DNA of 62,828 bases, the filler included, from Globobulimina sp. (taxonomy: Eukaryota), in the NCBI GenBank assembly GCA_003354225.1. It is 16 parts of 16 records of this genome, joined end to end, with 100 filler letters (N's around TTAATTAATTAA, not from the genome) between each part and the next. Parts side by side here need not be neighbours in the genome. Positions count along the whole stretch, not along the records: positions 39,352 to 43,183 come from PIVH01002024.1; 15 more parts are not named here. One strand, written 5' to 3'. The notes beneath the pieces were generated by a model. It searched no databases, was not told the DNA's origin, and saw only the letters and a list, made by a program, of their open reading frames with translations. A program made the position numbers and the translations under genes. Position 1 is the stretch's first letter. Each line of letters begins with the position of its first letter. Positions 1 to 62,828 of this stretch are shown one piece after another.

Positions 1-37
1 TTTCCAGTATTCGCGTGTTAGATTAATTGATTTAAAG

Positions 38-1056
38 ATGTTTATATTGACATTGACATTGACAACGATCTTTTATACAACAATTGGCGAATCAACATTT
101 CTCGATGGTGGAGCAAAACAAGATTCGATTAATATTCCAATTCTTATACAGTTAAATATAAATATATGATATCTGTATAATTGTTTTTGTATGTTTTTGT
201 CTGTTTTTGTCTGGTCGCTATTAAATATAACACAAATTATAGGCATCCTGGTGTTGCAGTATTTGAAGCACGACGGCTTTCACATTCTGACCCTGACTGT
301 CAAACTGCAGTGTCTGTGCTGTTACAATCTGATGACTATGGTCAAGAAACCTCATTTGAATTTGTATACCAAGGCACTGTCGATGTGGTTGCGTCTCAAC
401 CACTATATTCTATCCCCGACAACACATTTACGCGATTTAATTATTCGTTGCAAGGTGACCATTGTTATACATTTAACATTTTTGATAAACATATATGTTG
501 CAGCGCAGGTGCTGGGTATGTTCAAATTGAAATTGATGACACATTAGTATTTGATTCTAATTTCTCGGGATCTGGAGACTCATTTGACTTTTGTTTGGAT
601 GGTTGTGCCACCACAGCCGAGCCCACCACAGCTCAACCCACCACAGCTGAGCCCACCACAGCTGAGGCCACCACCGCCGATCCGACAGAAAGTAGTGATT
701 CTGATTCTGAAGATGTGTCGTCGGGAGATAGTGACTCAGGAATTCGAAAAAAAAAAAGGAAAAAAAAAGGAAAAAGAAAAAAAAAGTCATCGGGAGAGAG
801 TTATTCTGATTCGGGAGATATGGCACTCGCTGTTGTAGATAATTATAAATTGGATGATGAGGGTAAGGCTGATGATGCTTCTTTGACTGTGTCGCTATAT
901 TGGAATGAAAATCAAATATGGATTTTGTATACAATGTTAATTGTGTTCTTCGGTACAAATGGTTTGGTTTTTGTCTATGTTTGTGAAAAAAATAAAAATG
1001 TGCAAGTATATCATGTCGATGATAACAATGAAGAATTGCCATCTAATAACATTTGA
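38..1056 (+). CDS. Type I membrane/surface protein: signal peptide, small Cys-containing beta module, PTTAE mucin-like stalk, C-terminal TM
   Basis: ATG at 38 (MFILTLTLTTIFYTTIG). GT-AG intron 151-242 joins in frame to ORF 181-1056. Contains SDDYGQETSF...CYTFNIFDKHICC..G.G.Y-like module and TM IWILYTMLIVFFGTNGLVFVYV. Confidence 0.7.
607..687 (+). repeat. 15-nt coding tandem repeat (about 5 copies) encoding [AP]TTA[EQD]
   Basis: cccaccacagctgag-like units seen directly. Confidence 0.85.
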
Positions 1057-1303
1057 TTTAAATCTATTTGTATTAATTTTTCCCTAATCTTCTTTTATGT
1101 CATTTATTAATTAATATGTTATTAATTCGTTCGTTATTTAGTTACTTTTTTTTTCTTTATTACCTATTTTTACTCACACGAAATATCTAGAAAAAGTGCA
1201 AGCAAACAGAACAAAATATTCTTATATATATGTAAGTTGACTCAATTTTTCGTATATACACTAACTACAATGGTTTTAATTTCACCAAACATACGAATTA
1301 AAA

Positions 1304-3047
1304 TTATTGCAAGTTACTTTTTTTTTCATCATCACTCATTACATTCTGCGTCGCTTTGACATGATGCTCCAACATATGTATGTATTGTGCCTGCATTTCA
1401 TTCTTTTGCATGGCCAGATCCTGCTGCGTCCATTTTGCAATACTTTTATATCGAAACATATGTGACACATTTGCCTGTTTCGCCCATTCCGCATCAGTCA
1501 TATCACCGCCATCCTCTTTCGAGACCGAGACCGAGATCGATACACTTATTTCCTGCGTGGTGCTCTCATCGCTATCTCCTTCCTCATGGCCATCGCCATC
1601 GCCATGGCCCTCCGCCTTCATCTCCTGCTCCGTGCTCATATCCTGTAACCTCTTCCGCATTGCGTCTACATTCTCGCGCTCCATTTGTTCCATTTGCTTT
1701 TGCATCGCCACAGTTTCTGCCACAATGCCTTTCTGTTCTTTTTTAAGTGAAATCATTTGCTCAATCTGTAATTTTTCCAGCTCAGAATAGGAACTGTCTG
1801 TGTCAACAACATCGATCTCCTCTTCCTCCGCTATCTCATCCGCGGTATCCCGACTCGTATACTGCTCCATCACTAACTTTGCTACATCGATTACGGAGTG
1901 CGACTTTTCCAACACATGCTGTCACAAAGTGTCCACAACAAAAATACGTATACAGTTAAAGAGTTATAAAGTATACAATTATAAATTAAAGGCCATATAT
2001 TGCACATACCAGCACGCGATGTTCGCTTACATTCTTTTCATAATTTAATATCCCACCGACCTCCACTGCATCTACGCCATCATCAGCATCTGCCGCTGGC
2101 TCTGCCGCCTCCTCCTCATCGTCCATAACCATCGCAAATGTATTTTCCAGTTCCTTCTCATCAATTTCTTCACTTATCTGTTGCTGCTCATATGCGTCGA
2201 CTTTAGCTTGCAACTCTGTCATTTGCTGCTCATTTATGCCTTTATAGTCATCCAATTGTAGCTGCAATGCGCTCAACTCTTTGATTTTCTCACTCAATTC
2301 CAGATTTTGTGCGCTTTTTAAGGCGGCAATCTGCGATTTGAGGGTTTGAATTTGCATCGCCTGCTTTGATTCAGTTTGTTTATATTGAAAAAGGATTTCG
2401 CTTAATGTAGTCACTTGGTTCTGTAATGATGTGTTCATAGCCACTAATTTGCTGTTTTCGTGCTGCAATGTTTTGGTGTTTGATGTGTGCTCATTATGAT
2501 CGCTCAGTTGTTGCTGCAAACGTTTATTGGATAACTTATATTGATTTAGCTCGTGTTGAGCCGTTGTAGTATATCTTTCAAACTCTTGTTGTAATTCGGA
2601 TGTTTTCGTTTGAGATTTTGCGAGCTTTTTGTCGTATTTCTGGGTGGATTCCTGTGTATATATGGTATATGGATAGGTGTTGTGTTGTGTTGTATGTATT
2701 TGATCGATTTTGAGTCGATGAGAAACCTGTATTTGACGTAGAAGCTTTGTTTTTTGTTTATATTCGGCTTCATATTTTTGGCTTATTTTGCTATATTCCA
2801 TATTTGCTGCATTTGTTTTGGAAGCATGAACGTGTTTCATTTCATCTATTTCCTGTCTGGCAGCGTCTAATTCTTTCAGTGCACTGTTTAATTGATTTTT
2901 GATTTTGTGGACATTTTTATGTTTATTTGTGGTAATGGTTTGCTTGTGATATGCTACAGATTCTCCTGCAACTTCGGTTTTGATTTCAGAGTCGTTGCGA
3001 TTGCCGTTTGTGCAATAACCTGCAAGCGTGGAGTCTTGACCTCCCAT
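1304..3047 (-). CDS. Coiled-coil protein with possible N-myristoylation (MGGQDS), two introns
   Basis: ORFs 1986-3047 and 1304-1915 are joined in frame by intron 1919-2009. A stopless in-frame intron lies at 2652-2726. Q/E/K heptad-rich. Confidence 0.7.
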
Positions 3048-3119
3048 TAGCTCAAATCACGAAGGAATGATGACTATGACTAGAAAAAAACGTACAGCTT
3101 TAATTTGACTTTTTGAAGC

Positions 3120-3839
3120 ATGTCGTATCAATTTGGCTGGATACAAGAATTTTTACATGAGGATGGCAATGAGTTTTTTGTTGAAATTGATAGACAATTT
3201 CTTCTTGAAAAGGTATTGGAATACAAGCACCATTAAAATTGAATATATATTTCTATATATATAGCACACTAAAACCGGATTTGCAGAACAAATAACATAT
3301 TTCAAATATGCATTAAATGTAATATTCGATATAGAAAATGATGCAATGAAAGCATTGTCATTTCGACAAAGAGAAATAGCGGAACGAGATGCAAAAGTGT
3401 TGTACGGTTTGACTCATTCCCGATACATATGTTCGTCCGCAGGGCAGTACAAAATGTTGGAGAAATTTAAACGTGGACAGTTTGGTTTATGCAACAGAAC
3501 ATTTTGTGAGAAATGTCCAATGCTTCCAATTGGTCTTAGCAACCACAAAGATGTCGCAACTCTAAAATTATACTGTCCAAAATGCAAACAAATCTACAAT
3601 CCGAGCAATACAAAATATGACACAATTGACGGGGCATACTTTGGTACAATCTTCCCTCATTTATTCTTTATGGTTTTGCCTGAATGTAAACCGAAAGAAT
3701 CTGATAAGCCAAGCAAACCGAGTGAGCCTGGCAAGCCAAGTGAAGGCAAAATGGTAGAAAATCTGAAAAAGGTCAAGGATGCCATTTTACCGATTATTGA
3801 GGGTTTTAAAAGAAGAAAATTAACCCAATTAAAGATCAG
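3120..3839 (+). CDS. CSNK2B: Casein kinase II regulatory (beta) subunit, divergent, runs off the contig end
   Basis: Exon 1 MSYQFGWIQEFLHEDGNEFFVEIDRQF; intron 3213-3264 in frame. Motifs LYGLTHSRYI, zinc finger CNRTFC...LYCPKC and IDGAYFGTIFPHLF. Confidence 0.9.
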
Positions 3840-3939
3840 NNNNNNNNNNNNNNNNNNNNNNNNNNNNNNNNNNNNNNNNNNNNTTAATTAATTAANNNNN
3901 NNNNNNNNNNNNNNNNNNNNNNNNNNNNNNNNNNNNNNN
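3840..3939. other. Artificial contig linker (44 N + TTAATTAATTAA + 44 N), first of 15
   Basis: Identical 100-nt linkers start at 3840, 7778, 11714, 15650, 19585, 23520, 27454, 31388, 35320, 39252, 43184, 47115, 51045, 54974 and 58902. The core gives stops in all six frames. Intervening segments fall in length from 3839 to 3827 nt. Confidence 0.99.
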
Positions 3940-4122
3940 TTGGTGTTCGCCAACAAACAGGATTTACCAAACGCGATGTCGGTGAATGAGGTCACTGAGC
4001 GATTGGGTCTGAATCAATTGCGAAATAGGCAGTGGTATATACAGTCGACCTGTGGTACCACCGGCGACGGCTTATACGAAGGCTTAGATTGGTTATCTAA
4101 TACATTAAATAAGAAAAAATAA
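3940..4122 (+). CDS. ARF1: ADP-ribosylation factor (ARF1-class GTPase), 3' fragment
   Basis: [11 protein letters not shown] (G4 NKQD) and [20 protein letters not shown] match the ARF C-terminus. Confidence 0.92.
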
Positions 4123-4495
4123 GAAAAATATATTTTGTCTGCACCTTTTTTTTTTGTTTGCGTCTGCTCCTTTTCTTTTTTTAACTTTATCTAAATTATA
4201 TTTGTGGAATGTGGATATATATTTTCTTTTTAATTCCTTACCGTCAATAAATTAAATAGCATCAAGTCATTCAAGTGCAAGGATAATTTATTGAACCATC
4301 GATCGTTCTGTGTTTTTTTGCCGGTGAGCGAGACTTTTTTTCCCTTTATTTGGTCGCTAATCGCTATTGACTCATTTTATTGCATTGCAAGTATTTGCAA
4401 CTGTGGCGATAGATGATAGCATGAATACAAGTAGAATGAATTCATAATAATAAAATATAAGTAACAATTCATACAGATTACAGAACAACGATACA

Positions 4496-7446
4496 TTATA
4501 TATCAGTATCAACGATTAATTCCATAGGCGTGTAAGTGCCCAGATGTTCATTTTTCAATTTAGCTGCTTTAGCAGCAGCGTCCTGATATCGTTGCAATAC
4601 ATTCAAATACAACTTACACGACAGCTCGCCACAGTGAGTTAATTTACCTTTCTTTTTCAATAAATGATTTAATTCAAATGTTCTAATCTTTTCATGATAT
4701 GACGACGTATCACCTTTTAAATCAATCGTAACATATGTTTTTCCAATATATTTATCACCAACATCAGACCCGCTCTCTTTATCTGCCTTCCTTTCATTTT
4801 GTTGTCCAAATAACTTACTATTCGCAGTTAATGCAATAATGATAAAACCCTGTTCTTTCTGCAAAATATAATTCGCAAAATCAGACGGTCTTTTTTGTAA
4901 TTTCCGCCCAAGCGTCAAACTCAAACTTTCTTTTTTCAACATAGACACCGATGCAGCACCTTTCCCAAAGTTTAAATACTTTGGAAAGTTATAATTTGAG
5001 ATGGATGGATCTCTATAATCCGTCGCCAATATTTCATCTTCCTCAGTACTGACCAAATTATATTGTTTTTGTTTTTTGGATCTGCGTTTTTTAGTTCTTT
5101 GATAGCTGTTATTTGCCAAATGACGTAAATGCATTTCGTCCACTTCCTGCACACTTTTGTTGTGCATCAAAACAGGCTGAAACTCTCTGCTTTTCTTTGT
5201 TATGTTTGCCTGTAAGATATCATTGATTACTTCGAATCCAATGATAAATAACAAGTTTTCATTCCAATTTGGATTGTTTGTGTCTCTGCAGATTTGAGTA
5301 ACTTTCTCCTGACCCAATAAATTTATCGTCAGATATGGATTCATATCATCATCATCGTACTTGCTATCATCTTCTGTTTGGTCGACAAATTCTAACATTT
5401 TCGCTGATTTTATGCAAACCACAATTGGAATGCCAACATTTTCACACAAACACGCTGCTAATTTGAGGTTATTGTCCATGACCGCTCTGATGACACATAT
5501 ATTAAATTCCATATCATTTCCAGCATTGCTTAATTGATAGTTAGCTGATACTAAAAAAGTGACTAAGTTAATATTATCCTTCTCATAAGCATGTAACAAC
5601 GGTGATTTATAGTCAATTAACGGCAGAAATTCCGTCGATTTTGCGGCATTTAATAGCAAATCTAACATCCATATAACATTGGTACGTTTATCCGCAACTT
5701 TAAACCAAACTGAATAAATATCAGTCATTATTGCTCTTTCATGGACCATGCTATTCAAACTTAAAAATATTTTCACAAATTCAATAAAATCAAAGGAACC
5801 GCTGCCATCCAAATCATATTTCTCAAAGAAAGCATGCAATTCCTGCTCACCGCGAGAGACAATAATTTCTAAATTATTTCGAATCGACAATATCTTCAAT
5901 CTCGAGCCTAAAAACCTACATTTTAACCTCCGCAACGACTGAATTGTATATTGACTAACTTTCAACCGCTCTAATTTGCATTCCTTGGAATACACACTTT
6001 TCGATATCTGCCCAAATGACTCTGTCCGAATCTTAAAATCTGACCAATTCACAAACTTACCTTTAACTGATCCCCTTTCAATGGCTGGCAGATACGGCAC
6101 AAAATCAAATGAGCCCTGAAACGTAACAGCAACATATTCGCCAAAACTCAAACCATTCGCTCGCGCCTCAAAAAATAAAATACCGCACCACAAAACCAGT
6201 ACAACCATGGATGTGATCAACGACTGTATCACTGAAATCGCATTGCATTTCTCGCACGAAGCCGGTCCAAACACATCAAACAACAGACATAGCTGGAAAA
6301 TAGCCTGCGGGAGGGATTCGGCAAAAACCTCCGACACTTTCCGCAATTTATAATATCCCAATTCCTGATATGACTGAGTTCGGTGCCGTTTGCCTAACGA
6401 AAACACCCAATAACATGGAATCACTATAATCGTTTCTATCCAATGATATATTTCAAACAGCAAAACCATAGTTATTCCAATTGGAGCAATATCATAGAGC
6501 GCTAATATTATGGTCCAACACTTCTTATATCGATTCTTTCTATGCGCTCTTTCATATTTTGAGAGAATTGTCTGTGACGCCACAGTCCAGGCAATGACAA
6601 ACGGGGCAGCCACCAAACTCGCAGATATGCCAAATAATATCGGATTGCGTGACTGTTTTAATTGCGAGGTAACTATGATATCCGTCGCCAAATCAGCAAT
6701 GGCTAGAATCTCGATGCCAGCCTGGATGAGTAATATAAGTAAACCTGGCAACAATAAGAAAGTGATTCTGTTATTTATGACATATACTGACGAGACCTGG
6801 CAGGAATGGATAAGTTCGAAAGAATAATATTGTTCTTTTGACAGCTTTGGATGTCAGGAACTTGCTCAATTTCGTTTCTTCAGATGTTTGATCTGACATT
6901 GCTGAATATTGCGGATCATTTCGTCCGTGTGGGGTTTCTTCAATTTTCGTAAATCTTTGTGCCGTATAATTTCGTTTTTGAAATATATGCTGATTCATCA
7001 CATCATTGCTATCTTCATTAATATGCGGCAGTGACAGGTAAACGTATCCTTTTATGGGTAACATGCATTCAGCATATTTATCAGTTGCTGGTTTATTGGA
7101 TATTGCAATCACTTCATTGGGTACAGTGTCGTATATGATACAGTGTCGTATATGATACAGTCTCTAGATGTTGGTTCGCCATTATCTTTTCCTTTTTGTT
7201 TATAAATATAACATTCACCATCTGCATAATATAACTGTTTTTGTGTGTAACTATATATAAGTGATTAATGTGCTGCATTCAAATAAAAGTTATCTTAACG
7301 TCAACATTCTCAGTTTTCTCGATTAAAAATTCCATATCAGAATCATTGTCGCTGTCAAATGGATCGTGTTCGATGTTTGCTGCATCCGCTGGCATTGCGA
7401 CCCTTTGTTTCCTGTTTTGTTTTGGCAGTAACCCGCGTGCTGCCAT
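4496..7446 (-). CDS. XK-related-like multipass membrane protein with EF-hand and C2 domain; 5' exon frameshifted by a 17-nt duplication
   Basis: Main ORF 4496-6754 has SEVFAESLPQAIFQL (XK-like), DLDGSGSFDFIEF (EF-hand) and NPYLTINL...DTNNPNWNENLLF (C2). Upstream exons join through introns ~6745-6796 (an alternative donor at 6787 also fits) and 7235-7299. Confidence 0.65.
7122..7161. repeat. 17-nt tandem duplication (tacagtgtcgtatatga, about 2.3 copies)
   Basis: Exact copies at 7122-7138 and 7139-7155. Confidence 0.9.
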
Positions 7447-7877
7447 GATCAAACCAATTGTTTTCAACACTCAACAGATGGGTTCAACATGTTCAACGTG
7501 CCTGTTTGGGCTCACTTTGATTTAGCAGATATGGATGATTTCTTCTTTAAGAGGAGTTGACATGTTTTATGCGAATGTTACCGTCCAAATCAAAAAGGCA
7601 TATTTGGGCACATGCGTGCAAAATAAAAACCGCTGATATCAATGGCAATGTTGACTATGGTGGTATAAAAAAACACAAAATATCATAGAAATAGAAAGAT
7701 TACTTTGTGACTGTTTTATTGTATATCGAAGTTAAGCCATTACAATATAAATAAGTAAATGTATGTCGGTATATTGTNNNNNNNNNNNNNNNNNNNNNNN
7801 NNNNNNNNNNNNNNNNNNNNNTTAATTAATTAANNNNNNNNNNNNNNNNNNNNNNNNNNNNNNNNNNNNNNNNNNNN

Positions 7878-8777
7878 GATGCGTTTGGCCGCAGCGGCGA
7901 TGGGCATACCGGTGCAGTGGAAGGCGAACGGGAATAATACGTTTTTGCCTTTCAAGCGTTCGTAGCCGGCGCGGAACTCCGCCTTTGTGATTGTGAAGGC
8001 ATGGCCTAAGTGGAGGTAGCCATTCATGTACGGATAGGGAAAGGTGCACAGAAATTTGGGTTTGTTGGGCTCTGGGTCGGATTCGAAGACATGAGCCTTA
8101 TCCCAGGCGGCTTGGATGTCCTTTTCGATCAAACGTAAATGATCGCGCCGTCCGAAGGACTGTTTGCTGTCGTCGACATCGCCGACTTTTAGCATTTTTT
8201 GCGGGATAATTCGCCGTTTATTGCCCTTTTTCTTTGGTTTTGGTGCTTGGGTTTTTGGCGCTTTTTCTTTTTTTTCTTGGGCTGGAATGTAAACATTTGA
8301 ATAGGTCCAAGAATATGCTGTGTGGCCTTTTGGTAGTTTTGGCCGGAATGCTGCATCGACTCTGTTTTGTTTTTTGTGTTGTTTGTTGAAAGAAAATAAG
8401 GAAGAATTTTTCTGGAAATTTCTTGGGTTTAATAAAAGTGGAAATATTTGATGACTAAACGGGATATTGGTGTTGCTTAGAATTGGTGGTATGGTTTGAT
8501 TTTGTTGTATTGGTAATATGTGAGGCGGATATTTTTGTTCTGCTTCAGATTTTTGTTGTTTTTGCTTATTTTTGATGTTAAGTTCGAATTCATCGATCAT
8601 TTGCATTAATTCTCTTAATTGATTCAATGCTGAACCAGACATTATGTGAGATTGTGGTTGCTTTAATGCGGTTTTGTGTTGTGATTGAAACACTGATTGG
8701 TAATAAAAAGGATTTCTTGTTTTATTTCCAGAATTAAAGGCTGAACGAGTTAATTTCGACGAAGTGCGTTGAAGCAT
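7878..8777 (-). CDS. LARS1: Leucyl-tRNA synthetase, cytosolic/archaeal type, 5' part with long N-terminal extension
   Basis: KFLCTFPYPYMNGYLHLGH (HIGH motif) and GKNVLFPFAFHCTGMPI. Truncated by the linker. Confidence 0.93.
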
Positions 8778-8968
8778 AGACACTTGACATCAAGTTTTCT
8801 ATCCTAGCCCCAGTGAAAAACGTAAACTTAATAAAGACGAAAAAAAACAAAACAAATTAACAAACGCACACAAACAGCCTATATATTATGTTATGGATCC
8901 ATTCCAACACAAAACAGAAATATCTATGGAATTGGAACGTGCATAAATTTATTTTGAGATATGTTATA

Positions 8969-11698
8969 TTATTTGAATCCTGCGGCATTAACCGATAAAT
9001 CTGCACAAAACACAGCCACAGCAATTGAATCATCATTATTTTTATTTTCATACTCATCCTTAAATTCATCCCCAACCAATAATTCTTTTTTTAAGATATT
9101 TAAATCAATTGGAACATCGTCGTGAGAAATAACTTCATTTTTTCGTTTATTTTGTTTAATATTCATCAAAATGAACATGATATCAATAAATAATACAGTT
9201 GCAACTAATATATATGAATAAACTTTACTGTCCATACAAAAGTATGAAAATGAACAAATAAATAATTGAGATATCAGCAAGCTTCCCCATAACATATAAA
9301 CTGGAACTTCGATCTTTGCATTAAATGGTTTAACGCTCCATTTTTGTCGATGTATAATCCATCGATATGAATAGTAATTAATTTGCATTGATATTACAGT
9401 CAAAGGGACAATGGCTGGTGATATAATACCAAAAACTATCATTGTTTCACATTTTGTTAATATCATTGCATACTGCATATCCACAGTAATATCATTAGAC
9501 GCAAACTTCCCACATTTATCACAACATAGGATATAGCCATATGACAATACGATATATTTAAGTTTTTTTAATCCGATTATGAGAAATGGCATAAACATCA
9601 TAGTGATTAATTTCGTACATAATATCGATGACCACTGAGATGTATAAAATCTAATGCATTTATCCCAGTTTATATCTTCGACATATTTTGATTCGCAGAC
9701 TTCCTCCTGTTTTAATAGAGGAGTATCAATGCCCTCAATGTTCACAATAATATTAAAATATGCATCGCGATGCAGTGGATCACAACGGCTCCAATATTTA
9801 GTCCATCCATTCCCACAATTTCCAGAGAGATATATTGAAGATATAAATGGAATAAGTATAATCGAACAGGACCGAAGAAGTAAAATAAATATTGGACGAT
9901 ATTTGCAAATATATACAGATCGAGATGGTACTATTGATGATATAAATAAATCATATATGGAATCTACAAATTTTGGTATGATAATTGCTGTATTTATTGC
10001 TAATATGCAGCCAATTGATTTTGTTACAGATTGAATTCCATATTCATCCATTTCAAAAATATTATGATCGGGTAAACTCTCAAAAATTATGGATAGTATA
10101 ACAAGTCCATTACAGCAAATAAATAAAAATAGATAGATAACAAAATATAGTAAAGATAGTAATAATGCTTTGCATGTTTTTGGTGGATCATCATCCGGTT
10201 TTGTTGCAATTGGAATATCATTAATATTATGTTTTTGTTTACTTTGCGTGTTTGTGATGGAATAAGCAATAAAAGTAAAATATGCCAACCATAATAAAAT
10301 AACGATAAAGTTCCATGACACATCATTTGACTCAAAATATGATATTGTGACTTGACTCGTAAGTAAGGAATACATAAAATAATTTGCATTATAGTAATAA
10401 ATAAAAATGAGCAATGTTGATAATACAATAAATTTCATGTTGAATGAGCTCATTATATTTTCAATATTCATAAGAAACCATTCAGTATTAAGATTATCGG
10501 CGGATGCTACCTTTCTTGGGATTGCAGTTTGGTCACTTTGAGTTTTAGTGAAAATTTCAATGCATTTTTGCAATAACAGGAATACCACAAAACATCCAGT
10601 TATAATAATTAATAAATAAGAAATAATTTTCTCTTTCTTTGTGATATATAATGATTCCGCAGATGCAAAAGGTGATGATTTTGATAACCAGTTTGGAGGT
10701 TCACCGTCAATTTCAAATAAATTACCAGATAAAATTAATGATTTACTTATTTTACTTGCATTTAATAAATGTTGTGGCAGAGTGCCACTCAGTCTGTTAC
10801 CATAAACTGTGAAATATTCCAGATTTTGGAATTGCATATCAAGCGGGAAAAATCCATATAAATTACATTTATGTCCTATAAAATACTGTAAATTTATGCT
10901 CTTTTCAGTTAACATATTGATATTACCATAAATATTTGCGTTATTGGAGAAGGAGATTACTCTCAAAGAATTATTATATTTCAACAAACGATTCACAAAT
11001 GAGACAACATCAAATGATAAATGGTTGTTGGCAAAAAGGATGCACTCTAAAGATATTAAATTACCTATGGATGCGGGTATTGTTCCACTGAGTTCGTTGA
11101 AATGTAAATATAAATACCACAATGATGTCAAATTGCCAATGGATGCGGGTATTGTCCCACTGAGTTCGTTGGAATCTAATAATAAAATTGTCAATGATGT
11201 TAAATTGCCAATGGATGCGGGTATTGTCCCATTGAGTTGGTTGTAATATAAATATAAAGTTGTCAATGATGTTAAATTACCAAAGGATTCGGGTATTGTC
11301 CCACTGAGTTCGTTGGAGAATAAAGATAAATATGTCAACGATGTTAAATTACCAATGGATGTGGGTATTGTCCCACTGAGTTCGTTGGAATATAATAATA
11401 AATTTGTCAATGATGTTAAATTACCAATTGATGCGGGTATTGTTCCACTGAGTTCGTTGGAACGTAAATTTATACGAATAATCGTTATATTATTATAACC
11501 ACAGACCACACCATACAAACCATCTGGACAAACAGTTCCATTTTGCAATGTTGATAGATTCCATCTATTCTTCCAATGTGGTCCATTTGTTGACGAATAA
11601 ACATCAATTAATGTGTTTCTATCGTTTTGGGTGATATCACATTGTATTAGTGACAATAATAAAGAACAACTTATACAAATCAAAAGGTTGTTTGCCAT
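8969..11698 (-). CDS. LRR receptor-like multipass membrane protein (signal peptide, plant-type 24-aa LRRs, multi-TM C-terminal half)
   Basis: LRRNT-like L..VY.STNG.HWK..W...C..LYGVVC cap, repeats LxxLxLxxNxLSGTIPASIGNL, and many hydrophobic segments after about aa 355. Confidence 0.85.
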   Translation of the reverse strand: MANNLLICISCSLLLSLIQCDITQNDRNTLIDVYSSTNGPHWKNRWNLSTLQNGTVCPDGLYGVVCGYNNITIIRINLRSNELSGTIPASIGNLTSLTNLLLYSNELSGTIPTSIGNLTSLTYLSLFSNELSGTIPESFGNLTSLTTLYLYYNQLNGTIPASIGNLTSLTILLLDSNELSGTIPASIGNLTSLWYLYLHFNELSGTIPASIGNLISLECILFANNHLSFDVVSFVNRLLKYNNSLRVISFSNNANIYGNINMLTEKSINLQYFIGHKCNLYGFFPLDMQFQNLEYFTVYGNRLSGTLPQHLLNASKISKSLILSGNLFEIDGEPPNWLSKSSPFASAESLYITKKEKIISYLLIIITGCFVVFLLLQKCIEIFTKTQSDQTAIPRKVASADNLNTEWFLMNIENIMSSFNMKFIVLSTLLIFIYYYNANYFMYSLLTSQVTISYFESNDVSWNFIVILLWLAYFTFIAYSITNTQSKQKHNINDIPIATKPDDDPPKTCKALLLSLLYFVIYLFLFICCNGLVILSIIFESLPDHNIFEMDEYGIQSVTKSIGCILAINTAIIIPKFVDSIYDLFISSIVPSRSVYICKYRPIFILLLRSCSIILIPFISSIYLSGNCGNGWTKYWSRCDPLHRDAYFNIIVNIEGIDTPLLKQEEVCESKYVEDINWDKCIRFYTSQWSSILCTKLITMMFMPFLIIGLKKLKYIVLSYGYILCCDKCGKFASNDITVDMQYAMILTKCETMIVFGIISPAIVPLTVISMQINYYSYRWIIHRQKWSVKPFNAKIEVPVYMLWGSLLISQLFICSFSYFCMDSKVYSYILVATVLFIDIMFILMNIKQNKRKNEVISHDDVPIDLNILKKELLVGDEFKDEYENKNNDDSIAVAVFCADLSVNAAGFK
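11040..11480 (-). repeat. 72-nt coding tandem repeat (LRR units, 6 copies)
   Basis: gatgcgggtattgtcccactgagttcgttg-like core at 11070, 11142, 11214, 11286, 11358 and 11430. Confidence 0.9.
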
Positions 11699-11813
11699 GT
11701 TTCATTTATCATANNNNNNNNNNNNNNNNNNNNNNNNNNNNNNNNNNNNNNNNNNNNTTAATTAATTAANNNNNNNNNNNNNNNNNNNNNNNNNNNNNNN
11801 NNNNNNNNNNNNN

Positions 11814-14800
11814 TGTCAGAGATTACTTTCTGGCGAAGCAGGAATGCATTGTTGAGTGGTTTATGGGAACAATTAACTCGAACTGAATTTCGTTTAATGA
11901 TCAACGTATTAGAAAAAGCAGCCACTGTTCGGGTCCAGCCATTCTCCCTTCAGCTAAAAGAATTACTCCATTTATATACTGAGGCCAAGGATAATGTTAA
12001 ATTTTTGGCAACTTTGGAAAGGCATTTTAAAAATATTGAATGTGGTAACTTGCAAACTATGATCGAAACAATTCCATCGATGTTGAATGCATTGCGTATG
12101 GTTTGGATCATATCTCGTCATTACAACACCGATGAACGTATGGTGCCTTTAATGGATTTGATTGCCATTGAAATCTCCGAAAAAGTTGCAAGCAAAATAA
12201 ATATCCGCACCATCTCATATTGTTCGCCTGAACAAGCAATGAATATTATCTCTTTCGGAAAAAAAGTGTTAAATCTATGGTCTTCGTCATACCACGAACA
12301 ACGAGAACTAATCTTCAATTCTGGTACAGATCATCGATGGGAATTTGATCGCAAATTATTGTTTGAACAAACGACTTATACCGCCAGAATCTGCAACGAT
12401 TTATACAGTGTGGCTGAGGTTTTGGGGCAATTCCAGAAGTTTTTAGGTCCGCGTTTGAAGGAAGTGACCAAAGACCACAAAGAAATCGATGAGTTGACCA
12501 ATAAAGTGCAGCAATTGAAGAAATCGTTGGAGAATTTACCATTTAATATATTCGACCGTAGATATAATGCTTCGTGGGAACAAATGATGAAATCGTTTTG
12601 GACAAAAGTCAATGAAATCGAAGAAAGATGCAAAACATTGATCGATACTTCATTTCAGAAATTAAGATCGGCGGAAGGTGCCTTTGATTTGTTGTTGGAT
12701 TTTAAAAATATTGAATGTAGAAAAAGCATCCAACAGCAAATGATGAAGAAATTTAAAGACATTTTGGTGCAGTTTGGTCGGGAGATTGATTTGGCGCATG
12801 GCATATTTAACGAATATAAAAATAATCCACCAATCACCAAAGACCAGGCAAAGGTTTCCGGCTCAATTCAATGGAGTCGCTCCTTATATGCGCGAATAAA
12901 ACATGTTGTGATTCGATTTCAAGAAGCAAAGGATTTGTACGAATCGGATGAATTTCAATTGGTCAAAGAACAATATTTAAATACAGCCAAACAAATTGTA
13001 AATTACGAAGAGGAGTTATTTAAGAATTGGTGCAAAATGGTGCAGGAGACAGTGGATAATTTATTGAAAGAACCGATTTTAGCCAGACATTATAATTCCA
13101 ATCAAAGTGTAATTTTACAACAACAACAATTTGCAAATAATAATAACAGCCGAATGCGACGCAAAAGTAATCTGAATAAGAACAGTGTGAATCAATCACG
13201 ATTAAGTGCTACAAATATTAGTATGAATGCATCACAATCACAAAATAATAACATATCAATGAATAATCTAAACGATGAAAATTTTAATTCATCAAATATT
13301 AAAATAACATCATGCGAATATAAGGATGACGAGAAAGTATCGGCGATAATACAATTTAAATCCTCCTCTGACCGCAAGAACGGGCTGCTTTTGGGCTGCC
13401 TATATATCAGAAGTCATAAAGCAAAATTACGATTCGATAAGATGATGCATATGGATATGAGAGCGACCATTGGTAGCGACGGCAATGGGCATTTAAGCAG
13501 CAATGTCAATGATATGTTGTATAATTTTAATGACGCGATATTGGTAATGAATAATAAGGAGCATATAGTAATTAATAATTCATTGAAGATATTTGAATTA
13601 ATACGCGAATCCATCTTTGATTGGATGGCCTCGCATAAAAAAACTGATATTAAATTAAATCCGATATCATTGAGATTAAGTAAATATATTTCAGAGTGTT
13701 TGCAAGAATGGTTGGCATTGAATGAATTTATGTCAATGAAAGTGAACTTTGATCCAAAATTAATTGAAATTGGAAGGGAGTCCAAATATTTGGATAGAAT
13801 GGGATTTGATATTTGCGATTCTGCACAAAAAGTATTTTTACAAGAATCGAAATTCTTGGTTGCTATCGATCGATTGCAGGATATGTTAAATAATTATGAA
13901 TCTGTGATAAAACCACTCAAATATCATGAAAGATGTGCAGTGCGGAGATGTTTTAAGTCACTGTACAAAACCTTACGTCCAGCATTTGAACACTTAAACT
14001 GGAATTCACTCGGCATCTCCTCCTTTATCGAACAATCCGTGAAAGCCATACAAGATTTCAATGGCATTGTTAGCCGAATGAAGCAATCCTTATTACAAAT
14101 TGATAAAAAAATAGCAATCATATCGTCTGCAGTTTTAGTGGATATTGAAATGTTTCGAAAAGCAAATAAAATCGTACGAATTGATGATTTATGTCGAAAA
14201 ATCGAGGATTATCGATCAGAAACCACCGATAAAATGTTGGTTGAATATGAAGCAATTATTCCTTTATTAGGTAAGATTGAATCTGTTGTAGTTCAGTCAG
14301 AAACGAAATGTCATCCCGTTTTAAAGGAATTATATACTTTCGTGGAGATGCAAACATATAATTCTTTGGTAACATCGGTAGTAAACGGATGCAATGATTT
14401 AAAATTAATATTACAATTAAAAAAACCAATAAATTATATCCGACATATTTTAGTAAATGCAGACACAGAAAATAAAGAGCATAAGAAAAGAAGCCATCCC
14501 TCGTCGTCACATTCACACAAACAAAATAAAGAAAAAGCAAACAACAACAACAACAATAATAAGAACACCATTCAAATGATACATCATAATTTCATTCAAC
14601 AACAATGTAAGCCATTAATAAATATCTCATTTGTCATGGATTCGCCGCCTGAAATTGGTATAATTCCTCGTATCCCCGATATACATAAATCTTTTTCTAC
14701 ATTATTGAAGTCAATAATATTTACGGCATATTCCTTTGCGAGATGGCAGAAACATTCCTGCATTTTATCGACACCAATTCAAGTGTATGGCGAAGATGAC

Positions 14801-15649
14801 ATGAAACTGTATACATTTCATGCTGATATCAAAGATGATTTGCGAGTGAAAAATGCATTTCACAGAGTATCCCAAATCATACAAAAGGCATTTACTGCAG
14901 TACAGCAGTTAGTAAATCAATGGAGGAAATATGATACGATTTATAATTTATGGGATAATCGCACATTATCACATATTGACAGACTGCGGAATAAAGAGCT
15001 CGACAATCATCAATTAATCAAAAATGTTAATTATTTTGATAGACATATTCAGCCATATTTTAATTTATGGAATAATTGTGATTCAATCGCAATATATCAC
15101 ACTGTGAATTTTTTACGCATAGATGTGTCCGCATTAATTGTCGAAGTCAAAAAAAAAGGAAGAGAGTGGATTGACAAATATTGTTCGATTTTATTGGAAG
15201 ATGCTTCCAAACAATTAATGGATGTCAACGCTGAAATTACGAAATTTGAAAAGGATTTATATGAAAAAACCGGGACTATCGATGAGTTACAATTTGTGCT
15301 ATCAACAATACAAAATATTCAACGTAGCAATCTGAAAATATTATTAATGTTTGAAAATATAATCGAAAAATATCGCTGTTTAAACATTTATAAATATTCA
15401 TTGATTCCGGACGAAAATAGTAAAATATTAAGTAATATGCAAGAAAGATGGAAATGTTTAATTTTTGAATCAAAGAAAAGAGATATTGAATTGTTACGAG
15501 TTAAACAGAAATTTACTTTTGTTACCAAAGAATTGGTGAAGACGTTTATGGAAAGAACAAATTCGGTGAAACAAGAATTTATTCAAAATGGTCCAGATCA
15601 AAATGCTATTTCCTTAGAAAAGGGGTGCAAATTAATGGAAGAATATGCG
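11814..15649 (+). CDS. DNAH10: Axonemal dynein heavy chain N-terminal tail (DNAH10 / inner-arm I1-alpha-like), internal fragment
   Basis: EAKDNVKFLATLERHFKNI, ALRMVWIISRHYNTDERMVPLM, RWEFDRKLLFEQT and FQKLRSAEGAFDLL. Open across the whole contig. Confidence 0.85.
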
Positions 15650-15749
15650 NNNNNNNNNNNNNNNNNNNNNNNNNNNNNNNNNNNNNNNNNNNNTTAATTA
15701 ATTAANNNNNNNNNNNNNNNNNNNNNNNNNNNNNNNNNNNNNNNNNNNN

Positions 15750-18700
15750 CAAACAATAATCGCCTTTGATCTCTATTTAATTTTTCCAGTTGATTTATTC
15801 TATTGACATTCGTATTTGTATCCACTTCAATAGTTGACAGAAAATGTTTCAATTTTTCTTTTACCATTTTGCGTCTCACTTCATTTCCATACACAACAAT
15901 ATATAAATTCGGCATTATTCTACTTGCAACCTTGCGTTGTGTGTCCTGATTAAATAACAATAATTGTGTTGTATCGCTTCCATCAACACAACAAACATTC
16001 ACTCCCATCTTATTTTGTTGTTTATATATATTTGAATTCCAAGTGTTGACATTTAATAAATCAATTTCTGTCTCATATGCTTGAACTAAATCCAATACAA
16101 CTCGACATTCCTCAGAGATATATGTCAACAATGATTTATTTGATATGCCCTCAACATTGCCATGCGTGGTGGAGAAAAATGTATGTCCCAATATTTGTGC
16201 TGAATAATCATTAATTTCTAGATATTCTATATTCATTAATACATCTTTTATTAAATCATATGCAATATTTATTTGAGTTTCATTTCCTAATAAATAAATC
16301 TTATTATTTTTTTCATCCATTTCCACATCGACACTGCTCATTTTCTCAATCATTTCTATCCTGGATTCTGTTGCTGTATCTTCTTCCTTTTCTTTCTCTT
16401 TCTTTTTTGCCTTAATGCTCTTATCATATTCGTCATCGTTCAGCATCATCAATGTATCCATTTCCTTTTCTTGTTTCAGATATTCAACGGTATCCAATTC
16501 AAATGGTAAATTTTCCTGCAATAATATTGTTAAATGACGTCCCAAATCCAGTGACACTAACACATTATTTGCATGATCCAAATATTTGCTAAACAAATCA
16601 AATTGACCCTGTAATGTATCTGTATCTGTATCTGTTGCATTCGTTTCTTGTCTGATAACCATCGGGACGATGGAAGCCCAGATACATTGTTTTATATCAT
16701 CAAACCAAAAATATATACCTGGATATTCTTGTTCGTATTTCATCAAAAACCTGTAAATCAACATTGCTTTACGTTTATCCCCACCGTACATTGCACGAAT
16801 ATTCTAACAATAAAGAGATAAAAATATATATCACAATTCAGCAAAACAAATATAATATAATTAACTTTACAGAATCGAGTGAGTATTTTTTGTACAAATT
16901 GTACGTTTTCTACAGTTCCAATCACAACGATCTCCTTCAAACTTTGTGAATTTATAAACACATCAAAATATTTACTTAAAGGATGTAATATTAATTGCTT
17001 CACTTCCAACGGTAATAAAAACTCATTCAAATATAAATGGGTCACATATTCATTCACATTAAATGCTAACAACTGATGATGTGATAAATATGCATTCAAT
17101 TCATTGACTAACTTATCTTTCAAGTCTCTATTATCATAAATTACATTCACATTATTTTGCTGTGGATTTACAATAATATCGCATTCATATTTACTCTGTA
17201 ATTCATCCGTAATATGGTGCACTAATTGTAATTGTTTTGGATTAACATCAATGCATTCCACGCTCGAATATAAATCTAATAATAATTGTTTCGCAATTTC
17301 TAGATTTTGGGCATTTTTGGAGATTAAAATCGGAATTCCCTTCTTTAAATTAAATGTTTTGACTCCAGTTTCGTCAAAAATCGTTTTTACATTTTCTTTA
17401 ACAATGCCATGCGTTATACTCAGCCAATTATCTTTCTCCAAATTGTCAATCTTAACCAACTTAAATTGTTGTAAATATATTTGAATATCTTTATTTATCG
17501 CAGCAATCATTTCTTGTAATCCATAAAATATCAATTCGCACTTTTTATTATCCCAAAAATATTGCAATCCGCGATATTTATTCAACACATTTTTAAATTC
17601 TTTATTATTTAACACATCCATCAAAAACCATTTTATTTGTTTATTTTTAATGATTTCCCTATTTATTTCTTGCAAATTATAATCAAACTCTAACTCTTTA
17701 AATCCATCAAAGGCTCTCCAGCAATATTTAAAACATAATGCTTTTAATTTCTCTTTCACGCTTTTTATATCTTTGCAATTTGAGATATAAATATTATTCT
17801 TATCATCAAACGTTAAAATACATTCTAACTCTCTTTCTAATTTATGAATCAATGCGGAATGGTCAAGTTTTTCATATCTATACATAAAAGGTTTGACGTC
17901 CACTTCCTTTGCGGTGTCCATTTCCTCCTCATTAATATCATCAATTTGCTGTAAATCATCCATACGAATTTGCAACCGGTTACTTTTATATTCTTTAACA
18001 TTTCTTTTTCGTTTTTGTTTTTCAAGTTTAATAAAATATTCTTTCTTCTGTTTCTCATAATTTATGCTTTGAAAAATAGCTCGAAATTCCAAATCAGACA
18101 ATGGCAAAATATGCGTTGCTGACACAACATCATTCACATATTTTCGAACTGCATTCTTCGATTCTTTGTCCCCAAAAATCATTAATTTATTTTGCCATTC
18201 CATCTTAAACTCAATTTTTGGGGTAATCCATTTTCGAATATTTGATAATTTCTCAATTTGTGCGTCAATACTTTCCCGTTCTTTTATAGGGTCTTTTGCA
18301 GGTTTAACTTGCCATTTTTTCCACATTCCCGCGGTACTCATCGCGTCTTTGTCTTTCTCCTCTAATTTCGCATATTTTTGTAATTTCCTCTCTTTCCATC
18401 GCAACATCATCTCTTTGCTTTCCTTTTCCTTCAATTCATTTTTCTCATTCCTTGTTTTTGAGTGTTTGTACGTAAATATTGTAGCTCCGCATTCATTTTG
18501 TAAGTTTTCTATCATTTTGCCTTTAAAACCAACAATCGCAGCATAATATTTTGGATCAATATCAATCACATCAATGTTCTGTACATTTATTTATTTATAG
18601 ATTCATCTCTGAACCAATCAGACACTACAAAATAATGAATATAAATAACTTATGATTACATCCAAAAATGTTTGTAAAAATTGAGTAGCTTTCAAAGTCC

Positions 18701-19584
18701 GCCATTTTTCAGCGCCATACACCCATAAAAGGCCAGGTTTATTAAAATCTTCCCACGCTCTCGACCCTGTCAATGTAAATACTTTCCAATAAAGCCACGG
18801 AAACTGCCATAATATAATCGGTAATTTTTTATCGCCAATCAACAACGTAAAACATGACTGCATATTTATTCACTTATAGCACAAATCAAACTCATTTATA
18901 ATTATCAACGTACCTTTGCTAATTCATTCATTTTATTTTGTACCAATTGTTTGCAAGAATCAGTTCCATACAGCACCAAATCTGTGCTCCCGTCCGACTG
19001 TCTCGTAAATGCAGAAGATAACAAATATGAGTCAACAAATTTAGATAATTTTTCTAATCTATTTTCAGTTAAAAATGATGGCATTAATTCATTAAATTCC
19101 TTTGTTTGCTCCAAATCAGTTTTGTTATCTACGGTTACAACGTCGCCAATCAATGCTGTTTTTTCTCGCATCGCATGGATGTATTTAGTGCTTTCAGTCA
19201 GTGCAGGATCGACAAACCGTTTAATGCGCCTTGTATTTGTATGTTGTATGTCATATAACAAATCGTTGAATTTTGACAACGATCGTTTTCTGCTAAAAAA
19301 TACGCGGCGATTTTGCAATGTCAAATGTTGTAGAATGTGGTTGGGAATTCCTGGTATTTTAATGGAGCATTCTTGTCGCATCTGAATGTATAAAATGTCA
19401 ACCAATCAAAGTTTTGGTTTTAAAAACAAATAACATACATTTTCAATGTAATTATATAACTGCAGTGCATGTTTAATGTCATCTTTTTTGCCTTCAAATA
19501 GCACGGATCCGATAAACATATTTATTTCAGATTGCGATTGTTTGTTTTTAGTGTTTTTATTTGATTGGTTGTTTAATAGAAATG
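15750..19584 (-). CDS. Large multi-KH-domain (vigilin-like, mostly degenerate) protein, internal fragment with at least 4 introns
   Basis: Canonical KH IDIDPKYYAAIVGFKGKMIENLQNECGATI plus repeated degenerate KH-like segments. In-frame introns at 16804-16865, 18579-18659 and 18858-18913, and one more upstream. Confidence 0.65.
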
Positions 19585-19690
19585 NNNNNNNNNNNNNNNN
19601 NNNNNNNNNNNNNNNNNNNNNNNNNNNNTTAATTAATTAANNNNNNNNNNNNNNNNNNNNNNNNNNNNNNNNNNNNNNNNNNNNCACACG

Positions 19691-19912
19691 TTAGTTTGAG
19701 ACGCACAAAACATCTCTGTCTGCATCATTGTCGCACCTGTCGTTAATGTCGTTAACATTATCCTTCCGATCGAGAAGCAAGTTCACGACATTCAGGTGAC
19801 CGTTGTGTGCCGCCCGGTGGAGTGCTGTGTTGGAATTCTCGTCACAGTCCGTCAAACATGCGCCACTTGTCATCTCCAGCAGGCACTTACAAACACTGTT
19901 AAACAATAGCAT
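19691..19912 (-). pseudogene. Isolated ankyrin-repeat fragment
   Basis: DENSNTALHRAAHNGHLNVVNLLL is one good ankyrin repeat followed by a stop. No clear gene model. Confidence 0.45.
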
Positions 19913-20023
19913 CGTTGTATTATAATAACCAGTTTACTTGCGAATTTAGACCGAATTATCCATGGATCATCACCTTCGAATTCATCATCAAATTGTTCTG
20001 AGAATGTAAAAAGTGAACGTTAT

Positions 20024-21103
20024 GATTTTGGAAACGTATCACTTGTTAATTTATATGGTTCTCATTATCAAATGGGTTTTGAATACGGTTCATTGCTTCA
20101 AAACGAATTACAAATGTCATTAGATATTCTTTTAGATTTTTTTATAAACGAAAAAGGAATGACATATCAGCAACTAACACATGAATCAAATTTATTCCAT
20201 CAACGATATTCCTATTCTTTTAAACTTTTTTTACAAGGAATGGCTGCTGGTTCTCGATTGTCATTGAATGATTGCAAAATATTGAATGGCATGGAAACCA
20301 TTCAAGTTATGACTGAAAACGATTTCATTTTAGGCAAATGTGCGTTTATATCAATTCCGCCAACTATGACTCAAAACAATTCAACATTAATTGGCAGAAA
20401 TTATGATTTTCCACCACCGTTTGACAAAATTGCCAAACATTTGGTCATTACAATACTGCATCAAACTGACACAATTCCAACAGCAATCATTGCAATGCCG
20501 GGACAAATTTATTGTCCGTCCTGTCTCAACAAACAAGGCATTTTTATGGAATTAAACAATGGATTTTCATCTGGAGGCTTCGTGATTGATTATCAGAGAC
20601 AGACATTGTTGATAAAAATGTTGGAAGTATTGCAAAACTCAAATTGCATGAATGATGTTGCTGTGATGATGAATTCATTCCGCTCCGATTATTCATTGAT
20701 TGTCAATGTTAATGATCCGCATAATAATGGAATATCATACGAATATTCAACAACGTTAGGAATGAAGCACTATTTATTTAGCAAAACAAATAAAAATACA
20801 GCATTTGTGTCTACGAATTTTTTTTTGAATGACACATGGACAGACACTCCAATTCCAACTGATAATAATACAGCGTGGTCAGCTGTGACTCGCAGGAATA
20901 ATTTATTAAATTTAGCAGCAACAAAAAATATTTTCAATGTTGATGAGTTGAAGCAAATAATGGATGTTCGAATAGAAAATGGCGGCGCAGTGCATAATAA
21001 TACTATTTATCAAATTATATTTGATACAGATTCATTTTCGTTGTTTGTTAGAAATAAATTTCAAGAAAATTGGGAACAGATTAATTTGAATGATTTTTGG
21101 TGA
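20024..21103 (+). CDS. C45-family (penicillin acyltransferase / AAT-like) Ntn-hydrolase; true start uncertain
   Basis: In-frame upstream VSLVNLYGSHYQMGFEYG, putative nucleophile GKCAF, TLIGRNYDF, CLNKQGIFMELNNG and STNFF. No intron in this stretch. The frame is open upstream of ATG 20072. Confidence 0.8.
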   Translation, partial: DFGNVSLVNLYGSHYQMGFEYGSLLQNELQMSLDILLDFFINEKGMTYQQLTHESNLFHQRYSYSFKLFLQGMAAGSRLSLNDCKILNGMETIQVMTENDFILGKCAFISIPPTMTQNNSTLIGRNYDFPPPFDKIAKHLVITILHQTDTIPTAIIAMPGQIYCPSCLNKQGIFMELNNGFSSGGFVIDYQRQTLLIKMLEVLQNSNCMNDVAVMMNSFRSDYSLIVNVNDPHNNGISYEYSTTLGMKHYLFSKTNKNTAFVSTNFFLNDTWTDTPIPTDNNTAWSAVTRRNNLLNLAATKNIFNVDELKQIMDVRIENGGAVHNNTIYQIIFDTDSFSLFVRNKFQENWEQINLNDFW

Positions 21104-21586
21104 ATTATTGAATTTTGGTTCATGTAATTAATATTACTGTACATGCCGATTTTGTGAGCTTTCTTTACATGCCGATTATTGAATTTTGTACAACACTTTA
21201 ATTTCTTTGCTGTTTTAAAAATGTCGATTTTGTGAGCTTTCATCCAAGTATCCCACTCCACTGTGTTTACATAAAAAAGCAGCTGAGGATTGCCTATCAA
21301 AACCTGTTGACACGCCACCGCTAAAATTTAATCATATCACAGGCGTTGTTTGCTTAGATTAGCTAAATTTAACATAAACTTTGTGAAAAACACAAATAAA
21401 AAAATAAAAGAAAAAAAATTAACACACACACACTCTAAACAGTCAATTTTATTATCCATTGATACTAGTCGTAGTATAAAATTTGCAATAAAACCATGCA
21501 GGCTTTTCCCTCAAACTTAACTGGAAAAATCCAAACAACAACAAAAAAATGAATGATTTTACGACAAATTATAATTTCAAAAGCAA

Positions 21587-22688
21587 TCAGTGATTTTCTA
21601 CATAATCATGTAACGATATTTCTGTATCGATTGGGTTTTCTTTATTTTCCATTTCAACACTGTTCCTATTGTCATTGGTTGCGGATTCAATGAATTCATC
21701 CTCTTCATATGCATTTAAATGTGTGATCGTTTTCTGCGTTTTCAAGAACTCAGTTCTTATTTTTTGTTTATCCTCATTTGACATTGTCGCAGCACATAAT
21801 TTACAGCACATTAATCTAAAAGATGCCAATTTGGATACAATTGGTACTGCCAAACAACAAAGTTTGGAAAATTTTACTTGATTCCAACCATTTAATAACG
21901 CCACACACAACGAGTTAATAACCATATCAATCATAGCTGATAAAGCAATGTCAACCAACGCAGTTATCAAAGTATGTACAAAGGTGGAAAATACAGCAAC
22001 CATCGTCAATGTCGCATATTTATGCGTTAGTAACTTCATATTTTTATGTATCTTACTATTTGGTGAAGACATATCTAACATGAGCTTTGTCATTGGTTTT
22101 AAGAATAAAATCAATGTAGTAAAGGAAACAAATTGATCAATGACAACACCGAAACCAAGAACCTGTAGTGGTATATTTGGAGTGCAGACCCGGAGCTTCT
22201 TTGTTGCATTAATTGCATAGTAAACAGTTTCTGCGCTGGTGAAGATATAAACGAATATTGAAAATGCAATGGTTTCCACCAAAATTAATGAGCTAAAAAC
22301 AATTAAAAATGTGTCACTATATTTATATTGTGAGTTAGCATAAGCGGCATCTAATCGCAGTACAAATACTTGATACATAAAACAGTTGCCTAGGAACCAG
22401 GCAATGATACCGAAACGGGAATAGGTTAGACATGAAACCGATGTCCATTCCATATCATCCAATATAGCACATAAGCCAGCAAGAATATATATACATGAAA
22501 AATGTGATTATTAAAACTAATTTTGCTTTTTGAGATTTTCTTTTGTTTCTAGCTTTTTTCTGTTTTCTTGAATGGAAAATACAATTTTCTATGATTTCAT
22601 GGATGAATAATACAATGTGGATGATGCTTCCTGTCCACCATATTGTAAGTTTGAAATAAAACCATTGTTGGGTGTGTGCGAAATACAT
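21587..22688 (-). CDS. 7TM/GPCR-like membrane protein with an apparent +1 frameshift
   Basis: Two overlapping ORFs. Removing one base from the A5 run at 22498-22502 gives IITFSCIYILAGLCAILDDMEW. About 7 hydrophobic segments. Confidence 0.6.
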
Positions 22689-22924
22689 TCTGATAGCAAA
22701 AAACCTGGATCGGCAAAGTTTGTCCGGTGGTACGCTGGATATAATGTGGATTAATTGTAAAGGTATATGTTAGAAAGTGTTGGTAAATGTTTCAAGGACA
22801 GAAGATATTCTTTGTTCATTTTGTTTAACAGAAAGTGTTCATTTATTTACAAAACTGTCTTGGATTCACTCAATAACTTATCATTGCAAGATGAGTGTTT
22901 TGCAAATCATAAATAAACAACCAA

Positions 22925-23519
22925 TCATTTGTTTTTAATGAAAATCTTTTCTTCAACTTTTTGGTTTATTTTACCATAGCGGTAAAATATAATTATTGAT
23001 TGTTTTGTGTGCCAATTATAATAACTTTTTAAAAATTGCAAATGAATTTTTAAGCATACTATAATTCCGAACCAAAACTTGTTATCACAATTATTATGAT
23101 GTACATTTTTCCAATGTTTTTTTTGACATTTTCTATTGCAATACATTGCTTTCATACATCCACTGCATGACCGCAATTTTATTCCTTTTTTCATTCCACA
23201 ATGTCCACATTCCATTTTATTTAACTTTTTTATATAAAACATCTTTTTTTTACCATATCTCTCTACAAATGATGGTGTGATACAAAGTTCATTATCAATA
23301 TGACATAATTTATAAGCACGTCTTAAACATTTTAAACCGACTCCATATTCACCAAAATATTTGCAAACTGTACTTAAATATCGCAACGACAAAGATATCA
23401 TCACAAATGACGATGCATTGTCAATCGCATAAATAAATTCATATTTTGCATCCAAATATCTTTTATTTTGCAAATGCATTTTTCCATAAAGGAAAGCTAC
23501 GTTTTCTATAAGAAATTGA
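22925..23519 (-). CDS. MYND zinc-finger protein with TPR-like helices, 3' fragment
   Basis: CGHCG...LRSCSGCMKAMYCNRKCQKKHWKNVHHNNC. Confidence 0.88.
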
Positions 23520-23859
23520 NNNNNNNNNNNNNNNNNNNNNNNNNNNNNNNNNNNNNNNNNNNNTTAATTAATTAANNNNNNNNNNNNNNNNNNNNNNNNN
23601 NNNNNNNNNNNNNNNNNNNTTACCATTTTCGATAGCATCTACCCTTTTTTTTGTTGAATTTGTAAAAATGTAAATATCTTGATTTCTCAAAAAGCTTCAA
23701 AACCGTAAAAAGTCCAATTTCTCTAAAACTTTAAAAACTGTCAATTCTCTAAATGTCACTTTATTGTGAATATTGTGGCAGTGCTGTGGCGAAACGTACA
23801 TGATTGGAGTTTATTTCTTTATTCTATTGAATATTTTGAGCGAACCAACAAAGAAGAAA

Positions 23860-24592
23860 TTGAGCGAAGAATCGCGGCGATCATCAACAAAGAATTGCAA
23901 CATTAAAGAATAAGAATGAGATGAAAGAGTGTGAACTGTGAAGCAGAGTGTGCAGTGTTTGGCACTGTGTGGACTGTGAGCAGTCATTATGTGCAAAGTG
24001 TGAGGTTGATTTACATCGAAAAGGTGCGAGATTGCGGCATTGAAAGAAGAGAATTTATCTGATTTACAAAATGAAGATCATCGCTCTGAATGTAAATTTT
24101 GTTCACGTCGTTTCAATCCAGATCGAGTTGAAAAACATATGCGAATTAAATTTGTGTGAAAGCCATGAAAAAAAAGCGCAAAAACGGATTGAAGGCACTC
24201 CATTTGCAGCATATCAAAGAGTGGAAACAAAATGGTAGGAGATGGAAAATGAAACAACGGCCATCAAGCAAATACAGTTCAAAAAGCAGTGCAAAAAGAA
24301 AAGGCAACATTTCCGAGAACAACATTGTATTTCAGTCATTTTCAGATCAGCGGCACATTCGTTGCCTCGTGGCATTGATTTGGGTGTTAATGTGAATAAA
24401 ATGTTTGACGATGAAGCCGTAACAATGAGTGACTATGTTAAAAGAGAAAGATTGCGGCGACAAAGATGCGTTGAAAGCAATGTTGACAATCAACCAATTG
24501 GTGGAAGCACTGCAAATAAACCATCAAATTCCAGAGATTTAGCATCAAAAAGAGCTGCATATTTTGAGTCCTTGCTGCAAAATCAAGACTGA
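23860..24592 (+). pseudogene. Decayed B-box + C2HC zinc-finger (ZC2HC1-like) gene
   Basis: Pieces in shifting frames: ECEL/EAECAV, WHCVDCEQSLCAKCEVDLHRKGARLRH*, ECKFCSRRFNPDRVEKHMRI/CVKA, KRIEGTPF. At least 4 frameshifts or stops. Confidence 0.65.
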
Positions 24593-25083
24593 ATGGTTTT
24601 TTTTTTTGGGTAAAATCAAGATTGGTTAAATATTGAAAATGGGTAAAATCTATCTATGATTTTTAATCTTATAATTAGTAATTTATTATAATTACACAAT
24701 TATTACAACCTTCACTAAACGAGATATTCCAAAAGATAACCCCTGGTCATTTGGTTTGAAATTAAAATCCAGGAATGTATACAAATGGGGTTGTTCTGGA
24801 ATATATCGTTAATGACAATGTAATGAGTTTACATCCTGCCGTAATAAAACACTCTGTCATTGTAAGAGTGGAATTGCATGCATTGAAATCAATAACTCCT
24901 TGAATTGGCTTATTAGAAATGTCAACATCCCTCAAAGCCAATGGCTATTTGGTTTTTTTGCTTAACGATATATTTGAAGTTGTAACCAATACTTAAATTC
25001 AACAAAGATTCTGTATTAAAAATTAATATAAAAAATTTACAAGTTAATAAATTGTCTGTCAGAGTACAAATTAAAATTAAATC

Positions 25084-25881
25084 CTATAATCGCGCAGATC
25101 CACCATCAATGACATAGTTAGCACCCGTAATCCAACCAGCTTTATCATTGTCAATTAAAAACATTATAAATTCAACGATGTCCTTTGTTGTTCCCATTCT
25201 TCTCAACGGGATATTTGATTTTATTTCATTTTGTAACGCATTCAGTTTTCTTTGATCATATTTATCCCAAATTTGTGTATCTTTTATAAATCCAGGCTCA
25301 ATATTATTGACTCGAATACTTCTTCGCGCAAATACCAATGAACATGATTTTGTAATTGATTGTAATCCCCGTTTAGCACATCCATAAACTGTCCTATATC
25401 CACGGGAATGTCCTGAATATGCCGAGACTGAGCCAATATTTATGATTGATCCACCATTTACAATGTACGGTTCGATATACTTCATTAATATAAACGGCGA
25501 GGTTAAATTTAAATTAATGTGATAAGTCCATTCATTTAAATCCAACTCATCAAAATTAAATATTTTATTGGTGCCACCTGCATTATTTACAAGCAAATTA
25601 ATTCCTTTTTTATTGGATAGAAATCCCTCTTCAACGAATTTATTTAATGATGGAATAATAATATTTAACATTTGTTGTGGTTTTGATAAATCAGATGAAA
25701 TAATACGTGTCCATACATCTGAGTTATTTTTATTGCTATATTTCTTTGCAATGGATCTCATTTTTGATTCTGTGCGAGATACTAAGATAACTTTCCATTT
25801 TTGGGACAGTAATTTGATGACTAATTTCTTCCCAATACCTTTTGATGCACCTGTTACAACCGCAACTTTGTATGCTGTCAT
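25084..25881 (-). CDS. Short-chain dehydrogenase/reductase (classical SDR)
   Basis: TGASKGIG, LVNNAG, YGCAK (YxxxK), IRVNNIEPG and WITGANYVIDGG. Confidence 0.93.
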   Translation of the reverse strand: MTAYKVAVVTGASKGIGKKLVIKLLSQKWKVILVSRTESKMRSIAKKYSNKNNSDVWTRIISSDLSKPQQMLNIIIPSLNKFVEEGFLSNKKGINLLVNNAGGTNKIFNFDELDLNEWTYHINLNLTSPFILMKYIEPYIVNGGSIINIGSVSAYSGHSRGYRTVYGCAKRGLQSITKSCSLVFARRSIRVNNIEPGFIKDTQIWDKYDQRKLNALQNEIKSNIPLRRMGTTKDIVEFIMFLIDNDKAGWITGANYVIDGGSARL

Positions 25882-25920
25882 GATTCAAAATAAAAAACTG
25901 TAAAAGTTGATAATTGAAAC

Positions 25921-27453
25921 ATGTCAAACGTCGCTTTTGTTAGTATAAAAAACTACATGTTTATCATTGACAATTACCAAGCTAGAATTTCTGCATTGGA
26001 GCAAGAAATTGTTTCGTTGAATTCACAACTGAGTGAACTCAAAACATATAAAGATTTAGTGGAAGAAACTTTGGATGCAGAAAATGATCGTGATGTTAAC
26101 TGGACCATTATTCGTGAAAAGTTTCAAGCTGGAGATGATAAATACATTTTAGAACTAATCCATGAAAAGAAAGTTGATATAATAAATGATGCGGACGAGG
26201 ATGGATATAATATGTTTTTGTTAGCCTGCGGATATGGAATATTGCATATTGTTAAAATGTGCATCAACTTTGGTGCTGATGTTTGTTCCTCTATTTATAT
26301 TCACATATATTGTACCTGTATATATTTTATATTTTTACTGCAGATTTATTATCAAGATAAGAATGGAAATGATGGACTTTTTCATGCCCGTTACCATCAA
26401 CATTATGATATTGTGGAATATTTGGTGTTAGAAACATTTTTAGTGCAACAAATGGCTGGTTTTAAGATTAAGGCACATAAATATTACAATGTGATTCGTA
26501 AAAAAGAGAATTCGAATTTAAATTATTTAATTAAAAATAATGTGGATACACAAATAATGGTTTTGGCGAACGCAGGGAACCATAAAGGTTTAATGGATGT
26601 TTTTATTAAAGAACAGGTGCACTGTTTAATGGATTTGGAGAATAATCAAAATATAAATAGTATCAACAGCTGTTTGACGCAAATATATAAGAATGGCCAT
26701 ATAAAAGCATTAAAAGTATTTATATCATTATGTAAGGATGAAACTGAAATTGATAAGTTTTTAGCAAAGCAAATTGATGCAAATGGTGAGTATCAAAATG
26801 GATTTACTATCGCAGCAAAACATGGTCACTTGGAAATGATGCAATATATTTTATTATTTCATCGATTCGATTCAATTGCAAAAAGTTTAATATTTTCAAG
26901 AGATACTTATTTGCGAACACCATTTATTCAAACTTGTTGGAATGGGCATGTTGAATGTGCCAAATATATTTTATCAACTTTGAACAATGAAAAACAAATA
27001 AGAGAAGTGGTTAAAGCGCATGATAAATATGGTAAAAATTGTTTGCATTATGCTGCTGACAAAGGAGATGTTGATATGGTGCAATATATATTGTCCATAT
27101 TTAAATACCAAAACGATCGAATTCAGTTCATTCAAAAAAGAGAATCTCATCGAAATGGCCATGGACAAACTGCATTTGTGCTTGCTGTGATTGGCGGACA
27201 TATGGATGTTTGTAAATTATTGTTGACAGAAAAAATAACGGAAATGACTTATGATTCTAACAGAAGTGCAATTATGTTGGCAGCAATAAATGGGAATTTA
27301 GCAATGGTTAAGTTTTTGTTGTCATTGTGTGTCGATCAAGAAGCAAGAATGAGAATGATTGGAAAACAAGATTTTTATGGAACGAATGTATTTATGCTTG
27401 CTTGTGAATACGAGATGCAACATATTGCAGAATATATATTGTCAAGATTGAGT
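25921..27453 (+). CDS. Ankyrin-repeat protein, truncated at the 3' end
   Basis: Multiple ANK repeats (GKNCLHYAADKGDVDMVQYIL, AIMLAAINGNLAMVKFLL). Stopless 63-nt intron at 26281-26343. Confidence 0.88.
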
Positions 27454-27553
27454 NNNNNNNNNNNNNNNNNNNNNNNNNNNNNNNNNNNNNNNNNNNNTTA
27501 ATTAATTAANNNNNNNNNNNNNNNNNNNNNNNNNNNNNNNNNNNNNNNNNNNN

Positions 27554-28337
27554 TTCTGAATTGGAACAGGTTAATTAACTTCAAATAATATTCTTAGATT
27601 TGCTGAATTTTTTAAATCCGAAATCTTAAAATCTAAGCATATTATTTGTATTTTGTATACCTCACTGATATCATGACTCTTTGCATTGAGGTTGTCATTG
27701 ATTTGACGAATATGTAAACAAAGCCAACTCCGTAAATAAACTCACCGATGAATGCAGTGAGAATGAGTAATATCAGTGGTATTCGGGTGGAACATTGGCT
27801 GTTTTCAGTGTCATAAGTGCAGGAATGGAAGATCAAGACCAAAATGGAGATGGCAATCATTTGTATGGTCAGAATGTATGGCGAATGTTTGACGAATAGG
27901 TTTAAATACTTATTTTGTAACATTTCAATCACCATTTGACCGCGTACGATATTGAAGCCCCAAATAAAATGTTTGGAAAGAAATCGTAATAATATGGCAG
28001 CGATTGGTGAATAGGAACAGGTGACATTGGATGCATTGTGTGAAGAATGCAAAAATAAGGTTGAAGACAGTAAGGAGGTCAATGTCGATAATAATATCAT
28101 TAAAAACGCAATTGGTAACTTTAAATTGCAGCAAGTTGTTGGTGGTTCGCATGCTAATAACGATTTCATCCATTTTTTGAATCGTTTTGATGAACATCGG
28201 AATATATTTCGGATAAATAACAATTCAAACATCCAGTACAATAACACAAATAAGCCAATTGTCCATATTGTAGAGGTGTATGATGCCATGAAGTGTGCAT
28301 TCCATATTGGAACTTGTAATTGCTCAATAAAACACAT
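27554..28337 (-). CDS. 7TM-like membrane protein, 5' part
   Basis: About 5 hydrophobic segments with Cys in the loops. The ORF ends in intron-like AT-rich sequence near the contig edge. Confidence 0.55.
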
Positions 28338-28404
28338 TTGGATTAAATAAAAGCAGACATGTTACAATTTGGAAAACTCCAAAGGCTCAAAAAACATCAT
28401 TACA

Positions 28405-29494
28405 ATGGCAAAAAGAATCACAACGGAGAACAGCTTCCGGTTGGCAACCAACAATTTAATGCCAAAAGTATGAGTATAACCTGTTATTAATATTCGTACA
28501 ATCTATATTTGTGTATATATTAAGTTTAGGTAGGATTTGGAACTTGGAAATTGTCCGCCGACATAACAGAAGGAGTGGTATCTTGTGCAATTAAGCAAGG
28601 ATATAATTTAATTGATTGTGCAGCAAACTATAAAAACGAGAAGGAAATAGGTAAGGCATTGCAGAAAACAATAAAAGATGAAAAATATACGAGCAGAGAT
28701 TCTTTGTTTATAACCTCAAAATTATGGAACACAGATCATGCTCCAAAAGATGTAAAACCTGCCATACAACGAACATTAAGAGATTTGAATGTGGATTATT
28801 TAGATTTGTATTTAATGCATTTCCCGGTGTCGTGGCCCAATCGAAGAACGAATGAGAATGATTATCCTGAATCATTTAACAATGACTTCTATGGCACACA
28901 AACCGATACCACGGTGTTTGAGACATGGCAGGCTATGGAAGAGTTGGTGGATGAAGGATTGGTGAAAGACATCGGAGTTTCAAATTGTATGTGTTTTCAT
29001 GTTTTTTATTGAAAATTCTGGAAATATATTAATTTTATATAGTTTCAACATCGTTGATATGGGAACTTGATAAGCAAACAAAGAAAGCAATATCGGTGAA
29101 TCAGGTGGAATTACATCCTTTTTTGGCGCAAAATGCGTTGGTGAATTTATGTGAAAGTAAAGATATACAAATTACTGCATTTTCATCATTGGCAAGTCTG
29201 TCGTATGAAAATTGGGGGATTTATAAATCATTGCCGTCTTTGTTAGAAACGGCAGAAATGAAAAATATGGCAACAAAGTATAATGCGACAGCAGCGCAGA
29301 TATTGCTGTCATGGGCGGTCAATACAAGAAATGTTGCCGTAATTCCAAAAACAAAGCAAATTGGACGATTGAAAGAGAATTTGGAATTTACAAATATTGT
29401 GCTTGACGAAGAAGATGTTCTTGTCATTGATAATGTTGACCGAGGATTGAGATTTAATGACCATACACTCACTTGGGGTATCTGTATATTTTGA
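28405..29494 (+). CDS. Aldo/keto reductase (2 introns)
   Basis: MPK|VGFGTW, IDCAANYKNE, LFITSKLWN, YLDLYLMHFP, IGVSN|F, NQVELHP and VIPK. In-frame introns at 28468-28529 and 28987-29042. Confidence 0.93.
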
Positions 29495-29571
29495 AACTTA
29501 AATTTACGATAAGTATATTTTTTATAAAAACACAGCTTAAATAAGTTATATTAACCACATCAACTGTACAC

Positions 29572-31297
29572 ATGTACCGGCTCTTCCGTATACTTTTGTT
29601 GTTTGTAGCAACATCGTATATGGTTATTATTAACGGTCAGCAATGTCCAACCAACGGATTACAGAATCCACCATCCATTGAATGGACACCAAGTCCATCA
29701 TCACCAACCACATTCTGTGCAACGCTGACAGTTTCTCACGCGACCAAAACATGGAATAACAACGCAGTTTCATTAACAACGCGAGTATTCAATGATCAAT
29801 TACCTGGACCAACATTACGGCTGCAACGTGGAAACACATATAAAGTGACTTTGGTAAACAATTTAGACGCAAACCCCGCTGGAAATGAGTTGTTAACAGG
29901 AAATCAGGAACGAGATCCAAATACAATCAATCTTCATACGCATGGTTTACATATTAGTGGAGCACCAGGAGCAGATTACGTATTGTTGGAAGTCCCTCCT
30001 GTTTCGGGTAGCGATTCAAGTGTGACTTATACGTATAATATACCGTGCACTCATTCTGGTGGTATGCATTGGTACCACCCTCATCATCATCCATCGGTTG
30101 GCGTGCAGCTTGGAGGCGGAGCAGCGGGTGTAATCATTGTGGAGGACGATAAAAATATTGAAGGACTGGCTGACTGGTATGCGTGTGTTGAATGTGTACG
30201 TTATTGGCGTTTCTGAGTTTGTGTATGTACATTTTCAGGTATTGGAACATGCGCGAATTGATATTCTGGATAACGCATCTTTCAGCAACATTTATTAATA
30301 CACATGATGTGAGCACACTGCATTTAACTCCAAACAATGATGTTTTTTTAGTGAACGGTGAATATGCGCCGACCGTCTGTATGGAAGAGAATGAATGGAT
30401 TAAATTTAGATTTGGACAGAGTGAGATGTTCAACCCACAACGATACGCCATTGGTAATACTGGTGACTGTTCATTTGAATTATTGGCCAGAGATGGTGTT
30501 ATTATCAATGGTGGCGTACCGCGTACTGTTGGTAATATTGTGTGGTTGTCTGAGGGGTCGAGAGCTGATGTGGCCATCACCTGTGCCACAGCTGGGACAT
30601 ATTCCATAACTGCATTGGACGGAGATGCTGATGCAAGGAATGGCGCACAAGCGTTTATCATTGCATATATAGAAGTTTATAGTGGTAGTTCTACCGCAAC
30701 TACACTGACATCGTTCACACCCAACAGACCTTCGTATTTAACAGATTTGAGCTCTGCTACAGGTAGCTATGTACTGTGCATTTTGTAAGTAACAATTATA
30801 TTATTTATACAGTGGATAACACACTGAGTATGGAGCTGAGAGCTGCTTCAATTGCTGTGGCCGGATTAAATCAGCAATTTGGCATTGATGCAAATCCATA
30901 TTTTACAGGTGTTGCTAGCATAGCCATAGACAGTGTGAATGAATGGACGCTAATCAAAGGTAGGGGCAGCGGGTTTGGTAATCGATTTCATGCTTTTCAT
31001 ATTCATGTGAATCATTTTCAAGTTATGACTGATGTAGGAAATGATATTCCGGGCACCGATCAGCCACAGATAATTGATGCTGGATATCAACAAGTTGGTG
31101 ACTGGTTAGATACTTATTGGGGATCCGGTGTCATTCGGTTTAAACCCGATATATGGGGCGGTCCAGTAGTTATTCATTGCCATAAAATCGCGCATGTATG
31201 TTATTTATACATATTAAACATATATAATATATTATATAATATTTAATTATAACAGGAAATAAGCGGTGTAATAATAATAATAATAATAATAATTTAA
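29572..31297 (+). CDS. Secreted three-domain multicopper oxidase (laccase-like), 3 introns; 3' end uncertain
   Basis: Copper motifs NLHTHGLH, HWYHPHHH, HAFHIHVNHF and HCHKIAH. Introns 30177-30238 and 30763-30812 join in frame; probable third intron at 31196-31255. Signal peptide present. Confidence 0.88.
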
Positions 31298-31487
31298 AGC
31301 TGCATCCTTGGATGCCCGTGGTGCACTTGAAGTGCTCCCGAAGGGGCCCAGTTGCCTGGTGGTTGGTTATTATAGTTTCTTGCTGCTNNNNNNNNNNNNN
31401 NNNNNNNNNNNNNNNNNNNNNNNNNNNNNNNTTAATTAATTAANNNNNNNNNNNNNNNNNNNNNNNNNNNNNNNNNNNNNNNNNNNN

Positions 31488-31773
31488 CATCGAAGTTTTT
31501 GTTTAAATTATTGATTTTATAAACATGTATTTGTTTTGGTGCCGACGAGTCATCATTTTCATTGGCAATGGCATGGATTGTGATTGATTTCAAATCAATT
31601 AATTGCTTAAATTGTATCAACACAATTAATTCTTGGTCAACGTCTGATAAAATATAGGAATTACAGTCAAATGTCTCCCTGGATATTAAAGCCTTGTTGG
31701 GCATAGTCGATAACTCGCCATCTCTGTTCAGAATAGTGATTGCTTGGATCCACTGTCTCAGTCTCAGATCCAT
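31488..31773 (-). CDS. PITH-domain protein, 5' fragment
   Basis: YILSDVDQELIVLIQFKQLIDLKSITIHA...APKQIHVY...NFD matches the PITH pattern. Confidence 0.75.
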
Positions 31774-31922
31774 TATAAGCTAACTAAGTATGTCAGTGCT
31801 TGGGTATGAAAGTAATGCGGCAAAATATCAAACAAAACACACCAGCAAACAAAGAGTATAAAGTATAAATTAACTATGATAAAGTATACAAATAAGATAT
31901 TAAAATGAAATATTCAGTCAAG

Positions 31923-33895
31923 TCAAAACACAAAGGATTCACAATGAAACCTCGCACCATATTTAACTGCATGCTTTTCCACCTCCCGCACCAATAAAGG
32001 CGGCCCACAACAAAACACCACAGTACGCGACGGATTATTCGCTTTATCCGAGATTATGCTCAACACCGATGACCAATTTGGCCGTCCGTACGTATACATG
32101 GTACCATCCGTCCTCGGCACGACATGGTTAAATTCGCTGTCATCGTCTTGCTTATATTCATGCACTTGTCCATCATCACCGTCATCCACCACCGACACAC
32201 CGCCATTCCTCGTCGCAAATAAGCGCACATTGAATTTATTATTGACGGCATCATTGTGGTCCTCATAATTCCTCCACGTCGAGTAATACATAGAAAACAT
32301 TTTACTGTCTCTTGCCACCCAAATCAAGTCACAATACGGCAACGTTTGAGCTTGCGAGTCTTTGCCGCCATATCTGATGGATCGAGATAAAAGTGTACTG
32401 AATATAGAGTGGCACGGAGTGATTCCAATGCCGCCACCAATTAAAACAACTCGGTCATAGCCACTGTACACAAATGGTTTACCATACGGACCGTCGACAT
32501 GTAGCTCAATCTCATGTGCACCGAGCTCGTTTTTCTCCACTTTCTGGGCCAATGCATATAGCAACGACGTAAACTGTCCCTTTCCCGCGATGCCTTCACC
32601 ATAATCCATCTCCGAGACGCTCGCGCCTTCATTTTGAATCTGTAAATAACACTCATTTTCATCTTCGCCGCTCGAGATTGTGAAGGGATGCCATTGATGA
32701 AGCGAGATATTGCCGATGTTGACAAATACATATTGGCCCATTTTGAAATTCATTTTTTTGTACTGCGCTTCGCTGAATTTCATAGAATATGCACCCACAG
32801 AAAAGGACAATTTTGTAATCTCGATTCGGTTATCATTCTCGGCGCCGTTTACACATATTCGCAGCGAGTTTATTTTGCAAATCCGGGCGGAATTTACCAT
32901 TCGAATCATGCGGTCGATGGCGTATAAACTCAACGGAGGAATTATGTATCTCCACGCTTGCGAGGCGTGCCATAACACCGACGATATCATGACCACTGCG
33001 CCAAATAAATGCGTGTAATAAAATAATTCAAAATATCTCCTGCGGATCACATAAAAAGTACAGCCGACATAGATGACGGGGACTAAAAATAGCATCACAT
33101 AGTACATTAAGATCGGAGTGAAGTTGTCAGCGTGATACGACAAGGGGACATTGAACGGTTTATAGGTTTCTTCGCCAGATTGCTCCCAAAATACAATCCA
33201 TAAAATCAAATGAATATAGCCGGCCAATATGAATAATACGCCGAAAAACCTGTGATATGCAAGTAAGTGTTCGAACGATATCATAAAACAGTCGTTCCAT
33301 AACCGAATGCGTGTACTGGTGAAGAGCATAATGGTCAGGAATTGAATGGCCATTATACCGATGTAACGCGCCCATCTTTCCATCACAACTTTATCTGTTT
33401 CGTCATAGAAATGGACGGTAATGAAGTAATGACCAATGACGGACATCATAATAATCCATAATATCCAGAATATTATCTCGCCGATGGTCACTGAGATTAA
33501 ACTGCATATTCATTGCATGTATGATAACAACATATTGCTTTGAGTGAGGAGAAAACACTGGAACTAAACTTTAAATTAACTCGTCCCAAATTAATATTGA
33601 GCCCCAAATAAACCCGTTTTGTCAGGAATATGCGCATCGCGGCAGCTTTGTTGGCAACGTAGGAAAAGATGGCAACTACAAATATGAATAAATACCAATA
33701 TAATAAATCATAATATAACCGCGCATAGCAGATCTCGCTGATATAACTCCCCGTAATCGAGTATGTGCCACATACAAATTCAAAGTAAATATTCCATGTA
33801 TCCACAGTGAGCGCAGTGGTCGACGCTAATTTGGTAATAATCTCCGATGGATACATACGATGCCAATCTGAGACATTCACACAATTTATCCACAA
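31923..33895 (-). CDS. Ferric reductase / NADPH oxidase family flavocytochrome
   Basis: Heme His pairs YHRFFG...YIH and FYYTHL...LWH, FAD motif WHPFTISS, DGPYG, IGGGIGITP, FCCGPP and terminal ESFVF. Upstream exon 33497-33895 can be joined by a short intron. Confidence 0.9.
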
Positions 33896-33933
33896 AAATA
33901 TAGGAATGTAAACGAAAAAAAATAAAAATACTG

Positions 33934-34713
33934 CTACATATTCAAAAAATTTATCAGAGCTGGCTTCAAAGTCTTGCTCTGAATCGGATCTCCTTCCATA
34001 TCCATAACGTATTCCTGCGGTTTTTCCATTGTCAATCTCATGCTCACTGCGTATATTTCATGCATTCGTATCCTTGCACTGCGCGAGAATCCAAACAAAA
34101 AAAGTATATATAACTTGTGCGTGGCAGTCATTTCTGTGCTGGTGATCAATGGTTCTTGTTCAGCATAATTTGATTTATTGTCATTTACGGGCTGCATAGT
34201 AATCTGTGCATGCGTGGTATATAAATTTCTCATTAAAACAGCTCTTAATAAGATATGGAACGCAGTGATGCCGGTTAACCACATGGTTAATACGAGAAAA
34301 ACGCCCTGCATTAATTTCACCAATGCCTCAGAAGTAAATGATTGATCCCATTGCAGCCAGTCCTGAATGCCCCATCTCACAAAATATATGGCACCGACTG
34401 CAAACAAAGCGATCGTAAATAATAATAAAAAAAGCAAATCACCAATCCAATGGTATCCAATGTGCGACGATAGTCTAAAAATACTGGATTGCCATAATAT
34501 TAATCCAATGGGCAATAATAAGAGTCCTACAATGAATTTTAACATGTTTGATGATGTAACAAGGTCTTCCGTCCATATACCGAATGCGTCATCAATTAAA
34601 TAATATGATAATACATATAAGGCTGCACCAACAAAGAATTGACCCCATGTCACAGCTATTGTCGCGGATGGGTTGTAAAATATATCATCTTTGGTTGGTT
34701 TTGATTCGATCAT
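33934..34713 (-). CDS. Four-TM membrane protein, either separate or the 5' part of the ferric reductase gene
   Basis: Four hydrophobic segments and a probable 36-nt intron at 34079-34114. The obvious GT-AG junction to the downstream exon is out of phase, so fusion is not established. Confidence 0.5.
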   Translation of the reverse strand: MIESKPTKDDIFYNPSATIAVTWGQFFVGAALYVLSYYLIDDAFGIWTEDLVTSSNMLKFIVGLLLLPIGLILWQSSIFRLSSHIGYHWIGDLLFLLLFTIALFAVGAIYFVRWGIQDWLQWDQSFTSEALVKLMQGVFLVLTMWLTGITAFHILLRAVLMRNLYTTHAQITMQPVNDNKSNYAEQEPLITSTEMTATHKLYILFLFGFSRSARIRMHEIYAVSMRLTMEKPQEYVMDMEGDPIQSKTLKPALINFLNM

Positions 34714-35421
34714 CTTTGCTTAATTAGATTTCAAGGCGAAAACTAGAGTTTTTACAAAAAAGTTTACTTTATTAATGATGCTAACAATCTGACAAAAACC
34801 ACTCATTATGCATGGTTATCAACTGCTGCATCACAGCTATTTTCTGTGGAATTAGGTATATGTTTGTACGGATTTATACATCGCGAAAATTTTTTGAAAG
34901 ATGTGTATGAACAGTGAACAAATAAAATATGTACTCATATATTTTCTATCTAACAACAGATTGCTTTGATTGTACATCATTTTTTTGGTTTTTATTATTA
35001 TATGTAATAAGCTTAACCCAGATAAACCGCACCAAAACAGGAACAATGGGAAGCACTTAACTGCAGACATACGCATTCACTGCGGATCGACACAACATTG
35101 GAGTGACAACTATTGAGCTAAATTTCATTGTGGTGATCGGACTTCAACTTTTGCAGTTGATCGCTCACCATAATAGTGTGTGTGTCTGTAGATGGTAGGT
35201 GTCTGTAGATGAAAAGGTTTTAAATGACACAAGGGTGAATTGATACATGATACCACTTAAGTCTCAAATGATACAACAGCACTATTTATTGTAACAAACT
35301 TGTCAGACACTTGTGGGACNNNNNNNNNNNNNNNNNNNNNNNNNNNNNNNNNNNNNNNNNNNNTTAATTAATTAANNNNNNNNNNNNNNNNNNNNNNNNN
35401 NNNNNNNNNNNNNNNNNNNTT

Positions 35422-35583
35422 TATGATGGCCATGTTAGTGGATTGTATTGCAGTTTGTATGTGGTATCAGACTCTGATATTTTGTGCACTTTTTGGATGT
35501 TTGAAGGAGAATGTTGGAGTGCGGATTGTGAGCCATATTCTGTAGATATGCAGGCATGTTTTGCATATATGGGATTTGAGTAA
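35422..35583 (+). CDS. 3' end of an unknown Cys-containing protein
   Basis: Open frame from the contig edge (YDGHVSGLYC...CFAYMGFE) to TAA. Confidence 0.4.
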   Translation, partial: YDGHVSGLYCSLYVVSDSDILCTFWMFEGECWSADCEPYSVDMQACFAYMGFE

Positions 35584-35732
35584 TTAATACTTTGTTTAAT
35601 GTGATTGTAAATATGTTTGAATCTATATAGTTCTTGTCAAATTTGACAGTGTGTTCCTTATGTTAATATATATTTTAATTTCAGACTTAAATCTGCGAAA
35701 ACCTTGAGGCTGCTGCACGTATTTTGAATATA

Positions 35733-36356
35733 ATGCAGCCAGAATTACCACCATCATACGATACAGTCAGTCCATCGCAACCTCCATCATACGATAAAGT
35801 TTCAATAAACCTCAAAGATCTTTGGGGGTCATACATAAATCAAGAAGGAAAGCCACCAAATGATATTAAAGAATTACATAAATTTGCAAATAAGCATAAA
35901 TTTGGAGTGCAGTATCATGAGGTTGCTGAGATATTTTTTAATGGACAAAAACAAAAGAAAATGATTTCAAAAACGTATTATGACGATGTTCCAAAAGAGA
36001 ATATTTGGAGTGAATACATAAAACAGTATGGAACTGCACCAAATGATGCGTCGGAGTTACATGAATTTGCCAAAATAGCACAGCCGAACAACACCATCAA
36101 ATATTCAGAAGCTCGAAAAATATTTGAATTTGAAAATGAGACATTGCCCAAACAGAATGGACAGACTGTACAAAAGGCGCAGAAGGGACACTATGACCAA
36201 AAGTATGACGAATTAATGCGTGAAAAGGAAGCGTTGCAGCGCAAAGTTAAAGAAATGGAAAAACAAAAACAACAACAAACTCAAACTCCAGCAATTGCAA
36301 AAGCAATGACACAATCAAATGTTGTTAACGATATTAAATGTTGCATTATTATATAA
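35733..36356 (+). CDS. Protein with two PPxY motifs, two copies of an unnamed helical module, a coiled coil and a C-terminal CaaX (CCIII)
   Basis: PPSY twice; LWGSYINQEGKPPNDIKELHKFA and IWSEYIKQYGTAPNDASELHEFA; ends KCCIII*. Confidence 0.7.
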   Translation: MQPELPPSYDTVSPSQPPSYDKVSINLKDLWGSYINQEGKPPNDIKELHKFANKHKFGVQYHEVAEIFFNGQKQKKMISKTYYDDVPKENIWSEYIKQYGTAPNDASELHEFAKIAQPNNTIKYSEARKIFEFENETLPKQNGQTVQKAQKGHYDQKYDELMREKEALQRKVKEMEKQKQQQTQTPAIAKAMTQSNVVNDIKCCIII

Positions 36357-36524
36357 ATATTAAATGGATCAAATATATTGAAAATGAACCATGTATAGAT
36401 CACGTATATAAAATCATGGCCGTATATATTATGTAATTGAATCTTTGTTTAATTGTTTGCGTGTGTTTCAATGACAAAAATTATAAGGACAATTTGCAGA
36501 AATCCCCTGTTATATATTTCAGGC

Positions 36525-37316
36525 TTAAGTGCAAGGATTATATGTGTTTCTATTTGCTAAAAAAACGTTATCTATAAATATAAGAAGTAGCTCCTTCATT
36601 ATTTGTTTGCATGAAATAAGTTCTTCATTCAATCGGTTTAATATTAATTCAATTTCAGTTCCATTATCTGATTTTTTTTCTTCTTCCAATTGCATATTTT
36701 GTATTTTCTTAAATTTGTTATCAGTTTTACCACAAAAATCATAATACATTTTGAAAGTTATTTGTTTTCAAAAACAAAAAAAAAGTTTCTATGTAATTCC
36801 AGAACAAAATAACATTGAAATATAGATGTTATTCTATTTTGCAGTTACATAATACCAGAAAAAAATACTTTTTTTAATATTTTTGAAACATGCATGTACG
36901 GAAAAACTTGTTTGCAATGTATATGCTATAAAAATCAACAATTAATAACAATTAACTCTTTCCTTCTGAACCAGCATGGTTCGCACTGCTTTATTCTTAG
37001 CATCCAATTCCGCAGTCTGTTCATTCAATCGTTGCTCCTGGATTTTATTCGACATTTCTAAGCGACCAATTTCTTTTTCATACTGTTCAATCAATGAAGT
37101 TATTTCGTTTTGCGTTTCCTTAAATTGTGATATTAAAATAAAAATTATTATTATTATGTACAGCGCACCAAATAAAGTATAAAAAATACTAACTTTTTCT
37201 TTGTCTTTCAATAACTTTTTCAATCGTAATGTTTCAGCATTTTTGTCTGATATTTCTATCGAGCTCGTCAGGGTTTGTTCAGTCAGTGAAGCCATCTCAT
37301 TTTCTTTTGCTTTCAA
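36525..37316 (-). CDS. Coiled-coil exons, in frame with the upstream SAM-Ubl gene beyond a TGA
   Basis: ORFs 36942-37316 and 36525-36749. Stopless 75-nt intron at 37119-37193. Confidence 0.45.
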
Positions 37317-38004
37317 TCATTTTTGAAATCGAGATATTTCATCATTTTTGTAGCAAACGTCTAATTCATATTTTTCGATCAGCGCAATATTATCTTTCTG
37401 GTTTGTACGTGACGATGCCGCTGAAACTTTAAATAAAATGGTGATTAAATGTCGATCATTTGTTATACCGCATTGACCCAAAGTGCCCTACACAAATTAT
37501 ATAAAATCCAGCAACTTTACCTCATGATTAATATATTTTAGATGTACATACATTATCAGGTAATATTTTAGCTTTTTCTATGAGCACAATATCATCGATG
37601 TTGTTTAAGAAAGCTATACCTTTATATATTTGCTTTACTTTACGTACAGTTGTATTTGCAGTCACTTTTTCTTCTATTTTCCAGTATTTGCTTTGTCCAA
37701 ATAACTGCAATCTAAATTCTTTTGGAGCACGTTCATTTTCATCAGCTGCTTTTTTAGCTTTGTGCTGTTTTGCTGTTTTTAATTCGCGGTATACTCGATT
37801 TGCTAACATATGGTTGTGTATATCCAATTTATTTACTATATCTTTACCATTTGTAAATGCACCAAAATCTCTTCCATCACAGCCTTTTTTTTCGATCACA
37901 TGCACTATTTGACGTTGCCAATTATCTGACAAACCAAGCGATTTCACCCAATTCACTATATCCGTATTGCACCATCTCTGAATTTTTTTGTGTCTCCAAG
38001 CCAT
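37317..38004 (-). CDS. SAM-like + ubiquitin-like domain protein (1 intron)
   Basis: WCNTDIVNWVKSLGL...CDGRDF (SAM-like). TTVRKVKQ...ILPDN|GTLGQCGI...ITILFKVSAA (Ubl) after the phase-0 intron 37488-37551. Confidence 0.65.
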
Positions 38005-38056
38005 TATTTTATGTCTCTCCAAACTAAGTTTTTTGCCACTTGGTCCAGAAAATTAA

Positions 38057-38956
38057 ATGGCAGAAGAAGTATATTCTTTATATATCGAGAGATGGACTTA
38101 TCCGCCAAAACAACCACAACATTTAATGAAATTCGCCAAGTCAATCAATAGAAAGATCACATGGAAAGACGCACAAAATTTAATTAAAAAATCCCAAACA
38201 AAGAATGATACTCAATCCACAACCACAAATATTAAGAAATTGCAAATAAATAAGAATTCAAAAAGCATAAAAGCAAATTTAAAGAAAGCGCCACAACCAA
38301 TAAAACAAAACAAAGTGCAAATACCGCAACAGCCATCGAGTCCAATTGTAATCGCGCAATCTGAGTCAGCCACAAATTCCAAGCAACCCGGCAACAATTT
38401 TTCCAATGTTGTTGCCGAAGAAAACTGTGCAGAAAACGACGTGAACACTGCAAACAATTCAAATAATTTATGGAACGGTATGCAAAAAGAACAAATACAA
38501 CAATATCAGCAACAATTTCCACCGCCACCACAGCCACCTTCTGATGATACAAACGAAGCATCGCCACCGCCCCCAACGTCTCCGCCAGGCAATCAGGCAC
38601 AAAATATGAATGCGTATAATATGAACAACTATGCTGCGTATAATGCATATCAACAACAGCAAAGACAGTATTATGCTGCGTATTGGAATCAATATAATAT
38701 GCAACAACAGCAACAGCAGCAGCAGCAGCAATATAATAATGCAAACTATGGGGCGTGGAGTCCACGGCAGAACCAAGCGCATCAATTTAATAATAATCAG
38801 AATTCGAATGCAATGCAGCAACAAATGCAAGAATTCCCGCCACCGGGAACGAGTAAGGAAGGAGTGGAGGATTGCAATGATGAGTATGCTGTGAATGAGA
38901 AAAAGAACGCAAACACTCCAAAATCTAAAAAGAAAAAATTTAAAATCTTTGGATAA
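38057..38956 (+). CDS. Protein with an N-terminal copy of the same helical module and a Q/N/P/Y low-complexity region
   Basis: VYSLYIERWTYPPKQPQHLMKFA, polyP, and a polyQ with Y/N-rich tract. Confidence 0.65.
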   Translation: MAEEVYSLYIERWTYPPKQPQHLMKFAKSINRKITWKDAQNLIKKSQTKNDTQSTTTNIKKLQINKNSKSIKANLKKAPQPIKQNKVQIPQQPSSPIVIAQSESATNSKQPGNNFSNVVAEENCAENDVNTANNSNNLWNGMQKEQIQQYQQQFPPPPQPPSDDTNEASPPPPTSPPGNQAQNMNAYNMNNYAAYNAYQQQQRQYYAAYWNQYNMQQQQQQQQQQYNNANYGAWSPRQNQAHQFNNNQNSNAMQQQMQEFPPPGTSKEGVEDCNDEYAVNEKKNANTPKSKKKKFKIFG

Positions 38957-39351
38957 GTGACATTGTAATATATTGTAATGTATAAATAATTAGTTTTAGA
39001 ATAAAAACAGCTTAATTAATGTTTTTATGCGTCAACGGCGAAAATCCGGTGTCGATTACTGTTATTTTAGTGGTCGGATTTCCCCCAACAACGTGAAAAA
39101 AAAGATTTATTTAAGTTGTTTTTAATTTTCAATTGTAGCGATTTTTTTTTGAAAGAGACTCTCAGATTCTAAGAAATGCAGAAAAAATGGATTCTTAAAG
39201 TTTTAATAAGGATCTGCTGTGGAAGGATATAATGTGCTTTCCGTGATTGTGNNNNNNNNNNNNNNNNNNNNNNNNNNNNNNNNNNNNNNNNNNNNTTAAT
39301 TAATTAANNNNNNNNNNNNNNNNNNNNNNNNNNNNNNNNNNNNNNNNNNNN

Positions 39352-40529
39352 TTGTTAAGGTCAATGATTTTAAATTTACAAAATTATAAAAATGATATAA
39401 TGGATGATTTTGAATATTAATATTTCTTTTTCTGCCCCAAAGTCTCAGCCGAGATGATTTAGCCACCATATTACAGTCAATATGCTCCAATGTATTGTGA
39501 TAATATGTTTTTTTAAATATTTTCCAGTCAAAGTCACTATCATCCTCAACAGTGCCCTGTCTATAAACGCGAGGGTTTGGCAATACAAATGATGTTAAAT
39601 TGGGTAAGTTCATGCAAAACATATCATATTTTTCCCTCCAAAATGTGCGTCTGCCCCAAACCGCCAATTGTGACGGAACATAAATTACTTTTGTGACAGA
39701 CTGAAATACATTTTGTGTCGAGTTTTTATTCATTTTGACAGAATTCATCCATTCCAAGATGTGACCCGTATGTCCATAAGGACTGTCTGGCTGACTGCTG
39801 GTCAATATCTTCGATCTAAAGCGCGAATATTGCAAATTATATGAAATTGTGTGTAATAATGGTGATTTTGATAATATTTTAGAAATAATTGAATAATATT
39901 CATCCGCAAATTGCTCGTAATGACCATCGTGTTTTAATACGTATTTTAATTCTATATATTGTGCATTATAATATTTTTTATAATTAACAGTTTTGAGATA
40001 TAATGATTTGACGAATTGATGGTCAATAACGAGATGATATTTTGACATTGCAATCTGAGAAAATTTGTATAAATCTTTTGATATTAATTCAAACTTTATC
40101 CTATCGCTCATATTGCTGAATGACATAATATAGGAACCGATCGATGTTGGTATTGATATGAATGCATTATTTTGATTCGCTTTGTTGTTGTTCTTGGTGC
40201 TGTTGATAAAATATTGTTTAATATGATTTGTATGATGTTGTATTTTATGCTCGCGATCATCATTCTGTTTTGTCATTTTATTTTAAATTCTGAATTGTAG
40301 ATATTTGTAATGGATCGATGGACTTAACCGTTTGATGAAACCATATTTTATCGATCAGTTGCTTCCATTCAGGATTTGACTGTGTTATCGATGTAAATGT
40401 TAAATCTTTAAGATCTGTAATACTCATTGATGATAAACAAGACATTAATGTTTTTTTTGAACATGATTTGATATTATTTAGAATATTGGCTGTTTGGATG
40501 GCATCTAAAGGGTCAGCCATATCTGCCAT
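39352..40529 (-). CDS. F-box-like protein with LRR-like C-terminus; homopolymer frameshift near 40280; truncated at the 3' end
   Basis: ISIPTSIGSYIMSFSNMSDRIKFELISKDLY resembles an F-box. Deleting one base from the 4-nt homopolymer near 40281-40284 fuses ORF 40278-40529 (MADMAD) to the ORF starting at 40276. Confidence 0.55.
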
Positions 40530-40587
40530 GTTTACAGAACGGGCCGTTAAAAATATTACGTAATTCAACAACAGTAATTCCCTAAAC

Positions 40588-42720
40588 ATGGCAACCACAA
40601 TTCACAAATTGATAGAAGAAGGCTTCAGTTTGGAAGAGGCAAAAATGGCAATAAATCTAAGCATGGAAGACAATGCTGAAGAATCGAAGAATGAATCAAT
40701 GTTTTGTGGTGGCAATATCACTCAGTGTCCAAATCTGCGCAGGTTATGTCAGTCAATGAGCGGATATACAAAATGGATTAATATTCGTGAGATGGATCCC
40801 GAGTTTGATGCACTGAATGATTTTCTCCATTTAATGAAGAAACATCACAAAGACACAGAATTTGATTACATTTATTCTCAATTAGGCGGGCTATGCGATG
40901 TTAAACAATGTAAAATCCATCAAAGAAATTATAGATCGAAGAGTTGTAAAAACAACAACAATATCAATCAAATGATAATGGTTCAACAACAGATTATGGA
41001 TAAAATACATTGTTTTTACACTCATAGTTATGACATTGGACACAGATTAACTTTATCCGACAAACAATTCATTGCAGAATCTATTACAGCTACAGACAAT
41101 GACTCTTCTTTGGCGAATAAACGATTAATGAAAATTAAAAATATACTCTCGAAAAGACACAAGTTATTTGACTCTGTTTATGCTGAAAATAGGACCCGTA
41201 ATTTTGGTAAATTCCATCTCAATGTCGACAATTTTGGGGGTTTTAATGAATCTCAGTCGGATGAAAAAACACAAGTTGCTCCAGAACAATATCAATTTGA
41301 TTTGAATCAAACGTATAGCTATGGACATATATTCGAATATAAGTCATTAAGCTCAGCACTGATGTCAATGGGCAATGTGCTTCCGAGTGCAGTTACAAAT
41401 AATGATAATAAAATTAATTATAATTCCACCATCACTCAGTGGGATATACTGAAACCAAACTTTGCTGGCACTGTATTTAACAAATACCGGTCGTTTAAAC
41501 AGGAACTACTTTCAAACCAATTATCAACAATAAATATTCAACAATTCCAAAACGAACATAAAAAGGCAAAGATGCATTTTCATTCGTTTTATTGTAAAGA
41601 GTTTGCAGCAAATTACGAGAAAAGGTTAAACCAAGCAACGTATGGTCCAATTCAAATATTATCTGTCCATCATCTGTTATCAGTAATGCTTTATTGTAAT
41701 TACGATTATCTACAATACGAATTCAGCAAAACCTACAGAAAAGTGTCTAAAAACGAATCCAATGAGTCATTGGTTAAACGGCATTCCAATTTTTATTTTT
41801 TAGCGAAATATCTGTGGCAATCTGTCAATCATTTTGGTACAACCATTCAAAATGGCAGAATACAATCGTTTTATCATGGAATAAGCCAAAAGTTGAGCTT
41901 TCCAGCGATTGTTGGCAACATTGGTCTGGGCGTGGAAATGTATTGTCCTTTATCGACCTCAGCAGCGTATGAAGTCGCTGTTAATTTTGCGAATTATACT
42001 GGATTGGTCATAGAGTTTAGAAATGGAGATTTTTTGATGTCGAGCAAGTATTTTGCTGCTGATTGGCTATCAGATTATGGCAATGAGTCTGAATACTTAT
42101 TCATTCAAAATAATCATGTTTTGAGAATGCATAATATTATCGACATAACCACTGGCTGTCAGTACAAAATTATTTTGAGAGCTATAAAGAAAATATATGA
42201 AATATTGAGAAATTCCGCAAAAACAAAATGTAGCAAAGAAGAGTCATTGGTGATGGAGAAGTTAATACATCATCAATTATCATTATATTTGGAGCAATAT
42301 CCAAAATGGCATAGTTTGAGAGAATATGGAAAGGAATTAATGAATGTGTTTTGTAGTAATACAGTGGAAATAAGACTTATTTGGGGTTATTTTAAAACAA
42401 ATCAGCATTTATTTGAAATGTTTGCATGTACAGATTGTGAGTGGATTGACATGAAAGTAATCAATGTATTATTTCCAAATATTGGTAAAATTGTGATAAA
42501 GGATGTAATGTTGACTTATGTGACAATGAATAATATTTTAATGCATTTAACAAAATACAAACAATCAAAATTAAAAACTATAGAGATAGAAATTGCAGAG
42601 GACAGTATATTGTCTCTCAAACAGACTGTCTCTGAGTATACGGACAAGTTTAATGTTCTACATTTCAATGTTAGTAATGACAAAATTAATATTTTGCGTA
42701 TTATCTATGATGCCAATTAA
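40588..42720 (+). CDS. UBA-like + Cys/His module + ADP-ribosyltransferase-like (ARTC fold, H-S-E) protein
   Basis: N-terminal IHKLIEEGFSLEEAKMAI; FYHG (41869-41880); LSTSAAYEVAVNFA (STS 41953-41961); LSDYGNESEYLFI (E-x-E 42085-42093). Single exon. Confidence 0.65.
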   Translation: MATTIHKLIEEGFSLEEAKMAINLSMEDNAEESKNESMFCGGNITQCPNLRRLCQSMSGYTKWINIREMDPEFDALNDFLHLMKKHHKDTEFDYIYSQLGGLCDVKQCKIHQRNYRSKSCKNNNNINQMIMVQQQIMDKIHCFYTHSYDIGHRLTLSDKQFIAESITATDNDSSLANKRLMKIKNILSKRHKLFDSVYAENRTRNFGKFHLNVDNFGGFNESQSDEKTQVAPEQYQFDLNQTYSYGHIFEYKSLSSALMSMGNVLPSAVTNNDNKINYNSTITQWDILKPNFAGTVFNKYRSFKQELLSNQLSTINIQQFQNEHKKAKMHFHSFYCKEFAANYEKRLNQATYGPIQILSVHHLLSVMLYCNYDYLQYEFSKTYRKVSKNESNESLVKRHSNFYFLAKYLWQSVNHFGTTIQNGRIQSFYHGISQKLSFPAIVGNIGLGVEMYCPLSTSAAYEVAVNFANYTGLVIEFRNGDFLMSSKYFAADWLSDYGNESEYLFIQNNHVLRMHNIIDITTGCQYKIILRAIKKIYEILRNSAKTKCSKEESLVMEKLIHHQLSLYLEQYPKWHSLREYGKELMNVFCSNTVEIRLIWGYFKTNQHLFEMFACTDCEWIDMKVINVLFPNIGKIVIKDVMLTYVTMNNILMHLTKYKQSKLKTIEIEIAEDSILSLKQTVSEYTDKFNVLHFNVSNDKINILRIIYDAN

Positions 42721-42778
42721 TGGTTTTTGTTTTATATGTTTCGGAGAATTGTTGTCTAAGTTTTACAACTAAACATTC

Positions 42779-43183
42779 ATGGCATATACAGGGCCACCAC
42801 GTCCTCCCCATTTTTCCAATTCACGCAGGCAACCACAGGCAATACCGAGTCGATACGTTGCAAATACAAATACTGCAATAGAAGACATTGATGCATCGCC
42901 AAATAACGGGACATCTGGTTTGTTGACAATACTGTTAATCAGTTTAACTGCATTAATACTGATAATTGCGTTGAGTGTTGGTGGATATTTTTTATTCCGA
43001 CATGTTAAAGTTAAACACAAAAATGATGGTAGCGGTACATCAAAGAATGACGAAATAGGTATATTCTCATTATATATCCGTGCATACCTATACTAGCATA
43101 AGTAAATAAAGTAAATAAAGCAAGCCCAGTTATACCAGGCACTGCCTCTACTAATGAATATATATCGCAATCGTCTGACTCCA
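42779..43183 (+). CDS. Single-pass membrane protein, 5' fragment
   Basis: TM LLTILLISLTALILIIALSVGGYFLF followed by RHVKVKHK. Intron-like GT near 43059. Confidence 0.5.
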
Positions 43184-43283
43184 NNNNNNNNNNNNNNNNN
43201 NNNNNNNNNNNNNNNNNNNNNNNNNNNTTAATTAATTAANNNNNNNNNNNNNNNNNNNNNNNNNNNNNNNNNNNNNNNNNNNN

Positions 43284-44397
43284 TTTAAATCAAGTACTTC
43301 TTTCTCAAATTTGCGGAGTCTTTTTTGTTCTTTTTTGCGTCGTCGGCGCTGTTTTCTCTTTTCACGACGAGCTTTTTTAGCTTGTGTCCGTTGAATTTCT
43401 CTCTCGATATCTTGCAATTCTTTTCGTTTTGTCTCTAATTTGGTCATTCGACCCTCCTCTTCATCCATTTGTTTTTGTATTGCTTGTTCTCGTTCCAATT
43501 TTAATAACGATCCTGTTTCTAAACCTATATTTTATTGATAGCAGACTCAAAACATTGGCACATAAAAAACCAAACTATATTCCTCCGCTTTTAATTGAGG
43601 TACTTCCCATACAATGTGCAGTCTTTCTGCTGCTTCAAAATTGTCCATTGTTTCGCAGTCAATTCCTTGCATAAATTCTATATAATTATATTGCAAATAT
43701 ATAATAAAAAAAACGCTTTCGATCGATTTCAATTTCAGAAAAATAAAAAGTATCGTTTTTCAATTTCAGATTTTGTTTTTTTGGGTGAAAAACACATAAA
43801 CATTTGCAAACCGGTCCAATCTTTGGATTTATAAATTTGATTTTTCGATTTCGCATTGGCATGCGGGAGATATGGCGCTTTGGCATATTTGGTTTTTGCC
43901 TGAACTTTGCCGCGATGACTATGCCGTTCATTTAAAAATGCATTGCCATCACTCACCTCGTTATCTTCTAAGATATCTTGCATAAATGACGGTGGCTTCC
44001 AGTCTGATTTAATCGCTTCTTTTTTCGCCTGAGCTGGTCCAGTTTTGCGTGGGATTTTAAATTTTCCCAAATCTTGTGAGGTTTTACGGGTCGGCGCAAT
44101 TTTAAGAGAAGGTTTGGATTTCTTTTTTTTCTTCTTCTGATCCTCTGTTTTTGTTGGTGTTGATGTGGGCGTTTTTAATGCTAGTTTGTAGAGTATTTGC
44201 TTTTTATTGACAAATATTCCTTTTGTTTTGTGGCACACGAAATATCGTTTGCCTCCGAATAATCCACAATTTTTCCCTGTTCCTTTACTCAATTCGATAC
44301 CATAAAATATTCCATTTTTGCCATACAATGGTCCTTTGTAACGCACTGTGCCGATTCTATCTTTTGTTAATTCGATGACATCATCTACTTCTACCAT
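43284..44397 (-). CDS. CAP-Gly domain protein with coiled coil (2 introns), truncated at the 3' end
   Basis: GTVRYKGPL...YGIEL...GKNCG...GKRYFVC...GIFV. Introns at 43678-43811 and 43525-43575. Confidence 0.85.
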
Positions 44398-44587
44398 GTT
44401 GACTATACGAAAAAGATGTCACTGAAGTTAATATCAATCACTACATGTAATCTCAAGCATTATGTAATATAATGGCCTGTAACAATGCACAATTTGGAAG
44501 GCACTCGAAAAAGTAAATTAAATTATATTATGATACATAATATGATAATACAATTATAGATAACAATGCATTTGCAATATTAAATAT

Positions 44588-45876
44588 CTAAAGCTGATAT
44601 GATGCTTTGGAGTCTAGATCTACACTCATTACATCAGACGTATGTGTGACGCGTGTATCATCCGCGTCATATTCATATATCTCGTCAACCTCTTGTAATT
44701 CTTGAATTGTCATATTTTCAATATTTAATCCTAACATTTCCCGCAAATAGCTATCACCAGTTGGCGATTGTTGATTTTTCAATGATACAGAGCCTGCCCT
44801 AGAATTTGGAGAATTTGGATTCGTTGTCCATACACTTTTATTCGACTCCACATTACCAATGACAAGCGGTACTGGCACTGCTGCAGATTTTTTTTTCTTT
44901 ACTGTAGCTGTCCCATCAATAATTCCAACCGATGACACATCAATTTCTTGTAATTCTTGCGTTGCCACATTTTTTTTTACATTCAATCCCAACATTTCTC
45001 CCAACACACTGTCACCATTTGAAGATGTTTGATTTTTCAACGATAAAACCGACCCAGCCCTAGAATTTGGATTAGTGCTCCATATGGCACTTTTGTTAGA
45101 CGCTTCTGGCGACGCATTTGAATGGATTACGTCCAATTTATTATATTCATCAAACACAGTAATCTGATATTTTTGTTTGACACTCAATGATTCTGAGTCA
45201 GAATGCGACACACTCGGACTATCATTACCATGTATATTGTGTGTAATATTTGCCATTGCATTTCGAATTTGATCCGATAATACGGCTTGTAACTGTAGAT
45301 TTTGTGTCGGCATTGGTTCTCGGAGCGAAAATCGTTTTGCAACTGAGTTTGGAATGGAAGTAATAGTCCGAGGAGTCCATGGCGTACTGTCGTTGCCACT
45401 CGCATAGCTACCCTTTTTCTCAGGTTCTGGGGTCGAATGACTGTGCGACTTTGCTTTCACAGCGTTTGCCATTTGAATTGATACAAAGGGCGATGATTGA
45501 TCATGCACAGCTTTTACAATATTTATGGATGTTGATTGCGGTGAATGCGACTGCTGTGGTTTAGGTGAATGATCAGATGAATTAATTTTTATTAATTCAT
45601 CAATTTTAAGTGATAGTTGTTTTATAGTGTTTTTTGTTCGATGGCAGTAATATAACAAACAACACATAAATAGAAACATGATCAACATTAATATTGCAAT
45701 AAGTTGATATAATATGTTATCTGCAAACTCGTCAAGTAAATGTTTCTCCGCTGCTTCACGCGCTTTTGTAATGTATGTGCCGTGTTTGTGTTTATCACAG
45801 AATAAAAACACACGAAACTGGAGCTACTGGAGCTGTAAAAGACTGTCGATTCTGTTGTTGGCTGTGTTGTGCTCAT
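44588..45876 (-). CDS. Single-pass membrane protein with an S-rich tail containing a ~55-aa repeat (2 copies)
   Basis: ATG at 45876; intron 45721-45818 joins in frame to TM ILYQLIAILMLIMFLFMCCLLYY. SNKS.W.TNPNS..RAGSV.LKNQ...GDS.L.EMLGLN occurs twice. Confidence 0.6.
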
Positions 45877-46162
45877 ATTGTTAGTCAGATTATTTCCTGT
45901 TTGTTAATTAATTACCAAAAGATTCGTGAATTACCAAATTAAAGTGATTTTTTTTTAGTTATACTAGTTATCTAATATGTATTTACTATTTTGGATTCAG
46001 ACATGTTTGATAACTAGAAAACCAATATATATATATATATATAATATAAATATGTGCTTTGGTTTTATTGTATATGCAGAAACAAAAAGACTATATAAAA
46101 TTGGCAGACGTAATCACATGATTCACATCTGAAATTTTGCAGTATCTGCATGTACATGATTT

Positions 46163-46225
46163 TGTTTTTGATTATGGTAAAACCGCACTTATGGTAAAAC
46201 CGCACTGTTTTTGATTATGGTAAAA
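46163..46225. repeat. Nested short tandem duplications (ttatggtaaaaccgcac twice, flanked by tgtttttgattatggtaaaa)
   Basis: 17-nt unit at 46172-46188 and 46189-46205. Confidence 0.8.
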
Positions 46226-46272
46226 TATAAAACCTGTGTTGCTGATTAAAAGGTGTCTTCGATTCTGCGCAG

Positions 46273-46878
46273 CTACCCTTTAAAACGTACGTTTGATTCT
46301 GTGTTGTTTTTGTATATGAATGAGATAAATGACAAACTAAACTGCGGTGTTTTCTGGTTGCAAATATGGAATCTATCAGTACACCCCAAATGTGATAAAG
46401 AATCAATATGAAAGTCGCATGATTGATCAAACGATTCCGTACAATACATTGTGCCCATAACATTGTGACGAGTAGCGCTTATATATAAGTTTTTAAATCC
46501 ATTCATGGAATACAATTTTAACGGATTGTTGCTGGAAACGATTGTATCCGTATCCGGTAGTTTGGTGTTTTCTGAATAAAGGTAGGTATTGGTACGCCGG
46601 GAAATGTATATTGATAAACCTGATGTCCATAATTGATTTGTGTATAGAGTTAATGACTTTGCATCTGAAGCATTAATGATCATATCTTGACATAAATCGG
46701 CATTATTACATGTGATATTAATGTCGCATTCGTCTGGTCGACAATTAATTTTGAGATAAGTGCACGGATTTGAATCTGTACAAATAATGGTGCATTGTCC
46801 ACTTTTTTTACAATGGATTGTGTCTGTAGCTGATGATTGTACAATCATGAGCGTAATGAGCGTAACAATTAGTGACAT
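46273..46878 (-). CDS. Secreted Cys-rich protein
   Basis: Signal peptide MSLIVTLITLMIVQSSA and repeated C-x-I-x-C spacing. Confidence 0.6.
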   Translation of the reverse strand: MSLIVTLITLMIVQSSATDTIHCKKSGQCTIICTDSNPCTYLKINCRPDECDINITCNNADLCQDMIINASDAKSLTLYTNQLWTSGLSIYISRRTNTYLYSENTKLPDTDTIVSSNNPLKLYSMNGFKNLYISATRHNVMGTMYCTESFDQSCDFHIDSLSHLGCTDRFHICNQKTPQFSLSFISFIYKNNTESNVRFKG

Positions 46879-47214
46879 TGGCTAATTAATTGATTAGAGT
46901 CAACAAGAAAATTAAAACAACTTATAATAACAACAAAAACTGTTTATATTTATTTAAACCAACTGGAATAGCAACCACTATTTGAAGATTCAATTTCTTT
47001 CTCTGAAGTTATCTCTTTCTTCAATTGTTTATTCTCAGATTGTATCGTTGTTAATTCATTTTTATAACTATCTATTTCTTCATTCAATTTAACATTCATA
47101 GCTTTAACTTGATTNNNNNNNNNNNNNNNNNNNNNNNNNNNNNNNNNNNNNNNNNNNNTTAATTAATTAANNNNNNNNNNNNNNNNNNNNNNNNNNNNNN
47201 NNNNNNNNNNNNNN

Positions 47215-48122
47215 TAAATCGTCGTTTGCTGCTATTAATAAACAGTGTGAATACAATATTTGCGCCAAGCTCACTTTGTGCTGCATATTGGTTCGTGTAT
47301 AAAAAAGATTTAATTTGTGCAGAAATTGCATTTAATTCATGGCGTTTGGCCTATCAAATTGTTGCATTTTTCCTGTTGTGGCAGTTTTGTCACAGATTAT
47401 TATTTTTAACAGTTCAGAGAGAAAGTATGTCGATAATGGAACGCCGCGCCTCTGCCAATACCAATAAATTGGCGCATCAACAAAGCAATTCTACCATTGA
47501 GGACATACACATTTATAGCGGCGCCAGCAAAGAGCATCGACTTTATTTTCTAATGATTACCACCAGAAATGCCGTATTAGTGTTCACCACTTCTTTCACT
47601 GTTTTGTTGGTTTCATTTTCTTTTTTTTCGTTTCGTTTTGTATTCGGACAGCAAACCCGTAAAACCTTATTGGTTCCGATGAATATGGCAGCATTCGACA
47701 GTTTGGTTACTTCGCTTTGCATCGTTTGCTTATTTTCCTATGGCGACAATATCTATGATTCAATCTGCAAACTGTGCGATAAAACTGTTTATAAATTGTT
47801 CGCATTCTGGGCAAAAAAGGAGATTACAGCCAGTACATCGTCGCTTGCGTTGAAAGAAAATGTTCCCAAAATATCTTCAATGGACAAAATTAATTCATTT
47901 TCCCCGGACGAGTTGGAAAAAAATAAAATGGACACAAATGTTTTGAAATCAATGGAACTGCATATTGCATCGAATGAGAGTGGTTATAAGAGTTCAAGTG
48001 TCCCGTTGGCGGAAAGGTCAATCGATTTACATAGCTATATTTTAGAAATTGATTCATTTTCTGAACCAGTTCGGGGAATTAATAATAGTGAAAAAAGAAA
48101 TCAATCAAAGTCGCGATCATAG
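47215..48122 (+). CDS. 7TM/GPCR-like membrane protein, 3' fragment
   Basis: Hydrophobic segments and a TM7/helix-8-like FDSLVTSLCIVCLF...YDSICKLC, similar to the 21587 protein. Confidence 0.55.
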
Positions 48123-48480
48123 ATAGAGGCTCAATAATCGTATAATACGAAACATATATATGTATACAGTAATTAATTTTATTACATTAAATTTAATATT
48201 ATTGTTTGTGTGTGACTCGAACAGAAAGTTCCATTTAAGCTGTTTTCACAGAATCTGACTTTCAGATTTCAGTCTGATCCGTCAGATTTATTTTTTCATG
48301 CATTAATCTGACCAGGAGCAATTTACAGAGTTCTGCATGTACGTAATAGTAATTGTGGAATGCACGATGTCACAAACGAGACTATACAGCAATTGCAACT
48401 TCAAACTAAAATATTTTCAACAAACAAAAAACATACAACATATAGTTTACACACAATATAATGCTTATAATTAATTATAA

Positions 48481-50993
48481 TTATTTAGATTTTTTATAAA
48501 ATAATAAGATCGCAGTTGCTTGATTGATAACAGTATGCATTTTTATTTTCCTTATGCGTGAATCGTTTGCATTATACCATTGATTATCATCAATACATTT
48601 AACAAATGCCCAATAATGGCCATATCCTAAATCACCAGAATGATTACATACTGCATATAATTCATATGCATTGCCATCAAATATTTGAAACTCGTCATAA
48701 TCAACAACACCATGGAATTTCCTGTCATTTATATATCGGTCAATTGCAAATATCAATATATTGGAATATTTTACAATTTTCCTTTCTTGCTTAAACACAT
48801 CACATTTTCTCTGGCATTTTCCACCGCATTTTAACACTGCCCCTCGATCCATTACTTTTGTTGAACAATACGTAGAAAATCCATCCGAAATATTTTTAAT
48901 AATTGAATTGTTTGCTTGCATCACATTGTTTCGCTGAAATAATGTGTCAAATAATAAATGTACCACTTGATTTATTTCCAACTCAACAAATTCATTTAGA
49001 TCTAAAATAATAACAACAATCACCACATTTGTATAAGTATCACTTATTTCACATTCATAATCACCTAAAAATATCTGCCCATCAAACAATATATTTATAT
49101 CTGCCGCTGATGAATAATGTGTAATAAACGATTTCTTTTCACCTGCAAACATTTCATCAAATTCTATATAACTTATTTCCCCATCAAACGATAAATGAAA
49201 CGTTGTCACTCTCACTTTATCCCTTACCGTCCGATCATATGTATCAATCACAGCATATATTGATTTAATACCCGACCTCATCAACATCGAACAATCTTCC
49301 TTTTCATCACAAATTTCCATCCATTCATCCAATACTTTATTTCTATCTGGTTTTAAAATTAAAATTGTGATTTGATTCACATTCATTACCTCAAAACCAT
49401 TAAATTCAACATTTTTATTTCTTAATATCCCATCAAATATTTGATACTTTAATGTTTCCACAGGACAATAATCCAAAATAACACATTTTTCCTTTTCAAA
49501 TAAGGCACCTTCTTGCTTTATACCTGGAACATAAATATCAACATAAACTACGCTCGAATGGTCCTTCAATGGCAATAATATCTTTTCTTTTATATCATAT
49601 CTCGCCTCTTTCCATCCACATTGCATACAAGTAAACGTATTCCGTTCCACAAAATGAATACATTCACGAATCACGGATTCATACGGATTATACAATAATA
49701 AGTTGCCTTCAATGATCTCTTCCTCGTCATCCGAATCCGAGTCATCCTCATCTTTCACTTCCATGTACCACGATCGTGTATGCTTTTTAATAGCAGTGTC
49801 AATATGTTTCCTTTTCCTTTTTTCCACATTAATAATATCAATATCTAATAACTCGATCATTTTCGACACAGCACTCAATGCGTCCCCTTGCTCCCCGTAA
49901 CCAAATCGAACATCGCTGCTTCGTAAATGTTTCACAATGGCTCGGGGTGCCACTGATGTATGTTTTGCATCCTTTTCCATGGCACTTTTGGCCACAAAAA
50001 TAAATGCAGCCAACATTGTCGATTGCGTAGCCACATCATCGTCTATATAAAACAGTGTTGTTTGAAATGCAAATATTGATAAAAAAGGGGACATTTGTAT
50101 ATAAAATAAACATCACTGAAGTTTCGCAAATATTGTATTAAGCCATCTGTCTGTAGCAAGCCTTGAATCACTGTGTTAATAAAACATGTATTTCGCAAAT
50201 TATCTAAGCCAATAATACCACTGCCATTGTCATACACGTCCGGAGATTGAGAAACATTGAGTGTATGTGTGCCGTCATTGGCGTTTCTAATCCGTTGCAA
50301 AGCAGAAAATATTTGAGCTGCTGCACTTTCCTCAATTTCAAATGCGTCGATAACTTCTGATCCTTCCTCCATTGAATTGAAATCAGCGCCGCTGCATTCT
50401 TGCTCTGCTATGGCGTCAAGCACTTTTTGTTTGACTTCGTGGTTTATATCCAAACTATTTATCCATTCTTGTAATTCATTGCAGCTCCATTCATCAATAT
50501 GTTTCCCATTACAATATTCAATGATTTCTTCTTCTTTTTGTTCAAACGATATCGTACTTTGATTATCTTCATAGTTAAGAGTTTCTTTAGTTTCATAGGT
50601 GATATTTTCTTTGGTTTCGTCATTAATATATACATTTTCTTTACATTCAAGATCATTGTTGGATATATTTGGTACTTCAGTTGAATTTGAAGGGGCTCTA
50701 AGTAATGTTTCTTCTGCATCAAAATAAGGGATTAGTGAGCGTTGATTTTTTTGGAATTTTTTATGGATAATATCAGCGCAAATTGTTGCAAATAATAAAA
50801 ATAATAAAACTAAAATTATAAATGCTGCAGTTGTTTCGCCGGGTGATATTGAACTACTTGCTTCAGTGATGGTGATTTCATGTTGTTTGTCAATGGTTGA
50901 TGTTGGTGACGTTGATGAGATTTGGCTGGTGACTGCCTTATACTTGTGTGACAATAATATTACTATGACACTAAAGTGTCCAAACAGAGCCAT
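48481..50993 (-). CDS. Ubiquitin-specific protease (USP/C19) with signal peptide, TM and SAM-like domain (1 intron)
   Basis: Cys box GLDNLRNTCFINTVIQGL, EQGDA, and His box YELYAVCNHSGDLGYGHYWAFVK...WYNANDS. Intron 50043-50116 in frame. Confidence 0.88.
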
Positions 50994-51144
50994 TGTAATT
51001 TAGGAAGGCGTAATAAGATTTTTGAGTTTTTGAATTGTTTCGAANNNNNNNNNNNNNNNNNNNNNNNNNNNNNNNNNNNNNNNNNNNNTTAATTAATTAA
51101 NNNNNNNNNNNNNNNNNNNNNNNNNNNNNNNNNNNNNNNNNNNN

Positions 51145-54100
51145 CCACAGTTTGAATTAATGAAACCGCACAATGTAAACAAACGAGAGCAGCAATCACT
51201 TTTGAAAGCAATCAACGAGAAAGCGACATCACTGCAAGGCTCCGAAGTTAAATTGTATGTTAATATGCATCCTTACACTTACATTAACAAACAGGTAATA
51301 TTTGAGATTGAAATGATAATTTCTGAGTTTTTACAAGACAAAAATGAAAATATAGAATCAAAAAAACAAAGGGACAAAATCCTGGAACAACCCTCAAAGC
51401 GTCCGAGAGCAAATCGGCAGCAACAGGCTGAAGCAGAGGAAGCGCAAAAAAGATTACAACAACAACGAGTTCTGCAACAACAACAAGAAAAGGCCTTATT
51501 GCAAGAAATAAAATTATTAGAAAAAGAGAAAGCAGTCGCAATTGGCATTGAAGAGGAGCAACAACGAAGGAATCTCTTTTTAGCCTCCAAAACAGCAAAG
51601 AAATCACCATACACAAACTCAAAAACACAACACAAAAAACACAAATATGATAAAGTAACGATTCATAAAATATTATTGTTATTGGTGCATTTATTAAAAA
51701 AGTTTTGTGCTTTTAACAGTTTTAACTCGTCGCAGTATCAGAAAATATTCAAAACATTAATCAATGAGTTCGGTGAGATTGGAATGAGTGGCAAATATTT
51801 AATGAAGTTGTTATTGGACGAAATTGATTTTAAACAGACCTTTAAATCTGTATTTCGTTTGTTTATGACCAAAGCTGATGTCAAGGATCCCATTGTAAAT
51901 GAATTTTGGTGTCAGACTTATGCGTTGAATAAAGAACGGAATCCATATAATACAACATCGCAATCTGAGCAAGGTATGGTGAGCATTCATGTATATTGTA
52001 TGGGAATTCTATGCCCTGCAAACAACACAAAAAAACAAAAAGGTTTGGTGTTAGCTGCTGTATCCAATCCGCATACATATTCGTCGCGCTATGTCACAGA
52101 TTATGAGGAGATTGAAGTGCTCGGCAGTGGCGGCTTTGGGCGAGTCATGAAATGTAAGCATAGATTGGACGGTCGGTTTTATGCCGTAAAAATGATACCC
52201 ATTAAGCAGCGAGGCAGTGAATTGGAGAAAGTGTTGCGAGAAGTGACTACTTTGTCGCGTATGCAGGGCCCATATATATTGAGATATTATTCCGCATGGT
52301 TTGAAAGTGGCGACGGGCAAAATAACCGACAAATGAAATCCATTGCAAATATCTTGAATATGCATGCGGATACACATACGGGTAAAGGCCTGAAATCAAA
52401 GACTGGTAAAGGCCTGAATTTGCATTCGAATTTTGGACAAATTCAGGAAGATTTTGAGTTTGATAATGCATGGAATAACACTTTAATGTCATATATAAAG
52501 AGTACGAGGAAAGCGAATAAGCATAAGAATAAGAGTAAAGTTGGAGGTATTGGCGGGAATTCAGATTCTTGGTTTGGTGCTGGTTTGGATGAGGATAGTC
52601 ATTCAAGTGCGGACTCTGAGGATGATATCGATTCGGATGATATTGATTGTGATTTATATTTATATCTTTGTACAGGTTATTGTGAGCAGACGCTGCGTGA
52701 TTGTTTGATGGAATCTGCCACAAATGTCGACGCCTCTGTGATTTGGAGACGATTCCGTCAGACTCTAGAAGGTCTGGCCTATATTCATGAGCACGACATC
52801 ATACATCGCGACGTATGTAAAGTAACTCTATTTAAACAATTTAAATCTAAAAACAAAACATCTTGTTTTTATAAATCAAGTTGAAGCCAACGAATATATT
52901 TATTGATGCAAACGATGAGATTCGAATCGGCGATTTTGGGCTTGCTACATTTAATACACAAGATACAGACATTTCAGTTGGGAATAATATGGCAGCTGAT
53001 TATAATTTAAACTCTTTCAGTTTGTTGGAGTTAACATCTGGTATTGGTACGTTATTATATATAAGTCCTGAGCAGTCACGCGCTGCTAATCCCGTTATGA
53101 ACATTAATATCAATATTGATATTAATGAGGATAAACAGAGTGATGATGATCGTACCCATCGTAGTTCATCCGTTTTGAGTGATAAATTATATGATGCAAA
53201 AGTAGATATGTATGCGTTGGGGATAATCTTTTTCGAGATGTGGTATCCATTCAGCACGGCCCATGAACGCGTCAAAGTAATTAAAGACTTAAGACATGGC
53301 ATTTTCCCTTTAGATTTTGCAGAGAGCCATGGTCGCCAAGTACAGATAATTGAGTGGTTGTTGCGCGAGAATGCATCACAAAGACCGTCTGCGATGGAGT
53401 TATTATCGTCGTCCTTAATCCCGCCCAAAATGGAAGATGAATACTTGAAGGACGTGTTGCGAACAGTGGCAAACCCGAATTCAGTATTTTATGGCCGAGT
53501 GGTTGATGTAATGTTTAAAAGTGCCAATCGAATTCGCTGTTTACCCGCGCCGTCCTCATTTAATACCTCTTGCCACATATTGCCAGTCATTCAGTCCTCG
53601 TTATCCTTCGAAGGGAATAAACAAATTGATTTGTTTGCCACTGCTTCGAGGGAGGAGATTATAAATGAAATGAAGAATATATTTTGCAGTCATGGCGGGA
53701 TTCCAATTACAAATTCTATATTGCAGCCGTTTAGATCCGCACCATCACGAATACAAACATTGGAGAATTTAAATTTAATTAAATTAACCTCGGATGAATC
53801 TGATAATCAGTCTAATTCGAATGATTTTGAGTTGGTTTATGGATATATGGACGAAAAGTTTATTTGTTTAAACCATAAAGGTTTATTATTAAGTTTGCGA
53901 TATGATGCCAAAGTATCACTGATTTCCACAATCATTTCGGAAAATATTTCCCGAACAAAAACCTATTCCATTGATTATGTATATTCTCGATTAGAGAATG
54001 AATCACAAACAGATATTCATCCACAGCCAAAACTTTATGCTGATTTTGATGTGATTGACACCAATAAATCGTGCATTGCTGAATGTGAATCAATATTGGT

Positions 54101-54973
54101 TTGTGTGGAAACGTTAAAAACAACATTGAATAATTTGGATGGAGATTATGTAATTCGTATTGGACATGGCGAAATTACAAAGAATATATTGTCACAATGT
54201 GGTATTAAACAAACTAAAAACATTCAGAAAATATGGAAAATATTACATGATACATATTTTATTCATGGCTGTGTTGCCTCCACAAAAAAAGTATTTGATT
54301 CAATTCAAACAAAAATAAAAAATGCTGGATTTAATTTCTCATCAAAACAATATAAGACATTGAAAGATTTTATATTCAATCACACCAAATTTAATCCCGA
54401 TACATTTAAATCGTTAGAAAAAAGATTTAAAAAAGAAAAAGATAAAAAGTTATGCCATCAATTGCAAGAAATATATGAAATATTGGAGATTTGGAAAGTT
54501 GATTTCAGCCATTTCGAATTAGATTTGACATTGCTTTTAGATGATTATTATGATGATATACAGTTTTGTGGATTATATCAATTATCTTCTAATTCGTGTC
54601 CAGAATGTATTTGTATTGGCGGCAGATATGATGCCATGTTGCAACAATTTGAAAATGATAATTATAATAAAAAAAATAATATAAATCAACGATATGATTC
54701 TGTCATGCTTTCAAATGATTTGCTAGCAAAATATAACAACAAAGCAGAGTCAAAACGGGCAGAAATGAAACAAGAATATAAGAAAAGGATATCAATGCAC
54801 GGCGTCGGTGTTAGTATATCATTGGAAAAGATAATAAGATGGAAAATCGAAAGCGAATATGCCGAAACCCAACTAACATTTAATCATAATCAGAATAAAG
54901 ATTATAAAACACAAAGAATGGCCAAAATAAATCAAGCATTAAACAGAACCGCATCAGTCTTTGTATGCACCCG
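51145..54973 (+). CDS. EIF2AK4: eIF2-alpha kinase GCN2 (kinase with large insert + HisRS-like domain), partial
   Basis: SRYVTDYEEIEVLGSGGFGRV, LDGRFYAVK, HRD|LKPTNIF (intron 52813-52880), IGDFGLAT, F.TAHER, LRYD and IGGRYD. No pseudokinase domain apparent before the kinase. Confidence 0.9.
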
Positions 54974-55073
54974 NNNNNNNNNNNNNNNNNNNNNNNNNNN
55001 NNNNNNNNNNNNNNNNNTTAATTAATTAANNNNNNNNNNNNNNNNNNNNNNNNNNNNNNNNNNNNNNNNNNNN

Positions 55074-58000
55074 AAATGCGTCACCAACTGCGGTGTTTTC
55101 AACTTTGTCTGTTTGGTGGAAAAGCCTAAACCGCCATACTCGTCAAAGCCAGAGGTATACACTTTGCCTTTATCCGTGACCCACACATTCCATTTATACG
55201 CACACGACACAGCAACCACCAGTTTGTCGTCAAAAAACGTCACTCGCTGTGGTTCTGTGTATTTAGTGGTGGTCCCCACCCCTAACTGTCCATTATTATT
55301 TAAACCGTGCCCGTAACATTTACCCTTATCGTCAATCACTAAGCAAGTATCACTCGACAATGCATCCGATATCAGCGCCACTTTTACATTTTCTTTGTTA
55401 TACCATCCATTAATGGTAGCGTGGATAATGGAATTCTCGCGATTACCCATACCGCCTTGCGCTTCATTGTTAAATCCGGAAAAATAAACTTTCCCATTAT
55501 CCGTCAATCGGACCCACCATTGATAGCCATGCGAACACCACACGATCTTCAAATCTTTGGCCCATTCGGCTTTCACCACATCGTCAACGTGCGTTTTAGT
55601 ACCGATTCCGAGCTCGCCTTTGTCGTTCTGTCCCACCACATACATTCCAGGACCGCATGATTTAACATCAGCTGTATTGGATGAGCTCGATACACCCGCT
55701 CCGGCGCCAGATAATGAGCGAATCCCTGTCAGTCTAAAATTACGCAGGGGGTCAAAGGAAAATATTTTATATTCCACATTCTCTTTATCCGGTTCATACC
55801 GATACATTACCGACAGCGTATTGCCTTGCATGAAGGAGGGCGCATAACTCGTCAATGAATCTGCGATCTGCTGCTGCACAGTCAATACATTGCGTGGTCC
55901 ACTCAGGCCGCGCCCACTGGCCATGCCATAAATAAACGATTCCTCCTGACATAGACCATAGATTTCAAAGCCAGAACAGCATAGCATATGATGTTTATTA
56001 TTGTTCTCGCCAGTCATAAGCACCTTAAATTGTGAATAGAAATCACGACCCTGTGCAACCTTCCACGTGTGAGACTTTCCCTGACCTTTCAAATCTATAT
56101 TGTCTTTATGCGACATAATCAATACCCAATCCTCACCATCTACACTGCCCAGAAAGTCCCAGTTACGCAAACATTCAATTTCCCACGAAATATAATTGCG
56201 CAATGTATACGCAGTGGGTTTAATTTTCCTGCCTTTAAAGTCAACGATAAAATATGCCCCAGAATGTTCGTTCAAAATGCTGCGACCGGGAGTCCTGCCA
56301 ATAAACGTATGCTTCGGTTGGGAGTCGGAGGTCGGTGCGGGGTAAGTTTTGACGTCAACTAATCCAGATTCAGAAGGGTTGTTCCATTGCGGCTGCTGTC
56401 CAAACCCAGTGCCGATACCATAAATTATACCACATTTATCAAAATCTTGTTGATAAATAAACTCTGTATACGCCACGGAAACAGTACCATAAATCTCGAA
56501 ACCACCCAGGCATAAAAACCAATGTCCGTTGTCATTCACATCCGTCATTAATATGCGAAAAGAATTGTATTCTTTACCGTTGCCGCCCTCTAAGTACCAG
56601 GTACGGGATTTACCGCGACCACGCAATGACATATCATGAGAGTGTGTGCGTAATACAATCCATTCTTTGCCATTGATACTGGCTTGAAATTGCCAACTGC
56701 GCAGTGCTTCTTTGTCCCAGCTGGTATAATGCCGCAAGGTATAGGCAGTTGGGATGATTTTTAGTGCGCCAAAATTGATGGCGACCCAACACTTTTCGCC
56801 TTCTGCGATTAACCGCCCAATGGTACGCTTACATAATGTGTCCACTGGGCGCGAATTTGATTTTAATTTGGACACATAAACCGCAATTTTTTTATCAGTG
56901 ACGGGATTGCTGTATTTCTTCCGCTTTGGAGTGTGTTCATTTTGCTGACCGAAATTGGTCGCAATATTATACACAATTCCGTTTTTATCAAAATCTGACT
57001 TATACCGAAATGTCTTTGGCCATCGGGACTTATTATCTCTTTTCTTGGTGATGAGTTTGGGTGGTTTTGCCCCGCCAAAGCCAACATCACCGACAATTAA
57101 GCCATAAACCTCAAATCCAGAACAACACAAAAACCAATGATCATTTTCGTTTTTATCCACCATATAAATGCGGACGTATCGGTATTTTGTATCGCAGTCC
57201 ACTTTAAATGTGGCAATTTGCCCTTTCTTTTGTAATGTAGTATCATTTCGATGCTGTTTAATACTTTTCCAGTCTTTCCCATCATGGCTCGCTTGCAAGT
57301 CCCAATTCCGAATACATTCCACATTTTTAGAGGCGTAGTGTCTCAATGAATAATGCGATGGTTCCACACGATTGGCTTTAAAATCAATAGCAAACCATGG
57401 ATTCGGTCTGTCTCTTAAATACACTCTCTCCGCATTCCCACTAATGCCACATAACAATTTCTCCGAACCCGAGTCTGCCGCCATGCCGGTGGTAAATATA
57501 GCAATTTTATTATTTTCCACTGGATCTTTGTAATGTATTATCTTTTCGTCCTCATCGTCTTTAAAATCATGCGCTAAGCCATAAATAATACCGCTACAAT
57601 GCTTGACCTCATCATCTCTCATCTGCTCTGAATCTATATTCTCATTATATTGGCAATACTGCGATCCAGTCGATAAATCGCCATAGATCTCAAAGCCGGA
57701 ACATGCCAAAAACCAATGGTTATTGTCATTTTTCTTCGTCATATAAATGCGAAAATATCGATAAAATGAACAACAATCAATACTCCAAGTATGCGAACCA
57801 TTTTTTACTTTCAATCCTTCGTCGTTAATATGCTCCTTTATGCACATCCACGTTTCACTGTCATTGCTCCCTTCAAACTTCCAGTTACGTAACGCTTCAA
57901 TATTCCACGATGAATAATGTCGCAGCGTATAATTGGTCGGCCGGATTTTAACGTCTTTGAAGTCAATATACCACCAACAATTTGCCTTTTCGTCACACAA

Positions 58001-58901
58001 ACATCGTACACCGGTGGCCCGACCAATTAAATTCTGTATCGGTTTGCTGTCAGATTTCATCCCCGACGATTTCAAGCCAACTAAGCCTTTCTGATATGGA
58101 TTGTTCCACGTCACATCCTCCCCGAAATTGGTCCCAATCGCATAAATAATGCCATTTTCATCGAAATCAGTCTCATGTTTGAAAGACTTAAACCCGGGCA
58201 ATTCAATTTTATTCGGTGCAATGTATTCCAGCTCTCCATAAATCTCAAAGCCTGAACAACATAAAAACCAATGTTGATTATCATTTTTCGTAGTCATTCG
58301 AATTCGAAATTGTGAATAAAATTCGTCACATTCAACTTTCCAAGTATGAGAGGCACCTTTTTGAGCCAGAGCTTTATCGTTTACATGTTTTTTAATCACC
58401 GTCCACTGTTTCCCGTCATTGCCCCCTTCAAAATCCCAACTGCGTAAAGTCTCAATGTTCCACGAGATATAATGTCGTAACGTATAATGTGTCGGTTTGA
58501 TTTGTGAGCCTTGAAAATCAATGCTAAACCAAGCATTTTCGAGTTCCTCTGTTAAACAGCGGACAGCATGTCGACCCACAAAATGATGTATGGCTTTGCC
58601 ATCATTTTTAACTGCGTTCCCAATCACATCCAATTGGATCAGTCCTTTAACCGATGGGTTCTGCCAATCTGATTTACCATAATCACAGCCTAAAAAATAT
58701 AGAATGCCATTGGTATCGAAATCTTTCTCGTATTTAAATGTTTGTTCCACCACTTGTGGCTCCAATATAGTTCCGATTAAACGGCCATAAATCTCAAAAC
58801 CGGAGCAACATAAATAATAATTACCATTACTGTTCGGACCAGTCATTATAATACGAAAGATCTGAAAACGTTCAGTCACAGAATCATTGGTAATCTTCCA
58901 A
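55074..58901 (-). CDS. Large protein with at least 6 tandem HECTD1/Sad1-like galactose-binding-fold domains followed by RCC1 repeats, internal fragment
   Basis: Repeated F.Y..DFD.NGI.Y.IG...W.NP...I.PT.YTLRHY.SW..E.LR.W.F.GS.DG..W...H...CSGFEIYG, then GQNDKGELGIG and GLNNNGQLGVG RCC1 motifs. Confidence 0.75.
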
Positions 58902-59001
58902 NNNNNNNNNNNNNNNNNNNNNNNNNNNNNNNNNNNNNNNNNNNNTTAATTAATTAANNNNNNNNNNNNNNNNNNNNNNNNNNNNNNNNNNNNNNNNNNN
59001 N

Positions 59002-59266
59002 GCAGAGATTGAAAGCAAGAAATAGTTTAATGTCTGGCAAGAGTGACCCATCAATGGCAAAGAAAGAGATTATTAAACCACCTCCAACATTGCCAGATAT
59101 TTGCGATGAGCCGACTCCATCCCCATCGCCCAGAGAAGCACCGGATAGAACAGGCTTAGGCTTATCAAATGTGCCTCAATCGATGAGAACATCAATGTTA
59201 TTGTTAGATGAACCTGACCGGGAAATGTCATCCGGAAGTAATCAAAGTTGGGGATCTGATGATTAA
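59002..59266 (+). CDS. 3' end of an unknown low-complexity protein
   Basis: Open frame from the contig edge to TAA, followed by a T-rich 3' UTR-like stretch. Confidence 0.45.
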
Positions 59267-59510
59267 TACATTTCTTTTCTCACATTTTCTGTATTATAAT
59301 ATAATAAAAATACTATTTTGTTTTTTTTTAATTATTTTTTGTGGCAATGTTTTAATTTCTCCTAAGTATAAAAGTTAACGAAGATTGTAATTGCGGATTT
59401 GTTTTCTGCGATTCCCGTCGTTTCACCCACTTGAATGCTGCACCTTGCATAGCAAAGAAGATCACTTCGAATTAAGAATTTTTCCCAACACCGCTGCGTT
59501 TTGAAGAAAA

Positions 59511-61071
59511 ATGAGTGACTCTAAGGAAGAGGAAAAAACTGATCAAGAGCCAACATCTGTTGTGTCAGAAACTGAACAGAATGCATTGAAGTTATTGGTT
59601 AATCGAACATCAACATACAGTGCAAACAATATCGATAATAATCCAAATGAAGATCTGGAAAATAATATAAATTTAAACAACAAGAATACTAAAAATAAAG
59701 CAATTTATCCATATCGGGTGGCTCGTTTGGATGACATTTGTGTGTCATTTGTTGGTTTAAATTTCAATTCATACCCAATTTTAGATTCAGTTCCAGAGGA
59801 ATATGTAATGAATATCGTAAATTCAATTGATTTGAGCAAATTAGTAATAAATGAAGCAGCCAAACATGTGGAATGTGATAAGTTATGGCAAAGAATGGCA
59901 CGTCAAAGATGGGAAAATTGTAAGATTGAATTGCATGGAAGTTCATGGAAGAGATTGTATTTAGAAAAACATATAACAGAATTATTAGAATCATATTATC
60001 CATCAGCACCTGACTCAAATATTAATTTAAATCGTTTATTAGAATCAATTAAATGTTCATCGTCATTTATTCATTCAATTAAATTAAATCAATTACAATT
60101 ACCGTCAAACTTAGATTTATCACAAATATTGCCGTTATTTAATAATTTATCCTCTTTGGATATTACATATAAAATGTTAAATATTGGAATGAATTATAAT
60201 CCCAATCAACAAGGCTTTGGTATGAAATCAATTATTTTTTTGTTTTGTTTTTCCGATTAAAATTAATGTATACAAATCAGGAATGAATTTGAACGATGCG
60301 CTAAATATTTCAAAGTACTTACAAACAACCAAAACTTTATCAACATTGATATTATCAGAATGCTTAATTGATGATGAAACAATACATATTTTAATGGGTG
60401 GATTAGAAAAAAATAATACAATGACAACATTGGATTTATCCTATAATAAAATAAGTGATGTTGGTGCCCGTCGGTTATCGATATTTTTACAAAAACAAAA
60501 AAATAATGTTTTAAGGGTATTGAATCTAAGTAACAATGAAATAAATGATGAAGGAATACAATATATTGCATCAGCATTAAAAAATAATTCACATTTATTG
60601 GAATTAAATCTATCATTAAATAATATCAATGATTTGGGTGCAATTAATTTGTTTGAATGTATTGCTGTTTCTAAATCATTACAAACATTGGATGTTTCCT
60701 GTAATCACATCACAAACAAATCATTTGAGGCTTTCATAAATTTATTAAGAATTAATAATACATTAAATACGTTTAATATCAGTGGTAATCCATTAATGAA
60801 TACAAATACTACATCTGCTTCAACTTCAACTTCAACCACAAATTCAAGACCGCCTTCAAAATATAATAACGGTGCAAACAATTTATTTGCAAAACAATTA
60901 GAAAATTGTTTATTAAACGAAAATATTACTATCATTAATATGAATGTATTGCATATTGGATTATCTAAGTTGGAAATAAAAACATTGAATAAAATATTAA
61001 AACCACGTAAAGTCAAAGCTAAACAATTTCGAAGAAAAAATGTTTTAAATACTGATGATCAAATCAGTTAA
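59511..61071 (+). CDS. TCTE1: Dynein regulatory complex subunit 5 (TCTE1), LRR protein, 1 intron
   Basis: W.R....RW..C....HGSSWKRLYLEKH...LLE.Y.P, DITY....IGMNY and RI-type LRRs. Intron 60220-60280 in frame. Confidence 0.8.
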
Positions 61072-61361
61072 AATATGTCCATTATAATGTCATTTTCGGT
61101 TATTTAATTGTTATTTATTTCGTTATATTTGTCACATAGCATCTTTCCCGTAATCTTGTGCGTAATGACGTGATCCATATATTGTTGTACTAATTTTTAG
61201 GTCGCAATATCAGAACAACCTTTATATTTGCAAGCAATTAGGATCCAATTAAATTAGCAAAGATTGTGGTTATGTATCTCCGTTCATAGTGCGATTGTAC
61301 GAACTACGAAGGGTCACTGCAAAAACAATTAAATAAATAAATTATACGTATACGGCAAGGC

Positions 61362-62447
61362 TTAATCATTTTCCTTTGAATAACTATCATTTTGAACCCT
61401 TTTCACCATCAATAATTGCTGCCTTTTCAAGGCGGCTCTCATTGCTGCATCTCGTGCTGATAATGGTTTACCTCCATCCGTATTCACATTAGTCTTGTTA
61501 TTATTATTATTATTATTGTCTGTTTCCGTGTTTTCCATTTCCTTTAAATCAATATCTTGATTCTCATCTGGATCATTATCATTTAATTGAGTGACATTAG
61601 TTTTGTTTTTCTTTTTTGCGTTGGCAAAAATGTCAAACATTTTGGTTGGTTTACTTTTATTATTACGGATATTCATTATCTTTCTTTTTTTATTTCCATT
61701 ATTTGTATTCCTTTGTTTTCTATTTTTTTCATTTTCATTTATCACTCTTTCTTTCCATTCTTTATGTTTTCTAACCTCTCTTTTTTCATATTTATCGCAA
61801 AACATTTCATCATTTTCATACATGGGTTCCATTTCAAATTGTTTCCGTTTTCTTGGATTTATATTATTATTTGAATTAAAACATATATCTCGAATGTCAG
61901 CACACAATGTTTGAAATATATTTATTTGACATCTCATAGCATTGCATAATTCTTTTTCATTAACTTTAATTTTTCCGATTTTGGTAGCAACGACATAGAA
62001 TATGGCGGCTTTATGTGCCGAAGTGGCTAAATTTATATATTTTTGTTGTATTATTGGTAAAGAATTAATTTTTTGTGATTGATAGCGTCTATATATTTTA
62101 TCAAAGGATTTAATTGTTATAAGATTACATTTAAAATGTTTGGCTAATTCTTGAAATGAAAGTGTTTTATTTTTTGATATATTTAATTTATTTTGTATTT
62201 TATTAAATGCATTATTGTATTCTTTTGATTTTAAACCCAATTTATTTGCAATATTAATATCCCATTTTAATCCCAAATCTCGGTATGATAAATCTATACA
62301 AATTAAATATTTTAACATATCCAATGAACCTAAACTGCCTGACGTTTTTCTATTTAATTTACGTAAAAAATAATCTGCCTTTTGCACCACATTCTTATTT
62401 GCACCTAATCTTCTACAAATACGTGCTATTTCAACATTTAATGACAT
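61362..62447 (-). CDS. ORC6: Origin recognition complex subunit 6
   Basis: TFIIB-like ORC6 pattern: I..I.R.LG...V..KA, ICIDL, Y...FN.IQN.L, ELA..F.C, AA.FY..A, and C-terminal EWK motif. Confidence 0.8.
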   Translation of the reverse strand: MSLNVEIARICRRLGANKNVVQKADYFLRKLNRKTSGSLGSLDMLKYLICIDLSYRDLGLKWDINIANKLGLKSKEYNNAFNKIQNKLNISKNKTLSFQELAKHFKCNLITIKSFDKIYRRYQSQKINSLPIIQQKYINLATSAHKAAIFYVVATKIGKIKVNEKELCNAMRCQINIFQTLCADIRDICFNSNNNINPRKRKQFEMEPMYENDEMFCDKYEKREVRKHKEWKERVINENEKNRKQRNTNNGNKKRKIMNIRNNKSKPTKMFDIFANAKKKNKTNVTQLNDNDPDENQDIDLKEMENTETDNNNNNNNKTNVNTDGGKPLSARDAAMRAALKRQQLLMVKRVQNDSYSKEND

Positions 62448-62828
62448 ATTTAATTACTCTTAAACTCGGATTCTGAACAAATAAAAAACTCAAATTCAAA
62501 AACTCTTTCTTGAGTTTCTTCTTTGTAACTAACAAAAACTACTCAATGCAACTGCTAAATCTTTGTTGTTTTTGTTTTAGTTTTTCTTTGTTGTTTTCGT
62601 GTGATTGCATTTGCTTTACATTGTACGAATGGTTTGAGCTTAATCTATTTATACATATTTTCATAATCATTGTCGTTCCTGTTTTAGGATCCATAGACTT
62701 TTGGGATTTTGGAACTTTGCGATTCTTCTGTCTCGCTGCAGATATAAACGTTTCTCAAGGTTTTGAGCAGGTTTTTCTGTCAATCAGCAACGCATTTGTT
62801 ACCTTATAACGTTTTTGTCACCCAGCAA

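Follow-up and report, generated by a model that had tools for sequence, protein, structure and literature searches.

What kind of protein might a foraminiferal gene specify when its product, read by itself, matches no Pfam family at all (0 families at E<=10)? The gene in question is an open reading frame (ORF) of Globobulimina sp., lying in a window (the whole stretch of DNA analysed, 62,828 nucleotides) made up of concatenated contigs, each of about 3.83 kb, joined by linkers of the form N44-TTAATTAATTAA-N44, so that physical linkage to the ORF is limited to positions 39352..43183. A preliminary description of the 710-residue product (P0001) saw in it a UBA-like N-terminus and an ADP-ribosyltransferase (ART) domain with a variant active site, and took it to be an intracellular, ubiquitin-binding mono-ART; every motif string quoted there is present in the ORF at 40588..42720. 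The C-terminal alpha/beta domain, the duplication of the Cys/His ligand pattern, the huge size of the family and the artificial structure of the window were absent from that description. The features to be discussed are the following.

40588..42720, + strand: complete, uninterrupted ORF with an ATG start, 710 amino acids plus stop codon
40591..40689, + strand: UBA-like remnant (residues 2-34) with helix 1, EGF loop and helix 2, the position of the third helix being polar (family UBA profile)
40705..41082, + strand: helical Cys/His module (residues 40-165), family-specific, in which one ligand pattern occurs twice (family conservation)
41305..42234, + strand: ADP-ribosyltransferase-fold domain (residues 240-549), N-terminal helical lobe and split beta-sheet core (domain model, VIA-align, Foldseek)
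41869..41880, + strand: strand 1 motif F428-Y-H430-G431, with His in place of the Arg of the R-S-E clade (strand 428-432 in the model)
41953..41961, + strand: S456-T-S458 at the end of strand 2 (455-458), followed by helix 461-468 (model and family alignment)
42085..42093, + strand: E500-x-E502, closing the loop that enters strand 5 (502-505) (model and family alignment)
42235..42708, + strand: C-terminal alpha/beta repeat domain (residues 550-707) that may be a short leucine-rich repeat (LRR) of the F-box/RNase-inhibitor type (full-length model)

We regard the ORF as a real gene on the support of contigs from two independent studies that carry it (93% of sampled words), and of a variant from a third study, about 95% identical, in which the frame survives a +1/-1 pair together with an insertion of 6 nt. 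No RNA data set was listed among those carrying the ORF; the runs X6 and X7 may be RNA. In the N-terminal half of this variant just 14 of the 30 listed substitutions were synonymous (a partial sample, with 73 differences outside the listing), so the constraint on this half appears to be moderate. Many full-length homologues can be aligned with P0001 over 87-98% of its length. The window holds one copy of the ORF; a 36-residue helix match at about 24239-24589 (13.8 bits) was taken as chance or a fragment. No Pfam families were found in neighbouring ORFs of the same contig (39352..43183), and a bacterial promoter/terminator scan stayed at background level, its model being bacterial and irrelevant to a eukaryotic host. 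The first 33 residues of the N-terminus (MATTIHKLIEEGFSLEEAKMAINLSMEDNAEES), read directly, lack a hydrophobic stretch, which bears out the earlier statement that there is no signal peptide and is consistent with P0001 being a cytosolic multidomain protein.

Sequence methods gave no link between P0001 and any known ART. Neither phmmer searches of the PDB with P0001, P0155 and P0093 nor a PDB search with the profile of the family retrieved an ART, and P0001 did not pass the gathering score of PF01129, the Pfam model of the ARTC enzymes. Relatives provide a weak link to ARTC: 3 of 70 family members matched PF01129 below threshold (18.1-20.4 bits, against a gathering cut-off of 22.3), the best being residues 248-436 of P0155 on positions 18-192 of the 222 in the profile (E 3.5e-4, 20.4 bits), and no other Pfam model of the ART clan was approached by any member.

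For models of P0001 the input was the alignment of the family itself; in the model of residues 295-549 (pLDDT 94.1, pTM 0.89) the split beta-sheet core of solved ARTs was recovered, as the preliminary description had predicted in proposing an ARTC-type (R-S-E) fold. When this domain model was compared with 48,161 chains by VIA-align, the 17 best matches were all named ADP-ribosyltransferases, with Z falling from 12.7 to 6.8: rat ART2.2 (1gxy) came first (Z 12.7, 176 residues aligned, rmsd 3.2), followed by XopAI (11.7), 6drh (11.0), HopU1 (10.9) and ExoS (9.6), and SpvB (6.8) was the last of the 17. Foldseek listed only ART-fold proteins for the same model, again with ART2.2 at the head (E 3.1e-5, probability 1.00). 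The ART2.2 alignment took in residues 1-223 of the model, equivalent to 295-517 of P0001, including helices 303-414, so an ART2.2-like helical lobe precedes the core; with the full-length model the ranking was the same and the alignment spanned residues 240-525. Sequence identity in the structural alignment was 13%, and residues 262-287 form a disordered insert. In these models, then, the core within residues 240-549 looks like a cholera-toxin-type ADP-ribosyltransferase.

Among the active sites of ARTs, the available text of PMC3482391 distinguishes H-Y-E and R-S-E as the main clades, and P0001 has features of both. As in R-S-E enzymes of the ARTC type, STS closes strand 2 and a helix comes next (L455-S456-T-S458, then AAYEVAVNFA), and E-x-E enters strand 5 (W493-LSDYGNE500-S-E502-YLFI), with G472-LVIEF between them; the Arg of the strand 1 Y-R-G motif is replaced by H430. 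As in the H-Y-E clade, His-Gly is found on strand 1; unlike in that clade, the second motif is STS and not one that contains Tyr. The same replacement of the first-strand Arg, and the same intact STS and E-x-E, had been read from P0001 alone, and conservation across the family gives them weight. The family alignment comprised 166 domain instances contributed by 159 proteins; at the motif columns 164 instances were aligned, and there G431, S456, E500 and E502 were each present in 164/164, T457 in 161/164, and Ser or Thr at position 458 in 163/164; position 430 was H in 160, R in 2, D in 1 and F in 1. Only six columns were invariant (G431, S456, G472, S495, E500 and E502), at a mean pairwise identity of 42% between domains, and over 164 instances such a pattern is far beyond chance. 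Arg occurs naturally in P0130 (FYRGV) and in the first of the ART domains of P0034 (FFRGL), and STS and ExE are retained in each. By the topology match only, H430, S456 and E502 would line one cleft. Alignment of the family by hhalign to the single sequences of T4 ModB (P 0.039, probability 1.3%) and T4 ModA (probability 0.3%) was not significant; the sole block aligned with ModB placed FYHGIS on LYRGIS, and the motifs agree with the topology.

How might such a protein work? We consider it rather probable that P0001 is an active intracellular mono-ART with an ARTC-type scaffold and a His variant of its active site, probably directed at arginine, and that it belongs to a huge foraminiferal family equipped with adaptors. 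The strand 1 Arg of the R-S-E clade contacts NAD+, and His-Gly is the corresponding state in diphtheria toxin and PARP-type enzymes. In the catalytic core of P0001 this Arg would have been exchanged for His-Gly while STS and the catalytic E-x-E were kept, and His may support NAD+ binding within an STS/ExE site. The enzyme would bind NAD+ and move one ADP-ribose to protein side chains, with arginine the likeliest acceptor because E-x-E is the signature of the arginine-specific enzymes of the R-S-E clade. A variable N-terminal adaptor, mostly of a ubiquitin-, p97- or proteasome-binding type, may carry the enzyme to its targets (in P0001 it would be a degenerate, two-helix UBA remnant), and the putative CCHH zinc module and the C-terminal alpha/beta domain probably serve in recognition of substrates or ligands, or in regulation.

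The family to which P0001 belongs appears to be very large, hugely expanded in foraminifera and apparently undescribed. Counted as cluster representatives, there were 5,963 homologues at E<=1e-3, and 2,118 remained at E<=1e-30, the closest relatives of P0001 being about 30-37% identical to it, and 26 of the 29 distinct homologues whose source was looked up came from two foraminifera. The homologues are transcriptome predictions and chimeras may be among them, a candidate being P0082, part of which is a pyruvate oxidoreductase. Three parts are common to the members, namely the Cys2His2 duplication, the ART domain and a C-terminal alpha/beta domain; the N-terminal additions are variable. A literature search for a description of the family found none, and it may already be listed in reviews of the ART superfamily; together with the foraminiferal origin of the homologues and the lack of a Pfam model, this agrees with the earlier suggestion of a possibly undescribed protist family. 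It would rank among the larger uncharacterized protein families of foraminifera, which are major but genomically neglected protists.

The C-terminal domain, in which strand-helix units alternate in the model, is possibly a short LRR. VIA-align gave Z 4.8-6.1 to the LRRs of KDM2A/KDM2B, TIR1, COI1, RNase inhibitor and the LRR of NLRP1, with Rossmann methyltransferases scoring about the same; P0001 had no Pfam LRR match at E<=10, and whole-protein matches in the ESM Atlas, which included clusters bearing LRR_6, scored below 0.8 and are, by the calibration of the tool, leads only.

Such a domain, in so large and divergent a family, brings to mind a diversified receptor repertoire in which NAD+ is cleaved, and not used for transfer, in response to a ligand perceived by the LRR-like or adaptor parts, the protein acting as an immune-like or cell-death effector. 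One member, P0133, is fused to a Development-and-Cell-Death domain (E 9.4e-24); NADases with the ART fold exist, Tne2 (6b12) being among the VIA-align matches (Z 4.6); and loss of the Arg could conceivably tilt the balance of activities. We nevertheless think a NADase unlikely: the strictly kept E-x-E and the preceding loop with S495 are reminiscent of the loop by which transferases recognize their substrate, protein-modifying transferases head the fold matches, and the LRR-type scores, as noted, are equalled by Rossmann methyltransferases.

We return to the preferred reading, of a mono-ART carried to its targets by an adaptor, for which the N-terminal region is the natural place to look. Accessory Pfam domains were detected in 37 of the 158 family proteins scanned (at E<=1e-4 in part of the scans and E<=3e-3 in another), and none was shown in the other 121. 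Of these 37, 26 have domains of a ubiquitin, p97 or proteasome type: PUB in 12 (10 of the 12 matches lying under the Pfam gathering score), UBA in five, PITH in four, a RanBP2-type zinc finger in two more, and USP/UCH, RING and Skp1-POZ in one each. Other partners, in some members, are CCCH fingers, a bromodomain or a YEATS domain. The fusions point to a link between the family and the ubiquitin system that is statistical and uneven.

In P0001 itself the N-terminal UBA-like sequence (IHKLIEEGFSLEEAKMAINLS) has the first two helices of a UBA and the Gly-Phe/Tyr loop between them. A profile made from five UBA domains of the family gives residues 4-27 a score of 15.0 bits, a value reached by none of 1000 shuffles (maximum 8.9). 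The profile alignment ends at residue 27, residues 28-38 (EDNAEESKNES) are polar where a hydrophobic third helix would be expected, and the model has a single long helix at 15-34 (pLDDT 56-73). P0001 did not pass the Pfam UBA threshold (PF00627, scan at E<=10), and the best natural matches in a PDB search were Cbl-b UBA entries at E ~1. The UBA originally proposed is thus seen in its first two helices, and the third helix and a Pfam match are wanting; P0005, another member of the family, has a full UBA. Because of these deficiencies, together with the marginal Cbl-b match, ubiquitin binding by P0001 is doubtful.

A bolder version of the idea is that foraminifera have a repertoire of cytosolic H-S-E enzymes, specific to their lineage and enormously diversified, that writes arginine-ADP-ribose on ubiquitin, or on components of the p97 and proteasome machinery, as a conflict system resembling innate immunity, with the duplicated CCHH module as a new zinc-binding recognition domain. 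We think this decidedly unlikely in its entirety; if true, eukaryotes would possess an endogenous equivalent of those ubiquitin-directed ARTs that have to date been seen in bacterial effectors. Apart from this bolder version, the repeated fusions with PUB, UBA, PITH and NZF-type domains point to cross-talk of ADP-ribosylation with ubiquitin, p97 and the proteasome beyond animals and host-pathogen settings.

The Cys/His-rich segment of the preliminary description is present, and proves to hold a duplication that had been overlooked: C40-x6-C47-x33-H81-x4-H86 is followed by C103-x4-C108-x32-H141-x4-H146. All four ligands of the second copy are present in 159/159 family instances; in the first, C47 is found in 136/159, H81 in 133/159, H86 in 139/159 and C40 in 118/118 of the instances aligned there. 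The module (pLDDT mostly 80-91) is predicted to hold two zinc sites. It had no Pfam match (E<=10), and a search of the ESM Atlas with the module alone gave no usable match; the family also defines a two-site Cys2His2 module that matches no known domain in either resource. Its position beside the catalytic domain in every member examined (159 instances) suggests another possibility, that the acceptor is nucleic acid and not protein, with DNA or RNA bound by the duplicated module and presented to the ART domain; the CCCH fingers, bromodomain or YEATS domain of some members, and the presence of Scabin (Z 6.3) and Tpt1/KptA (Z 5.6-6.4) among the VIA-align matches, are in keeping with this. The closest structures (ART2.2, XopAI, HopU1, 6drh and ExoS), however, act on or bind protein, fusion is most often with protein-binding modules of the ubiquitin system, and the Cys2His2 module has no likeness to known nucleic-acid-binding fingers detectable in Pfam or the Atlas, all of which makes a nucleic-acid acceptor improbable.

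There is an equally slim chance that P0001 is a pseudoenzyme, in which the ART fold is kept for binding or as a scaffold and loss of the clade-defining Arg (His in 160/164) means loss of catalysis, as the available part of PMC7955679 proposes for an LRR-flanked eukaryotic ART-like family ('most likely pseudoenzymes') of the LRRC9 type; against it, LRRC9 in that text has no recognizable active site, whereas S456, E500 and E502 are universal here at 42% mean identity, an invariance so selective that it would not be expected of a dead site, and His-Gly is the catalytic-site state of the H-Y-E clade.

How does the family compare with known systems? Rat ART2.2 and the ARTC family (PF01129) share with P0001 the helical lobe in front of the beta core and the order of the motifs. 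An ecto-ART consists of a single domain with disulfides and is either secreted or GPI-anchored; P0001, in contrast, shows no signal peptide on direct reading, is apparently cytosolic and multidomain, has His on strand 1 and no Pfam match, and carries a putative zinc module and a C-terminal domain without counterpart in ARTC. The bacterial R-S-E effectors XopAI (6kly), HopU1 (3u0j) and ExoS (6gn0) and the 6drh toxin (presumably the Tre1-Tri1 pair, the entry title saying just 'ADP-ribosyltransferase toxin/immunity pair') match over 170-187 residues (Z 9.6-11.7) with the same lobe architecture, and STS and ExE-type motifs are features of their clade; they are secreted or injected, whereas P0001 represents an endogenous eukaryotic family with thousands of paralogue clusters and His for Arg. 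The SidE-family mART of Legionella (5zq2, 9fgm) has an R-S-E-type fold that matches less well than ART2.2 (Z 7.7 and 6.1). It is an ExE enzyme that ADP-ribosylates Arg42 of ubiquitin, and the repeated fusion of P0001 relatives to ubiquitin-system modules invites an analogy; that ubiquitin is their target is speculation, and a Pfam scan detected no phosphodiesterase partner domain in P0001.

The nearest neighbours by language model in the ESM Atlas are rotifer and haptophyte clusters automatically named 'NAD(P)(+)--arginine ADP-ribosyltransferase' (scores 0.76-0.77, leads only), in which PF01129 is combined with RNase-inhibitor-type LRRs (LRR_6), an arrangement that resembles the ART and C-terminal alpha/beta domains of P0001; these clusters pass the Pfam ART models, whereas the P0001 family does not. 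The H-Y-E clade (diphtheria toxin and PARPs) has in common with P0001 the His-Gly of strand 1 and a catalytic Glu entering strand 5, but differs in its Tyr-containing second motif and gives weaker fold matches (diphtheria toxin Z 6.8 over 96 residues; PARPs Z 4.4-4.7). LRRC9-type pseudo-ARTs likewise combine a eukaryotic ART-like domain with LRR-type repeats; their active site is described, in the text available to us, as divergent and not clearly detectable (PMC7955679), and they were rejected as the same family, the motifs of the P0001 family being invariant. AACRNL, diphtheria-toxin-like in the available part of its description (PMC12957317), was also rejected. Set beside these systems, the P0001 family is a large natural one in which the His-Gly of H-Y-E enzymes is joined to the STS and ExE of the R-S-E clade on an ARTC-type scaffold. 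Through the few paralogues that bear the canonical Arg, nature has supplied the means to test the part played by the strand 1 residue in NAD+ binding and in the choice of acceptor.

An open reading frame at 40588..42720 on the plus strand starts with ATG and encodes, uninterrupted, a protein of 710 aa (P0001, to which residue numbers refer). All of the strings quoted in a preliminary description made from the sequence were found in it: F428-Y-H430-G431, L455-S456-T-S458-AAYEVAVNFA, G472-LVIEF, W493-LSDYGN-E500-S-E502-YLFI, the N-terminal IHKLIEEGFSLEEAKMAINLS and a Cys/His-rich stretch. The absence of a signal peptide agrees with a direct reading of residues 1-33, which contain no hydrophobic segment.

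The window was put together artificially from 16 contigs of 3,827-3,839 bases, sorted from longest to shortest and joined by spacers of the form N44-TTAATTAATTAA-N44 (3840-3939, 7778-7877 ... 58902-59001), so ORFs elsewhere in it are not neighbours of the P0001 gene, whose genuine genomic context is 39352..43183 only. Where an ORF seems to 'end' in an X-run, it has been cut off by the end of its contig, and the order of genes from one side of a spacer to the other carries no meaning. Divergent from the P0001 gene are two adjoining minus-strand ORFs in different frames (39353-40276 and 40281-40529), the probable start codons on the two sides lying only about 58 bases apart; Pfam assigned neither to a family, and the pair could represent a single gene interrupted by a frameshift or small intron. 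The downstream member of the pair is truncated at the contig end.

P0001 had no Pfam match even at E<=10, and searches of the PDB with P0001 and with a family profile reached no solved ADP-ribosyltransferase (ART); because sequence searches reach no known ART, the assignment rests on structure and conservation. AlphaFold2 models were obtained for the full-length protein (pLDDT 79.3, pTM 0.79) and, from 71 sequences, for residues 295-549 (pLDDT 94.1, pTM 0.89). All matches listed by Foldseek for the latter against the PDB have the ART fold, the best being rat ART2.2 (E 3.1e-5, probability 1.00). ART2.2 also came first (Z 12.7, 176 residues, rmsd 3.2) in a VIA-align comparison over 48,161 chains that was independent of Foldseek, followed by XopAI (Z 11.7), 6drh (11.0), HopU1 (10.9), ExoS (9.6) and, below these, C3-, iota-, VIP2-, Certhrax- and SidE-type enzymes. 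Rows 1-17 are named ARTs throughout, members of the R-S-E clade (the ARTC or cholera-toxin type, with Arg, STS and ExE); the top match from the H-Y-E clade was diphtheria toxin, at Z 6.8 over only 96 residues, with PARPs at Z 4.4-4.7. The full-length model gave the same ranking. The elements of P0001 are as follows.

Features of P0001 (residue numbers, except for the first line)
40588..42720 (+): uninterrupted ORF with ATG start, 710 aa
40-165: helical Cys/His module with its ligand pattern in two copies
369-399 (window 41692-41784): helical-lobe residues Y369, C370, N371, R384 and H399, kept in 160, 152, 158, 150 and 157 of 163 aligned instances, respectively
428-432: FYHG(I) strand (residues 295-549 model)
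455-458: LSTS strand, then helix 461-468 (same model)
473-479 and 487-490: additional strands (same model)
491-501: loop with WLSDYGNE (same model)
502-505: E502-YLF strand (same model)
512-519: final strand (same model)
550-707: C-terminal domain of alternating strand-helix units (full-length model)

The Arg, STS and ExE motifs of R-S-E enzymes have the same order and placement as FYHG, STS and ExE here, and the topology match suggests that H430, S456 and E502 would cluster in one cleft. The ART-like fold with ARTC motif order that had been proposed is upheld, both by the two structural searches and by the succession of the motif strands.

Conservation was assessed over 166 ART-domain instances from 159 proteins (mean pairwise identity 42%, 5th-95th percentile 31-50%), 164 of which align over the motif columns. 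Full invariance is confined to six columns (G431, S456, G472, S495, E500 and E502); G431, S456, E500 and E502 are present in 164/164 and T457 in 161. Residue 430, the strand 1 position, is His in 160, Arg in two, Asp in one and Phe in one, in keeping with the original reading of His in place of Arg beside intact STS and ExE motifs. Both Arg bearers, the homologue P0130 (FYRGV) and the first ART domain of the homologue P0034 (FFRGL), retain STS and ExE, which supports residue 430 as the positional equivalent of the R-S-E Arg. P0034 is one of five homologues with a tandem pair of ART domains (the others being P0032, P0033, P0086 and P0138), and its first domain combines the strand 1 Arg with a divergent loop, LFSAFKNEQERLFF. 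Weak links by sequence point the same way. The Pfam ART profile PF01129 was approached, below threshold, by three of 70 family members, most closely by P0155, whose residues 248-436 align to positions 18-192 of the 222 in the profile (20.4 bits, cut-off 22.3). With hhalign, the sole block against T4 ModB pairs FYHGIS with LYRGIS and is not significant (P 0.039, probability 1.3%), nor was a comparison of T4 ModA with the family alignment. Near-invariant residues also lie in the helical lobe N-terminal to FYHG (Y369-C-N371, F379-S-K-T-Y-R384 and H399); as a speculation, arginine R384 might make the NAD+ contact from a displaced position and so offset His430.

A word-seeded search gave 30 homologues (E 2.5e-94 to 1.7e-28; 23-38% identity in the best local alignment), most spanning 87-98% of P0001. 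When 1.84 billion cluster representatives were searched exhaustively with a profile, 5,963 matched at E<=1e-3, 4,181 of them at E<=1e-10 and, of these, 2,118 at E<=1e-30. Of 29 distinct homologues looked up, 26 carry EukProt names from the benthic foraminifera Bolivina argentea and Nonionella stella, and three are unnamed; this large family is apparently foraminiferal, and the organism that the window comes from is accordingly likely to be a foraminifer. In the literature searched, neither a foraminiferal family of this kind nor one with the fusions described below turned up (earlier mention in reviews is possible), in keeping with the suggestion of a possibly undescribed protist family. LRRC9 (PMC7955679) and AACRNL (PMC12957317) were considered as relatives and rejected as different families. 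The window contains one copy of the family. On another contig, 24239-24589 (+) includes a 36-residue match to the first helix of the ART-domain profile (QF..K.HF...C; 13.8 bits), probably by chance and possibly as a fragment of a paralogue.

The UBA-like N-terminus was partly substantiated: residues 4-27 align at 15.0 bits with the first two helices of a UBA profile made from five domains of family members, a score reached by none of 1000 shuffles (maximum 8.9), and among natural proteins in the PDB the best matches were three entries for the Cbl-b UBA (E about 1), but the third helix of the relatives (NIxxAVxYL) has no counterpart, residues 28-38 being polar, and Pfam UBA does not match P0001. 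The region, modelled as a single long low-confidence helix, is a degenerate UBA remnant, and it is doubtful that it would bind ubiquitin alone. In the Cys/His module, copy 1 is C40-x6-C47-x33-H81-x4-H86 (C47, H81 and H86 kept in 133-139 of 159; C40 in 118/118 instances aligned at its column) and copy 2 is C103-x4-C108-x32-H141-x4-H146 (each residue 159/159), a pattern that points to two putative zinc sites; no Pfam model and no similar Atlas cluster matched residues 40-165. The C-terminal domain is possibly an LRR: its matches to LRRs of the F-box and RNase-inhibitor types reach Z 4.8-6.1 only, and Rossmann methyltransferases match it equally well. Language-model neighbours of P0001 are rotifer and haptophyte ART+LRR_6 proteins, with scores <0.8 that make them leads only.

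A Pfam scan of 158 homologues (in part at E<=1e-4, in part at E<=3e-3) found an accessory domain in 37 and none in 121. Twenty-six of the 37 carry a ubiquitin-, p97- or proteasome-linked module.

Ubiquitin-, p97- or proteasome-linked modules in homologues of P0001
PUB: 12 proteins, only 2 above the Pfam gathering score
UBA: 5 proteins
PITH: 4 proteins
RanBP2-type zinc finger: 2 proteins, without any other module counted here
USP/UCH: 1 protein
RING: 1 protein
Skp1-POZ: 1 protein

The other 11 have Kelch/EGF (2), SAM, MYND, CCCH, bromodomain, YEATS, RhoGEF, ankyrin, C1 or DCD. Some fusions may be chimeras, the homologues being transcriptome predictions.

Contigs from sequencing runs of two studies contain 93% of sampled words of the P0001 gene, with 0-3 differences across long pieces, and runs of a third study hold a variant with about 95% identity to it. 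The frame survives the indels of this variant, namely a 6-nt insertion and a +1/-1 pair separated by ten bases; the 30 substitutions listed from its N-terminal half (a partial sample, with 73 further differences outside it) include 16 at third codon positions and 14 that are synonymous, and none hits a predicted ligand residue. None of the runs is recorded as RNA. Contigs of two studies (run X1 record 2 and run X7 record 19) start at 40564-40565, 23-24 bases 5' of the ATG, a weak hint of a candidate transcript 5' end; X1 has an adapter-like loose end there, and a contig of run X2 passes straight through. Directly 3' of the stop codon, at 42752-42900, the summed contig depth of runs X6 and X7 rises from ~7-18 to ~160-240; separate short contigs span this region, which overlaps a 105-aa ORF (42779-43096) with a hydrophobic stretch and may be a repeat or highly represented sequence.

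Of the readings considered, the likeliest, and a moderately probable one, is that P0001 works inside the cell as a catalytically active mono-ADP-ribosyltransferase. His-Gly, STS and the helical lobe would hold NAD+, E502 would be the catalytic base, and E500 would favour arginine acceptors, as the first Glu does in ExE enzymes; the variable adaptor, zinc module and C-terminal domain may provide targeting. An NAD+ hydrolase acting as an immune-like effector is unlikely, and an ART modifying nucleic acids more unlikely still. That P0001 is a pseudoenzyme is just as improbable, and is hard to square with a pattern in which precisely the catalytic residues are invariant. Compared with known systems, the predicted transferase shares His-Gly with the H-Y-E clade, whose second motif it lacks. 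From the ARTC/R-S-E enzymes it departs in two tested attributes of membership, lacking the Arg of strand 1 and falling short of the Pfam threshold, but its ART domain is folded like theirs and probably works like theirs.
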